A stretch of DNA of 64,000 nucleotides from the NCBI GenBank assembly GCA_020891255.1, contig BQFW01000004.1:248001-312000 (forward strand), in the 5' to 3' direction. The notes under the pieces were generated by a model. That model saw only the letters and a list, made by a program, of their open reading frames with translations. It was not told the DNA's origin and did not search any database. Shown here one piece after another: positions 1 through 64,000 of the stretch. Origin of the DNA: Entomortierella parvispora E1425. Lineage: Eukaryota; Fungi; Mortierellomycota. Both the position numbers and the translations under genes were made by a program. Numbering within the stretch: position 1 is the first letter of the stretch; the number at the start of each line of letters is the position of its first letter.

Positions 1-86
1 GAAAGGAAAAAAGAAGATGCAGACCAGAGCAGAGAGGAGGACAAACAGAACACAAAGCATTCATATAAAGAGACTGAGCAAACATA

Positions 87-112
87 ACACACACACACAC
101 ACACACACACAC
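87..112. repeat. (AC)n microsatellite
   Basis: Direct reading. Confidence 0.9.
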
Positions 113-303
113 GCGTGCAGGCTCGGAAACAACGCACGAGCACGAGAGAGAGAGAGAGACAGACAGAGAAAGAGATAGCGAGACAGGAGATGCAGCGAGA
201 CAGACAGGCAAGGTCAATTGCGCCGACAGGGGCAAAGAAAGACAACAAACAGGGCACAGACAACCGAGAGTTGGAGTAAAAATACATCCCGCGTGGGCCA
301 GAC

Positions 304-355
304 CCAGCCAACCAGCCAACCAGCCAACCAGCCAGCCAGCCAGCCAGCCAGCCAG
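304..355. repeat. CCAG / CCAGCCAA tandem repeat
   Basis: Direct reading. Confidence 0.85.
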
Positions 356-998
356 GTCAGAGAAACATAACTGCATGTAGGTCAGAGACAGCAAGAAGGC
401 AGGACAGGGCAGGGCAGTCGCAGGCACACAAGAAGGACAGAGACAGAAATAGAAAACAGAACAGGGCAGGGCAGGGGAGGAGAGAGCACAAAGATCTCTC
501 TCTTTTTTTTTTTTTCTTCTTCTTTCTCTCTTTCATTCCTTCTTGTTCTCGTCATCCATCCTTCCTTCTGTCTGTCTGTCTGTCCATCCACCCCCCCTGT
601 TTCCCTTTTGATTCCCACCTCTCTCAGTCTCTCCTACTTCATTGTCCACTCTCCATTGTTCTTGTCCTTCCTTGGCTATAACTATAGTTCCTGCTCCCTT
701 GTCCTTCCATCGCTCCATCTCCGCCCCTCTCTCTCATCCCTGCACACCCACATCACTCGCACACACTGCTTCCTTCCTTCACTCAAAAGAGCAGGACAGA
801 GCCCAGCAAAAAAAAAAAAAAAAAAGTTAATCAAGGCATCCATCCATCCATCCTTTCTTCCTTCCTTCCTTCCTTCCTCTTTCCTTCCATCTGTCTCTTT
901 CTTTCTTTCGTTCATTTCATTCCCTTCTCCCGCTTGATTCTCCTCTCTTCTCTTGCCCCGTTCCATTCGACCTATTCGTCCATCACAAGTCAACGGTC

Positions 999-2285
999 AT
1001 GAAGCGGTTCTCGTCGCTTCACACCATCATTGGCCTCTCGGTCCTGGTGGTCATTTGGTTGGGATACACCAACTTCCGGTTACAGCGTAAGGAGAGCGTC
1101 ATGGTCCATCTCGCTGCAATCTCTGTGTTGGCTAGCAGCTCCGGAGAAGGAATAGAAACCAGGCTTGTTTGACTAACACCGTTCCCCGTCTCTCTCTTTC
1201 ATTTCCCGTACTGGTTTACCTGGCTGGCCTTTTTGTCGGACGTATCACAACCCATCATTTCAAACAACAACAACAACGACGACGAATAACATGGGTATTC
1301 ACATCAACCAGGAGACAGCTCGAATTCATCCGCCCATAGACCAGTAACACACGGCACTATCGAGGAACAATATATCAATCGGAATCCCGTCGATGCAGAG
1401 CGGGAGCTGACCCTGTCACCGGATGATCGCCAGTCTTCCCCCTTGGAGACCTTGCAGAAAACCTTTACCATCGTCACCGCCGCCTCCTCCAACCATTTCT
1501 GTGCCCTCGAGTCTTTTCTTTATTCCATGTCCGAGGTCCTGGATGGTCTGGAGCGCACAGAGCTCCGTCCCACCCTGGTCGTCTACAATCTCGGAGGCAT
1601 GACAACAGAGCAGATGGAGAGGCTGGAATACCTAAAGACGAGTTTGTACATTGACGAGTACCATACGTTCGATTACTCGAAATATCCTGCCTTTTGGGAT
1701 ATTACGGTCGCACGAGGAGAATATGGTTGGAAGGCAGGTATTATCAAGGAGGTCGCAGACAAATACAAGGGTTTGATCCTCTGGCTGGATTCCGGCAACA
1801 TGTTGGCGTTGGACTTTTTGAGGTATTTACCCGGATACCTGGCCAAGCATGGATTCTGGAGCCCTCGATCCTCCGGCACGTTTTTGCAATACACCCACGC
1901 CGGTCTGCCAGCGTACTATGGCGACGATGTGGAAAACTATGCTCAAGAATCCAACTGCAATGGAGCCGCGATCGCGTTTGATGCCTCGAACGAAAAGGTG
2001 GCCAAGGGATTGCTGCAGAGCTGGTTCGACTGTTCCAAGGACAGGAACTGTATTGCACCCGAGGGCAGTTCTCGCTCGAACCATCGACAGGATCAGGCTG
2101 CCTTGACCTATCTTGCCAAGCGGTTGAGATACCTGGAACAGTGTCAACAGTTCCCGGAACATTATGGTGTCACCGTGCATCAGGACAAGGTCTGCCAGGA
2201 GAGGATACGGGCGTACAAGATCATGAAGGGCCTCACTGAACCTACCGACGATGAAGCAAGCGTCGAGGATGACGATGACGAGTAA
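999..2285 (+). CDS. DUF1647-like, putative glycosyltransferase-fold type II membrane protein (2 exons: 999-1086, 1312-2285)
   Basis: The ATG at 999 encodes a basic-then-hydrophobic anchor (MKRFSSLHTIIGLSVLVVIWLG). A GTAAGG donor at 1087 and a CAG acceptor at 1311 keep the frame. Motifs TIVTAASSNHF, VVYNLG, YGWKAGIIKE, LWLDSGN and SNHRQDQAAL resemble DUF1647. Confidence 0.7.
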
Positions 2286-3018
2286 AAAGAGAACAAAGGG
2301 CGGAGAAAAAAAATCCAACAACCTGACACCTCAACGCCCAATGGCCTATCCCTCCTCATTCCTCCTACTACTCCTTTATTTTATTGTAATTTCTTCCCCC
2401 CAACTCTTCATCCCCCTCCTCCCCTACCGCCCTTTTTTTTTTTGTAGAAACAAAAACGAATCCCGCGTGTTACCTCATTCCCAACATAGACCAAAAAAGA
2501 ACCCAATTTCATTTTTCATCCCAAAAAAAAAATCCAAAAACAAAACAAAAATGTCTCCGTGGGGGGGTAACGACCATGAGCCAACCCAAGTTTGCGCGTG
2601 GGGCTGGGTACTGTAGGAGAAGAAAGGGGCGGATACAAATATCATCTACAGGGCCGGGGGTATATTGATTCGTTGATACTGGGAGCCCATCATCTTTGTC
2701 AGATTCTCTTTTTTTTCCGAATGCAGGATAAAGCAAGAGCAAAGAGCAAAGAGGGAAAAAAACAAAACAAAAAAAACAAACACCATTACTTTGTCATAGA
2801 TACAACTGCATGTTAGCTGGCTGGTTACCAAGGAGCGGACTGAAAAAAAAGGCGGAAAAATAAGAGAGGAGAGCTCATGTCCAGACCCGACAGATCCTCC
2901 CAATTCCTCTCTCTTTTCGTTGTGAAGTCAATGTTGTTTTTGTGCTCTTTAGAGTTTTTTTTTTTTTTACGACCTTTGAATGTTTTTCTTTTTATCCGGG
3001 AGGACGTGATACAGGGAT

Positions 3019-3990
3019 TTATGGCTTGAACTCTTGAAGGGGGCGAGCATTGTAGCCCTGAAGATCAATCAAGGCACGAGGTTGTTCGAGGCCGATCGGG
3101 TAGGAATTGTGCATCACGGTTCCAATACACATGCTCGGAACAAGGAGGGGTCGTTAAGGACCCCTGGTATTCCCACCGGGGCGAGAACCTGCCAATGACC
3201 CTGAAGAGTGGGCTCAGGTCCGGAGACGAGACCTTGACCTCGATCGTCTTTGCATCATCACGCGTGGTCTCTTTGCCGCTGCAGACTTCATCCTCATGAG
3301 GGGCTGCTCGAGCCTCTAGCTTTTTTTCTCAGACTCTTTGCTCAGTCTCCACCATTTGCGTGTTCTCGTTCGCTTCTTCATCATCCCCATCTCCTCCCCT
3401 TCATCGTCTTCTTCCTCTTTTGCCTCGGGATCCTTCTTTTCCTCCACACCCTCGGAATGATTGACCTCCCCCCCCCCCCCCCCGGGGGGTCAAAAGCTTG
3501 CTCGAACCTTGGCATTTTATTGTACAGAGCATGCAACAAGACCACGGCCATGGCGACCTGTCCGTCCGCGGATTGATGGACCAGATGCATCTCTGCGTCG
3601 GCATGCCGGTTTATTGATGCGGTGTTCTGACGGTGCATGGAAATAAAGCTACACGAGATCAAAGCTCTGGGCCGAGAGCACGATCGAGTTGTGATGGGAT
3701 GTGTTTTCGTTCCGTTCTCAATCCACCTCGACCATATGCCCGTTCCAGTGGGACGACGGCCTGTTGAATTGGCTTGTAGTCGTACAGGCGCGGGGACCTT
3801 GTTGCAGTTCATAAAGGTGTCCAGACTGTTACCGTCCATGTTGATGGGTGATGGGTGGCTTCCAGCCTCGCAGGGTTTGTATTTGGTGCCCCAATGCGTA
3901 GGACCGCTGGGATCCGGCACCCTACTTGAGTGGGTCGAGGAATTCATGATCCAGGAATAATCGGCCCATGGGGTGTGACCATACAAAAAA
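3019..3990 (-). pseudogene. Alpha-carbonic anhydrase pseudogene (5' end uncertain)
   Basis: Fragments GPTHWG..SPIN, YKP..WNGH, FHAPSEHRIN, HADAEMHLVH, PRWEYQGSLTTPPC and YNARPLQ align with the intact CA at 5353-6473 across different frames. There are at least four +1 frameshifts and stops at 3718-3720 (TGA at Trp) and 3649-3651 (TAG at Gln), and the first Zn-ligand His is changed to Tyr. Confidence 0.85.
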
Positions 3991-5352
3991 AAAAAAAAAA
4001 AAAAAAAAAGAAAATGGACGTTCAAATGTTTTTGAGGTTAGGTAAGGGACAGACAAGGTTTCAAGGAATGCAGGAGAACGAAGGCGCAGTTTTTTTTTGG
4101 GAAGGGGAAACGCGTCTTTCCTAGAAATTGAATGTGCTGACCATGGCCAGCGGAAACATTCAAGGTTTTTCTTTTTGGGCGCAGACACAATAATGACCCG
4201 AGAAGGGGGGATGGGCAGGAACCAGTAAGTTTAGTCATTGATAAACCTTGAAGAGTCAATGAACTTGCCTTCACTCACGAGACCGTTCAAACGTTCTTTT
4301 AAGGACTGAACACCGTGGTGGCGGTGGATCTTTGCATTGCCGCGTTATTTGTGTATATATCCACCAGGGACAAGGCAAGGACGGGAGCGGCTAGGAATGG
4401 ATAGATGGCAACAAGAGTGCACTAGAAAGTCTCTGGAGGGACTTACATCTTAATCAATTGAGGAGTTTTCGACTTGTGAGGCTCGGATAGGCTTCTGCTC
4501 TTACTTCTCTGCGGCCGACACTGCGAGGACCAAGGCCAAGGACCTTCATGGGACTGTCAAAAGGGGTGGTTGCGATTAGGGAGAGAATGAACAAATGTGC
4601 CCAAGACGAAGCTAGAGAAAGTACAAAAACTAGAGGAAGGAGAAAAAGGAGGGCGATGAGAAAAAGAGAGAGGAAGGAAGGAAGCTAAGGGGAAAAAAAA
4701 GAGGCCACTATCCCCCATCTTGGAGGTTCAGTTTTGACAATGAAAGGCCTTCGACTGATCGAAACCTCAAGTCCTTATGTTGACGGCCTCAAGGGCACAG
4801 AACGAGAGAGGGTATTTGTCAATCGATTCCATCTACCCAATGTAAGGGGCCAGAGACGAAAGGATGACGGTGGGGCGGCAGTGAATTCTCAGCAGATATT
4901 GCGCCGCCAAAAATCGAGGCAGCACGTGACGCATGCATTGGACGCGTCCGATCCTAGCGGTACAAAGGTTTGGGACAGGCAGCTTTTTTTTTCACCTGAC
5001 TTACTTTACCTTTCTTTTCGCGGATCTTCATACACCCCTGATCAAACAACCTCGGCAGATACTCTCCTGTCGGCAATTCGTAGATGCACAGAACAAGTTT
5101 TAGGTGATCACTACGATTCCATGCTTCGGTCATTTCAATCTTTTTTTAAATGGATTTGCAAGGATGATGAAAAGCCAACATGCATGTGCCATGATACGGT
5201 GATATATGGTTTCTAGATAAAAGTCGTTATAGATCTACTAGTCCCGGCAGGATGGTATTTTTCGTTGCACGTCAAGGACTCTACTGACGTACTGACGCTT
5301 GTTGCTCTTTTTTTTTTGTTCAAACAACAAGAATGAGCTGACGCTTTAGGTT

Positions 5353-6473
5353 TTACTGCTTGACTTCAGGTCGATCCTGCAAGAACCGAGCATTGAAACC
5401 TTCCAAATCGACCAAAGCATTAAACTGCTGCAATCCCAAGCCAATGCTGGTCTGGACCACATTCCAGGCCACACCCTCTGTGCAAGGAGGGGTCGTCAAG
5501 CTGCCCTCGTACTCCCAACGGGGGGTGAACGCCTGTGTGGCCTTGATCAAGGGCTGGAAATCGACCTTGCGGACCATGTACTTGATCTGTTCCTTGCCCT
5601 GCACCTCCGCCCCCGACTTTTCGTCCTTGACCAAGAACCCATGTCCCTTCTCGGCCATATCCACCTTCTTGTCCAACGCCGTGATCCACTCAAAGAAAGG
5701 GTTGGCCTTTTCTTGCACCTCCAACAAGATCCCCACGACGGCCAAAGCACCCGATGCTTTGTGCTGATGGACCAAATGCAACTCTGCGTCTGCGAAGTGG
5801 TTGTTGATACGGTGTTCGGACGGGGAGTGGAAATGGAATTGGATCAGGTCATAGACCTTGTGCTTGATCTGGATCGACTGGGCATGAGCGGCCGACGGCA
5901 CGGTCGAGTTCCAGTCGCATTGGACGGCGTGGCCGTTGTAACCGCAGTAGACGTTATGAAGCGGCTTGTAGGTCAGGGCGGTGAAGGTCTTTCTTTGAAG
6001 ATGCACATACGGCGCGCCCACCACAATGTCAATGGGGGATTGCTCGTGGCCAGTGCCGCACGTGCCATAGAGAGGGTCCAGAGTGCCTGCGATATAGAAG
6101 TAGAATAGAATGTGAGCAAGAGCAAGAAAAAAAAAAAGAGGAATAAAACTGACTGAGGGAGCCCAGACATGGGTCGTTTGTTTAATGGTGCCATTTCCAA
6201 GAAACACGAGGTTTCCTTACCCCAGTGCTGTGGCCCAGCATTGTCTTGACCATACTAGAGGGAAGCAAGAACGGGACAACAAGAAGGAGAAGGAGGAAGT
6301 TACGAGGCAAAATCTCACAAGGTCGATAGGAGACCACGGGCGATCCTCCGCTTTACCGTTCAATGGTTTCTATCAGTCCTTTTACTTACAGTCCAGTGAG
6401 TGCCGGGGGCGGCGGCCGAGACCATTGAAACAACGGCGGCAGTGATGGCCAGTGTAGCAGTCAGAAACTTCAT
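5353..6473 (-). CDS. Secreted alpha-carbonic anhydrase (3 exons: 6473-6390, 6254-6221, 6086-5353)
   Basis: Signal peptide MKFLTATLAITAAVVSMVSA. Motifs GPQHWG, C..G..QSPIDI, NGH, QFHFHSPSEH, ELHLVH and YEGSLTTPPCTEGV. GT-AG introns are in frame. Confidence 0.93.
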
Positions 6474-8690
6474 TTTGCTGTGTGCGTAGGTATGAACTTT
6501 TCTGTAGACCATTGCGAAAATGAAAAAAAGAAAAAAGTTAGGTGCCTGCTGATTCAACACCGTAGCAAGGTCAAGGAAAAGGAGAAACAGACACAACGAC
6601 ACGCGTCGATTCACACCTCAAAAAGATGGATAGATGTTGCGTATAGGATATGAGAATTGTGAAAGTAATGAATGTAAGAAATGAGGAAGCCGTGGCAGTT
6701 GTGAAGGTGATAGACAGTGAAAGGGTTGGGACGGATGATGAAAGAAAAGAGTGGATGTTCAGAAATGAAGCCAACATTTAAAGAGATGGCAAAGTTGGAC
6801 AGATTCCAGGCGAAGCGAGGGATCGGGATAGGGGGCTACCCAAAACCGTTCCTCCGCCAAACAGTTTTGGCAATGCTTCTTCCTCCCAACCACGCCCTCA
6901 CCCGCCCAATGCGTTCGCTAAAAGCACACGCGCGCCCGCCCATTGTTCCCGGGGTGGAGTAGAGTCGACAGGGGGAGAGGTTTTTGTTGCAGTTTTTGTA
7001 CAACCACGAACCTCATTTTCGCTCTATTAGAAAAAATCTATTCTTGTCCCCTCACCCAGCCGCGCCATCTTGGGGGTAATGTCAAGGACAAGAAAGAGCT
7101 GAACAAAGAAGAGACGATCGAATAAGGGCTGGGAGAATAGGGAGATGGAAGGGACAGAACACTGGCGCGTATGCATTGCCCTCACGGAGGTGCTTTTAAG
7201 GATATGACCCAAAAAATTATTAAAATAAATGGGCAAGCCTTATCAGCAGGGGGTCGAGTCCTGTACCTACCTGCTGTATATACGGATGCGAGAAAGGGTG
7301 GAAACGAAAGGTAGTGGAGAGAATAGGACAATGGAATAAAAGTGGAGAGCAAGGGAGGAAACACAGAGAGGAAAAAGAGTGAAAAATGGCTTTGTATTTA
7401 TACGCGCACTTTCTACGAACAGTTCCGTGTCGGTGTAGCGTCGCCCGGTCCAACCGCCTGCCAGACTTGGACAGGTCAACAGGGGATTGTCTAGGCCCTT
7501 TTTGAAGAAGGTCTCAGGCCGAGGATCCAGGAACACATAGAATCGACTCCCACAGCAACAAGCGTGAGGCACCAAAGACTTTCTTTGGTCTAGGATTCCT
7601 CTTCCGCCATCTCCTCGGGGAGGGGCAATTGCACAGCGGCCGAACATGCAAGTAGAGAGCGATGGCCTTGCAGATGGCCATCGTGTAGTTGTCAGGAACG
7701 CCACATCGGCAGCCATCACTCTTTGCATGCATATTCCATTTGCCAGTGTAAGAGAAATAACAAAAGGATGCATGTTTTTATTGGTGATGAAAGAGGGAAC
7801 AAAAGAATCGAAGAATGAAAGGGCAAACCTCGACAGATCGATATCAAATGAAAAAAAAAGTACATCCTGCCAAGGTTGAAAACTGGTCCAATCTCGGCTC
7901 TGCCCTGATTCACGGACACAGGATACATAGGATGGACGAAAAAGAGGAGCAACGCGTCCGTGGTACTGTACCTCTTTTCTCTTTTTTGTTTCTTTTTTTT
8001 TTTTCTTTTGCTTTTGTCTGAGTGCTCAAAAATTTGTACCTCCAGTTCCATTACCCGGTAATTTGTGTCGAAACTTTTTAGGTTGGTCGCACTGAAGTTC
8101 GCCCCCCGCCCTTCCATTGCAGGTACCCGGAAGGAGGAACTGTTGAGGATCAATCCACGGAAAACAAAGGAAGACCAGGAAGAACAAACAAAAAGAAAAA
8201 CCGAGTCTGAACCCAATTACCAGTAAGAGCTATCTCAAAACCAAAAGGAATCTCGGGAAGGGTCCGATCCAGTCACTCGTTCGTTTATCCCTATGATTTC
8301 TATGAACGTCAAGAGGGATCACGACATCATCTACGACCGTACTTCTCGATCGATAGAACCTCTGGTCTTGTCTCACACAACGAACGGTCTGTCATGGGAC
8401 ATGCAAGCAACTTGTTTTGATATTGCACGAGTCTAGACCCGAGACAATACGCGTACGATTTATTTTCATCAAGGATGAGATACGAAAGAAAGCGGAAACA
8501 GATGGCAACCACGCGATAAATACCGATTGTAATATTCTTGCAAAAGGGAAACGAAAGAAGGTAAAGACGGGGAGTATCGCAATTCTCTCCAGAGATTTGA
8601 CTATCGTATCAAAACGGCGTGTCACTTGTTTGATGACAGGCTGGCAGACCAGGATCAAAGATATTCAGCAAGAGATGCCAAGTATGGCTC

Positions 8691-10820
8691 TTAGAAATAG
8701 TGTCGCCCCATCACCATCACAGCATTCGCCTCAGCCTCGGCTTCAGGGCCTAGATGTTATTGATCAATGTTTGTTAGAAATTGGTGGAGTGTAAAGTACA
8801 ACAGAGGCCAAACGCAGCACTTACCGTATCGCTCTCGAATAAAGGCCTTGAGGCGAAGGTTCTCTTGAAACACCATGTCCATATTCGCCTGGTCTGGTCC
8901 AGAATAGTAGGGGAGGATCGATAAGACAGAGGACGTCGACAACATCGTCTTGGATTCAAGAAACGAGGGCCAGATGTGACAAGTGTCTGTCTGGGTGCAG
9001 CTAAATGCCACCCGGTCGCCTTCATAAGCAAAATCCTGGATGTCTGGAATGTATGGTGTCGTTCCTTCATCTGGGCATGCCATCGACTCTGAAATTAAGC
9101 ACGCGCTCGTATCGAGAGACTCCCGCACAGGCTGAACATCACTCTCAGGATTGGATTTACTCGAGAGATCCTCCTCGGATGGCGCCTGGTCAATTTGGCC
9201 TGAAGGGAATTGGAGTGGAATCGGAGATGACGAACCCATAAAGTATGGACCCTGACTCAAAGCATCCGATGAACCTGACGACGGCTGGTCCCAACTGAAG
9301 AACTGTTGGTACCACGAAGTTGGCGAGGGAAGAGTCATGGTACCTATTGGCAACTGTGTTGCTGCGTCACTTGTCCCAGGATCATACCCGAAAACTGGCT
9401 TGCCAGTACTGGTAAACGAGAGTTGCAGTGCTGAAGAGGGTATCGACACTGGCATCGGCGTCATGGGTGCTGTGAGCTGAAGTATGTTTGTCTTTTGATC
9501 CTCCGAAGCTGAACCCGCCTGTCGAAAAGTAGGCGTGTCATAAGCAACCGCTCCCTGCCCCGGATAGGTTTGAATGCTCTTCGATCCTGCTGATAGTTCA
9601 AACATATCAGACTTCGTTATCGGTTGTTCTCGAAGAGTCGAAGGCGCCTTTGACTTTTGCGACAATGGTCGAGACCGGTGACTTTGGCGGAGTGGTCTCT
9701 TGTAGAGCGCCGAATCGAGTGTTGTCTGAATTTCATGAGTGGACGATCTGTTTTCCGGAGTCCTTAATGTCGCACTGGGGGAGTCTTCACGCATTTCGAT
9801 CTTGATTGCCATGTTATCGAGCTCTCGAACGGGTGCCATCGTGTTGTCGCCATTCATAAATTGCTTGGTGCGACTACGAGTGACCACCCGCGAATCCGAT
9901 CCATCGAAAAAGAGAGGGTTGTAGCTCCTACCATGGTCTTCCGATTCTTCAGCTCCCTCGTTGTTGCCTTTGATGACAATTTCTTCGCCTTCGCTGCAAG
10001 AATCGCCTCCATGATATGACCCTGAGCGCTTCGAACGCGGCCTGAGCTTGGAGGAGTCGAACGAACTCGATGCCTCTCTAGAATCAGAGGGCGATCGCTG
10101 GATGCTATCCCTGAAGCCTTTGGCATGTGGGTTGTAACCCTTCTTGAGATCGTTGACCCTGAAATTTTGGTAGTGGGTCACGGCCATAAAAGCGGTCCGA
10201 TCAAATGTGAAGGTTGTCGAGGCGATGATGGCGCGGCGTTGATCCGAGCGTTGCACCAAATGAACTCGAGGCCGGTATCGGTGGAAAGATGTCAAGTGAA
10301 AGATGTGGCTGCTGGTCGCTGGTGGGTTCTTGCTGCGCTTCCGAGTCTGCGTGGCGGCCTCTGGGATCTTGTTTGTGAGCTTGATCTTTGAAAAAGAAAT
10401 TGTCGTTTGCATCCAGTGAGTTCCAGGCTGGCACAAGTCGGGATGGGTGTAGGTTTCCTGGCGGCGAGCCAGAGAGCTGGTGGTGCTTCCGTCCCGATCC
10501 TCGTCCTCGCTCCTGTCCTCATCATCGTAGTTGGCCGATTTCTTCCAGGGCTGGGCACATTTCCAGGCTCCATCGACAAACCGATACCGTCGCTGGTCCA
10601 TCAGCTCAAAGTCAATGTCAATCGAGTAGATGGTATCTGGCTCCAGGTCCACAGCTTTGAACTGAAGAAGGGGGAACAGACATCGCCCCGACTTTGTGAT
10701 GATCATCTCATTGTCCTCGCGATGAAACATGTCCCAGAGATCGCCATTGACCAGGAGCAGAGACGGCTCAGATCCTGGACGTTTGTTGGACTGACCCAAC
10801 GACTTTTCTTCTCCGGACAT
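8691..10820 (-). CDS. T-box (Brachyury-like) transcription factor (exons 10820-8825, 8749-8691)
   Basis: N-terminal T-box domain: LWDMFH..NEMIITKSGRCLFP, YRFVDGAW, YTHPD, HWM..ISFSKIKLTNK, FHLTSFHRYRPRVH, FMAVTHYQN, NPHAKGFRD. A long S/P/Q-rich C-terminal region follows. The 75-bp intron at 8750-8824 has GTAAGT, CTAAC and TAG signals. Confidence 0.95.
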
Positions 10821-11093
10821 GATGGAGTCGACTGCGATGAAGGATGTAGCTCTGTAGGTGTGTGTTGTTTGTTATAAGAGACAAAGCTGGTGGTCTGAAC
10901 GGGCGTCCAACTTTCTGGACCGAGGAAGGAGGCGACTCTCTAGCCGATCCAAAAAGCAGACGCCACCGGTGACAGAGTTCCTTTATGATGCCGCCGCAAA
11001 GATCCGTGTGATGGCCAGGGGTCCTTGAAAGTCGTTTGGATCAGAAAAGAGACTGGCTCTGTGAACAGATATGTAGCAAAGCAGTGGGGATGA

Positions 11094-11095
<2 letters not shown>

Positions 11096-11128
<33 letters not shown>
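11096..11128. repeat. (GA)n microsatellite in T-box 5' flank
   Basis: Direct reading. Confidence 0.9.
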
Positions 11129-11131
<3 letters not shown>

Positions 11132-11270
11132 GAAAAGACACAAGAGAGAAAAGAAAGAGCTTGTTCGACCTTTGGTTGTGATGTCAAAGTGTGATGGTCG
11201 AGGATTCGATCTGGTCACGTGGTTTAGATATGGATATGTTCTTTTGTTTTTATTGTGGCGTGTTGTTACA

Positions 11271-11330
11271 AGGTCGTGAAAGGTCATGAGTGGTCATAAA
11301 GGGTCGTGAAAAGGTCATGAAAGGTCATCA
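11271..11330. repeat. Array of six ~10-bp direct repeats (consensus AGGTCRTGAA)
   Basis: aggtcgtgaa-aggtcatgag-tggtcataaa-gggtcgtgaa-a-aggtcatgaa-aggtcatca, read directly; about 450 bp upstream of the T-box ATG. Confidence 0.85.
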
Positions 11331-11665
11331 AACAGAGGAGAGAGAGAGGGTGGAAGAGAGACGCGCTCGCCTTTGTTCTTTGTAGCAAAGGAGGGTATAT
11401 GAGGAGAAGAGACGGGTAAATATTTACAGTTGGGACAGGCGGTGTTTGCACACGCTCAGTCCGAGAATGAATGTGCAAAAGTAAAGGAAAAAGACGACAA
11501 ACTGAACGCAGCGACAAGGGCCAGCACGAAGAGAGAAAGCGCAAGAGTAGAGTGGGAGAAGGAAGATGAGGAGTAGGTCAGAAGCAGGCCTCTTTTCTTT
11601 GAGAGGAGCAAAAAAAAAAAAAAAAAAAAAAAGATGAAAAGATTCCATGTCAGAGAGCTGGACAA

Positions 11666-12962
11666 CTAGAAACTCTTTCTTTCCCCTCTTGTTTCTTTTT
11701 CTCTTTGGGCATGAGCATGCATGTATTCGAGATAAAAAAAAAAGGTCGAGCTTACCTGTTTTGAGCCGGAGCCTTGGAAGGGAGTAGAGGGCATGGGTAT
11801 GAGCTTTGTTGAGGGAAGATGGGCCGTGTGTTGGGAAGAAGCAACGGGCACCTGCGACTCTGTCTTTGTTGTCGTGATCGCCTCGTTCTTGAAGGACACC
11901 TGGGGCAAGGGCTCTTTTCGCTTGGATTTCTGTACAGAGGAGGGGGTTGTCGTAGTACTCGCTTGTGAAGGCAAAGACGAGACTCTTGGGCTGTGTTTGA
12001 TCGGTAGAGTGGTTGTCACTGGTGTCGCTGGTGCACGCAAGGTGGTCAAAGACGGTGAAGGGGACAATGACTGTTGGTTAGGTGTTGTTGAAGCAGAGGT
12101 AGGGGGACTGGTGTGAAGGACCCAGACCTCCTGAGACGCCTCTACGTTGGACAGACTAGGGAAGGACCGCTGCAAGACTGCGCGAATGGTATATTTGATC
12201 TTTGCGTGAGGGCTGTAGCTGCTCGACGGCAAAAGTGATATTTTTCCCGTGAACGTCGAAGTCAACGCCAAGGCCGCTGAAGAGATCACCGGCGTGGCTG
12301 TTGACCGAGCAGAAGAAGTCGAGGTAGTCGGAGACGCTGTCGAGGAAGTGAGTGTGGAGTTGGAGACGAGGATGGGCAGAGAGGAGCTGGAGGCGGAAGC
12401 GCTCGCTGCTAGTGAAGAGAGATTACTTGAAGCGGGTGAAGAGGAGGTCGATGAGGTGCTGTCCATGGACGATCGGATCCTGTCTGCTGGGTGCAGGAGT
12501 GGCACCTCGAAGGACTGTTCGTAATTGCCTGCGGCAACGATGGATCCGTTGGGTTTGGTGTGCACGAGGGGAAAGGCCCAGGTCTGGTACCCAAAGACCT
12601 CCTTTGACTGGTGGCGGACAGTTTTTTTGTTTTCCTGCACTACTCCACAACAAACAAACAAACAAAAAACAGGGCGAGTGTTAATATTACGTGTTGATCT
12701 CCTGGGGCTGATCATCGTTGGTGGCACCATGATTCCCATGATTACCTGTCCAATGAGACTCGATCCAGGCTTCGTAGATGATCTGGATATCTCGCCCCTT
12801 GCAGTCATAGTTGGATGCGAAGCGGACAGTGCCTTTAATGGCCCCGATGGATTCTGGTGTCGATCCGTATACAAGGGGCATGCCATGGGGTCCAACATGA
12901 TCCGTGTCGATATGAATGGTGAGTGACTTTTGCTTTGATGGGTCCTGTTTCTGTGCGCGCAT
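11666..12962 (-). CDS. Arrestin N-terminal-domain protein with S/T-rich low-complexity insert and tail (3' end uncertain)
   Basis: Exon 1 (12962-12746): SLTIHID...IKGTVRFASNYDCKGRDIQIIYEAWIESHW. Exon 2: FGYQTWAFPL, AGNYEQSFEVPL and LPSSSYSPHAKIKYTIRAVLQR, typical of arrestin-N. A possible further donor lies at 11755. Confidence 0.7.
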
Positions 12963-14084
12963 GGTGGTAGGGTATGAGAGGTGCTTATAGTGGTAGAATG
13001 AGAGGAAAGAAAGGAAAAGAGCAATTGAAGACGATCTATACAAGTGAAGAGTAAGGGGTGCAGAAAAACAAGGAGAGATCGATGGTTGAAGGCCGAAAAA
13101 GTCGAGCAAACAGAAATAGCGGATCGATCTCCAGCTTCCCCGTGTATTTATACAAACCGGGGCATCAGCCAGAAAACAGGCAGGTAAGACCCCTGAACCA
13201 AAATGAATGAGCCAAGCAAGACATCCGTCCAATGGGTTCGGGTTCTCGTGTCTTTAGTCCACCCTCTTTTATTCAACTGTCCTGACTGTGCTTCATTCCC
13301 TCCCTCTCTATCGACGTGCGACCTACGTGGGACAACCAGGGAAGAATATCCGTCCATGGCAACTCAGGACAATGCATTGGCCCTTCTCTTGCACCACCAG
13401 TTCCTGAAGCAGCGCAGAAAGTGCAAGAGACCCTGTGCACAAATGAAACCTATGAATGCCAAGAAAACACAGAGGTACCTGAAATGTGCCAAGAAAACAT
13501 CAAACAGAAAATTTTGAAAGAGCGAGAGTCCTCGAAAGAATTCCCCCCTGGAATAGCTACGGCACAGACAGTACATGGTCGCCATGTGTCCTCTTGGCAG
13601 CTTCCATGATCCGTCCCAGATGCTAGCATGTTCACCTACGGCAGAGCATGCACAACCGTGCTCCCTCGTCTCTCTCTGTCTCTCTCTCTTTCTCTTTCTC
13701 TCTCTCTCCCCTCATCCCCCGGACACACAACACATCTAATGACACCGTGGGGAGGGTGAGACCCACCCATTATTTTCCTGGCGCCTGAAATAAATCTAGC
13801 CGTGGGGCTCTCAGCTGTTTTTCTCAGGGTGCATCCAGTGTGCACTTTGAGCATGAGAGCATCATCCCCTCTCCGGAAGTCAAGGGTGTAGATGCAGTCC
13901 GGTGTGGTCGGTACTTACAAATGCCGGCCGACCAAGATGACCTGCATCATATCCCCGCACCACATGCAAATCACATACAGAGAACGTTTGCTTGGCACAA
14001 ACGACTCGTCGTCTGCAAAGACAAAAAAAGCGCAAAGGGGAGCAAAGCCCGGATATAGTGTATATTTTTCTTGGTCCTTCATGT

Positions 14085-16729
14085 CTAAAGCTTGGCCGCA
14101 GGAGTACAGGCTCGCAGATCGTCATACATGACCTTGATCTGGTCCGCAAAGTGGTCCTTGACCTGTGGACGACGGACTTTGAGCGTTGGCGTCAACAGTC
14201 CGTTGTCGATTGAAAACATGTCCATAGACAGGTGAACCTTCTTCACAAACTCAAACCCACGAAGGCTACCAGCCTTGCCTGCTTTCTCCAGCTCCTTCAA
14301 GAATGCATCAATGACTTTGGGATCTTTGCAGAGCACAGCCACGTCCGAGGTCGACCCTCCGGTGATCGCAGTAGCAAAGGGAACAAAGGTCTCAGGCTCA
14401 GGGATGGCGATGGCTACCAAAGTGCTCTCAAGGGATTCGCCATGGACAAAGAGCTGGGCGACCAAATTGCAGCGGGCCGACAACACGTTCTCAATCTTTT
14501 CCGGGGCGACATATTCTCCTTGAGCCAACTATCATCGTTGTAAATATGAAAAAAAAAATAAAGTCGATTAGCTTCTTGTTTTCTCCTTTGGACGCGTAAT
14601 CTGTGCATTCCGCCCTAGTGGACGGCCCCATACCTTAAAGATATTCTTCTTGCGGTCAATGATGGTGAAGCATCCGCGGTTATCCACGAATCCAATGTCA
14701 CCTGTATGAAGCCAGTTTTCGGAATCGAGGGCTTCTTTGGTCTTTTCCTCATCTTTGAAGTATCCTGTAAAGATGTGGGGTCCACGAAGACAAATCTCGC
14801 CACGGGGGAAGGGCTTATCGTTTGAGGTATAGTTCATCTCCGGGACATCTACCAACTTGACATCGCATCCGCAGCGAGGAGCACCAACATGGCCAGGGAT
14901 AAACTCTCTACATAGGTGGAAGAAAAAGGGATTAGGACCCCATTCACAAAAACACGTATTCTCATGAGCCAGGTACTTACTCTGGTAGCGTGAGCATTGC
15001 GGTTCCCATGCTCTCAGTCGATCCATATCCCTCCAAGACTACACATCCAAAAGCGATCCTCAAAAAGTTGAGCACCTCCTTTGCAATTGGAGCGGATCCG
15101 GTCACGATCACCTGGACATTACCCCCAAGGGCCATCTTGACCTTGTTGAAAAGCAAACGATCCCAAAGTGGGTGATGGATGCCTTTGCCTGCCTCGAGGT
15201 TCGCCATCTTTGCAGCCACCGCCTTGCGCGCCAGCGCTCCCACCAGTCCAGGGGCTTCGATCGTTGCCGCCACCAATTTGGCGTAAATCTTGTTCAACAG
15301 ACGAGGGACTGCGGGGAAGAAAGTTGGCTTGAGTTCAACAACATCATCCAAGAGCGTCAAAATGTCGCCTCGGAAGTAGCCAATGCGTGACCCAGCGTAC
15401 ATTGACAGAGAGTCCAAGTATCTTCCCATGCTGATGGAGTGGCATCCAAAACAAACGCCGGTGGAAAGAGGCAGGCAGTTGTGTTAGTTGTGATCTCTTC
15501 AAAATGCATTCTTTTTATGATAATGGTCAAGACTTACATATGAGCCAAGGGCAAGAAGCTGATCATAGTATCATTAGGGCCCAGTACAATACTCTCGACA
15601 TTGGTGCTGACAGCGGCGATGAAGTTCTTGTGGGTGAGTTGGGCGCCTTTCTATGGAAGCAATGAAATAAGGTTCTGGCGGCTTAGTTCCCATTATTACT
15701 GGCGCGGGACATTGTGGGGACCGGGGCAACGTATTTTTTTTTGCACTTACAGGTTGGCCAGTGGTACCGCTGGTATAGCAGAGCGACGCAACTTCCTCCT
15801 CCCGAGGAGGGCTGGGTTTGCGAGGATGCGCTGCTCCAAGAGCTTCCATCTCCAAAAAGTCGTACACCTTGATTCCTTTCTCGGCCCCCCAAGCTCGAAG
15901 AAGTGCTGGCGCACTGGAGGCTCCTGGAATGGCCATGGCAGGATCATCGCGAAGCGAGTCCATGCTGATGATGGCTCGCAGGCTGGGAAGCTTGGCCGAG
16001 TTTTGCAACAGGGTCGCAATATGGTTGGAGCTGCAGACAACCATCTGGATCTCGGCATGGTTGATCACATACTCGACAGCATCGGGTCCAAGGGTATCGT
16101 AAAGTGGGACCGAGACCAAATTGTTGTAGTTGCAGCTGATTTCAGAGATGCTCCATTCAGGTCTGTTGGTGGACCAGATACCAAGGGACCAACGGTTCAA
16201 CTGCGAATGGCCGAGAATAGCTTGGTTCAAGTGCATCAGTCCCGATCCAAAGTCATTCACACGCTTGTGGATCTGTTCGAATGTCTGCCAAACGTATCCA
16301 TCGTGCTTTTTAGTTACACGGTTGTAGGGTCGATGTCCGAGGAATTCCTTCTTGCCATATTTTTTGACCGCTAGTTTTTTTTTGTGGCAAAGGGTAGAAA
16401 GGTGAGTGAGAATGTTAGACATTGTTCATCGCAGCCAGGGGTCCTTAGAGGTTACTGGCCAGAAACTTACAATTCTCAAACATGTCATAGAGGGTTTTGA
16501 CATGAGGGGCTTCGCGAATATGGTCGATCAGACCATCCTGAAAAGCAGAGTGCCGGTAGTGACCTGAAGCAAAGTAGTCAGTAAGGAGATCGCGTATAAT
16601 CCCACAGCGAACAAAACGGGCAATCGAAAAAAGATAGAGTTATAGGGAATTACCAGTGGCGCCAGCAGTACGGGTGCCAGGAAGCTCGATACTTTGTTGC
16701 TCGAGGTTGAACTTGATAAAAGTAGGCAT
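14085..16729 (-). CDS. Long-chain acyl-CoA synthetase, copy A (7 exons; C-terminal PTS1 -AKL)
   Basis: AMP-binding motifs [58 protein letters not shown] and [10 protein letters not shown]. Six GT-AG introns were reconstructed in frame. Confidence 0.93.
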
Positions 16730-17395
16730 GTTGCTGCTAAAAGAGGTTGGGGTGGGATGGACGATAGAGGGTGGAGGGGTGAAAAGTGTGGGGAAATAAA
16801 GCCGCGGGAGTTGAACCAAAGGAATGAAATGGAATGAGAGGGCGGTGATGGGAATGAATGGGCAATGAAGGAGATGAGATGAAGGTAAAGAGGAGAAAGA
16901 GAGAGAGAGAGAGAAGAACGAGAAGACCAAAAGAAAAAAAGAGTACGGTAGGTGAAATTATCTATTGCATGCAATGCGGGGAAGAACAGGCCCAACCAAC
17001 CATTCCCAACGACAAAACGATGTCTAGCTGCTGCTGCTTGCCTGACGGAGACAGTGCAGCTTCGATCGATCACTTCTTGACTGCACTCCCCACGGCATGG
17101 TCGCACAAGCAGTGGAGGCACACAATTGGAGTCGAGTCCGTTCCGTGTCGTTTCAAAGTTTGCTCGGCCCGGAGGCAGTTGGAAAGGGTCTTTGACAACA
17201 GTAAATGCCTGCTGGGCATTGTTTGCCGGGGAAATAAATTTGTCAATGGGATCTTCTCTCTCTCTGATCATGGCGTCCATCCATGCTTGTTTGTTACGCC
17301 GTGCATTGGGCACCCCTTTTTTTACTCTTTTGTTTTCACAGCTCAAGTCAGGGTCCCAGGGGATCGAGATGGGTAGTTCCAGAAATCAGTTTATT

Positions 17396-20190
17396 TTACA
17401 ACTTGGCAACAGTGGTCGTGCGATGAATATCCTCATACATGGCCTGAATCTTGTCCGAGAAGTACTCGCGGACTTGAGGGCGACGGACCTTGGAGGTGGG
17501 GGTCATCATGTCATTCTCGACCGAGAACATGTCTGTGGAGAGGTGCACGCGCTTGACAAACTCGAATCCACGCAGTTTACCGGCCTTGCCGGCCTTCTCC
17601 AGCTCTACCATGACCGCAGCATTGACCTTGGGATCGTCGATCAGCCTCTTATAACCTGCTCGATCGGCCAGGGTGACTTGGGTTCCGGCCACAGCGTTGG
17701 CAAATGGCAAGAATGTCTCTGGATCGGGGATGACTACCGCGACCAACGTAGACTCAAGGGAATCACCGTGGACATAGATCTGCATGATCAGCTTACAACG
17801 AGCTGTCAGGGTATTTTCAATCTTTTCTGGTGCAATGTACTCTCCTTGCGCCAGCTATTAAAAAGGAATCAAGAAGCGCACAGCTTTAAGACAGGGGTTT
17901 TTTTCCAAGGAGGAAGAAGAGGCGAGAGAGAGAGCATCGCTTACCTTGAAGATGTTCTTTTTGCGATCAATAATGGTGAAGCATCCACGGTTGTCTACAA
18001 AACCAATATCGCCTGTTGCCAACCAACCATTCTCATCAAGGGTCTCACGAGTGTTCTTCTCGTCCTTGTAATAGCCCTTGAAGATCATTGCACCTCGGAT
18101 CTGGATCTCTCCACGAGGGAAGGGCTTGTCTGTGCTGAAATAGTTCATGGCTGGTACATCAACAAGTCTGATCTCGCATCCAGCGCGAGGACAGCCCACA
18201 TGTCCAGGGATATATTCACTAAAAGAGAGAAGATGGCAAGATGAATTATGGTCAGAATTGGCTTTGCGGGAAAGAAAAGAAGGTTGAAGCACCCATGTTT
18301 GACCGAAAAAACGAAACATACTCAGCCATAGTAACGGTGGCAGTGGCCAAACCTTCGGTCGATCCGTAGCCCTCCAGCACAGAGCAGCCGAAGCAAACTC
18401 TCAAAAAGTTGAGCACCTCTTTCGCAATAGGCGCCGATCCCGTCAGCAAGACTTGGACGCGACCTCCCAGGACCATCTTGACCTTGTTAAAGATCAATCG
18501 GTCCCACAGAGGGTGATCCACACCCTTGCCTGCTTCCAAGTTGGCCAACTTAACTTCCACACCTTTGCGGGCCAAGGCACCAGTCAATCCGGGAGCATCA
18601 ATCGTAGCTGCTACCAAGCGAGCATAGAGTCGGTTGAGGAGTCGAGGGACGGCCGAGAAATAAGTGGGCTTGAGTTCAGCGACATCGTCCATCAAGGTCA
18701 AGATGTCACCCTTAAAGTAACCAATCTTGCAACCCGAGAAGGACGCACTCGTTTCACTTAGACGGCCCATGATATGCGCTAATGGCAAATAACTATTGGG
18801 AGCATAGCAAAATAAAAGGTTAGCGGCTTTTCTGTCAATTCAGCCTGAATGCTTTTCCTGATGGCTCTAGACGGGTATCGCCCCCGAGTGAGTGCAGCAC
18901 AGTACCTGATGGTTACGTCGCCGGGTCCAAGGCGCATACCCTCTCGATTGGTGCCTACGGCAGCAATGAAGTTGCGATGTGTCAACATGACGCCCTTGGG
19001 TTGACCAGTGGTGCCACTGGTGTAACAAAGCGAGGCCACATCGTCCGGCTTTGGGGGAATGTGCTTGCGTGGGAATGCCCGTCCGAGAGCCTCGACCTCA
19101 TAAAAGTCGTAGATCTTGATGCCTTTCTCGGCACCCCAGGCGCGAAGAACCTCGGCGGCATTTGCAGTTCCAGGCAGCGTGGCAGGGTTAGTAAAGGAGT
19201 CCATGGAAACGATGGCCTTGAGCGTGGGCAATTTGTGCGAGTTTTGAAGAAGAGTGGCGATATGGTTGGCTAATTGATTGCAAAAAAAAGATATGATCAT
19301 GATCTCCTTTGTTAGGTCGTTGTTGCTCTGCAAAGTAAGGTGGGCAAGCACCTCCAGTTCAATGGACTCACCACTGCAAGAGACCATACGAACTTCGGCG
19401 TGGTTGATCACATATTCAACAGCATCCGGCCCAAGCGAGTCGTAGAGAGGAACCGAGATGTTGTTGTAATAGTTGCAGCTCATTTCCGAGACAAACCATT
19501 CCGGGCGTCCCAGGGACCAGATTCCGAGCGACCAGCGATCGAGTTGGTCGCTGCCGAGCACGACCTCGTTGATATGCATCAGACCGCTTCCGAACTCATT
19601 GATCCGTTGGCGAATCTGTGCATAGGTTTCCCAGGTGTATCTGCCATAGGTCTTTGTCACTGGGTCGTAGGAGCGTCGACCGAGGAACTCCAGTTCCGAG
19701 TGCTTGGAGGCGGCTAATGAACAAGGTGTGGGAAAGGGGAGGACAGGGATCAAAGCAGACACAATATGAGCGTTTTGTTCTGCTGTGGGCGCGATTCGGC
19801 TGGCAACTTTTTTCTTCTTTGCGTCCATCTATGCAGGGCGCGGCTCACTTTTTTTTTTTTTTTTTTCCTCGGATCATTTCCTTCTGTTTTTGCCGTGCGG
19901 AGAAGAGGGGGTGCATGCACAAAGGGATCACTTACAGGTCTCAAAGAGATCGTACAGGGTCTTCACATGGGGCGCCTCACGGATGTGGTCGACCAGGCCA
20001 CCCACAAAGGCGGAGTGGCGGTAGTGTCCTACGAAAAGTCCATTCAAGGGTCAGCTTCAAAAGAGCAGGAGGAAGCAGTCCGGGACGTCTCATGAGTGAC
20101 TGGAGTGTTACCTGTGGCGCCTTCAGAGCGGGTGCCTGGAACTTCGATACTCTGCTTCTCGAGATTGTTGATCTTGAAGAAGGTTGGCAT
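17396..20190 (-). CDS. Long-chain acyl-CoA synthetase, copy B (7 exons; C-terminal PTS1 -AKL)
   Basis: Same motifs as copy A ([50 protein letters not shown]). The N-terminus MPTFFKINNLEKQSIEVPGTR is paralogous to copy A. Confidence 0.93.
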
Positions 20191-20364
20191 TCTGTGCTAA
20201 TGAGAAACCGAATGGATGGACGGCGTGCCTGTTGTTGTTGTTGTTGTCGTTGTTGGGGAATGGAGAGTGGTGCGGGGGATAAAGTACAGAGACAATGAAG
20301 AGAGGAGATGGGGTGAATGAGATGGCGAGAAAGAGAGACAATGTCCGCTCTTTTTGGCAACGGT

Positions 20365-20371
20365 CTTTATA
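20365..20371 (-). promoter_or_regulatory. Putative TATA box of acyl-CoA synthetase copy B
   Basis: TATAAAG on the minus strand about 175 bp upstream of the ATG at 20190, followed by a CT-rich leader. Confidence 0.4.
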
Positions 20372-22968
20372 CAGCGTTGTGCGCTTCTGCGGGTCACGTT
20401 CGACCGGTTGCGGTTGCATTGCGTGTGGAGAGCGCACTCTGTTGGGGTTATCGTTGACGACTGAAAGCAATTGGAGCGGAAAGGCAAAGGGTAAAGCTGC
20501 CCGTCCCTTGAGGCCAATGGGAGATCCGCCGGGGATAAATAGCAGCCGGCGCAACCGATTTAACCTACCTGGGCTGGTGTGACCATGGTCTTTTAAGTAT
20601 CTTTTTTGTCTCCCTTACTGCCAGATCGGACGGCGACCAGCGCCATTGGCCCACAGCCGGCGTGTGGGCACAGCGAAGAATCACAATTTCAACAATGGCA
20701 CTTTTGCGACGGATGGACCTACCCAACAACCTAGGGTATAGCAATTGCTCTTTCGGGCAGTTCCCTGTCATAGGCACACGCACCAAAAACGACCACGGTG
20801 TCTCCATAGTGGGTATTTCCATAGCAAACATTTTGTCCATGACTATGGTGAACCATGCCCCTGGGGTGGGCTCCTCCTTGTTCCGTTCTCTCGCGACGAG
20901 GCTGGGTCACACAAGCTAACATGGCTGGTTGCATTTACAATGAAAAGGGGTAAAACCACGCAAGGTAAAAGGGGGAGGGGATGAAGAGGGGCGGGCATTG
21001 TGGGCACTGATCTGAGTGTCCCTCTTGCTTGCAGCGCTGGCTTTGGCTCGCTCCCCCAATCTCAATCCTGCCTGTGTGTTTTCCCTCTCGATGGGATTGG
21101 TTCGCAGTTCATTCGCAGGAACAAACAGCAATAGTCGCCCAATATGTGGGTGGACGCGTTGAGGACAAAAAAGGAAAGCAAAGCACAAATATAGACGAAA
21201 GCGGTGGCATTCGTTGAACGTGATTTTCTCGCGTAGTTTGCGCCGACTGCCCTTCCCTTCTTCCTCTACTAGAAGCCATCGAGCTATCCAAAGAGACCAA
21301 GTAAGGTGGCTCAAGATCGGAAGAGCATCGGGACAACACACCTATTGAAGACTGATCAGGTTGATCAATTGAGAATCCAAACAAATAGGGCATGGCCTGT
21401 CCACGGCAAGAAGGACAGGGCATTCCAGCAGCAACAAGCACACCCTGTCTCCTCTTCCGAGGTCAAATTGATATTGGAATATTTGTCCTCCCCTTCTTCC
21501 TTCGTCCCTTCCCTTCCCTTTCCTTCCCTTCCCTTCTTTCCACTCCTTTCCAGCTTTCGTGACATCGATCTCGAACAATGTTGTCCCTGTCTCCTCCCTG
21601 CGGTTTGCATTTGGTCAGTTGTTTTCATTTCGCTTGGGCGCACTGGTGTCGACTCCCGTCCCACTCATACCCTGGGCGTTGCCAGAAGAGAAGCCAAAGG
21701 CGATTAAATACCATTCTCGTTTTCGCTCCTTTTTCCTTCTTCGTATTGACCTTCACTTTCTCATACATTTTGTTTCGCCCAGCGCCTTTATCTACTTCCA
21801 TTTGAGCAGACCACCCAATCCCTCACTCTTTTTTGCCCTCCAGCGACCGTAAAACCTACTCTCTTGCGCCTCAACCGAGGGCAAGCAAGGACCTCTGATT
21901 GATCGCCGACTACCCGAAGCAATCCCACCATGACATTGCTTGGGACCGTGTTGGACATACTCAGTCTCTTTGCTTCATTCATACGCAGCTCAGCCTATTC
22001 TCGATCCACATTCTTCCCTTTCCAACCGACGACTCAGCAACCGTCCCTGCGCCGAAAGCACAGATCTCCTCCCCCATCCCAGTCCTCTCCCTTCCTTGCA
22101 CACGCGTGCCACATCACCCATTGACGTTTGCCAATCGCTACTTTCCCTTGTGCTCCTTTGCTGCCTGCCATACCACGCCCTTTTGATTTTAATACGCGAA
22201 ATTGACGGCAACTTTCAAGAAACCCTTCAACAGACAAACAGAGCTCCAGCTGTATCGATAGATCGTTCACGACACCTTACCTGGCCCCTTGCAGTCAATC
22301 CAGCGCACCACTCAGCATCTCTCCATCCACCCTGCACTTTCCTACCCTGCCCGGTTTTTTTCCCTCCTCCACTCAGCATCATCCCCATCTCTTGTACCTC
22401 TGACCCGACTCTCCCTTTGTTCTTTTCCAGACTCCCCTTCCCCCCCTTGAACCTCCTTGCCCGTCCCTCTTAGCCCTTTTCAGATCAGGAGAGTAAAGCT
22501 GCATCTTTCTCTTGGACTGGATTGTCCATCATCCGACTGTTGTTAATTGTTCCATCACTCTAGTCCATCTTTCCGCCCTCTCCTTCTCAAGCGCGAGGGA
22601 AGCACGTTTTTCTTCTCTCGCTCTTTCTTTCTTTCTCTCATTCTCTCCACTGTCCCTCACCCCGTTCGTTATTCACTTGACTTGTTTTCTTTTCTTTTTC
22701 TTCTATCCTCCAATCCCTCCCTGCAACGACAGTCCTCCCCAATTTTGACGCCCCAAGCACCCCAAGCACCCCTTTCAAACCGTGAACCCATAAGGTCACT
22801 CTTCCCATCCAACACACGACAGCCCCTCTGCAACAAGCAATCAGGGCAACCTCCTAAACTCCTGCTCAACCCCTGTCCGTCACCTTGTTTTTTTTCCTTC
22901 TTATTTTCTTTTTTTTTTTTTTTTTGCTTGATTGATACGCCTGTGGCGTGTCTTCCATCGACCCAAGC

Positions 22969-25854
22969 ATGAATACAATCCTTCCATCAATCAACACGAC
23001 CAACCGCCCAGACTCAAACGACGATAAAAGAGGTCAATTGACCTGGCAACAGCAACAACATCATCCTCACGAACGCCAATCCCCTTACCCTCCACAACAG
23101 CATCATCACCCCCAAACAACCAGTTCACGACCAGGTTGCACCAATTCCTTCGGTTCAACGCTCCCAAGTGTCTCGTACGACGGATTTTTTGAAGACAAAA
23201 GTGGTTCCCTTGCATCGCATCTTGACCTCAACCATGGTGGTGATCATGAGGACGATCATGACGAAAGGCACGCCGTCAACCCACAACAGTTGTCAGAGAG
23301 GTCGCGCGGAGCAGCCTTTTCCCCAGAGCCAAGATCTCAGCAGGTTCTGCACCATCCACATGAGCATCATGAATACCTTCCTCCGGCGTACTTCTTCCAT
23401 CCTCAACAGCAACTTCAACGTCCTCCTCAGCCGCCTGGCCACTCTCATTACCATTTTTACCCTCAACAGCAACAACAACAGCAGGCGCTGCCTCCGTCAT
23501 CTCGTTCAAACCCAACGCACCACCCTCCACCTCCACATCCGCCACAACAATACAATCCGCTGCAGTCCCTGACACAAGATGGCGGTCACCCGCCCCAACA
23601 CCACCGTCATATCTCGCAGTCCCATCTTGCTGAACAACGCCACCGCGACCACATCCCTCCACACCACGCCCACCGACCACTTTCGGATAGAGATCTGGAC
23701 ACCGACTTTGACGGGGACTCTGATTTGGAGGACAGCTCCTTTGAACCGGGATATTCGCTAGAACATCATCAGCAACGGCACCAACATGTTTTGGGACCCC
23801 ATCCTCAGCACCAACACCCACATCCAATGCAGCACCACCAACCGAATCCTTTCCAACACTATGAGCGACCCCCTCGACCCCAGAGCTCACACGAGGTGCA
23901 TTCAAACAACTTTATATCGGAAGAGGAGTTTCTGATGCTGGCCGAGGATTACCTACTCTCGCTCTCACCCAAGAAAAGAGAGAAGGCGTTGCTATCGAAT
24001 ACAATGTACCAAAAGATCCTCATGGTGCTTCTCCAACCCAAAAACACCCAGGTGTCGACGGCTCAGTTTCGCTTCTGGGCCAAAAAGATGTTTACGTTGT
24101 CCACGACGGAGACGCACCACATTGTTTGCCATGGCGGCAAACCAGTGGCGACCAAGGAATGCTTGTACGATGTTTTGGTGTACTGTCACCGAAAGAGTTC
24201 CCATGGGGGGAGAGACAAGACGTCTGCTGAGGTAAGAATGGAGAAACGAGTCTCCCATGGTTCAAAAGAACAAAGGAGGCAGTTCCTTTGCACTAGAAAG
24301 TGAGAAGAGCTCTTGTTCCCTTCAGGCAAAGGAAGAACTCTGTGTTTTCGTACGGCAAAAAAGAAAAAAAAAGGTCCAGATCGGATTCTCAGGTCCATAG
24401 TTTCCTCTCTTACTCGATCTCTTTATTGGTTCCTACTGTTCATCCATCAGGTACGGCAGCATTACTCTTGGGTCCCAAAGGAGCTCATCGCACGGTTCGT
24501 CAAGCACTGCCCCCTATGTTCCAGTCGACGCCACAGCCTTCAACGACCCCTCTCCATCTCCAGTCTGTCTGCTCTGGACCTCGAGGGGAGCTTCTCTTCC
24601 TCGTCGGGCATGGAAACAACCCGGACTGCGTCCTCTGCAGCAACAGGATCATTGTCTTCCTCGTCCTCCATGTCAACGGTCCATCAACAAGGCCAAGGGG
24701 GTACTGCCATGTCCACTTCGTCCTCCATGTCTTCTGCCTCCACACAGTTCGGCTCCCTGTCTACGTCTGCTCCTTACTCGGGGGGCACGAGTGGTTTGGC
24801 ATCTGATGCTCCTCCTTCTTCGTCCAGGAGTAGCGGTAGCGGCGGCGGCAGCGGCGGCGGTCCTTTTCACGGACATGGTCATAGTCATAGCGTCAGCCAT
24901 GGTCAGGAGCATCTTTTCCAGTTCCTCCCAAGGTCACGACCACCTTACGACGGAGCTCAGTCCTCACTCAGTGAGAGGTTACAGCAACAACAACAACAGC
25001 AACAGCAGCCATTCGATCTCATTCCCCCTATTGCGCCTTCACCACAGCTCTCGGCCTCTTCATCTCATCTTCACCGTGCGAGCGATCATCCGGCTACTGG
25101 ATTTTACTCTTCATCATCCAGGACAGGTGGGCATCATCGACACAGGCGATCCGCCTCTATCAACACCGGCACGCTCGGACACTCGCTTGCTCGGAGTCAG
25201 TTTGCTCATCCTTATGGACTGGGTCAGCCGGGTGGACGGAGAGAGACGATTCTTCAGAGTTTGTCTTCAAGTAACGTTTACCATGCTCCCAGTGGTAGCT
25301 GGACCCAAGGGATCGACAATGCCTCCGCGGAGGTCCTGGCCGGAGATGGTGGCGACGAGGCTGATTTCGAGTTTGGTGAGGACGAAGGAGATGACGACGA
25401 CGGGTTTGATGTGGATGTGGGGGATGAAGAACGCGAGGAGGAGGATGATGACTTTGATTATCATGTCGGCCGGTACACTAGTGGGGAGGCAGGAGTGGGG
25501 CCACAGCAGGACGATCACGCTGCTACCGTGTATGATGACCCAGTTGAATATTCGCAACCACAGCAACAACAATTGCAATTGCAGATGCAGATGCAACACC
25601 GTCGGCTCCACCACGAACAACAACAGCAGCAGAGACAGCAACAACAACATCAGCAGCAAGGTCGTTGGCAGGCTGGACGACATCCGGGAGGTCTGGACAG
25701 CAGTGGGAGTCGGATGCCCGAGGAGGACTATTCCCCAGGGGGTCTTGTCGGTCTCATTCATGGGCCGCAACGGCCACCGGATTCGCACCCGAGAAGATAC
25801 CCACCTCGAACTCTTTCTGGTCCATCCTCTCAACGGCCAATGTCGCGTCCTTGA
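22969..25854 (+). CDS. Integrase-type H2C2 zinc-binding domain protein with Q/H/S-rich disordered flanks (exons 22969-24231, 24451-25854)
   Basis: The spliced core reads CHRKSSHGGRDKTSAE|VRQHYSWVPKELIARFVKHCPLC (H-x4-H-x28-C-x2-C), preceded by FRFWAKKMF..HIVCHGGKPVAT. No DDE catalytic core follows. Confidence 0.8.
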
Positions 25855-26610
25855 TTCGTTTTTTTTTCTTTTCTGTATTACTGTTTTGTTTTGTTGATAT
25901 CCAATATCCTGTTTTTCATCAGTCCCCTAGTTTGTAGCCAAAGCCTGCATACATCGCTGTTGTTGGGTTCAATGGTTTTGTTGTGTCGTTTAAGCTGTGT
26001 TTATTCTTTGTATCCTCTTTCTTTTCCCTCCTCCCTTTTCTCACATACTCTCTTCTTGTCCCAGTTTTTTTTTTTTTTTGGCATTTCATTCCTTTGAACT
26101 AATCCTCGCCTTCTCGGTTTCTTGACATATTTCTCCATCGCACAAAACTCTCTCTTTTCTCCAGCATTCGCTCTGTCCCTAATGAATCAATAAACCCTTT
26201 TCTCCTATTCTCCTATTTCATATTGTCACTTGAGTATTCTAGACAACGTGCGCAGCCACCGAGGGGGGGGGGGGGGGGAGCAGCAGAGAGGCGGAAACGA
26301 AATAACGTTGGGCTTTTTCTGCGACTTTGATCTTGTTTCGCGTCGCGTCTTTTAGCCGCTCCATGAGCCAAAAAAGCACACGCGTTTTTTTTTTTTTTTT
26401 TTTTTTCGAATGAGGGCATGCATCGCCACTCTTTTTTTGAGGAATGCTCAGAAATGCCGTTGTCCAGCGAAATAGCGAAATAAATAGAGATTTTTAGATT
26501 GCATTAGAGAATGTGGGGTGGGGTGTGGGCATGGGGTTTACTGCCTTGCCACCCTTCTTTTTTTCATTTGGGCGGGACAAGAGGACAAGGCAGAGGGCGG
26601 AGAGGCAGAG

Positions 26611-26646
<36 letters not shown>

Positions 26647-27047
26647 ACAGATGAACAGATGAACAGATGAACAGACCGGTGAACAGACCGATGGCTGGCC
26701 AGGTGATGCGGGGGGTCGACTCCTTTTTTTGGGTCCACATTGTTTGTTTGTCTGTCTGTGATCACCCCGGGAAGAGGCGATGCTTTTTTTCTTTTTTCTT
26801 TTTCTTTTTCTTTTTCTTTTCTCTTTCTCTTTCTCTCTTTGCTGCACACATGGTGCCCTAACATTCGCCATCTCTGACGACATTCCGCTTTCTTCACTCC
26901 ATTCCATTTCATTCATTCATTCTCCTCTTTTCATTCCATCCTCGGACGGGAAACACCACGACTACCCACCAGTGAACAGAGCCTACAAGGAGCAACCCAA
27001 CGGAAAACAACACTGCCAGAGAGCATCGATACCAAACAAGAAGCAAC

Positions 27048-30000
27048 ATGTCGCACACGACCACCGTGGCCGAGCTGTCCCTCTCCCTGAGCCACGTCCA
27101 GAGTCTGCTCAAGCAGATCACAGCCGAGGTCAAGGTCCTCAGTGACGGGATCGCTGTCCTAGCAGAGCTCGAGGAAACAGGCGATCTGGAGGCTGAGCTG
27201 GATTACCTCGACGTCGATCCCTGGTCCAACGTCAACGACAAGGACAAGACCGCTGCCACAGGCACCGCAACAGCCACCGCAGCGGCTCGACGAGACAGCA
27301 TTCGTTCCCTCTTGCAACGCAGACCCTCGACCGTCAAGGACGAGACAAAAGCCCTGGCCAGGATCTTGAGCCAGAAGCGGACAGGGGCCGGTGGCACCGG
27401 AAGTGGCAGTGAATCTGAAAACAAATCGAGTCAGCACCACCAGGGTCAATCGCAGCCACAGCAGCATGGTGGCTCAAAGTGGTTGACATCCAACTTGCAG
27501 GATCAAGTCATTGAGGAGGATTCAGCTTCGTCAGAAGGCTCGAATTCTTTCCAGGGGGGTCAGCGCAGCGGTGACAAGCAAGAGCTGGAGTCTCCCTCGA
27601 CAGCGACGAACGACGCTTCGGCTTATATGACGATCCAGTCTCTCAATATCGCTTCGACCCCCTCGGCCCCTTCCACCATCCGCCTTGTCGAAGCAGAACG
27701 CGTGCCTCACACGATCTCGGTCCAGACAGCCCACCTTCCAAAGTACTCACTTGCCATCTCAAAGCCTGCGGCGACACCTGTTCTCTCGACCTCTTCCAGT
27801 CAGGGATCCATTCTGGGTGCCTTTGGAGGAACCAACAACATGCTAAACAACAACGGCAGCAATGCTTCTGGGCTGGGAAATCCAGCGGTGCAACCACCCT
27901 ATCATCGGTCTCAGACAGCTCCCAATGTAGACATCAACAACTCCCGGCCAGGTTCTGCCAGTGGCAACTTTGGACAAGGAGACAGCAGGAGTGGCTCAGC
28001 TTCCAGCGTAAGCGGATGTTTTGATGGCTCAGTTTTGTGTACTGTGTCCTCGACCAGGGGTGAGGCTAACAATAACGAGCACATTGGGTGACCATTTGTT
28101 TTGAAAATAGACAATGCGCGGTCGACCCCCTTCCTCAGTCATGGACTCTAGAGCCTCTTCCGAGGTTCACATGGTTGGCCAGACCAGCAGCATTAAGGAT
28201 CGATACAGTGTATGCTCCTTCCCTTTAATATCCTGTCATGCTTGAACGAATGTGCAGTTTCTTTGACTGTGGGGCTTCTAACTGCTATACCGACGGATCA
28301 ATTCAAAAATAGGCTCTTCGATCAGCTTCTCAGGGAACCATTATCCATCCAGCGGTCGGCAGGGACACAGTGAAGTCGACGGTTGTGGTAAAACCACCTT
28401 CACCCATGTCAGCTGCTCAGGTTGAAAAGATAGAGTCTGCAGACTGCTTCAGCAAACTTGGATTGATACCAGAGCTCTTGCGAGGCATCTACGCCTATGG
28501 GTAAACAACGACGGATGCAGTGCCACATCGTTTTTGTTTTCTGTTGTGCAATAATCCGAACTTTGTGAGACTCACCTGGAGAGAGATTCCTGTTTCTGTC
28601 GACTCACTATTTCATAGACTGAAGATGCCGTCCATACTGCAGCAACGCGGGATTCCCATGATCATGACCAAGCATGATGTGCTGATGCAGGCAAAGCCAG
28701 AGGTGGCAAAGACCTTGACCTACGCGATCCCTCTGCTCCACTTTTTGACCTTGCCAGCAACATCAATCCATCCTCAGTTGATCATCCTGTGTTCGAATAA
28801 CGATCTCTGTCAACATGTCCAAAGAGTTCTTCTGGCCTTGGCTAGATTCATGCCCACGATCTCGTGTCTGGTCTGCGCGGAAGGAAGCAACGCCACTCTA
28901 TCTCTGGGAACAATATCTTCTACTCAAGTGAACGTAGCAGGGCATGGAGGTCGGGTTCAGAATCAAGGATTCAGCAACTCTGGAAAAGCGCAGGACCCAT
29001 TGCCGTACATTGCAGCCCACGTCGTAATCGGCACCCCTGGCAAAGTCTTGAATTTGGTGCGGACCAAACAACTTGGACTCTCAGCCCTCAAGGTGATGGT
29101 GTTGGAGAATGCGGATATTCTGCTTGTATCGCCACTGAAGGAGGCTACTGTGAGCTTACTGTCGATAGTCAGAGATACGAGCTCGGTGTCGCCTTCGACT
29201 ACGTCAACAGCAACAGGTCCATCGAGTTCAGCATCAGCACCGGTTTTGGCCTCACCTCCAAATTCCGGGCCAACCTCTCCTGTGTCCTTGGCTGTGGCAG
29301 CCTTGAATGGAAGAATCATGGCCTCCAACTCTGGAAGTGGAACAAACATTGGCCGATTCCCTGGAAGTTATGGCGATGGAATCAACAGCAGTGGCGATAT
29401 TGGAGGGCGGCCACGATCCATGTCCAACGCCACTCCACCGCCATCCACTTCTGGACCCAACTCTACAGCATCCGCCACGGCCGCGACGGCGAGTTCTATA
29501 TCAGCACCACCCCAGCTCCTCTTCTTTTCGACCCTGGTGCCCTCTTATGTGTTGGATTACGTGGCTCAATACACGATTCAACCGACCAAAGCTCTTGTCA
29601 AAGGACATGATTTGGCTCTGAAGGGTATCTTGCAGTTTTTCAAGTACCTGACCGGCGAGGACGACGATTGGCGGCTGGAATCACTCTGTGATCTGTTGGA
29701 GGACAGTGGCGCCAACCGCACCGTCATCTTTTGTAACGGGGATGAGTCTGTCGAAAGAGTTGTTCGGAGAATCCGGGAGGCCAAAGGAACTGCCATTGGC
29801 GTGGTAGGTGACGATACTTGAATGTCTATGCGTCCGGGAACGTTGTGATTGCTGACCATTCTTGCTGGCGCCTGCTCTTTTTTTTTTTTTTTTTTTTTTT
29901 TTCTTTTTTTCGAATGATAGTATACTGAAATGGACGTGGCAGAAAAAAAGTCGGCCTTGGGATGGTTCAGATCCGCAATTGCGCCTTCATATTTCGTGCT

Positions 30001-30446
30001 ATCGGATGAGGCAGCCAAGGATCTGGATATTTTGGCGGTTCCATTGGTTGTGAGTTTCGAGGTGCCCAGTATCTCGCACTATATACCAAGGTAACAGATC
30101 GATTGCAGAATGAGACTTTTACAAGGCCAGTGCAGCAGACATGAGACTAACGGTTCTTTGTGCGATATCTTTATTGTTCCTGACAATATAGAGTGAAGTG
30201 GATTGATCGGTCGAATGGGCGGGTGGGTGTGAAGGTTACATTAGTCGATGGACAGCGCGGTGAAGGACAGGCACTCCGAGCCATTCAACAACATTATCGA
30301 ACCACGATAGATGATATACCGGTAAGTGCGAACATCACGTAGAGAGGCAGAGCTGTTTGTCAGCAAAAGGAGAAACAACCCGACTCACCCTTTGCCGACC
30401 CAATTTCAATATTTAGCCAAGCATTGCCGAGTTTATAGTCAACTAA
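27048..30446 (+). CDS. eIF4A-derived DEAD-box pseudo-helicase with long N-terminal extension (7 exons: 27048-28007, 28111-28209, 28313-28500, 28618-29803, 29921-30090, 30192-30321, 30417-30446)
   Basis: Q-motif [26 protein letters not shown], followed by degenerate motifs: I AKPEVAKT, Ia SNNDLC, Ib TPGKV, II ENAD, III STL, IV VIFCN, V AKDLD, VI PRVKWIDR. All splice sites are GT-AG and keep the frame. Confidence 0.85.
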
Positions 30447-30600
30447 AGCCGTGTCCACTGTAGACATGAATAAAATCGGTCCTGACTGACCGTCGGAGCC
30501 GTACAGGAGCTACATATGGTTCTTTTACATCTCGACTTGATAGGTCTATGTAAAGGAATCAACAACATTTATTTCTTGGGCAATTTTCAAGTTTACCAAA

Positions 30601-31982
30601 CTACCGTGGCAATTCAGGTAAACCCAGGAGGGAACGAAGTTCATTGACATTTATCAGAACCTCTATTTGCGCTCCAGCGATTGTTACTCTCATCGGTGCC
30701 TCTACTGCTCGCTGCTCTTCGTGAGCTGTTTGCTGCTGTTGTTCGCGGGCTGCTCGTGCCGCTCGGTGTTGTTCGCGGGCTGCTTGATGTTGTTCACGGG
30801 CAGCTTGCTGTTGTAGTTCGCGGGCAACTCGTTTTCGTTCGCGGGCTGCTTGTTGCTCTTCGTACGCTGCTCGCCGTTCTTCGTCGGCTGCTTCTGATTG
30901 ACGCTGGCTAGGTTTAGGGGGCAGGAGCCCAAGAAGGCGCATCCTTTGCCTAGCCGCTATGCCTTCTTCGACAGTGTCATAAACAATGCCCGATCCGACT
31001 GGTCCCAGACGCTGCACGAATTCTGACCAGGGAACAGTTCCCAAGTCCGACGTGGGTGGTGCTCGTGCTGGTCGGGATGATACTAGACGAGCTGGTGCCG
31101 AACGAGCCGCTGCTGCTACTGGTGCTGGTGCTGGTGCCGCTGTCGCTGTCGGTTCCATGGTGGATCCAGCAGTGGATTTCGCCTTTCGCTCCCGCAAATA
31201 GACATAGACGTTGCAAACGACCTCCCCTTTCCGACTCTTTCTGTGAAATTCTTTTAACCAGGCAGTGTATAAAAGGCTATTGCAATTTGCACTGTTCAGA
31301 CTTGAGTAGGACATGGCAGTAGATGAGTGAAGACGTTGAAGATAAGGGTGGGCGCCACGCTCCCATTCCACATCCAGGTCTTGCTGAATAGTGTCCACTT
31401 TTTGTTTTATCTTGCGGCAGAGAAGGTCAAAGCCATCGACATGCCAGGAGTAGTAAAGAGCCGTTGGACCTGGGAGAGAGTCCCGCGGGCGCGTCTGAGT
31501 GAGAGGTTTGCCAATCCGAAAGTGAAGGACAAGAATGATCCGGTCGGGCACGGTGGCGGTGGCGGTTTCTGGTTCAGCTTGTTGAACGGGACGAGAGGGA
31601 TCGTTTTTCGCAGTATCATTCGAGTCTGCATTCACAGGGCTGGTGGTGCTGGACGATGCATTGGGGCGGGGTACTGGGGCCATTTTCAACCGCTTGTGTT
31701 GTGTTAGATAACAAATAAAAACTCGTTCTTGCTCTCAGCCAAACTTTTTCTTTTCTTCGAACCTGGTTCAGGAGCTGAGGGAGGGGTGGCCTTGGCAGGG
31801 GCTGCAGTCGTGGAAGTAGCGGCGTCGGCAGGGGAAGGTTGGTCGACAGGAGCGACTGTGGCTGCGGTGGTGGTGGTGATGGTGGGGGCGGAGGAGGTGG
31901 AAGAAGTCCGTTGCTCCTTTGCCTCTGAAGAGGAAGTCTCAGGCGGTGGTGCCTTCAGAGTGCGACGTTTCTTTGGCGGCAT
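30601..31982 (-). CDS. Hypothetical protein: basic N-terminus, central globular domain, AREQ coiled-coil repeats (probable intron 31674-31762)
   Basis: A 362-aa ORF plus an upstream 92-aa ORF (MPPKKRR) can be joined by a GT..CTAAC..CAG intron. Globular segments are IILVLHFRIGK...VCNVYVYLRE and the C-terminal VTIAGAQIEVLINVNELRSLLGLP. Confidence 0.6.
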
Positions 31983-32380
31983 GAGGCAAGAATGAAAGAA
32001 TGAGGTGCATGTAGACTTGAATGTGGAATGTGATCAACGGCTTGAACACATTCAACTATTTCAGTGCGGCCTGGAATTTGAGCGCAATTCCGACGTGAAG
32101 TTGATGCAGGTCTGTGCGACAGCAGTCTGCCAAGGACCACGTTCAGGACAGAAGGGCAAACAACGGGCCATGAGGCCATATATCCACTTAGAGAGGTTGG
32201 GAGGTCAATGAGAGAGGTCGGATGTTTAAAGAGAGAGGTTGAAGAGGTTGAAAGAGAGGTCGAGGGATCAAAGCGAGAGGCTGGGTGGTCACATAGGGAT
32301 TCGATTCAAAGAGAGAGAGGTTGAGAGGGTGGAGGTCGAGGGGTCTTCTTTTCATTCATTCATTCATTCATCCCTCTCTC

Positions 32381-34238
32381 ATGTCTTCCTGTCAGCCTCA
32401 TGAGGACGCGCCAGTCTTTCGCGTCATTGCCATTCCGCACCTGTGCGACGGCATTGCCCAGCATCTCCGTCCACGCGATGCGCTGCGTGCCCTTCAGACG
32501 TGCAGAGACTTTTATACGGCTTTCCTGCCGTATCGATGGAGAACCCTGGAGAGCGAGCTGTTTGCTGAGGAGTATTACCAAACCATCTTCCCTGATCATC
32601 CTACTCCCGAAGTAGAATCAGCGCTGGTCAGCTACGGTGCCGGGTTCGTGCGACACATCAACTTTTCTTTTGAGCAGAGTCGACTCAGCGAGCTCCTATT
32701 GGAGAACGGGCTGCACTGCTCGCGACTTGAAAGTATCCGACAACATGGCCATTTGGACGAAGAATTGCCATCGAACCGCCGCATGCACTGGTGGAATTGC
32801 GAGGGCATCTGCGGGCACTATAACAACATCAGTTTCACAGCATGGTATTCTACCACCATTCCCTTAAGGACCCTTGTGCTCGATATGGCCTACAGAAACT
32901 CCTCGACCCTCCAAAGTCTGATTCTGGAAGCCATGTCGAATCCCACGGAGCCAATGACCTTTCTCACAGAACTCACCAGAGTTATTCCTTTACTCGAGAA
33001 TCTGAAAGTGCTAAAGCTCGGGTGTATGCCATGGGTGACCGCCGTGAACATGTTTCTTCGCTTACCGCCTAGAGTGGAGGATCTGGCGTTGAGGGTCTGC
33101 CAAAAAGTAACAACGGAATTTGATAAAGGAAGCGACGACGACATTAGAGCTGTGGGGACATCAAGGAGAGCGGTTTGGGCGCTCAAGGATGACTTGACCA
33201 ACATGGCCACCAAAGCCAGTGTGACGAAACTGAGTCTCGTTTGGACCTGTGATCCAGATCTCATGTGGATTGTGTACGAGATGTTGGGCCATTGCCCCAA
33301 CTTGAGATCGCTCCGTCTCCCTTACATCTACGAGAGCCGGGTCGACGGCTTCTTCTCGACCGTTGCTACCAATTGGCCAAGAAAGCTCGAGGAGCTGGAT
33401 TTGTCAAAGTTTGCGGCCAGGGACTGCGAATACGCGGATTTCTTGAACACTATCTTTCCTAACCACGAGGAGACAAGAGAGGAGTCTGGAGCGGGTTTAA
33501 GATCCATCACGCTCCATGGCGAATACGAATGTGGAATACAGTTCAAGAGCGCTTTGGCCGGTCACGTTTCCACACTGGAGAGGATTTCCGTCTTTGGTTG
33601 TGGACAAACCATTCGTAGTCGGGACATCTTGGCCTGGCTCGAAAATTTGTCCTCGATTGGATACGTTGCTCATGTTTGACACTTGTGAGCTGAACCCAGA
33701 AGACCCTTCGCCAACGGTTAACTGGAGTGAATTCCAACGGAGCAGGAGCGGGACCACGGCGGACCAATCTATCACATCCAGCTTGTCGTCCGCGCTACCG
33801 TCGACAGCATCGCCCGTGGTGTCAAGCCCTTGTCTGTGGGCATGCGTCCGGACACTAAGAGTGCTTTCGCTCTTTCTACACATCAAAGCCACCACACGTA
33901 TCGAAGATGTTCCTGCACTTACTGAAGGAGTTTATCGTAGGCTGGGCCAACTGGAGGCTTTGGAGGACTTGGCTCTAGGCTGCGAAACCGCTTCAATTCG
34001 TGTCAAGTCTGATAGCAAGGACCCCCTCATTCCCCAAGACAAGGAATATGTCCGGGTGACATTAAACTGCTCACTGGATCAAGGCCTTGGGCACATGGCA
34101 TCCCTCAAGAAGCTTAGACGCCTCAATGTGGAAATGCTGTCTAGGATCAAGATAGGTCAAGCTGAGCGCGAATGGATGAAGAAACACTGGCCGTTGTTTG
34201 AGACCTTGCATGGTGCGCCCATGCGCAAAAAGCTGTGA
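32381..34238 (+). pseudogene. F-box/LRR (RNI-like) protein gene interrupted by a +1 frameshift (pseudogene or sequencing error)
   Basis: F-box-like start VIAIPHLCDGIAQHLRPRDALRALQTCRDF and LRR repeats (HCPNLRSLRL). The frame switches at GAAAATTTGTCCT (33646-33648), restoring LENCPRLDTL. The C-terminus is LWACVRTLRVLSL..VYRRLGQLEALEDLALG..EREWMKKHWP. Confidence 0.75.
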
Positions 34239-34504
34239 CTGCTCTTGGTATCTCATGTTGGTGGCAAACGCGGATTTTCTTTTTTTTTTTTGTTTGCGAC
34301 GCAGCAATCTGTGAAAGATCGATCCATTACATGTCTGGCCCAATCAAGTGCTGTTGCCGAGTTGTCCCTTGGTCCTTGCTGGGCTAGGCAAAAAGATGGA
34401 ACAGGTGAAGGTCCTCTATCTATGCCATATGCCATTGCTGCGGCAGGTTGAATCATTAAGATTGTCTAGTTTGAATAAACGGGCCGCAGGATCCGAAATG
34501 GCTC

Positions 34505-34511
34505 TATAAAA
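34505..34511 (+). promoter_or_regulatory. Putative TATA box of eIF4A gene
   Basis: TATAAAA about 40 bp upstream of the ATG at 34550. Confidence 0.5.
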
Positions 34512-34549
34512 GGACCGCGCGTCTCAGCTGGAATTGGTTCTGCACCCAC

Positions 34550-36061
34550 ATGTCCATTACTACAATTCAACAGGCTAACAATGGCCTCCCAGTGCACGAG
34601 AACGAGATCGAGGTATCGTCCCCGCATCCCTATCCCCTGCCCCTTGAAATAAACCCGAGGGTTTTACGATCCATTCCACTCACCCTGTAACCCATTCTCA
34701 TCTTTGTATAGTCCAATTGGGACGAGATCATCGACAGCTTTGACGACTTGAACTTGACTCCCGAACTGCTTAGAGGTATCTATGCCTTTGGGTACGTCTC
34801 ACGTAGCCTCGATAGGACATGTCTTCCCAACCTTCCCTGAATAGACACTCACTTTTTTCTTTCTTTGTTGGGCTACTCTCTTCTCTCTACCACAGCTTTG
34901 AACGTCCATCTGCTATTCAACAACGAGCTATCGCACCTGTGATCGCAGGTCGCGACATGATTGCTCAAGCCCAGTCAGGCACAGGCAAGACGGCGACCTT
35001 TTCGATTTCTGTCCTCCAGAACATTGACATGTCGCAAAAGGCCTGTCAAGCCCTGATCCTGGTCCCCACCCGAGAACTGGCGCTCCAGATCCGAGGTGTG
35101 ATCTTGGCCTTGGGGGATTTCCTCAAGGTCGATTGCTTGGCCTGCATCGGGGGCACCAGCATTCAAGAATCCATCCGCCGGTTGGCGGACGGTGTTCAGG
35201 TCGTGGTCGGGACGCCCGGTCGTGTCCTGGACATGATCCAACGCGGGATCCTCCCCACCCAACATGTCAAGATGATGGTCCTCGACGAGGCCGATGAGAT
35301 GTTGCTGGATTTCCGTGAGGCCGTGTACGATGTCTTTCAGCATCTCCCCAAAACGGTGCAGGTCGCCTTGTTGTCGGCTACCATGCCCGACGAGGTCTTG
35401 GCCGTGACGACAAAGTTCATGTCGAACCCTGTTCACATCTTGGTCAAGAATGAAGAGGTGACCTTGGAAGGTAAAAGGCGATGCCAAACAGACGGTGTTG
35501 TAGCTCAGCCAGGATGATCTGTTTTCTCTACTCTCAACACAAGACTGTTTTTTTTTCTTCTTGACCTTGCCAGGTATCAAGCAGTTTTATGTAAATGTTC
35601 AAAAGGAAGAGTGGAAGCTGGACACTCTTTGCGACATCTACGAGACTTTGACCATCACGCAGGCGGTCATCTTTTGCTCGACCCGCCGAAAGGTCGAGAT
35701 GTTGAAGGAGCAGCTGACAGAGCGCGATTTCACGGTCTCGGCCATTCATGGGTCCATGGAGCAGTCTGAGCGTGAGACGATCATGAAAGAGTTCCGATCG
35801 GGCTCCTCCCGCGTCTTGATTGCCACGGATCTGTTGGCGCGCGGCATCGACATTCAGCAGGTCTCGTTGGTGATCAATTTTGATTTGCCAACCAACAAGG
35901 AGAACTATGTCCATCGCATCGGTCGTGGCGGTCGATTCGGTCGAAAGGGTGTGTCGATCAACTTTTTGACCGACAGAGACGCACCCATGCTCAAGGAGAT
36001 CGAGAGATTCTATAGCACTCAGATCACAGAGATGCCCATGAACATTGCAGATCTCATGTAG
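34550..36061 (+). CDS. tif1: Translation initiation factor eIF4A-family DEAD-box RNA helicase (exons 34550-34612, 34712-34791, 34896-35470, 35574-36061)
   Basis: All canonical motifs are present: Q-motif, [40 protein letters not shown] and [13 protein letters not shown]. Confidence 0.95.
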
Positions 36062-36253
36062 TTTGTGCTCTCCCTCTCGCAAAAAAGCCAGAAGCCAATA
36101 TCTTTCATCTGAAGGATATGAGCTTATCTCTTCAACAAGAATAAAAAAAAACGTTTATCGTTTTGTATGAACAATTATCTGAAACTGCTGTGAGTTTGTA
36201 AGGACAGGGGATGCGATTTATTTCTTCGGTTCACTAGGTTTTTCACTTTTGCC

Positions 36254-37762
36254 TCATACCAAAGAGCAATATTCCATGCGAGGCCAGAGTTGAAGGAGTT
36301 GTTGACCATACGGATGTGTCTTCATCTGAGCTCTCGAAGATGTAGGACTGGTCAATTCAGAAAAATCCCATTCGCGCTCCATTCCCGGGAGGGAGAGGGG
36401 TGTCAGTCCGTAGAGTCTTGCTCTAGGCGTCACACCAGAGCCATCGTCCGCATTCATCTCCAAGAAACAGAGGTCTTTCAACAAGGCCAGTTGTCTTCCC
36501 ATCATCGCCTCCTGTACCCTTACGACCTGAGCATTGGCCTTTGTGACCATCGTCCTCACCAGGACCACGCTCAGGGACTCGAGTTTTGAACACACCCAAG
36601 GTTTAGGTGGTGCAGGCTGTTGCATCTGCTTTTGTAGAAGGAGGGAGAGAAGCGAGGGAACAGGGAATCGAACCTCTCGAACAACATCCAGGACCTCCAG
36701 TTTCATCGCACCTAGCTCTCGTAACCGCGGACACAACATCAAGACTTGTCGGCACATCCAGCTCGTGAACCCCAGACAATGAGTGAGATTCAGTTTCTCT
36801 AGGGTATTCAAATGCCGACCCAACGCTATCCAGGATTCAGCTCCAAAGGCAGACCGCGGTAACGCTAGTCCTGTCAGTTTCGGACTGGCGGAAATCAACC
36901 TGGCCAGCTCCAAATCCAAGATGGCGGGTTCAAAGTTGTAGAGGGAATAACTGGTCTGCACAAGACTGATGGACGTCAGTCGGGTCCAAGTGTTGCGTTG
37001 GAGTAAAGTTGCAAAGACGTCCATGGCTCTCGTCAAGGGGTGCTGCACACTGCTGAGGTCCATATCCCAGTCCAGGGTCTCCAGATTCGGACAGGGCGCA
37101 AAAAAGTTGTAGAGCTGATTTTCCCAGCTCACGCTCTGTGGGTCCGACTGGATCCTGAATTCCCGCAGTTTTGGAAAAAGAAGCCCTTCCCTTTTCCAGC
37201 GTTTCGAGTGAGGTGGACTCAATAGACACTTGTTCAGATGCAGGACCTCGAGTTTCTCGGAACAGAGCTCCAACAATTGATCCATAATCGGCTTTGAAAA
37301 CAAGTGCTCCTCCAGTCGCAGTTCTGTTACGAGGGGACGAATGGTCTGAATCAAAGACCAAAACTCGGTCTCATTCGAGGGTGCAGGCAAAAACCGCAAG
37401 CGAAGGTGCCGAAGTCGAGGGTTGCGGTTGGTGATGCCATGGAGAAGCGTTATGGCCCTGGTTGGGTGCATCCGTGTCAGGTTGATGGACAAGTCCTGGA
37501 GCTGAGTGCAGCCACCGGGGTCCGCCAGGATCCAGGATTGCTGTTGAAGCGACATGCTGTTGTGGATATAGAGGCTGCGGATGTAAGAAGTATGACGTTC
37601 AAAGCCGGGGCTGGTCCACTGGTGGTCGTCCCAGGTATGCAGGTGGGCGTATATGAGGGGCGTGAAGGACGCGTGCCAGTCGTGGCAGACCCGTGAGCAC
37701 GAGACGAGGTCCTGGCGGTCGAGGAACTGGCCTGTGTAGTAGCGGATCTCGGCGAGGTTCAT
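36254..37762 (-). CDS. F-box/LRR (RNI-like) protein
   Basis: F-box-like MNLAEIRYYTGQFLDRQDLVSCSRVCHDWHASFTPLIY, repeated CPNLETL/CPRLREL units and the WVCSKLESLSV motif; one long uninterrupted ORF. Confidence 0.85.
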   Translation of the reverse strand: MNLAEIRYYTGQFLDRQDLVSCSRVCHDWHASFTPLIYAHLHTWDDHQWTSPGFERHTSYIRSLYIHNSMSLQQQSWILADPGGCTQLQDLSINLTRMHPTRAITLLHGITNRNPRLRHLRLRFLPAPSNETEFWSLIQTIRPLVTELRLEEHLFSKPIMDQLLELCSEKLEVLHLNKCLLSPPHSKRWKREGLLFPKLREFRIQSDPQSVSWENQLYNFFAPCPNLETLDWDMDLSSVQHPLTRAMDVFATLLQRNTWTRLTSISLVQTSYSLYNFEPAILDLELARLISASPKLTGLALPRSAFGAESWIALGRHLNTLEKLNLTHCLGFTSWMCRQVLMLCPRLRELGAMKLEVLDVVREVRFPVPSLLSLLLQKQMQQPAPPKPWVCSKLESLSVVLVRTMVTKANAQVVRVQEAMMGRQLALLKDLCFLEMNADDGSGVTPRARLYGLTPLSLPGMEREWDFSELTSPTSSRAQMKTHPYGQQLLQLWPRMEYCSLV

Positions 37763-38393
37763 GGGGATGAAGAAATGGGAGGGATGTTTGGAGTGAATGA
37801 AGGGTGAAAAAAAGAAAAGAGTCATGTGTGGAGGGAGAGAAAGAAGGAGACAATGCATAGCCGACATGGTGCCACCAAATCAAATCCCATGTACCATGTG
37901 CCATGTGTGTGGTCCATGCTGGTCATGTGAGGGCAATCTCGGGACATGGGAATGATGCTCGAATCTCTTCCTCTTCTTTTTCTTCTTCTTCTTCTCTTTA
38001 GAGATGATCCTCATCCCTCGGGGTCAACAGCAATGTCCCTCCTCCCGCGTCGCGTCCCTGTCGCGTCCAGGACACGCCTTCCCCTCTCCTCTCCTGGAAA
38101 GGCACCAAGGGGTCTCAGTCAGGGACTATTTTCGTTCATCCCCGACCCAAGGGAGCAAAGCAGGCAACGGCAAAAAAAGAAGAGTGCTCACAACCTTGGA
38201 GCCATTTTAGGAGCAAAACAGCCACCTCTCCCTCTCCTCCTCTCCTGCTCATTGTCCCTCACTTGGTCCCTCGATATATTCTCCTTGGGTCCTCGAGCGG
38301 TTATATTTTAAAACTTTTTTTCATGCAGGTCCCGTCTTTTTTTATACTTATTTTTATTATTTCTATGTGCATTCCCGGCGGGGATCCAGAACC

Positions 38394-39289
38394 TTACTTG
38401 TTCTTCAAAGACACACGCTCCAAGAAGCCGTCAGCGAGCAACTTCATAATGTTGCTGAACGTGTGGTACTGGGTTCCTGCTCCAGGCTGTCCAAAGTAAG
38501 GCGCAATTGGGCCAGCCTCGACATCAAAGGGTTTGATGACCTTGTAGACGTGGTAGTTGAAAGGGTAGAGAGGCTGATCCTTGGGGGCGTCCAAGTTGGA
38601 GGGAGGGATGGACCTCTGAGGGTAAGGTGCCTCTGCAGGTGAGAGGAACGAGCCATATTCACTTCCAAACCGATCCAACAATGTGCCCTCCAGCAACTTG
38701 GCGGTGCCCTTGATAGGTTCGCCAGCGATGTTGAGCAAGAAACCGTCCTTGACGGGGTAGGTATAAGAACCGTTGACGGTCCACTTTGCCAAGAACTCGG
38801 CCGCACAGAGACCTCCGAGACGGTCATAGGGATCCGTAATGTCGTTCAAAGGGAACAGCTTGGGCAGATGCTTGGGTCCAAGACGGGCATCCCGACAAAA
38901 GTAAAAAGTCGAGTTGACAGGCGCGACTCCCTTGCACATATCGGGGCACTATGGAAGCCAAGAATGAAGCAAAAAAAGAAGAAAAAAACAAAAGGTCAGG
39001 GTCATGATAAGTAAGCAGTGGTGGAAGAGTGACAAGAGAGTCCGACGGTGGGAAAGTAACGAACCTTCTTGTTGTAGTTGTTCTCGGACGCAAATTCATC
39101 TCCAGAGAGCTTGGCCTCCTCAGAGTCACCAGCAATGGCGGCGGCCTTCTCGGGAGAGCGGAAGAAGGTGTCATCCAAAGGTGAAGAATCGACGGAGCTG
39201 TCCACGTCCACGGGCGCACCAGCGACGGCGGAGAGGACTGAGCAAAGCACAAGGGCAAAAGTGACCAGGCGTGAGGTAGAGGTGAGCAT
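38394..39289 (-). CDS. Secreted TNT-domain (DUF4237) NAD+ glycohydrolase (exons 39289-39065, 38948-38394)
   Basis: Signal peptide MLTSTSRLVTFALVLCSVLSAVAG, an acidic spacer, then CPDMC..FYFCRDARLGP, YDRLGGLC, LLDRFGSEYGSFLSP, PYPQRSIPPSNL, YHVYKV and GPIAPYFGQPGAGTQY. Confidence 0.92.
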
Positions 39290-39378
39290 GATGATCAGGA
39301 GCAGGGTCGGATGGAGGAAGGATGAACGAAAGACAAGAAAAAGAAGAAAAAAGGCAGAATGTGTGCTGTCTATTTGGT

Positions 39379-39385
39379 TTTTATA
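39379..39385 (-). promoter_or_regulatory. Putative TATA box of TNT NADase gene
   Basis: TATAAAA on the minus strand about 90 bp upstream of the ATG at 39289. Confidence 0.5.
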
Positions 39386-41000
39386 GATGTTTCCATGTCC
39401 TCGAAGCAATTGAAGCGCCGTTAACATCACTGTGATGTGTGATCGCCGTCGAGGGTGATCCACACGTCGAGGCAAAGGAAAAGGTTTAGTTCTGGAAGCG
39501 ACTGGCGCGCAAGTGACTCCGCTAGGCACATTACCGAGATGGGAATATCCTTGTTTGTTGCATGCTTTAGTCCCTGTGAGTTTGAATTTTTTTTTTTTTT
39601 TTTTTTTTTTTTGTATCTCTATTTCCCCCCTGCGCGTGCATGCCTCCAAAGGAATTTCAGAAACAAATAAAATGCGAGAAAGCACCATCCCAAAAAAAAA
39701 AAAAGGAAAAAAAAAGGTGGGAGCATTGAAAAAGAGCAGATGAGCAAAGCAAAAGAGAAAATATGGGACCTTCTGGCCCGTTGAAGAGCTGCGATTTGAT
39801 CGGTGAACATCTCGCTGACGAAAGACAGATTTTTATTTTTATTTTATTTTTTGGCCCTGAACCCGGTTCGTGTAACAGCGCGCTTGCCACTCATTGCCAC
39901 CGATTTGCGCTACAAATTTCAAGTTCTTTGCCCAAAGAAGTCTGGAGGGTGAGGGCAATGTTCAATTGTGCAATCGTGCAATTAGACCTCCACCCCCTCG
40001 TCCTCCAGACAGCGAATACGAAAGAATGGATCGTTGGTCGTACAAGGAAGAACCAAGTGGGTCAAAGATGCTCACGCCGAGAATGTTGCCAGCGTAAAAA
40101 GGTATGTATGCCTTTTCTCCAACAAACACTAACAGCTGAGCTTACAAACATCGCCGCTCAGCAACTGACCTGTAGTACCGTTCGGTAGTACCTTTAACTA
40201 TAGAATCTGTCACTTTGCTCCAGAAGTTCTTTTTTGTATCTCTGGGATATGTACCAAGGTGGAACAAAAACAAGCACTGGATCTCATCCTTCTTTGCGGG
40301 ATTCTTAATATACTCTTGCTGTTCATTCTCCTACGCGTCTATCTCAAAGAGAGTACGCTTTTTGTAGCAGAGAGCTCCTCCCGACGGTGCCTTAACTTGC
40401 GCGCAATGGAAGTGAACCCGCTTGGCCATCCAAGTTGTTGTCAAGGAGGGACGATAGCTTAATCATCATAGAATCATTTATTTCTTTCTGTTGCAGCTCT
40501 TGGGCAAAGGAGGAAAAGAAGAACATAAATCTCTGCCCGAAAGGAGAGAAAGTATGGAGGAAGCTACAACGAAACAGATGACTATGGAAAAGGTTGGAGG
40601 AAAAGATAAAAGAAGGAGGAAGGAGGAGGATGGAAGAGGAAGGAGGAGGAAGGAGGTAGGAAGGAGAAGAGGAAAGCTGATGTTACAGAAGATAAATTAT
40701 ACGGAATAAATGCCTGGAATAGATTGAATGCCGAGATGAAATGCCGAATAAAAAATGAAAAAGAAAACTATGAAAATGGGGCAACAAAAATGAAAGTGTT
40801 GGGCAACAGGGGGCAGACCAAAATGAGAGGAGAGGGACAAGGGAAGAACGGAAAGAAGGATGGGGAAAGGTGATGGAGCGGAGAAAGGACAAGGACGTAC
40901 AATAGTGTACATATACATGGAAGGACAAGAGGAGGAAAAAAATGAACAAACAAACAAAATGACGAAGAAAAAAAAAAAGAAAAAGAAAGTGGTTTCCGTG

Positions 41001-42272
41001 TTACCAGACACGGTCTTCAGCTCCAAAGTAATCGCGCGCGTCGCCCTCGCCTCCGACGGCGCCGCGTCTAGATCCGCCCTGGACCAACTTTGTCTTGACG
41101 GTGGCATGCGTGGGGTTTCGAAGGTACCGGACCGTCGGGGTATCACTGAAGGCGGTGTTGGCTCCAGCGGCCGCTGCCTCTTCACCCTCGGCTGGGATCC
41201 CTTGCATAGGTGAGGTGTAAGGGTTCAACACGTTGAAGTTCATCTCGGAGGCGTCGACCGAGTAGCGACGCATCGACTTGAGCATTCGGCGGCGATTAGC
41301 GTTTTGCTCCAATCGACCACTCACTCCGCTCTGGTTCTGACTGTTCAACATGTCCGAGAGGAGCGATCTTCGAGGCGTTGGCAAGACTGCGTTTAGCTGT
41401 TGGGAAAGAATAGCGCAAGGAGGTTGAAAGAGAAAGGAATGAGGAGTTGATGAGGGGTAGAGAGCAATGAGATAGGAATGGGAGAAAGGGGGGAAGAGAA
41501 AAAGAAAAAAAAAAAAAAAAAGAGAAAAAAGAGAAAAAAGGAGCGATGTGGTTAGCGGCAGGGTTGGGGTTGAGCACATGAAAAGTGCGTGTACACGCGT
41601 TGACCAGCGCATTGCGCCCAATGACAAGTGTTGGTGATGGCAAGGGCAGGGGCGGAGGAGGTGGAAGGGGTCAATGCATCATGCAAAATGAGGATTTGCC
41701 TGCTGGGGGGAGTGATGTACTATTTTGTCGGGCGACTTTGTCTTTTTCTTTTTTTTTTTTTTTTTTTGTTTGGACGTGATCTCCAGCCTGTTCGCGTGCT
41801 ACCGTCCACCAGCGCAAACAAAGGCAAACCTTGGACAGCCCAACAACAACAACATCAACATCAACATTACACATACCTTGACTTTTCCTCCAAGAGAGCC
41901 TGTCGCAACACTGACGACACCATCCTCGGACGAGGTGGGGGGAGAGGCTGCGGCAGAGGAAGCAGAGCTCGACAGGTGAGCCCCTGAGAGCGAGCGCTGA
42001 AGCTGGGACATCGAGATGGTCTCGCTTTTGCGCTGACCATGGCGAGTCATGTTGGGCGAGGCCGAAGATCCGGCGCCGTCGCTCCCCGTGGCAATCGCCG
42101 TAGTGACCGCGCCTGCCTCTGTGATCTCGACAGTGTCATAGTAACGACCACTGTTGGCAGCGGGGTAATAAGAGGGGTGCTCATAATGTTCGTGGTGCGA
42201 GGCCACAGCCAAACAGCTGTGAGAGCGGCGATGATAACTTCCGGAACTGGGACCGATATCAAGTATCATCAA
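41001..42272 (-). CDS. Hypothetical low-complexity S/A-rich protein, multi-exon; structure unresolved
   Basis: A 157-aa ORF (42272-) ends at a GTATGT donor at 41876. There are downstream candidate exons with AG acceptors and a long minus-strand pyrimidine-rich leader (42300-43560). No recognisable domain. Confidence 0.35.
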
Positions 42273-45200
42273 GGAAAAATTCGTGGCGATTCGTCATGAA
42301 GGGAGTTTACAAAAGAAAAAATAAGCATTTCACCAAGGAAGGCAAAGAGGAATGATGGGAAAGAAAAGAAAAAAAAAAAAAAAAAAGAGAAAAAGGTCAA
42401 AAAGTCGGCCGAGCAATTGTGTGGTTGTTCGTGGGGAAGAAAGGAGACAAAGAATCAAGTTTGTTGAAACGGCAAACACGTTCGAGAATGGTGATATTCA
42501 TGGTCGATGGTGGATGGTCGAGAAAGGGAAGGGAAAAGGGAGGGGGAAAAGGAAGGGAAATGGGACCGATGGTCCGGATGTACGATGATGCACGGGTATG
42601 TGGCAACGTGCAGCAGGATGGTAGGACACACACAGGGGCGAAAAAAAAGGTAGACAAACAGACAGTTAGTAAACAGCTCTTGTGTACTTGTTTTTTCGGC
42701 AGAAAGCAATTGAGAACGCGACCATTGTTGTGCTGCATGCAAAACTAGGACGACTATGCAGAAAAACATACCCTTGACGCATTGAGCGACCGGAGGTGGA
42801 GAACTGGTGCGAGTTTTGAACGGCGTTGACGAGCATAGTAGTTTGTACTTGAAAAGAGTAGTAGGGTAGTAGAGTGGTAGGGTAAAGTCTATCGGGTCGT
42901 TTGAGAGTCGATGGAATTCTATGTGGTTCAAAGGGCTGTATTGTTCGTGATTGTAGAGGCGTTGTAAAGATGAAGGATGGTCAGGTAGGCGAGGATGAGT
43001 GTAGGTCTTGGTTTTGGTGGGTGTCTTTTGCCTTGGTGGCGTATGGGGTGAGATTCGTATTCAAGCGGTGGATATGTGAACCGGTAGGGAGAGACTACAG
43101 GTGTGGACTAAGGGATGAAGCTCTTGAGGAAGAGAAGAGAAGAAAGAGGGGGAGGAGAGGAAGGGAGGAGGAGGAGGAGGAGAAAGAGAGTTGAGAGGTC
43201 GTTGAGAAAAGTTGAGAAAAAAGATCTTGAGATATGAAGTGAATGAGGAAGAAAAGGCGAAAAAGGTGGGAAGATGGATGTATTTATCCATTTCTGTTGT
43301 CTTCGAGGGGGAGCCGACCCCCGGCTGGCTCTTGGAGACCCTTGGAGGCACAAGAAGGGGTAAGGACGATCAAATTCAGGAGGGGTTCCGTACTGGAGGG
43401 AAAGAAAAGACAGCGGAGGAAGAGGAGTGTGGAGCACCGAGGAAGGATGGAAACATGGCCTTCAATTCAATCAAAGTAAAGAATGATGGAGTGAAAACAA
43501 GGAGGTTATGGAAAGAGGGGGAAGAAGAGGAGGATTGTTGATTGGATCTGTGTTTGTGAACTGAACAAAGTAAGTCTTTATCATGCAAGGGAGCTTCGTT
43601 TGTGTGTCTAGTTCAATTGCCCAACGTCCAAGCAAATGCGACCAAGCGAGCGAGAGCGAGATAAACAGGGAAAGGCAACGATACCCTGGAGACTGTTGGA
43701 GAAAAAGGGGGTCAAATGGACCAAAAGTACCTCCAATGCTCAGATCAAAGAGAAATGGAGAAACGTTACTGCTTCCCATCTGGACTAAATGCCTCTGCCC
43801 ATCTCGCGACAGTCCACATCTATGGTCCCCCCCGTCCTGCTGCCTCTGTCTCTTCAATGCCATTGTTCGCAGGACCACCTCTATCGCCTCATCACCATTG
43901 TCGTCATGATGTTAATGCAACGCTGCAGACGAGCGATGATCCATTGCACAAACACCACGCAGCTTCGCCAGCTCTTGACACACGATGAAATAAGTCTGAG
44001 AAAGTGCAAAAATAAAGGAGGTTCCAGCCGTGTTGAAACATCAGGGGAGAGGCGAGTTTTGGGAATGCGCCGCGATGGGAGTGACTTTTTTTGTCGCTTG
44101 TGTGGGGAGGAGGGGAGCACAGAGCACAAGCATGGCCTGTAAATAATAATTGCAAGGAGGCTGTGGGACAATCTGGTTCCTTCCTTGTGTGTCTGATCTT
44201 GTTCCCTTAGATGAACTTGGGCCGACACTCCCTCATCCCTGCGATGCACAAGCCATTGGGAGATGCAGCCCGCGCAAAATAAAAAAATCGAGACGAACAG
44301 ACCAATGGAGATCGCTGATGAATGAAGGCATCCGCTTTTCCGTGCTCCAGCAAGGGACACGCTGAACGAACCGTGGGAGGCAGTCAGACGGAGAGACAAA
44401 GAGGCCCCAGGCTGCCCAAGTTCCGAGACCCAAGGGAGGTCCGCACACCGAATTTTAAACGAGGTTGGTCCTCCCATTCAAGCCAACCAGTGGATCGCGG
44501 TTCTGCTCCTTTTTTCAAACTGATGGCACATGTACGCTTGTGATACCCATGGATAACTGTAGCCAACGGCCATTCCACTCATCCATCTGTATGTCTGTTG
44601 TTGTTAACTCTTCATGCCTTGCTTCCAGCTCTCGGCCGAGGACGGGGAAGGGTGATCGACCTGCGAAACAGGGACCACCAAGAGACAAAAGACAGGCAGG
44701 CAAAAGTCCACTGTGAGCAACGCCGTTGAGAACAAAAAAAGACAGGGACGGTGCTATTATAACGATCTTGTGAACATTGGCTGAGGTAACAGCGACAGAG
44801 TGTCTACTTTTTCCTCCTATTTCCTCGAAGAGTTCTTACTGCTGGTTTCCGTTTCCAATTGCTGCTGCAATGCAGGAGCACAGAGCACCGAACAACAGTG
44901 CACAGTCCATTGGCCATCTCTTTTTTTTTAGTGCAACTGCAACAAATGTTTTTTTTTTTTGGTCTTGTCATCCATCGACCGTTGAGACTTACTTGTGCAT
45001 ATGCATACAAAGTGCAGCTGCTCTTGTTTTTCTTTGCTCCACTTCTTTCTAAAAGTTCTTTTGCTGCTCAATCTCAACGGAAAAAGAAATAAAAACCTCC
45101 TTGCAGAGTTTCATCAAGAACGCTCTATTTTCAACCGAGAGGAAAACTTTGTCCATCCCCTTCACGCTCGGCACCAGACTCGGGAACGAGAGAGGAGGGC

Positions 45201-45527
45201 TTCGAAAGCTAGTATCTCTCTCTCTATCTCCCTCGACCAACTCCTCTTCCCCCCTCTCCTTCTCTTTCTCTCTTCCTCTGCTCGGCCGTGTATTTTTGTG
45301 TTGCACAGCATCAATCATGGCATCCCTGCATCCTGCAAGTAGCCGGGGTCCCGGACCGCGTGAAAAGGACCCCAGAAATTAACGGTGTAGTCGTGATCCA
45401 AAAGTAAATCTTCATGACTCCGTCGATAGGCAAGGATGACCAACGGCATGGATCGCTTATTCATGCGGCCCCGTTAACTCTGTTTTTTCCTTGAATGCAT
45501 AAAACACAAACTCAACCGCTTGTTATC

Positions 45528-45584
45528 TACAGTGTAAGTCGCACAATGGACCGAAATTCGGTCTAATTTGCGACTTACACTGTA
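45528..45584. mobile_element. Tc1/mariner-type MITE or internally deleted element (53 bp, 45530-45582) with TA target-site duplication
   Basis: TA|CAGTGTAAGTCGCA...TGCGACTTACACTG|TA: a perfect 14-bp terminal inverted repeat starting CAGTG and a near-palindromic interior. Confidence 0.75.
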
Positions 45585-46834
45585 CATGGAACTGAAAAAA
45601 AGGTTGCAAAGAACAGACCCTTGTTATTTTTTTTTTGAGGTATGACGAGGCCCAAAGCCCAACGGTCTTGTGTTCATGGCCCCGTTGCGAGGGCAGCTCA
45701 GCCAGCCCACACCCTCTTCAGCTTTGCCTTGGTCACCAAACACAACATTCATGCATGAACAGGTAAGGCTCAATTGCGCACAACATCCAAGATAATGGAC
45801 GGCGGGAGTTTGACTCCTTCTGTAAGACACAATGCAAACAACAAACTAAACATTGCTTAGATCATGTCGACGAGTGTTGTTTCTCACATCTACCTTCTAT
45901 CCTACGGAAAAGTCAAGATAGTTACAATCTCGGTGCTAGGACAACAGGTCCGCAACGTTAGTGGACATTGACAAAGAAGGTCCAGATCTCTGAGAAGGGA
46001 GGGCTAGAACACTTTAGATATTCATGCAGAAATAACAAAAAATTAGTTCGATATACGCCCAATGGCCACCACAGCACATGGGCTGACAGTACTTTCTCGA
46101 TAAATAAGCATGCAGCGCGCAATTGAGCGCGTTTGAGTGCAGGTTCGTGAGCCATCCGATTTTATACCCTTGCCGCCTGTCATTGGTTGCTTTTCTGGAT
46201 AGAACATATTGACTACATTCCCTCAGTTGCATCTCTTGTCCCTCATCTTTCAGTAGCTCTCCCAGCTCTCCCCCCCCGCGTTCTATTTTCGACTGTTCGG
46301 CCTGGGGGGTAGGGTCCAGCTGGGATCGTTACACCAGGCTGGAACACACCATGAAAGTCTGTTTGGCTCCAGGGGCCGTGTTTCAAGATGACCAAACCAT
46401 TGATGAGGTGAGCATGCGACAGTGGTCAAATCAAGGAGAAGTCGCACTTTCGCGCACGGATGAAGACTATGCCTCTAGAAAGTAACACGCTTGGCTTTGC
46501 CACCAAAAGAGACGCTCGTTCCTGAAACGGTGTCTCCTGGTGACTGATCCGGGATGTGTTTTTAGCCGGTCGTTTATTTTTTTTTGCTCCCACCCTTTGA
46601 TATCCCGCGTCGGTCACAGTGCGGAAAGAATGACCCATAGCCCCAATTGTCAAACGCCAACGTCAACGTCAACGATGGTGTGGCGCAAACCGTGACTTGT
46701 TCGTGGAGCTCACTTGACTCTTGGTCAAACAGAAAATTCGATTGCCGTGCGGCGTAACTCATTCTGTCCAATCACATCCCCGCAGTGGCCGCGAAGGTCA
46801 ATTGAGCGTTCCCGCGCGCCTGGTAGGTCTCGAC

Positions 46835-46841
46835 TATAAAA
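46835..46841 (+). promoter_or_regulatory. Putative TATA box of transglutaminase-like gene
   Basis: TATAAAA about 70 bp upstream of the ATG at 46908, followed by a CT-rich leader. Confidence 0.5.
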
Positions 46842-46907
46842 GACATGCTTGCCCTGGACATCCGCCAATCCTCATCCAGCTCTTTTCCCTCGCCTACTCC
46901 CTCCACA

Positions 46908-47819
46908 ATGACCCCCACTCTCTCTTCTGAAGACATTGCCTTTTATACTACTCAAACGGTTGTCACCGATCCTGGTCGCCATGCTGCCTTGTTCGAGGAC
47001 CTTCCAAACGATGTACCGAGTCTGATGCGTACTGCCCGCAATCTCATTATCCACTATCGTGCCGAGAATCCTCTCAAGCTTGGTGTCCCCAAGGATCGTA
47101 TGAAAGAGATTCACACGCGTCATATCGAGACCATGCTGACGACGCTTGTAAGTTTGAAGGAAGGCTCCATTACAAGTCCTCGCGCCCCGACCGAGCGCTT
47201 GGTCGGTTGCTGTCGCGACTTTGCCCTCATGTTTGTGTCCATGGCTCGTTTCAAGGGAATCCCTGCCCGCACACGTGTGGGCTTTGGAAAGTACTTTATG
47301 ACTGGATTGTATCTAGACCACGAGGTGGCCGAGGTGTGGGATGCCGACGCCCAGCGCTGGTACCTTGTGGATCCCGAGCTTGCGGATAACTTCAAGAGCC
47401 CCGATGGAGCGAACATCAGCCCATTGGACGTGCCCAGTGAGCAGTTCTTGACTGCAGGAGAAGGTTGGAGATTGTGTCAAGAAGGTCAGCTCGACCCCAA
47501 GACCTTCATGGTGGGTCCAGATGTTGACATTGAGAGCACCAAGGGCTATCCCCAGATCACGTACGACTTAGTGCAGGACTTTGTTGCATTGCTCAAGATT
47601 GAGATGCTCCTTTGGGACGAGTGGTTTGACCTTGAGAATAACGTGGAGTTGAACGTGGAGTTGATCAACCGCCTCGCAGAGGCGACGCGGGTCCCCGACG
47701 TGGCAAAGCTGAGAAAGTTGTATGAGGAGAACACGTTCCTTCAGGTGCCGGACACGGTCAGAAGCTTTGACCCTCTGGGAGGCCCCCCTTGCAAGGTGTC
47801 CTGGAAGACCCGTGCTTGA
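46908..47819 (+). CDS. Transglutaminase-like domain protein, intronless, bacterial (actinobacterial) type
   Basis: Triad motifs RLVGCCRDFALMFVSMARFKGIPARTRVGF (Cys), DHEVAEVW (His) and WYLVDP (Asp); N-terminal FYTTQTVVTDPG; C-terminal EMLLWDEW; single exon. Confidence 0.88.
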   Translation: MTPTLSSEDIAFYTTQTVVTDPGRHAALFEDLPNDVPSLMRTARNLIIHYRAENPLKLGVPKDRMKEIHTRHIETMLTTLVSLKEGSITSPRAPTERLVGCCRDFALMFVSMARFKGIPARTRVGFGKYFMTGLYLDHEVAEVWDADAQRWYLVDPELADNFKSPDGANISPLDVPSEQFLTAGEGWRLCQEGQLDPKTFMVGPDVDIESTKGYPQITYDLVQDFVALLKIEMLLWDEWFDLENNVELNVELINRLAEATRVPDVAKLRKLYEENTFLQVPDTVRSFDPLGGPPCKVSWKTRA

Positions 47820-48112
47820 AGCAACAGCGACCACTGGATGGCATGATAGATGATAGCACAGTTGGAGAATGAAGAGTCAAGAAAACAAATAAAAAAAGAC
47901 ATACAAAAAAAAAAAAAAAAAAAGAAAAGCATGGAAATGACCAAATGGCACGCGCGTCGCACGTGCGGTGGTCCAGGTTGCACACACGAGACAGTTCGCC
48001 AGGGTCAAGGATGCATGTGGTGCGTGGATGCAATGCTGATCTTCTTTCTTTCTCTCATCCTTCTTGTCTCGTCTGTTGTCATTCTCGCTGCTCTTCTCTC
48101 CATTCACCTACA

Positions 48113-48143
<31 letters not shown>

Positions 48144-48173
48144 GACTCACTCTAATAATATACAAGCAGACAC

Positions 48174-51100
48174 ATGGACCTTGCGCTATCGCACTTTCAG
48201 CCTGCACCCGCGTCCTCGCCAATGATGCGGATGCAGCGCCCCATGCCTAGCACGACCTCCAACCATCTGCTCTCGCTGCTCTTCTTCCACGAGTCAACTT
48301 CCCTCCCGACCGCCTCCCTTATCCCACCTGAGCAGCTCAAGAGCTTTCAGTTCCTGCGGCGAGCTTTTGAGGCTTCACTGAATGCTCTTGTCCGTGACAG
48401 GGTACGCAATCAGCTCGTCGTCCTTTGCCCTGTGCAACCTGCACTCATGGGCAAGGACGCCCTCAAAGGGTTGGAATGGGAATGGGGCGGCATTGACGAA
48501 GAGTTCATCCGTAAGACAGGCGGATGACAATGGCCTTGATGACTTATGACGACTTCGTTCCCCATGCTCACGCGACCTTTGTCTTGTTTCGTCTTTTTTT
48601 GTCGCGTTAGTCAGCCATATCGTGCGTGTGCCTGGGCGAGACCATCCAGTTGCAAAGGGACTGACTGTGACCACCCTGAACGGCAGATCGCTGATCCTGA
48701 CTGACACTACAGGTACTGTACTTTGGTTTGAGTCCTTGGTCCTGAGGTCCTGGGCTGACAACTAATCCCGATTTCGGAATGTAGTTACAACGGCCAAAGG
48801 GTTCAAGCTCCTAAAACAAGCGCGCCTAGTCTCTGAAAAGATCTTTTATGACAACGAGGGCCGAGGATGGGTCGTTCAGTTTATCGATCGACCTCTTGTA
48901 GGAAAGACACAGAAGGATGGTTCTCAGAGCAGCTCGACCCCTGGATCGCCCAAGGCTGTGGACTCGGAATCAGGGCAGAACAGGATATCTTCACCCCTCT
49001 CCAGCACAAGCGAGCCATCATACCCCCTTCATCCTCAGGAATCATCGTCGAGAGTATATCGGAGAAGCAAACAACGACCTGCATACAAATATGGCATGAC
49101 TCCATATAGAGAAGCGCGGAGAAGGAAACAAGGTCGACCACAGCTAACACTGCAGCTGGTCCTACAACGGTTTCCGGGAGTGCCACAAAAGCTGGAGCAA
49201 TTAATCATGGGGTTCAATGACGAAGCCATGTTCAAGAACAGTTTGGACGAGATACGGGTGTCGGTAGATCGTCTACTTACTGACAGCGTTGAGGTAAGAT
49301 CATTTATTTCCACTCTTTTTTTATTGGGTCTGAAATTCAGAGTAATTCATTGTTCTCTCCTCTGACATTCTTACTGCAGCTGCTCAATCAAGTAGATCCC
49401 ACCGTACTGTCGGCGCTTTTGGATGAATACGGAGCAAATGTTCAAGTCCTCGACCAGCTTTTGGAAAATTACATCATGAATTCGACATACGACATCATCT
49501 TTTTCAAGATCAACTCTCACCTCAAGCAACAGGATTGGGATTTAGCAGAAGCTATTCGGGAACTCAGGGTGCGTATATTTTCCAGGATGTGGATACCAGG
49601 CAGAAAAAGATAGGAAAACACTAACAGCACAGCTTTTCTAGAATTTAGATCTTGGCCAAGTTGGCTTACCGGACACGCAGCAGCACTTTCAATGTTTGGT
49701 CTCTGCCCTGAATGAGTTTCAGTCAATAGGAGTCTTGCGAACGCCAGAGGAAAAATTAGCCTGTTTGGTCAAATCTGTCCGCGTTACCAGTTCATTGTCC
49801 GGCGGAGCAGACGACTTGATCCCCGTTTTACTGCTGACTGTCCTTCGATCTGGAATCAGCAACCTGGCGTCGAATCTCTACTATATGAAAAACTTTGTCC
49901 TCTTTGGTGACACTACTCGTGGCGAATACGGATACTCTCTCTCAACCTTGGAAGCCGTCGCTCGATACATTCTTTCGCATTCTCGTCAACTCTCGCCCCT
50001 GTCAAGCATGAATCAAAAGTACTGGGAAGATGTGTGCTCTGGAAATCTAGCAGGGATCCAACAGATCTGCGAGGATCAATCCAACTCTGCAGACACGAAA
50101 ACTGCGCCTCCAGCTCCTGCACTTATTCGACGACACTCGGCGGCAAGTGTCGGGAGCGAAAGCGACATCTCGATCCACTCTTTGTTACAAAACTCCTCCC
50201 CGGTACAGAGTCGAGATGCAGAGGGAAACAACGGCGTGTTATTGGCTTGCCGATCTGTCCAGTTGGATGTACTACGCTATCTACTTGAGACCAAAGGACA
50301 TTCCGCCGATGTGGCCAACTATGAGGGTCGTACACCTTTGATGCAAGCTGTTCTCCTTGAAAACCTAGAAATGGTCCGTTTACTCCTTGAATATCTGAAG
50401 GAAGCGGATGCTGTGAACAAGCAGGACGTACTCGGGAATACCGCAATGCATCTGTGCGCCTCCACAGCCAATATGGACTTGATGAACGAACTTCTCAAGG
50501 CCAACCCAGACCTAGGGCGACCCAACAATGAGGGCAACACACCTTTGCTTATCGCAACCAAGGCAAGCGACGGTGGAGCCAATCACTTGACGGTCGTATC
50601 TTTAATAGCAGCCAAGATGACGGCTTCGGACATGGATCGGAGGAACAATGATGGAGACACAGCTCTACATTTCATTGTTGTCCCAGGATTGATCAAGGAG
50701 CTGGTCGACCTTGGCGCGAACCCGGAGCTGGAAAACTATGCAGGGTGGACACCGCTCTTGAAATGGGCTCTGCACGACAATACGGAGGTTGTCAAATGTC
50801 TTTTGCAGACCGGCCGTGTGGATGCTCTGATGACGGACTCGAGAGGCTATACCCCGCTTCACATGGCTTGTTTGAGAGGAAACGTGGAGATGGCTCAGAT
50901 GCTGGAGACTCACACACCTATTGACATGCAATCAGTGGTTGACGGAAGCACGCCCCTCCAACTCGCCTGTCAGTCTGGATCTTTGACAGTAGTAGAATTC
51001 CTATTGGAGAAAGGCGCAGATCCAGAACTGCGAGACTGGGCGAACGAATCAGCCGTGGACATGACCAACGACAATGCTATCCTGGATATACTTGATAACT

Positions 51101-53458
51101 CCATGCTGTTTTGGGTAAACAAAGGAGAGGATGGTAACCCTCCTCCATCAGATGGACAAGGAAGCAATGAGAAGATCACCGAGAGTTTGGCGCCATCAGG
51201 GAAGCGAGTTATCAGGGTTGTTCGAGGTACCATGGAAAACGATGGCAAGGTCAGATATATCGTGAAAAGTGGATCGGTAAATATGAACAGGCAAGCCTGC
51301 TGGAACTGGAATGAACAATGAGGAACTATCTCATTTCGAGTGAACAATGACTGACTTGCAAGTTCTTCACATAGACGACAGATGCATCGACCATCGTGAC
51401 TATGTCTCGATCCCTGGAAGACTTTCGCTTCTTGAGAGAGTCGTTGCTAGTAGAATCGCCCGACGCCTGCATTCCGTCGCTTGAGAGCTTTTACTCTCCG
51501 TATCTGCTCTTGCCCAGTCGGCCTTCCAAGACGGTTCTTTCCATATCAGCGAGGAGACTGGACATGTTCCTAAAGTACCTCTCAAACCACCCTGTCCTAT
51601 CAAACCATGAACTTCTCTGGGAGTTTGTTCTCATGCCAGAGCTCCAAGTAGGATCACAAGCGTCCGTCAATAGGGGCAGTTGTTTACAGGCGAACTTACT
51701 CAACTTGTCAATTTTGGATGTATATTAGAGGGAAATGATATCCGAGCGGTCCATTCGCAAACAGGAAAGTCATATCGACAGTATTTTTGACAATTTCCCT
51801 CAAATTGTGGAGCAGCTGGATCATGAGGAGATGTACTTCAAGTATTTGAAAGAACAGATTGTCCGGCTGGAGGCAGCCGTCCAGCAGGCAAGAAAGTGCT
51901 CACGGAAACTTAGTCGCAGTCAGCAAGGTACATTACGATCCTCGGTCAATCAGCTTCTCTTTTGATGTCGATTGCAATGTGGTTGCGCTCATTCTGTCAT
52001 CGTGATTAACTTGTTTTTGCTTGTGGACTTGTGGCGATTAGATGTACCGCAGCAACTGGACATCTTGGCCCGTGTTTTTGACGATGCGGACCAAATTAAT
52101 TTTACCAACAAAACCGAGTACATTCAGGCACTCAAATCAATTTCGTCCACACAGACCACCATGCATACTTCGGACATTGAGTCTTTGGGAAACCTCTTTG
52201 AAGGTAACGAACTAGCGTCTCTGGATATTTTCGCGGCGTTTTCTTTGACTTTACTAACCAGCTTAATACTACTCTAGACTTTTCTTTTGTAATTGACGGG
52301 ACCCTGAAAGCACTTCAGCACCCACAGGAGATTGTCGACTCGATTCGGCAGTTGCGTGCATCGGCCATCAAAGTGGAGCAATCCATCCGACGAAGTGAAA
52401 ACTGGTGGTCAGGACTCTCGACCATCGGAGAAGGCGCGCTTACTGCGTTTGGAGGAGCTGGGGCCGCTCTGGGCGCCGTTGGTCATGCTGCCAGTTCAAC
52501 TTTCGAGGTCGTTTCAGGAACTCTTGTGCCTGGAAATGGCGGTAGTAGTAGTGGTGGATCACAGCACGCACGAGCAGTGTCGGAAGGTCAACGACCTACG
52601 AGGGCCGCCTCTTCTCCTCCTGCCTCCATGGCTTCGTCCCCACCAAGACAGAGCCGAAAGATGGCGAGCAGTGGTGGAGGCAGTGGCTTCTTGACACCGA
52701 TTCAACCACGCGCAAAGACGTTTCAGGAGCCCTCCGCTTCATCATTATCACCAGCGTCCTCACCCTCGGCTCGCATGTTCTCCACCTCGTCCTCGTTGTT
52801 GACATCACCGTTTAGTTCGATTGCCGCTGTGGCATCGGCAGCGACGGGTCAAGTATCACAGGAGGAGATCCAGGACAAGATCGGAAAGGCATCGAGCCTT
52901 TTAAATAGTCTGCACGGATCCTTGTTTGAAGAGCTGACCCATCTGCAGAACCATCATACCAAGGAATTATCGAGAGCCATGCGGGACTTTGGGGCAAGGC
53001 AGCTGCAGATTGAACGGAGTCGACTGAGAGACATGATGGAGATTCTAAGCGATTTGCGGGTGGAAACATCCACACCCTCTCACAATCTCACTACCCAAAA
53101 CAGCAATGATCCAACCACGCCAGGAGGGATCGCGATGGGAGGGTCAGTCAGTCGAGGAATTAGCCGCCATCCTTCTATCCATGCACTTGTCTCCACTGTA
53201 GCGTCTACAACAACAACTCCATTTGGATGGGAGGAGGGAACAGGCGGCGGGTCCCCGTTCGAGAATGTGTTGGAGGACGAGAAGGAGGAAGCGAGGATGC
53301 TGTACCGACAGCACGAATTACAGCGGTCGAGGTCCCGGTCGATCCATTCAAACCATGACAGCCCCATCCTGGACAGGTACACGGGGCCAAGGAGCAAAGA
53401 TGCCAAAAAAGAAAAGGAAGAGGATGAGCTGAGTGAAAAGATACCCTTTGACGACTGA
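48174..53458 (+). CDS. VPS9 + ankyrin-repeat + PX(-BAR-like) protein, Vrl1/VARP-like; multi-exon
   Basis: N-terminal TTLNGRSL..AKGF. VPS9 motif RTPEEKLACLV..GGADDLIPVLL..SNLYYMKNF. Multiple ankyrin repeats (GRTPLMQA, GNTAMHLCA, GYTPLHMAC, GSTPLQLAC). PX-like VTMSRSLEDFRFLRESL..HPVLSNHELLWEF. Helical C-terminus. Confidence 0.88.
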
Positions 53459-53491
53459 GAGAGCAAGCAGGCTTCTGAACAAAATCAGCAG

Positions 53492-53524
<33 letters not shown>

Positions 53525-54394
53525 CGCGTTTCCCAATGCAAAAAGGTATCGCCACTCATGTTTCTATTTGAAGTTGTCTATATGAAAAGCAATGTGTCTT
53601 CCAGAGACGAGCAAGGGTATCCCTGCACATACGATGAATAAGCTGATGAGAAACTCAGACTTCGACCGAACGAGCGCCTTTAATAATTGGACTCCAAGCC
53701 CTCATCAAAGTCGAACGTGGCAATCCTTGATGGGCAGTGACGACCGACCACGCCGATGCCAGCGGGACAGTAATCTGGGCCACTGCCTCCTCCCATATCA
53801 ACTTCCAGTACAGTTCGAGGGTGCAGACCGCTGACTTCAACAGTCCTGTCGAGTTTCGATATTCGTCAAAAGTCACCCATTCGTGTGAGCAGGGCCACAT
53901 CCTTCCTGATGCCCGTCTTTGCCCACTTTGCTCGAGGTGGATCTTTACGCGTGGCTTCGTTTCCGATCTTACATCCATGTTGCCCGTCCGTCATGTTGAG
54001 TTTTCTTGACCGGACAAAGTTACATCGCGCCTTCATCTTCATCTTGTCCCTGTTTATCATTCCTGGGAGGAACGTGAGGGGAATAAACACCGTCAGAAGC
54101 GGTTCTTTACACGTTGGACTACGCTCCATGTGCTTGGCTCTGTTGAGCCTGCTGCCTTCTTCCTGTCCGTATCAGCGACTGCGTCTACGTCCATGTCCTC
54201 GACCTTTCTTTTCTTTCTCTGCAGAGCATTATATCTGTCCCGTGAGCTTTCACCTGCATCTCCATGTCGTCGAACGGTTGAGACCGGGCCTGAGTAAACA
54301 ATCACAGTTTTGTGGCTGGTTTTTTTCCAGTTGCTCGAATGAGCGCAATGTCGCTTCGCCATTCCGTCGAAACGCGGGTTGTCAGGCAGAGAGC

Positions 54395-54427
<33 letters not shown>

Positions 54428-56029
54428 CCTTTGGGTCAAGCGCCACCAAAATTCAAAAGTGACGTTGAAAATTTCAGGACGGGCGACACATGGTCCAAGC
54501 CAAAAGAACATATATCACAATAAGGGTCCACGCTGCTCGGTGGGAGTGTTGCCGCTCCGTTACACTTTGCTTCCCGGGTTCGACACTCGGCGTAGACTCC
54601 TTATGTCAGGTTATGCAGTATGACGCCCCTCCCGCTGTAGGCCTATTCCTCGTGGGGGGCAGTGTAGCCTTCACCTCTTCAGCCGGGCCAGCGGAAGGGT
54701 GCGGTGCCGAGCACTGGGGGGAGTTAAGCGGTCCTTCGGGGCCGCTTGAACTCTTGTCCCCGGGGCCTAGTACCTTCTTCTTCTCTTTCTCTTTTCACCC
54801 TTTTCACCATATGGCTCATGGTTCCCACCCCCATGTCACCATTGGCATCCCTGATGTCGCCAGAACTCTCTTGCTCAAAATCAATCAATCGCGTGCCACT
54901 CTCATTTTAGTGGCGCGACTTTTTTTGGGCTCAGTTCACTGCCACCGAGGTCAATGTTCATGGCACCATGGTCAATGCTTGTGGGAATGAAGACAAGGCT
55001 GATTGCTTACGTTTTCACTGCTGTTTATTATTGCTTTCCTCACTCTCACCTACTCTCACTATCTGGCCTGCTCTCAGTCAACTTGTTTTTCCTCCTCCTC
55101 TTTGACAAGCAAGAGAGAAACAAGCCGTGCAGGGCGCGCCAACGAGCAGGCGGCAGGCCATCGCACCCCAATAATAGTTTGCGTGCACCATGAAGGACAC
55201 GTCTTTTTTGGTTTGTATGGACAACCCCACGAGAAACCACACGTTTTTGCCAAAGACTGGTTCGGAAACCAACCCAAGGACTCTGTTGGACCATGATGTT
55301 GCCTGAGCAGAGCACCTATAAACACCTTCATAAACACCTCCAGTTATTTGCACAGTGAAAGGGGGGATAGGAACCAGAGGGCCGCGATTCCCGTCTCATC
55401 CCGGTGAGAAAACAAAGATGCGAGCGGATCACCTTCTCGACTTTGTAGTGGACATCTGCCCTTCCCCTCTCGAACGTAGACCGCGACTTTATCTACTTGT
55501 CCAAGAGGGTTGAAGAAGGACGGTTGTAGAAGATTGCGATGGTGCTGGCACACAACCTTCTTATACGGTCAACACCCAACGGACCCCCGTTATGGAGGCT
55601 GCACCCACGTTCCAGGTGCCGTTACAAGACGTACACCCGGGAAGTCCGTTGATTCTCAGGATGGCGCAGCAGAACGAGTCATGTCCACACCCAGCCTTAC
55701 CTGGCAGCACATCGCAAGCAATATGCAAGTATAGGGGAAGGGGAAAGGCATGGGGAAGGATGGGAAAGGATGGGAAAGGCAAGGACGGGGATATGGGAGA
55801 GGACAGGCGGAAGAATGGCAGGGTTGGTGGATGGGTGGGAATGAATGAAAATGTGGGACCGTTCGCGATTTCAACAATGGAGAAAAAGAGTGCTGCGCCT
55901 AAATTAAGGGTGTACGCCCAAGAAAGACGCGCCTTTTCGCGCCTGCAATGTGACCATGCTCCCACGCCTTTTGTTTTCCTTCGCCACCTCTTTCTTGTTA
56001 CCATCGACATTGCCTTTGCCATTGCTCCC

Positions 56030-58418
56030 ATGCTAATCTCATCCGAGTCACCGCTCCATCAGGTCCTCGCCATCCCGCTGCTGGTCGATCTAATCTGCCA
56101 ACATCTCGAACCTCAGGATGTCGTTCCAGCTCTACTCTCCTCGCGTGCATTCCATCTCGCCTTTCTCGAGCACCGCTGGACCTCCTTGGCCAGCCATCAA
56201 AGATATAGAACCGAACTCTGCAATACCTTTCCGCTCTATCCCTCACAAGAGCTCGCCACCGCCTTAGAGCGGTATGGTCCTCGGTTTGCCCGGCACCTGA
56301 CCCTGCCGGTCGTGCCAAGCTGCCTCCGACGAGTCTTTTTGTCCCATCGTCTCCCTTTTCTTCGACTGAGAACACTCCAACAGCTAGGATGGGACGATGA
56401 TGGGGCTATGCAGCTCAGGATGCCATGGGATGGAACTTTCCAGAGCACAAGAGCTTACGAGGATGAGGAAGAAGAGGAAGCGGAAGAGGAAGAGGAGGAA
56501 GAGGAGGAGGAAGAGGAGGAAGAGGAGGCCAGTGGCCGGGTCACTACACCCACGCTCATCAGGGACATGCTCTCCTTGGCTGAGCAAAGTCGCGTCACCT
56601 TACAACAACTAGACATAATTGGGTTGGGGCGCAAGGCCCATGGGTCGGACTCGTTTGCTCTCTCGACGCAGTTGATCAGAACTCTTCCCACGCTCGAGAA
56701 CTTGGAGAGGCTACAGTTTGGACCAGTGCCTATTGTGCGGAGTGGTGGATGTGGTCTTGCATCTCCCAAGTCGACTTCAAGAACTCCGCTTAACGGTGTG
56801 GACACCGTCGAGCATTTCTGGTTTGGCTGGTCATGTGAACAATGCGTTTGAGAAAGCATGGGCGCTTTATTGGCGGCAGTCGCAAAGTTGCACTCGGAAC
56901 CCAGAAGAGAAAGATGTTGACATGACTAGGAGAAGCACTGGCAACAACCCAAAGCACGATGGCCGTGACAACAGCGATCGGGAACCAGGCGAACAGCACC
57001 CTTCTCCTTCTTCGATACCAACTGCTCGATCCCTGTTGGAGAACATGTCGACCATGACCCGACTGACGAAGCTCTCTCTGACCGACACCACCCAAGCGCA
57101 TCCAGAGTGGATAGTCGTTCTAATCTTGCACCACTGTCCGCTGGTCAGCACATTCAAGTTGCCTACCCTGTCATACGTTGGGATGCGCGAATTGGCCCAA
57201 ATGGCTCAAGAGCAGCGACCCTGTCGACTGCAGCATCTAGAGATTTCAGATAATCAGATCTGGGATAGCGAGTCTGCAATGTTCCTGGATAGTCTTTTAC
57301 CGCCTGGATCTCGGAAGGGCAAAGGCAAAGCCCAGAGTGGTCTGGAGTCCTTGCCACCAAGGATGCAAGAAGGGACCCAGGGTGGCATCGGGTTACGTTC
57401 ACTGACCTTGCTGCATCGTGACTCCGCGGATACAGACTCCGAAATCGAAGACTATGACCACGATGAGACCGACGACTATGACCAAATGAGCTATCCTTCT
57501 CGATCCTGGTTCAAAAGAGCGCTGTCCAAACATTATCCAACGCTCGAAAGGATTTCGATCGTACTCTGCCACTATTTTCGGAGTCTGGACATTGTGCGAT
57601 TGTTCGAGAGTTGTCCGAGACTGGACACCTTGATCTTGCATGAGCCTACAAGCTCCTTTTACACATACGACCGAAAGTGGAGGCCAGAAGTGGATTGAAT
57701 TGCGTTTGCGACGAATCCTCAACAACGAAGAGCGGCCCGCTGGAATCCGTTTAACGAATGCGAATGTTGCGGCTTCATTGACTGTAGCAGCGAAAGTGAC
57801 AGTGATGACGAGCAAAACAAGTACGACGGCTTTGAGGAGGACAATGACTTTGATGAGGATAAAGGCAAAGACAAGGACAAAGGCCAGGACAAGGATAAAA
57901 GCAAAGATAAGAAGGACAAAGACAAGGGCAAAGATCAGAAGGACAAGGACGAGGGCAAAGACAAACTTTTGAAAGAAGATATACCATTTCGCCCATTGTT
58001 AACAACAGAAGTGAGGGGTCCATGGCCTTGCGCTCAATCTCTACGTGTCTTGTCTTTGGTCCTTCGCATCGATCTCAAGAACCAACTACCAGAAAGAATT
58101 CCCCAGCACTTTGCCAACATTTACCAGCGACTCGGACAGCTGGTGGTCTTGGAAGATCTGGCTGTGGGTTGCAACCCTGAAAAGATCAACTATGACCCCT
58201 GGTCTCGTTCCCCCGATCGGAATTCGAGCCGCCAAAGCCATGTGGTGGTGTCGTTGGATTTCTCACTCAGACAAGGTCTAGGCTACATGGACAAGCTCAA
58301 GAAGCTACGCCGACTGAACATCCGAAATGTGAATGTACCTATGGTTGGGCTAGAGGAGCGCGAGTGGATGACAGAGTTTTGGCCTAGCATGGACCTGGCA
58401 CTCGAACTGGTATACTAA
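56030..58418 (+). pseudogene. F-box/LRR (RNI-like) gene with a +1 frameshift (~56740) and in-frame TGA (57696-57698)
   Basis: F-box VLAIPLLVDLICQHLEPQDVVPALLSSRAF. The frame shifts between FGPVPIV and VDVVLHLP. Reading continues past PEVD* (IAFATNPQ...) without further stops to WPCAQSLRVLSL..IYQRLGQLVVLEDLAVG..EREWMTEFWP. Confidence 0.78.
57845..57965 (+). repeat. Coding repeat, D/K/G-rich (DKGKDKDK...)
   Basis: Repeated GACAAG/GGCAAA units in the F-box reading frame. Confidence 0.75.
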
Positions 58419-58821
58419 ACTCATGCCTCATCCCTTCATGAAAAGGTGCCAGTGTCAATAAAGATTGGTTGGAAACCAGACTAATTGTTACTACGAACAA
58501 ACAACTGGCATGGCCATCGAAGCTCACGGGCCCAAAGTGCAAAACTTCCAGTTGCTTCAGCCCTGTTCGTTTTCTCGCCTCGCGAGGAGGACTCTCTCAT
58601 CTTTGTAACCCGCCTTCACGTGATCAGGCGAGGGTGGACATGGTCATGGACGTGATTTTTTTTTTTATTGTGTGGATATATCCTCATCATGACGACCTTC
58701 ATCAAGAAGGTGTCGCTAAATATGGTATATGGTGAGAGTGCATGTTGTATCTTGAAGGGGGGGAGTAGTGTTGCCCAGCAATCAAACGAGCCCCTTCTCG
58801 TACAATGTCGAATTGCACAAC

Positions 58822-60110
58822 TTAGTACGAAAGAGGAGCGATGCCAATGGAGGGAGAGTCGGTCTGGGAGAAGACACAGTAGTTGTTCTTGATGAAGACA
58901 TCACCCAAGATCCAGAGATCCTGGCCTCCCTGGACACCGGAGAAGCAGTTGCCGGAACCGTCACCGAGGTCCTCGTAGGCGAGATCGGCCAAGGGGACGT
59001 TGAAGGCGGTGCCGGCGAGGGTGAACGAGATGTTGTCAGTGCTCTGTTGGAGCGAGCAAGGCACAACCCAGCCGTTGTTGGGGTCGTTGGAGGCACCCTG
59101 GATGGTGCCGTGGATGGCCTGAGCGGCGGCATCGCTGACGATGATCAAGGTCGTACCAGTGTCAACAATACCCTGGGAGGACTGTCCCAAATCCTGACCA
59201 CCAGCCGAGACGCCATCAATAGCAATCTGCCAGTAGCCTTGCTGGGAGACGGGGACATAGGTCAAGTCACCAGTGTACAAGGAAGAGTCGATGCCTCCAA
59301 AGAGGTACTCGCCTCCAGTTCCACCGTTGCGGCGGACCGAGGGCAAAAAGACCGAGACCACGGGCTGGTCCAGGACACCGGCAGCAATGGCGTTGTCCAT
59401 GAAGGTCTTGACACCCGAGACAGACTCGATCGTGTCAAAAGCCAAACCAAAGAGACCATCCGAGGGACTGGAGCCGAACTGGGAGGACTCGTCAGTGGCC
59501 AAACCAATGGTCTGGGTAACAGAGACACCTCCGACGCTGACAACATCAATTCCCAAGGTGCCAGAGGCAGTGGATCCATCGCCGTAACCAATGTTCCAGG
59601 AGCGACCATCCTGTTGGAAGGTCGAGGACTGGCTTGGGTTGAACTGGGTGTGGGCCTGGCAAGCCGAGGTGGTGCAGTCCGAAGAGGGGAACCAGATATC
59701 CGAGGAACCCTGGATTTTTTAATAAAAAAAACGCGAGATCAAAGAAAATGTTAGACAAAAATGTCGATCCTTCCTCAATCCTTTTTTTGATAGAATGTCA
59801 ATCTTACGGTGTCAAAGTCAAGCTTGACATCCTGGGCGGGAGTTCCGATCGAGACAGTTCCGTAGTATTCGAGATCGGTGGGGGCATCGGTCAATGGGAC
59901 AGTGCCAGAGGCCAAGATGTTGATGCCAGGGTAACGCTTGTTAAGCTTGGCCATCTGAGCCTTGGTGTTGTGCTTGAAGTGGGGGTTGCGGGTCAAGGGC
60001 ACGGCATGGCCATTGCGGACGTTCTGGTGGTTGGGGCGACGAGCAATGGGCGATGCATCAGCAAAGACCATAAGGGCCGCGGCGAGGGAGACCAAAGCGG
60101 TAATCTTCAT
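58822..60110 (-). CDS. Secreted A1 aspartic protease (rhizopuspepsin-like), copy 1 (exons 60110-59808, 59709-58822)
   Basis: Signal and propeptide, EYYGTVSIGTP, catalytic DFDT|GSSDIW and IVDTGTT, SDGLFGLAF, WILGDVFIKNNY. Confidence 0.95.
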
Positions 60111-60205
60111 CTTGTGTTGGAGAAGGTAGACTGTGGATTGGAGAGAGGAGAGGAGAAGCTTGGATGAGGGACAAAGAAGAAAGAAGGACATGAGAAGAAC
60201 TGTCC

Positions 60206-60212
60206 TTTTATA
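60206..60212 (-). promoter_or_regulatory. Putative TATA box of aspartic protease copy 1
   Basis: TATAAAA about 100 bp upstream of the ATG; the same element lies at the same distance in copy 2. Confidence 0.55.
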
Positions 60213-62220
60213 TGAAATTTCGACCAAGGAACCGAGGGATGGGGCAAGAATTGACCAGGTCTAGTGTAGGAAATCCAGGACCTGCATTGTTGGGCTAGCC
60301 AGATTTGTATTTGTTTGTTGTTGTCAGGAGTGTCGACTACATCGTTTGGATCCTGTTGGAAAAGGATCTCCCTCTCAAAATTGATTGCTGCAATCATTTA
60401 CGAGGAGAGCAATACTCGTTGCAAAGGAGACATGAAGTCAACAATGGGTTGCCTCCATTGCGAATCGAGATTTGTGTCCAGGGGTCTCTCTTAATGCCAA
60501 TAATGACATGCACACTCTCTCTATTCAACGGCAGTGTTTGGTTTAGCCGCCCTCCCTGTTGTCGATGACAATACAGGCTCATGCCATCTCTCCATTTATT
60601 GTGGCTCGCTGGAGACTAGCAAACGCGGCAGGGTGTCAAGGCTCAGGTCACTCAACGCGCACATCAACCAATGACATTCCCCTGGATTGTTGATCCATAC
60701 CGTCCGCCGCTTGGGAAAGTGGTTTGCACTTTGCCGGCAAAGCAAACATTGCATGGCTTGTTGACCAAACTCAGTGGCGAGAATCCCATTGCTCTCAGGA
60801 ACAAATTGCTTTTTTTTTTTTGTTGTTGTTTTTCTCGGTCATTTGGTCCCTTGCAGGAAACCGACTGTCCAACTGCCCATCGTTGTTGCTGATTCGTTTG
60901 ATTTTGTTTTGTACAGACACAGGACTGAATAAGGGAGATTCGGGCCACAGGGACTAGCGCTGTCCATACCGAGCTACGATTGAGAGCCCTCCGAGGGAAA
61001 AGGTCCCTGAGCTCTGACAAACTGATGCAGGTTCAATTCGCGTGTGCTCTTTCTCTTGGGCTTTGCCGAACCCCGTCCATTTTTTTGGTTGTCTTGGTCA
61101 TCGTCCCAAGGGTCCAGCCAACGCCAACAGTTTAACCGGGCAGGACCCGCTAGCCATTGTCGTTTATCCCACGAAACAAAATATTGCCTCTCCCTTTCAT
61201 CTTGTGTAGGGTCCTTGTGGTCAATTGCACCTGCACTCTTGATTGGCTCAATCGACATGCCGCATCAGGTGCCTTGAGAAATCGTTAGATCCGTTCCTGC
61301 ATTAGCTTGTCTTTCGATGTTCGTACCCACGCCACGCGCTCTTTCTCTCCTCCTCTCGCGCCAGAGACAGGAATGCGACTCTTCTAACCGTCGAGTTCGG
61401 TTTAAACGCCCCAACCGTCACCTCCAAACGAGTCATCCAAAACAGAGTTCGATTGACCATGGTGGTTGGGCCTTTGTTGATGTCTGGATTCTCTTTTCTT
61501 ATAATCGCTCATGGGAAAACGCTCCACCAATACCCCTCCCTCCAAACTACTCTTTGGTTGGCTACAATGCAGTAAAGGAGCGGTTCTCACGCACAACCTT
61601 AGACCGATCTCACGTTCTCTCATGATTAAGCCCGCCGCTCAACGTGTTTACAGAGGAATCTATTTTTTTTTCTTGTTGAATGAGCCCTGGGAATGATTAT
61701 CGTGTGATCCTGTGCGACTCAGTCATCCATTATTGCTCGGCATGTCCAGAAAAGTAGACTCAGGATCGCATCATTCATCGTAATCTTGGAAAGCGAACCG
61801 CGCCTCCCTTTACTCCACCAGGCAACTGTAATCAACGCGCTCACAGCGGACAAGCAAGGGAAGAAATCCGGCGTAGAAGTCGCACAAAGGAGGGGGTTGG
61901 AAAGGTGGATGACAAACGTGCCTTGCTGGAGTTGGTTTGCATCTTCACCCGAAGAGGAAGTAAACAGCCATGTGCCCCTCCCCCCCCCCTGTGCTCAATG
62001 AGTCTTCTTCATATCATTCTCTTTATTCAATTCTTTCATTTGTTTTTTGTCATATACAAAGGAAGTCGACGCCCAGCATCCACTTCTTTTAAGACACCTC
62101 ATTTTTTTTTCTTGGTCATACAAGGAGACCCCTTTCCATCCTGTGGGAAGGGGGGAAGAGCATTGATTAACTTGACTTTTTTTGGGTGAGGAAACCAAAG
62201 AGGGGAGCCACTCTCACATC

Positions 62221-63567
62221 TTAGTACTTGAGAGGAGCGATTCCGATGGAAGGAGAGTCGGTCTGGGAGAAGACACAGTAGTTGTTCTTGATGAAGACAT
62301 CACCCAAGATCCAGAGATCCTGACCTCCCTGGACACCTGAGACACAGTTACCGGAACCATCACCGAGGTCCTCGTAGGCGAGATCGGCCAAGGGGACGTT
62401 GAAGTCGGTGCCTCCAAGCTTGAAGGAAATGTTGTCGGTGCTGTTCTTGAGAGTGCAAGGGACGAGCCATCCGTTGTTGGGGTCGTTGGTGGAGCCCTGG
62501 ATGGTGGCGTGGATGGCCTTGGCAGCGGCATCGCTGACGATGACCAAGGTCGTACCAGTGTCAACAATACCCTGGGAGGACTCTCCCAAGTCCTTGCCGC
62601 CAGCAGTGACGCCATCAATGGCGATCTGCCAGTAACCGGGCTGGGAGACGGGGACGTAGGTCAAGTCACCAGTGTACTTGGAGGTATCAATGTCACCAAA
62701 GAGGTACTCGCCTCCAGTTCCACCGTTGCGGCGGACTGAGGGCAAGAAGACTGAGACCACGGGCTTGGTGAGGACGCCAGCAGCGATGGCGTTGTCCATG
62801 AAGGTCTTGACACCAGAGACAGACTCGATCGAGTCAAAGGCCAAACCAAAGAGACCGTCCGAGGGGCCAGAGCCGAACTGGGAGGACTCGTCAGTGGCCA
62901 AACCAATGGTCTGCTGGACAGAGACGCCTCCGACGCTCACAACATCGGATCCCAAGATACCGGAGGCAGTCGATCCATCACCGTAGGAGATGTTCCAGGA
63001 GCGACCGTCCTTCTTGAAGGTCGAGGACTTGCTCGAGTCGAATTGGGTGTGCTTCTTGCAGGCATCGGTGGTGCAGTCAGAGGAGGGGAACCAGATGTCG
63101 GAAGAGCCCTGTTAAAAAGAAAAAAGAGAAAAAAAAAAATAGTTCGATGAGTGATTCAGATCGGGGGGAGCGTGCACCGATCGACGGGGACATTGGACAA
63201 ATTTCATTTCCGGGGCAATGAAGGATTGAAACAAGGGGATCATTACAGTGTCAAAGTCCAACTTGACATCCTGGGCGGGAGTTCCGATCGAGACAGTTCC
63301 GTAGTACTCGAGATCGGTGGGGGCATCTGTCAATGGGACAGAGCCAGAGCCAGAGGCCAAGATGTTGATACCAGGGTAGCGCTTGTTAAGCTTGGCCATC
63401 TGAGCCTTGGTGTTGTGCTTGAAGTGGGGGTTGCGAGTCAAGGGGATTGAGTGACCCTTGTGGGCAACAGAGTGACCGACACCGCCGTGGGGGCGACGGT
63501 TGATGGGCGAGGCATCGGTGATGGCCAAGACAGCTGCGGCCAAGGAAACGAGGGCTGTGATCTTCAT
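62221..63567 (-). CDS. Secreted A1 aspartic protease (rhizopuspepsin-like), copy 2 (exons 63567-63247, 63108-62221)
   Basis: Same motifs and intron position as copy 1; the mature domain is nearly identical. Confidence 0.95.
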
Positions 63568-63662
63568 GATGGAAGAGAGGTGGTTGTTGTTGAGAGGGAG
63601 GATGAGGTGGAGAGGAGGAGGAGGAGGATGATGGAGAAAAAAAAGGGTGCAGATGTGCTTGC

Positions 63663-63669
63663 TTTTATA
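63663..63669 (-). promoter_or_regulatory. Putative TATA box of aspartic protease copy 2
   Basis: TATAAAA about 100 bp upstream of the ATG at 63567. Confidence 0.55.
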
Positions 63670-64000
63670 GTGGTGAGAACGTGGTTGCCGTTGACAACTC
63701 CAGGGTTTGAGTGAATATTTCATCGTTGAAGCGCACCAAGGGTGATCTAGTGCGGGAACGAGGGAAAGGTGAGTTGGAGATAGAGTCATCTTCCCCTAGT
63801 TCGCAATTGCCCAAGCCTAATGCAATGAGGGGCGACCATTGGTGCCAGGCTATTTCTCTCTATCACTCTCTCTATGACTCTTTCTGCCCTTCGCCCTTGT
63901 CTACAGTCCGTCTTCTCTCAGGGGTGGATATGTCGAGAAAGTACATGTGGACACCATCGTCAATTACTATTACCATAGTCAGCCCTGGGGCTGAGAGCAG

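Follow-up and report, generated by a model that had tools for sequence, protein, structure and literature searches.

The window, a stretch of 64,000 nucleotides of Entomortierella parvispora DNA, contains an intact gene of seven exons at positions 27048-30446 of the forward strand. Its coding sequence of 2763 nucleotides corresponds to 920 amino acids and a stop codon, and all six introns are bounded by GT and AG, each being 95-117 nucleotides long. The gene model bears out the open frame over seven exons described in an earlier, sequence-only reading of the same DNA. The exons are:

27048-28007, + strand: exon 1, amino acids 1-320, with the start codon, the N-terminal helix, the conserved linear motifs and a low-complexity region
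28111-28209, + strand: exon 2, amino acids 321-353, disordered
28313-28500, + strand: exon 3, amino acids 354-416, ending in phase 2 within the Gly codon of the YAYG Q-motif block
28618-29803, + strand: exon 4, amino acids 416-811, with RecA1 (motifs I, Ia, II and III dead), the two inserts and the beginning of RecA2
29921-30090, + strand: exon 5, amino acids 812-868, RecA2 with the motif V remnant AKDLD
30192-30321, + strand: exon 6, amino acids 868-911, with part of the motif VI remnant
30417-30446, + strand: exon 7, the last nine amino acids and the stop codon, forming an eIF4A-like C-terminal tail

The protein, hereafter the pseudohelicase, starts with a heptad helix, followed by about 350 disordered residues containing invariant short motifs and then by a core of two RecA domains of the eIF4A type. 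The N-terminus encoded by exon 1 is kept in orthologues, and the intron after exon 3 has a position and phase common to every eIF4A-type gene examined. A second eIF4A-type gene is located downstream, outside the pseudohelicase gene and separated from it by 4.1 kb containing other open reading frames; this tandem paralogue is conserved in relatives:

34550-36061, + strand: neighbouring eIF4A paralogue, four exons, 401 amino acids, divergent, with all motifs intact

The N-terminal extension

An extension of some 380 residues, opening with a coiled-coil-like segment, had been described from the letters; we find about 390 residues, with a heptad helix at its start and two further conserved elements:

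27066-27176, + strand: heptad (coiled-coil-like) helix, amino acids 7-43
27204-27227, + strand: YLDVDPWS motif, amino acids 53-60, invariant in 12 orthologues
27288-27377, + strand: RRDSIRSLLQRRPSTVKDETKALARILSQK block, amino acids 81-110, with a short helix and two basophilic-kinase-type sites (RRxS and RRPS)

The heptad repeat is visible directly in the sequence, with Val7, Leu10, Leu14, Val17, Leu21, Ile24, Val28, Leu31, Ile35 and Leu38 at the a and d positions. The helix block is near-invariant across 12 genera, and in the AF2 model of the Gryganskiella orthologue the helix spans residues 7-45, with pLDDT values of 87-94. In the third element, PSTVKDETKALARILS is invariant in 12 orthologues, a helix is predicted by AF2 at residues 95-107, and the R..SIR part aligns with proteins of Glomeromycotina. 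A Pfam search of the N-terminal region gave no match, and a search of the ESM Atlas with the same region gave no informative look-alike (best score 0.60).

The helicase core and its replaced motifs

The pseudohelicase and the neighbouring eIF4A are collinear over both RecA domains to their last residues, with BLASTP identities of 30% (E = 6e-24) and 27% (E = 2e-22). Pfam detects the DEAD domain in exon 4 (E = 4e-12), and both DEAD and Helicase_C in orthologues. The AF2 model of the Gryganskiella orthologue contains confident RecA1 and RecA2 domains and a long N-terminal helix, with residues 109-412 disordered; the structure prediction of the protein alone that had been proposed as a check is thus available for an orthologue. 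Foldseek returned eIF4A1, eIF4A3 and yeast eIF4A as top matches (E about 1e-26). The features of the core are:

28445-28645, + strand: retained Q-motif block, amino acids 398-425, across intron 3
28691-28714, + strand: motif I remnant AKPEVAKT (from AQSGTGKT), Walker glycines replaced by Glu and Ala, Lys-Thr retained
28793-28810, + strand: motif Ia remnant SNNDLC (from PTRELA)
28886-29005, + strand: insert 1, amino acids 506-545, at the position of the GG loop
29105-29116, + strand: motif II remnant ENAD (from DEAD), catalytic Glu replaced by Asn
29171-29512, + strand: insert 2, amino acids 601-714, rich in Ser, Thr, Pro and Gly
29528-29536, + strand: motif III remnant STL (from SAT)
30014-30028, + strand: motif V remnant AKDLD (from ARGID)
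30086-30210, + strand: motif VI remnant PRVKWIDR (from HRIGRGGR), split by an intron

Each of the six motif substitutions listed in the sequence-only reading is present, as are its two inserts. The Q-motif block has been retained with its upstream Phe and its Gln; the motif reads F...GLKMPSILQ, and an alignment of 53 sequences, taking in pseudohelicases, Glomeromycotina proteins and canonical eIF4A, shows no change at either residue. Motifs Ib (TPGK) and IV (V[IV]FCN) are also retained. Across 35 orthologues the replaced motifs, AKPEVAKT and ENAD among them, show conservation of their own of 90% or more, and the Walker Lys-Thr pair is present in at least 90% of orthologues. Motif III reads STL or STE in pseudohelicases, and the GG motif position reads EGS. 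Two of the three motif VI arginines are kept and the middle one is lost, and of the two that contact phosphate one is gone; the last Asp of motif II also remains.

Insert 1 contains the conserved residues NATLSLGT..STTQVN, and an extra beta hairpin is predicted by AF2 at residues 523-537 of the orthologue. In insert 2, a conserved SPPNSGPTSPVS.AVAALNGRI element is found at 29252-29317, and AF2 predicts a helix at residues 661-673, with a pLDDT of about 72.

Because the Walker-A glycines, the motif II Glu, motif III, one motif VI arginine and motifs Ia and V are gone, we infer that the protein would be unable to run an ATP-driven RNA clamping cycle. The Q-motif still has its Phe and Gln, motif I its Walker Lys-Thr, motif II its last Asp and motif VI two arginines, which leaves some nucleotide binding by the core possible.

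Descent and conservation

In a tree with Ded1 as outgroup, the pseudohelicase family is nested inside the eIF4A group (99/98); its stem is very long, at 2.2 substitutions per site, and strong conservation follows. The best sequence matches in the PDB are eIF4A-III (4e-56), eIF4A-I (1e-49) and yeast eIF4A (3e-43), with DDX6, DDX39 and DDX19 well behind. The eIF4A descent proposed earlier is therefore supported by BLASTP, the tree, the PDB sequence matches and Foldseek, and the DEAD-box phylogeny suggested as a check places the family with eIF4A and not with other DEAD-box subfamilies. Human eIF4A-III scores slightly above human eIF4A-I in the PDB matches. Among fungal sequences, every pseudohelicase and Glomeromycotina protein tested scores higher with a canonical eIF4A than with an eIF4A-III-like protein, in a set without a bona fide fungal Fal1; the tree favours neither an eIF4A-I nor an eIF4A-III origin. 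An eIF4A-I-type gene probably gave rise to the lineage, before the split of Mortierellomycotina and Glomeromycotina.

Compared with eIF4A of the eIF4A-I type (yeast Tif1/2, human EIF4A1), the pseudohelicase has 27-30% identity over two RecA domains that are collinear all the way from the Q-motif through the C-terminal tail. It keeps the Q-motif, motifs Ib and IV and the first helix of RecA2, and canonical eIF4A genes of other lineages have introns at three of its intron positions. In contrast, it has other residues at motifs I, Ia, II, III, V and VI, and adds the 390-residue extension, with its heptad helix and linear motifs, and the two inserts. eIF4A-III (Fal1), the helicase of the exon junction complex and the best-scoring solved relative by sequence, offers a parallel as a helicase serving as a locked, non-cycling platform, but its catalytic motifs are all intact and it uses ATP to clamp RNA.

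The neighbouring paralogue groups with canonical Mortierellaceae eIF4A, whereas the pseudohelicase branches deep. An origin as a recent tandem duplicate of the downstream eIF4A is unsupported, given this deep branching and two ancestral introns that the neighbour lacks, although the alternative grouping of the two is not formally rejected by the AU test (p = 0.06).

The sister clade of the pseudohelicases in the tree (100/99) is a family of degenerate eIF4A-like proteins of Glomeromycotina, exemplified by Rhizophagus irregularis PKC73141.1 (annotated as 'Fal1p' or 'eIF4A'); both are long branches. Four intron positions are common to the two sets of genes. Comparison with a sponge and a chytrid eIF4A gene marks two of them as ancestral to eIF4A, while the intron before the C-terminal tail occurs at identical position and phase only in pseudohelicase and Glomeromycotina genes among those examined. 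A set of three shared introns was considered as proof of orthology and rejected, two being ancestral and one specific. The Glomeromycotina proteins also contain an N-terminal helix and the R..SIR block, and profile comparison of the N-terminal regions is collinear (P = 0.0044). Derived residues are shared (G-L in the Q-motif, QAK in motif I and the Ser opening motif Ia), and all ATPase motifs are degenerate. They differ in being much shorter (about 560-600 amino acids), in lacking the two inserts, in having other residues at the dead motifs, where even the motif I Lys-Thr pattern is lost, and in being less diverged from eIF4A. The tree, the shared C-terminal intron and the collinear N-terminal helix block point to the two families being probably, if not conclusively, orthologous, in which case the pseudohelicase lineage would be ancient.

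Within Mortierellomycotina, orthologues occur in at least 13 genera and keep AKPEVAKT, ENAD and PRVKWIDR. Against the closest relative (dS about 0.5-0.6), dN/dS is 0.09-0.11 overall, 0.02-0.03 for RecA1 and 0.05-0.06 for RecA2, insert 2 being the part of the gene with the highest values (0.19-0.39). The pseudohelicase is under strong purifying selection throughout Mortierellomycotina. A look-up of RNA runs listed none for this genome; the evidence for expression comes from a relative, for which intronless contigs of 2.8-3.0 kb with a complete orthologue of 909 codons were assembled in five runs; these contigs are collinear across all six exon junctions of the gene model. The view of the gene as selected rather than neutral agrees with the orthologue search, the low dN/dS and the conservation of the replaced motifs across a subphylum, and its expression with the relative's spliced transcripts. 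A profile search and an exhaustive representative search found no orthologue beyond Mortierellomycotina and Glomeromycotina; the weak matches P0230 and P0231 were rejected as distant orthologues, both being Ded1-type helicases.

Possible roles of a putatively non-catalytic core

We favour, with a probability of about 0.6, a functional, non-catalytic descendant of eIF4A with a scaffold-type role. A non-enzymatic scaffold role is probable from the pattern of lost and retained blocks: the two RecA domains are more likely to be a rigid protein-binding module that keeps eIF4A-like surfaces, namely the Q-motif block with its Arg, the first helix of RecA2 and the C-terminal tail. The N-terminal helix of five heptads may mediate dimerisation or partner binding, and the long disordered region, with invariant linear motifs that are probably phospho-regulated, may recruit other factors. 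The most likely role would be that of an adaptor or competitor on eIF4A-binding partners of the MIF4G or MA3 type, in mRNA translation or mRNP control. For MIF4G partners, the suggestion comes from the retained sequence blocks. In yeast eIF4A, Arg35 and Glu43 of the Q-motif block form a secondary interface with eIF4G (PMC3064780); the Arg matching Arg35 is kept. A change of Glu43 to Lys was considered as a sign of tighter eIF4G binding and dropped, as the Gryganskiella protein keeps Glu.

A more specific proposal, which we regard as tentative and on balance improbable, is that this ancient dead eIF4A is a dedicated regulator of an eIF4F-type complex, pre-dating the split of Mortierellomycotina and arbuscular mycorrhizal fungi and acting as a brake or re-router of cap-dependent translation. 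The inert RecA core would occupy MIF4G or MA3 partners, and the coiled coil and phospho-regulated linear motifs would bring in other factors. If so, it would represent translation control specific to coenocytic, plant-associated fungi. Service as a decoy for eIF4A inhibitors, raised in the sequence-only reading, is disfavoured: the positions of the rocaglate contacts of human eIF4A1, Phe163, Gln195 and Asp198 (PMC8001013), read Leu, Ala and Ser, and the RNA-clamp motifs needed by the drug pocket are degenerate.

The alternatives differ in how much of the helicase cycle they retain. The core might bind adenine nucleotide without hydrolysing it, and so be either a nucleotide sensor or an RNA clamp locked by nucleotide, of which eIF4A-III in the exon junction complex is an example. 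The invariant Q-motif Phe and Gln, which persist even in the degenerate families, the Walker Lys-Thr and the preserved motifs Ib and IV fit such a function, as does ENAD at motif II, replacement of the Glu by Asn or Gln in DEAD-box mutants classically blocking hydrolysis more than binding. However, neither P-loop glycine remains, the elements that grip RNA in the closed state (motifs Ia and V and the GG loop) have gone, with an extra hairpin at the GG loop, and the Glomeromycotina relatives lack even the Lys-Thr pattern; we consider nucleotide-dependent clamping or sensing unlikely. An atypical ATPase or helicase still active through substitute residues could draw on the Lys-Thr of motif I, the Asp of motif II and the two arginines of motif VI, but the catalytic Glu, motif III, the P-loop glycines and the middle motif VI arginine are lost together, and we know of no DEAD-box enzyme that works without them, making residual activity very improbable. 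Least probable of all is a decaying duplicate or annotation artefact without function. Partly degenerate eIF4A paralogues do occur sporadically in other eukaryotes and in tandem arrays adjoining the pseudohelicase gene; against this stand the frame open over seven exons, the dN/dS values of 0.02-0.11, retention of the gene in at least 13 genera with the replaced motifs invariant, and the spliced transcripts of a relative.

The pseudohelicase may instead work specifically with the downstream eIF4A, as an inactive and an active cassette on separate proteins or in an occasional read-through fusion, comparable to the two cassettes of Brr2. An eIF4A-like gene is located just downstream in M. polycephala, on an ENA contig (L006) and, as a partial gene, in Gryganskiella, and on the same contigs in Dissophora and Benniella, and public models are fused in M. 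antarctica, M. alpina, Podila humilis and Haplosporangium. A splice from pseudohelicase to neighbour would be in frame, because phase 0 applies both to the donor of the last pseudohelicase intron and to the acceptor of the first intron in the neighbour. Nevertheless, the transcript contigs in the five runs stop about 80 nucleotides past the pseudohelicase stop codon without a fusion, the genes in the window are kept apart by the intervening open reading frames, and the fused Actinomortierella model runs on into non-helicase sequence. Rhizophagus has no eIF4A neighbour, in some genera the neighbour decays or multiplies, and the adjacency may be a relic of tandem duplication. We regard a dedicated pair as quite unlikely.

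For the favoured scaffold-type role there are precedents. Utp25 (Def), a structural component of the SSU-processome, likewise combines a DEAD-box fold whose motifs are degenerate or dispensable with an accessory region at the N-terminus, and is a pseudohelicase acting as a scaffold (PMC9539457). It is pan-eukaryotic, whereas the present family is derived from eIF4A and restricted to Mucoromycota lineages; identity with Utp25 was rejected, Pfam Utp25_C (PF06862) being unmatched in pieces of the window and in full-length orthologues. MUT-15, the pseudohelicase scaffold of the C. elegans CPUG complex, is an inactive helicase fold that organises and licenses partner enzymes (preprint 10.64898/2026.09.04.749402); the likeness is one of analogy, with no sign of common descent or of a small-RNA role for the pseudohelicase.

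A literature search found no paper on these proteins, in keeping with the sequence-only reading, which knew of no described equivalent in these fungi. Among DEAD-box helicases eIF4A is the archetype, and it is a drug target; a copy that is dead by nature, and whose rebuilt active site is invariant, shows which eIF4A surfaces matter besides catalysis. Such a copy could also point to a layer of translation or mRNP control particular to its lineage. The lineage takes in oleaginous production fungi (Mortierella alpina) and probably arbuscular mycorrhizal fungi. In dozens of public records these proteins are named eIF4A, eIF4A-I, eIF4A-III or Fal1p, an annotation that is misleading.

Gene structure and protein anatomy

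The pseudohelicase gene model was rebuilt from the raw window sequence. Its seven exons join into an open frame of 2763 nt (920 residues), bearing out the intact frame proposed in the sequence-only reading, and all six introns, 95-117 nt long, start with GT and end with AG. A run of around 40 T residues lies inside intron 4, at 29867-29911.

27048-28007, +, pseudohelicase exon 1
28111-28209, +, pseudohelicase exon 2
28313-28500, +, pseudohelicase exon 3
28618-29803, +, pseudohelicase exon 4
29921-30090, +, pseudohelicase exon 5
30192-30321, +, pseudohelicase exon 6
30417-30446, +, pseudohelicase exon 7
34550-36061, +, neighbouring eIF4A paralogue, four exons, 401 aa, every helicase motif intact

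Exon 4 contains a DEAD domain (Pfam, E = 4e-12). The protein is collinear with the neighbouring eIF4A across both RecA domains up to the last residues, with identities of 30% (E = 6e-24) and 27% (E = 2e-22). All the motif replacements noticed earlier are present: motif I reads AKPEVAKT, Ia SNNDLC, II ENAD, III STL, V AKDLD and VI PRVKWIDR. The Q-motif block is kept, as had been claimed, together with motifs Ib (TPGK) and IV (VIFCN).

For the Gryganskiella orthologue, AlphaFold2 (alignment of 53 sequences) predicts a helix from residue 7 to 45 (pLDDT 87-94), a short one at 95-107 and a disordered stretch spanning 109-412. RecA1 and RecA2 are both modelled with confidence; RecA1 has an additional beta hairpin where the GG loop is expected, and a helix lies within the second insert. 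In the window protein, all a and d positions of the first helix are hydrophobic over five heptads (V7, L10, L14, V17, L21, I24, V28, L31, I35 and L38). Within the disordered region there are blocks without variation among 12 genera (YLDVDPWS, R.DSIRSL.QR.PSTVKDETKALARILS, ERVPHTI.VQT and FWRS), two of which, in our reading, contain putative basophilic-kinase consensus sites. For the N-terminal region, neither an explanatory family in Pfam nor a cluster in the Atlas was found.

Conservation, selection and descent

Searches with exon 4 and the family profile revealed orthologues in 13 genera: Mortierella, Podila, Linnemannia, Haplosporangium, Actinomortierella, Entomortierella, Modicella, Dissophora, Gamsiella, Lobosporangium, Gryganskiella, Lunasporangiospora and Benniella. 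They are mostly 820-950 residues long and are called eIF4A, eIF4A-I, eIF4A-III or hypothetical protein at source; the window's own protein was absent among those found by these searches. Its closest relatives are encoded by a metagenome contig (91% identity) and by Gryganskiella cystojenkinii (87% over the core). The replaced motifs QAKPEVAKT, SNhDLC, ENAD and PRVkWiDR are at least 90% conserved in 35 orthologues. Substitution rates against the closest relative (contig L006), for which dS is about 0.5-0.6 and unsaturated, indicate purifying selection; the neighbouring paralogue, given for comparison, is also under purifying selection.

dN/dS against L006
Whole pseudohelicase, 0.09-0.11
RecA1, 0.02-0.03
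RecA2, 0.05-0.06
N-terminal region, 0.13-0.17
Second insert, 0.19-0.39
Neighbouring eIF4A paralogue, 0.07

No RNA run was found listed for the window's genome. In a Linnemannia-type relative, the orthologue P0190 (909 aa) is uninterrupted on contigs of 2.8-3.0 kb assembled independently from each of five runs (SRR6256856-60), and is collinear across all six window exon junctions. These contigs represent spliced mRNA, because a genomic copy would contain introns, as the genomic genes of three genera do. The pseudohelicase is a live gene and no decaying copy.

By sequence, the best solved relatives are eIF4A-III (4e-56), eIF4A-I (1e-49) and yeast eIF4A (3e-43), with DDX6, DDX39B and DDX19 ranking far behind; the Foldseek ranking agrees. 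With a canonical eIF4A from a fungus and an eIF4A-III-like protein as references, the family scores nearer the eIF4A-I type. The same preference is seen for degenerate eIF4A-like proteins of Glomeromycotina, which are less diverged than the family. An exhaustive representative search found them in Rhizophagus, Glomus, Entrophospora and Paraglomus; they bear an N-terminal extension of their own. In a maximum-likelihood tree calculated without the N-termini, 13 pseudohelicases form one clade (100/100) on a stem of 2.16 substitutions per site, five Glomeromycotina proteins form its sister clade (100/97 for the clade, 100/99 for the pairing), and both lie inside the eIF4A group. Judged by its sequence, the pseudohelicase is an eIF4A-family member by descent that fails the defining enzyme motifs; eIF4A, eIF4A-III and Fal1 are unsuitable annotations for the family. 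The motif losses and their conservation, the dN/dS values, the orthologues and this placement support the earlier idea of a selected, eIF4A-derived pseudo-enzyme.

Because both clades have long branches, independent characters were sought. The N-termini of the two groups are collinear profile to profile, with a helix followed by an R..SIR block (P = 0.0044). Four introns of the Rhizophagus gene match, in position and phase, introns of the pseudohelicase genes from M. polycephala, Gryganskiella and the window. Of these, one occurs throughout eIF4A genes, and two are ancestral, since a sponge gene has both and a chytrid gene has one of them; these two are missing from the neighbouring paralogue and from the canonical eIF4A of Linnemannia, Diversispora and Umbelopsis. 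Among the genes examined, the fourth, which directly precedes the C-terminal tail, was confined to the two degenerate groups. Both groups also share derived residues: Leu replaces Phe in the Q-motif, motif I contains QAK, and a Ser starts motif Ia. When either group was left out, the other still branched deep in fungal eIF4A, apart from the canonical genes of its own subphylum. The neighbouring paralogue clusters with canonical Mortierellaceae eIF4A, and a clade joining it to the pseudohelicases was not quite rejected (AU test, p = 0.06). We favour, at about 70-75%, a single old eIF4A-I-type duplication predating the split of the subphyla, followed in Mortierellomycotina by a burst of change and then strong constraint.

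Possible mode of action and comparison with known proteins

The DEAD-box enzyme cycle depends on the glycines and Lys-Thr of the P-loop, on the Glu of motif II, on coupling through motif III, on the arginines of motif VI and on motifs Ia, GG and V, by which RNA is held in the closed state. What is established for the pseudohelicase is that motifs are lost, that these losses are conserved and that the gene is under selection; its mode of action we infer. As most parts of the cycle are lost and a hairpin occupies the GG loop, the core probably serves as a rigid module for binding proteins. The main rival is that it still binds nucleotide without hydrolysing it, for which speak the invariant Phe and Gln of the Q-motif and the retained Walker Lys-Thr. 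For a protein-binding core, our best guess at the ligand, from the eIF4A blocks that are kept (the Q-motif region, the helix opening RecA2 and the C-terminal tail), is a MIF4G/MA3-type partner of eIF4A. Arg35 of yeast eIF4A was placed on the sequence via what we take to be the numbering of Tif1. The yeast Q-motif region includes this residue, which contacts eIF4G (PMC3064780). The core would bind such a partner, with dimerisation and regulated recruitment supplied by the coiled coil and the linear motifs. The proposal of a competitor for eIF4A inhibitors fares worse: the rocaglate contacts Phe163, Gln195 and Asp198 (PMC8001013) align to Leu, Ala and Ser, making a decoy role unlikely.

Pseudohelicases are already known as a kind, and this eIF4A-derived family is a further instance. 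Likeness to Utp25 (PMC9539457) and MUT-15 (preprint) is in concept only, a helicase fold being reused as a scaffold; identity with Utp25 was rejected for want of a Utp25_C match. Partly degenerate or duplicated eIF4A-like proteins were also noted in Pelomyxa, Marasmius, Thecamoeba, Chara and Camellia (P0046, P0072, P0087, P0022 and P0021) and appear unrelated to the family; given such sporadic paralogues, degeneration of an eIF4A copy is not rare. The family stands out by how deeply it is conserved, by motifs that are rebuilt and fixed, and by a new N-terminal module. In agreement with the sequence-only reading, no published description was found in the literature searched, accession numbers included.

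Neighbourhood of the locus

An eIF4A-like gene also lies directly downstream of the pseudohelicase in M. polycephala, the ENA contig L006 and (partial) Gryganskiella; none is found beside the Rhizophagus gene. The window's neighbouring paralogue has all helicase motifs, yet is divergent, its identity to the canonical eIF4A of Mortierellaceae not exceeding 74%. After its DEAD motif, other residues stand in place of the conserved SRGFKDQ, and Phe163 and Gln195, rocaglate contacts in human eIF4A1, correspond to Leu and Ala. Such an eIF4A may be specialised or insensitive to inhibitors.

Public models from M. antarctica, M. alpina, Podila humilis and Haplosporangium (P0181-P0184) fuse the two genes. 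At least one of them splices the last intron donor of the pseudohelicase onto the first intron acceptor of the neighbour, in frame because both are phase 0. The fusion was not found in transcript contigs of a Linnemannia-type species, and a fused Actinomortierella model continues into unrelated sequence. Pseudohelicase-bearing contigs of Dissophora (P0018/P0019) and Benniella (P0078/P0104) carry tandem, partly degenerate eIF4A-like units, and the Haplosporangium neighbour (C-terminal part of P0184) is likewise degenerate; the locus seems to keep generating, then eroding, eIF4A copies.

The two window genes are separated by about 4.1 kb (30447-34549), containing three open reading frames with no Pfam match:

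30601-31689, -, open reading frame
32321-33679, +, open reading frame
33516-34238, +, open reading frame

Since the spacing is only about 0.5-0.9 kb in M. polycephala (contig L001) and L006, this gap looks like an insertion. A TNT-domain gene lies downstream of the eIF4A pair in both L006 (8740-9282) and the window (near 38.4-39.3 kb), so local synteny reaches past the two helicase-type genes.

What the first reader, a model, noticed from the sequence alone, without database searches (positions are those of the whole stretch)
38394..39289. Secreted TNT-family NADase in a non-Dikarya fungus
Seen: a signal peptide, a ~50-aa acidic spacer ending NKK on its own exon, four Cys, and intact DRFG (Arg), SFLSP (Phe) and GTQY (Gln) motifs; no acidic C-terminal tail. 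Known: these motifs define the TNT domain of M. tuberculosis CpnT and the surface NADases of Aspergillus and Neurospora, described mainly in ascomycetes; the Aspergillus enzyme has an acidic Ca2+-binding C-terminus. Inference: an active extracellular NAD(P)+ glycohydrolase for competition or host interaction, Ca2+-independent, perhaps horizontally acquired and with a removable pro-segment. No immunity gene is evident nearby.
Basis: partly seen in the sequence, partly recalled or inferred. Interest (0 to 1): 0.75.

Follow-up and report, generated by a model that had tools for sequence, protein, structure and literature searches.

The report
Secreted NADase gene in Entomortierella
This is an intact gene for a secreted enzyme that destroys NAD outside the cell, an ordinary member of a fungal enzyme family already described (including in this fungal group), with an extra acidic linker but no sign of recent horizontal acquisition.

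Summary
A two-exon minus-strand gene (39289-39065, 38948-38394) encodes a 259-aa protein. It has a signal peptide, a 50-aa acidic spacer ending in NKK at the exon border, four Cys, intact DRFG/SFLSP/GTQY motifs and a short, non-acidic C-terminus. It is EMPS_02686 of Entomortierella parvispora (Mortierellomycota), a single-copy gene.

It is a full-length orthologue of the fungal surface NADases: Pfam TNT E 3e-34, and about 50% identity (E 1e-55) to the AfNADase, NcNADase and FoNADase1 crystal structures. Every catalytic and substrate-binding residue is kept, as are both thumb disulfides and two of the three glycosylation sequons.

The novelty claim fails. Ferrario et al. 2024 already list Mortierellomycotina and Mucoromycotina members, restrict the Ca2+ site to Eurotiomycetes, restrict the IFT immunity protein to Actinomycetota, and raise HGT.

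There is no sign of recent transfer:
- All sampled Mortierellaceae genera carry the gene as one clade (100/99).
- They share one intron position.
- GC3 matches the neighbouring genes, and dN/dS is about 0.1.
- A vertical topology is not rejected (AU p 0.2).

The pro-segment idea is unsupported. There is no conserved dibasic site, the last ten spacer residues are family-conserved, and the remaining 27 residues are a species-specific insertion predicted with low confidence. Verdict: new member of a known kind, low interest.

The parts
39065..39289 (-). Exon 1 (75 codons): start codon, signal peptide and acidic spacer
   Evidence: Translation. It equals residues 1-75 of P0001. The donor GTTCGT follows directly at 39064.
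39215..39289 (-). Signal peptide, about residues 1-25 (Arg7, hydrophobic core 8-22, small residues A-G-A at the end); cleavage probably between residues 23 and 26
   Evidence: Mean Kyte-Doolittle hydropathy is 2.35 over residues 8-24. It aligns with the signal peptides of the orthologues. The AfNADase signal peptide was confirmed by MS (PMC7955114). No dedicated signal-peptide predictor was available.
39128..39208 (-). Species-specific 27-residue acidic, Ser/Asp-rich insertion (residues 28-54) within the spacer
   Evidence: It is gapped in all 17 other sequences of alignment A1, including the 232-aa Mortierellaceae orthologues. AF2 pLDDT is below 50. Spacer GC3 of 0.70 is coding-like.
39065..39094 (-). 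Family-conserved end of the spacer (residues 66-75, pattern F-x-x-E-N-N/H-x-x-x-K just before the first Cys)
   Evidence: It is conserved in Linnemannia, Podila, Dissophora, Gryganskiella and Mortierella alpina/antarctica orthologues. The AF2 model has a short helix at 72-75.
38949..39064 (-). Intron, 116 nt, phase 0, GT..AG, immediately before the Cys76 codon
   Evidence: 42% GC against 54-57% in the exons. Podila horticola and Mortierella alpina have the same position and phase. Athelia and Neurospora do not.
38394..38948 (-). Exon 2 (184 codons plus stop): whole catalytic protein, thumb plus TNT palm
   Evidence: Translation. It equals residues 76-259 of P0001. PDB matches cover exon-2 residues 2-179.
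38706..38948 (-). Thumb domain (about residues 76-156) with Cys76, Cys80, Cys93, Cys123 and sequons N87 (NST) and N134 (NGS)
   Evidence: It aligns with the AfNADase thumb (residues 20-117). There the disulfides are C33-C80 and C38-C50 and the glycosylated sites are N45 and N95.
38412..38696 (-). TNT (palm) domain, residues 160-254
   Evidence: Pfam PF14021, E 3.4e-34, profile positions 2-88 of 88.
38670..38672 (-). Arg168 codon (DRFG), equivalent of AfNADase R129
   Evidence: Read from the sequence. Arg in 17 of 18 sequences of A1 (His in the Gamsiella protein P0018) and invariant in A2. The R129A mutant of AfNADase is inactive.
38646..38648 (-). Phe176 codon (SFLSP), equivalent of AfNADase F137
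   Evidence: The F137A mutant of AfNADase is inactive.
38469..38471 (-). Gln235 codon (GTQY), equivalent of AfNADase Q194
   Evidence: The Q194A and Q194K mutants of AfNADase are inactive.

Best explanation
The gene encodes the Entomortierella parvispora orthologue of the fungal surface/ecto-NADase, the NadA/AfNADase family, which has a fungal-type thumb domain plus a TNT palm domain.

Proposed mechanism, all inferred from homology:
- The signal peptide takes the protein into the ER.
- There the thumb is locked by two disulfides (Cys76-Cys123 and Cys80-Cys93) and glycosylated at N87 and N134.
- The protein forms a head-to-tail homodimer and is exported to the cell surface or the medium.
- It hydrolyses NAD+ and NADP+ to nicotinamide and ADP-ribose(-phosphate) by the TNT mechanism. 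Arg168 holds the nicotinamide and water I, Phe176 shields the beta-face, and Gln235 polarises the 2''-OH.
- It has no cyclase or base-exchange activity.

It lacks the Eurotiomycete Ca2+ site and the Fusarium-type terminal cysteines. Its dimer is therefore most likely held by polar or electrostatic contacts between the N- and C-termini, as proposed for the Neurospora enzyme.

The gene is old and under purifying selection within Mortierellaceae. The long acidic spacer is a flexible, species-specific linker and not a propeptide. No immunity protein is needed, because activity is confined to the secretory pathway and the outside of the cell.

Shown here: gene structure, family membership, residue conservation, single copy, family-wide distribution, selection. 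Inferred: secretion, disulfides, dimerisation, activity, biological role.
For: - Pfam TNT scores E 3.4e-34.
- PDB 6YGE/6YGF/6YGG, 8PMR, 8PMS, 8R15 and 8R17 match at E about 1e-55 over exon-2 residues 2-179.
- The Foldseek top 13 hits of the AF2 model are all fungal NADases, TM(target) 0.69-0.77.
- Alignment A1 keeps the equivalents of AfNADase R129, F130, S132, F137, L138, R148, N154, Q194 and Y100. It also keeps the four thumb cysteines and the sequons at the positions of AfNADase N45 and N95. The roles of these residues come from PMC7955114.
- The C-terminus ends 4 residues after the TNT domain, with no D/E/E motif and no Cys.
- Orthologues at 61-87% identity (BLAST, exon-2 query) occur in Linnemannia, Podila, Mortierella, Dissophora, Gamsiella, Gryganskiella, Haplosporangium and Entomortierella. 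They form one clade at 100/99.
- The same phase-0 intron occurs in E. parvispora, Podila and M. alpina.
- dN/dS is 0.09-0.16.
- The gene is single-copy in the genome.
- GC3 is 0.66-0.70, against 0.63-0.65 in the neighbouring genes.
- The literature places Mortierellomycotina sequences in clade II with NcNADase.
Against: - No enzymatic, expression or localisation data exist for any Mortierellaceae member; no paper holds both 'Mortierella' and 'NADase'.
- The third AfNADase glycosylation site (N118) is lost in this species (KGTAK, against KGNAT in most of the sampled orthologues).
- The C-terminus is much shorter than that of NcNADase, so the residues that stabilise the dimer are unknown.
- The AF2 model is only moderate (mean pLDDT 66.8) and was built from a shallow alignment.
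- Signal-peptide cleavage was judged from hydropathy and alignment only.
Confidence: 0.85

Rival explanations
1. The gene entered the Mortierellaceae lineage by horizontal transfer from a Dikarya fungus or an actinomycete. This would be an ancient event at or before the base of the family, not a recent one in E. parvispora.
For: - With the actinomycete outgroup, the Mortierellaceae clade sits among Dikarya groups and is not sister to all of them.
- The intron position is not shared with Athelia or Neurospora.
- Actinomycete proteins are 41-47% identical over the thumb and palm domains, against about 50-57% for Dikarya.
- Ferrario et al. 2024 raise intra- and inter-kingdom HGT for this family.
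- The distribution in fungi is patchy.
Against: - The relevant forks are unresolved (89/87, drawn open).
- The AU test does not reject Dikarya held together (p 0.2).
- Fungi and actinomycetes separate at 100/100, and Sordariomycetes, Basidiomycota and Leotiomycetes are also split, so the gene tree is weak at depth.
- Composition is native.
- The gene is present in all sampled genera of the family.
Confidence: 0.3
2. The acidic exon-1 spacer is a propeptide that keeps the enzyme inactive until it is cleaved after the K-K pair.
For: - The spacer ends in Lys-Lys directly before the folded domain and coincides with an exon border.
- It is acidic (12 acidic and 5 basic residues) and predicted with low confidence (pLDDT below 50).
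Against: - The pair before the first Cys is not conserved as a dibasic site in orthologues (V-K, K-K, R-Q, R-K), and K-K is a poor Kex2-type site (established knowledge).
- The ten residues before Cys76 are conserved across the family, which suggests they belong to the mature protein.
- In the solved enzymes the N-terminus takes part in the head-to-tail dimer that is required for activity.
- Most of the acidic part is a 27-residue insertion unique to this species.
- No propeptide is reported for AfNADase or NcNADase.
Confidence: 0.08
3. The protein is a catalytically dead or repurposed TNT-fold protein, for example an NAD-binding lectin-like surface protein.
For: There is no biochemical data for this clade. 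The very short C-terminus might compromise the dimer that activity requires.
Against: - All residues whose mutation kills AfNADase are kept, as are all substrate contacts.
- Purifying selection is strong.
- Actinomycete homologues with equally short C-termini keep the same catalytic residues.
Confidence: 0.04

Closest known systems
Neurospora crassa conidial NADase (NcNADase, clade II of Ferrario et al. 2024; PDB 8R17 core)
   Same: - Signal peptide, thumb plus TNT palm.
- Same catalytic Arg/Phe/Gln.
- No Ca2+ motif and no terminal inter-chain cysteines.
- About 54% identity over exon 2.
- The paper places Mortierellomycotina sequences in the same clade.
   Different: - NcNADase has a longer C-terminus (to ...PRNY). 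Its Asn242 and Tyr243 bond the partner's N-terminus; the Entomortierella protein stops about 5 residues earlier.
- NcNADase lacks the first Cys at the aligned position.
- The intron position differs.
- The 47-50-residue spacer is absent.
Aspergillus fumigatus AfNADase / NadA (PDB 6YGE, 6YGF, 6YGG)
   Same: - About 50% identity, E 3.7e-55.
- The same fold (Foldseek top hit).
- The same two thumb disulfides.
- Sequons at N45 and N95.
- All active-site residues.
   Different: - No C-terminal extension with the D219/E220/E223 Ca2+ site.
- The N118 sequon is lost.
- The accessory loop differs (KDQPLYPF in place of NTFDGMYPY).
- A long acidic N-terminal spacer is present.
Actinomycete secreted TNT proteins ('Clade S': Kitasatospora, Streptacidiphilus, Streptomyces, Catenulispora and others)
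   Same: - Stand-alone proteins, from open frames of about 210-280 codons, with an N-terminal hydrophobic leader.
- 41-47% identity across thumb and palm.
- Arg/Phe/Gln invariant.
- The C-terminus ends right after the domain.
   Different: - Bacterial, with no introns.
- A different cysteine pattern: one Cys aligned with Cys80 and another before the N-Y-H motif.
- A 10-residue insertion after the catalytic Gln.
- They separate from all fungal sequences at 100/100.
Mycobacterium tuberculosis CpnT C-terminal TNT toxin with IFT (PDB 4QLP)
   Same: TNT palm fold and the same hydrolytic chemistry (Foldseek E 1.4e-6).
   Different: - 17% identity.
- The TNT domain is the C-terminal domain of a large outer-membrane protein.
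- The thumb differs, with no disulfides and no glycans.
- It acts inside host cells and needs the IFT immunity protein. None of this applies here.

Membership tests
Fungal surface/ecto-NADase (NadA/AfNADase family) | TNT (PF14021) palm domain | tested here: met
   E 3.4e-34, 117.6 bits against a cut-off of 27, full profile coverage.
Fungal surface/ecto-NADase (NadA/AfNADase family) | Catalytic motif Arg-Phe-Gln (AfNADase R129, F137, Q194) | tested here: met
   Arg168, Phe176 and Gln235 are present and aligned. Their essential role in AfNADase is from PMC7955114.
Fungal surface/ecto-NADase (NadA/AfNADase family) | Substrate-contact residues (Af Y100, F130, S132, L138, R148, N154) | tested here: met
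   Tyr139, Phe169, Ser171, Leu177, Arg187 and Asn193 are present in the query. Phe169, Ser171, Arg187 and Asn193 are invariant and Tyr139 nearly invariant in A1; Leu177 is Leu in most rows and invariant in A2.
Fungal surface/ecto-NADase (NadA/AfNADase family) | Fungal-type thumb domain stabilised by two disulfides (Af C33-C80, C38-C50) | tested here: met
   The PDB alignment starts at exon-2 residue 2. Cys76, Cys80, Cys93 and Cys123 align with the four AfNADase cysteines. The bonds themselves are inferred.
Fungal surface/ecto-NADase (NadA/AfNADase family) | N-terminal secretory signal peptide | tested here: met
   Arg7 followed by a 15-residue hydrophobic core (mean hydropathy 2.35) and small residues at the end. 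It aligns with the leaders of the orthologues. No SignalP-type predictor was available.
Fungal surface/ecto-NADase (NadA/AfNADase family) | N-glycosylation of the thumb | tested here: met
   Sequons N87 (NST) and N134 (NGS) sit at the positions of AfNADase N45 and N95. The third site (N118) is absent. Occupancy cannot be tested.
Fungal surface/ecto-NADase (NadA/AfNADase family) | Head-to-tail homodimer required for activity | not testable with these tools
   Only single-chain prediction is offered. The requirement is from PMC11187862.
Fungal surface/ecto-NADase (NadA/AfNADase family) | Pure NAD(P)+ hydrolase activity on the cell surface | not testable with these tools
   This needs an enzyme assay and localisation work.
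Clade IV (Eurotiomycete, Ca2+-regulated) NADases | C-terminal Ca2+-binding motif Asp219/Glu220/Glu223 | tested here: not met
   The protein ends at ...LERVSLKNK, before the position of the motif.
Clade I (Fusarium/Botrytis) NADases | Conserved N- and C-terminal cysteines forming intermolecular disulfides | tested here: not met
   There is no Cys after residue 123, whereas the Fusarium protein P0116 has a C-terminal Cys.
CpnT-type bacterial TNT toxin with immunity factor | TNT as the C-terminal toxin domain of a larger carrier protein, plus an adjacent IFT immunity gene | tested here: not met
   This is a stand-alone 259-aa secreted protein. The large flanking ORFs scanned gave an F-box-like match (below Pfam's cut-off) and a DEAD-box helicase, and no convincing ORF was seen in 39.3-46 kb. 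IFT itself was not searched for here. It is reported only in Actinomycetota.

The most novel reading that the evidence does not exclude
Mortierellaceae NADases may use a fourth, undescribed way to clamp the head-to-tail dimer. The family-conserved acidic/polar N-terminal motif (F-x-x-E-N-N...K before Cys76) would pair with the very short, always basic C-terminus (LK[HN]x, LRR). The enzyme could then serve root-associated Mortierellaceae such as E. parvispora to remove extracellular NAD(P)+, which plants perceive as a danger signal. The species-specific acidic spacer might tether the enzyme to the cell wall or modulate it.
Probability: 0.15. Interest if true: 0.45.

Novelty: new member of a known kind. 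Interest (0 to 1): 0.2.

Why it matters
It matters little beyond annotation. The gene, deposited as 'hypothetical protein' (EMPS_02686; UniRef: 'TNT domain-containing protein'), can be named a secreted TNT-type NAD(P)+ glycohydrolase.

It adds detail to a published picture. Mortierellaceae carry one conserved copy, with a family-specific intron, a minimal C-terminus and a conserved N-terminal motif.

If someone wanted to study how ecto-NADases work without the Ca2+ or disulfide clamps, or whether plant-associated Mortierellaceae degrade extracellular NAD(P)+ in the rhizosphere, this would be a suitable candidate. None of this challenges current understanding.

Tried and rejected
1. Recent HGT was rejected. 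Composition is native, the gene is distributed across the family, the intron is shared and the Mortierellaceae form one clade.

2. Deep HGT against vertical descent was tested with an 88-row ML tree and an AU test. The result is unresolved: p 0.2 for the vertical constraint.

3. Microsynteny with Podila horticola and Mortierella alpina was checked over ±10 kb. Only the NADase gene itself matches, so synteny gives no help either way.

4. I asked whether the 27-residue insertion could be an unspliced in-frame intron. This was rejected on codon-like GC3 (0.63-0.70, against 42% overall GC in the real intron) and the lack of splice or branch signals.

5. I tried to learn whether the placement of E. 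parvispora with Linnemannia/Podila is gene-specific, using two neighbouring genes as species markers. Both failed. The F-box-like ORF is nearly an orphan, and the helicase is a divergent eIF4A paralogue found almost only in this species.

6. The look-up of encoding contigs finds no record for P0001, because the genome's own records are withheld.

7. The supplement of Ferrario et al. is not held, so their species list could not be checked.

9. The two exons were never joined by me. Searches used each exon by reference. Where a full-length protein was needed, I used the database entry P0001.

Full report
**What is there**

The finding's coordinates hold a two-exon gene on the minus strand.
- Exon 1 (39289..39065) has 75 codons. 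It encodes a signal-like leader and then a 50-residue spacer whose last residues are N-K-K.
- A GT..AG intron of 116 nt follows (39064..38949; 42% GC).
- Exon 2 (38948..38394) has 184 codons plus the stop.

Each exon was searched by reference. The deposited protein P0001 (259 aa, 'hypothetical protein EMPS_02686 [Entomortierella parvispora]') is identical to exon 1 over its first 75 residues and to exon 2 over the rest, checked piece by piece. P0001 was used wherever a full-length sequence was needed.

The organism belongs to Mortierellomycota, so 'non-Dikarya fungus' is right. The gene is single-copy in the 38.9-Mb assembly.

**Check of the observation**

- The spacer has 12 acidic and 5 basic residues.
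- The mature part has four cysteines (76, 80, 93, 123). A fifth lies in the signal peptide.
- DRFG is at residue 167, SFLSP at 175 and GTQY at 233.
- The C-terminus ends four residues after the domain and is basic, not acidic.

**What it is**

Exon 2 matches Pfam TNT (PF14021) at E 3.4e-34 over the whole profile. More tellingly, it matches the crystal structures of the fungal surface NADases over nearly its whole length, thumb domain included, at about 50% identity. These are AfNADase 6YGE/6YGF/6YGG, 8PMR and 8PMS; the N. crassa core 8R17; and F. oxysporum NADase I 8R15. E-values are 1e-54 to 1e-55 over exon-2 residues 2-179.

An AF2 model (mean pLDDT 66.8, from a shallow alignment) finds these same entries as its top 13 Foldseek hits. 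Mtb TNT (4QLP) comes far behind.

Alignment A1, read against Strømland et al. 2021 (PMC7955114), shows the following.
- Arg168, Phe176 and Gln235 correspond to R129, F137 and Q194, whose mutation inactivates AfNADase.
- The nicotinamide and ADP-ribose contacts Tyr139, Phe169, Ser171, Leu177, Arg187 and Asn193 are kept.
- The four cysteines align with the two thumb disulfides, C33-C80 and C38-C50.
- The sequons N87 and N134 sit at the glycosylated positions N45 and N95. The third sequon (N118) is lost in this species but kept in most sampled Mortierellaceae.

Pairwise dN/dS for exon 2 against Podila horticola and Mortierella alpina is 0.09-0.16, with dS near saturation. This is an intact, constrained enzyme gene.

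**How it most likely works (inferred from the characterised homologues)**
- The protein enters the secretory pathway through its signal peptide.
- It forms disulfides, is glycosylated and assembles as a head-to-tail dimer.
- It is then exported and hydrolyses NAD+/NADP+ to nicotinamide and ADP-ribose(-phosphate), without cyclase or base-exchange activity.

The Ca2+ site of AfNADase (D219/E220/E223) lies in a C-terminal extension that is absent here. The terminal cysteines of the Fusarium clade are absent too. The dimer must therefore be held by non-covalent contacts, as proposed for NcNADase.

No immunity protein is expected for a secreted glycoprotein. IFT is reported only in Actinomycetota. 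The flanks show only an F-box-like ORF, a DEAD-box helicase gene and a 7-kb purine-rich stretch without a convincing ORF.

**The spacer**

Most Mortierellaceae orthologues are 232 aa long. The extra length here is a 27-residue Asp/Ser-rich insertion (residues 28-54) found in no other aligned sequence. It is modelled with pLDDT below 50.

Its codon composition is coding-like, so it is not a missed intron.

The last ten residues before Cys76 (F-x-x-E-N-N/H-x-x-x-K) are conserved across the family. The pair just before the Cys is V-K, K-K, R-Q or R-K, which is not a conserved dibasic processing site.

In the solved enzymes the N-terminus forms part of the dimer interface. A removable pro-segment is therefore unlikely, and a flexible linker plus a conserved N-terminal contact motif is the better reading. 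The coincidence with an exon border is a family trait: the same phase-0 intron stands before the first Cys in Podila and M. alpina.

**Horizontal transfer**
- Orthologues occur in all sampled genera of Mortierellaceae, at 61-87% identity.
- In an 88-row ML tree they form one clade (100/99), and a sample of 23 actinomycete homologues separates from all fungi (100/100).
- The Mortierellaceae clade falls in an unresolved polytomy with basidiomycete, eurotiomycete, leotiomycete and sordariomycete-plus-lecanoromycete groups.
- Holding all Dikarya together, which is the vertical topology, costs 17.5 log-likelihood units and is not rejected (AU p 0.2).
- GC3 (0.66-0.70) is like that of the neighbouring genes (0.63-0.65).
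- Intron positions are not shared with Athelia (three other introns) or Neurospora (one other intron). Flanks are not syntenic even within the family. Neither observation discriminates.

So there is no recent transfer. An ancient transfer into the family's ancestor stays possible but has no positive support.

The genome-contig scan found 392 bacterial loci, and all 80 listed are actinomycete. They encode stand-alone proteins 41-47% identical over thumb and palm, with the same catalytic residues. This fits the 'Clade S' relationship already described in the literature.

**Comparison with what is known**

Ferrario et al. 2024 (PMC11187862) already report the following.
- TNT NADases occur in Mortierellomycotina and Mucoromycotina, in their clade II together with N. 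crassa.
- The Ca2+ motif occurs only in Eurotiomycetes.
- IFT is absent outside Actinomycetota.
- Intra- and inter-kingdom HGT is possible.

No paper in the searched library holds both 'Mortierella' and 'NADase', so no member of this clade has been characterised.

The finding is therefore a correct annotation of a new member of a known kind. What is specific to it is the species-specific acidic insertion, the minimal basic C-terminus and the family-conserved N-terminal motif. These are modest features.

**Verdict**
- Observation: confirmed.
- Interpretation: partly supported. The enzyme class, secretion, absence of the Ca2+ site and lack of an immunity gene hold. The novelty, HGT and pro-segment parts do not.
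- Interest: 0.2.

Noticed in passing
window 34819-36061 (+): EMPS_02684 is a DEAD-box gene whose first large exon is only 64-69% identical to canonical eIF4A of any fungus. The canonical E. parvispora eIF4A lies on another contig (P0159, 67%). The only close relative is one metagenomic fragment (87%). It looks like a fast-evolving, lineage-specific eIF4A paralogue, and it lies a few kb from the eIF4A-derived pseudohelicase that another note reports at 27048-30446.
   Followed up: partly
window 36254-37867 (-): This 537-codon ORF, directly downstream of the NADase gene, has a weak F-box-like match (E 8e-5, below Pfam's cut-off). It is almost an orphan: apart from the genome's own entry, it has one environmental fragment at 78% and one Gryganskiella protein at 34%.
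   Followed up: partly
NADase tree, P0001 against P0022 and P0025: In the NADase tree E. parvispora groups with Linnemannia/Podila (100/99, 73-87% identity). It does not group with E. chlamydospora or E. beljakovae (67-69%). This could reflect paralogue sorting, transfer within the family, or a genus that is not monophyletic. My two attempts to get a species marker from neighbouring genes failed.
   Followed up: partly
window 39300-46000: About 7 kb on the 5' side of the NADase gene is purine-rich on the + strand (GC skew 0.2-0.3, AT skew about 0.19). It has a T26 run, GA-rich microsatellites and no convincing ORF. This is an unusually long gene-poor stretch for this window.
   Followed up: no
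L003-L082 (actinomycete loci), e.g. L004:2848-3540: All 80 listed loci (of 392 bacterial matches) are actinomycete and carry stand-alone TNT proteins, from open frames of about 210-280 codons in most, that also share the fungal thumb region. Compared with the fungal enzymes, they have a 10-residue insertion right after the catalytic Gln and a different cysteine pair.
   Followed up: partly
P0018 (Gamsiella multidivaricata orthologue): This orthologue has His in place of the catalytic Arg (DHFG instead of DRFG) and lacks the N-terminal part in its annotation. It may be an inactive copy or a sequencing or annotation error.
   Followed up: no
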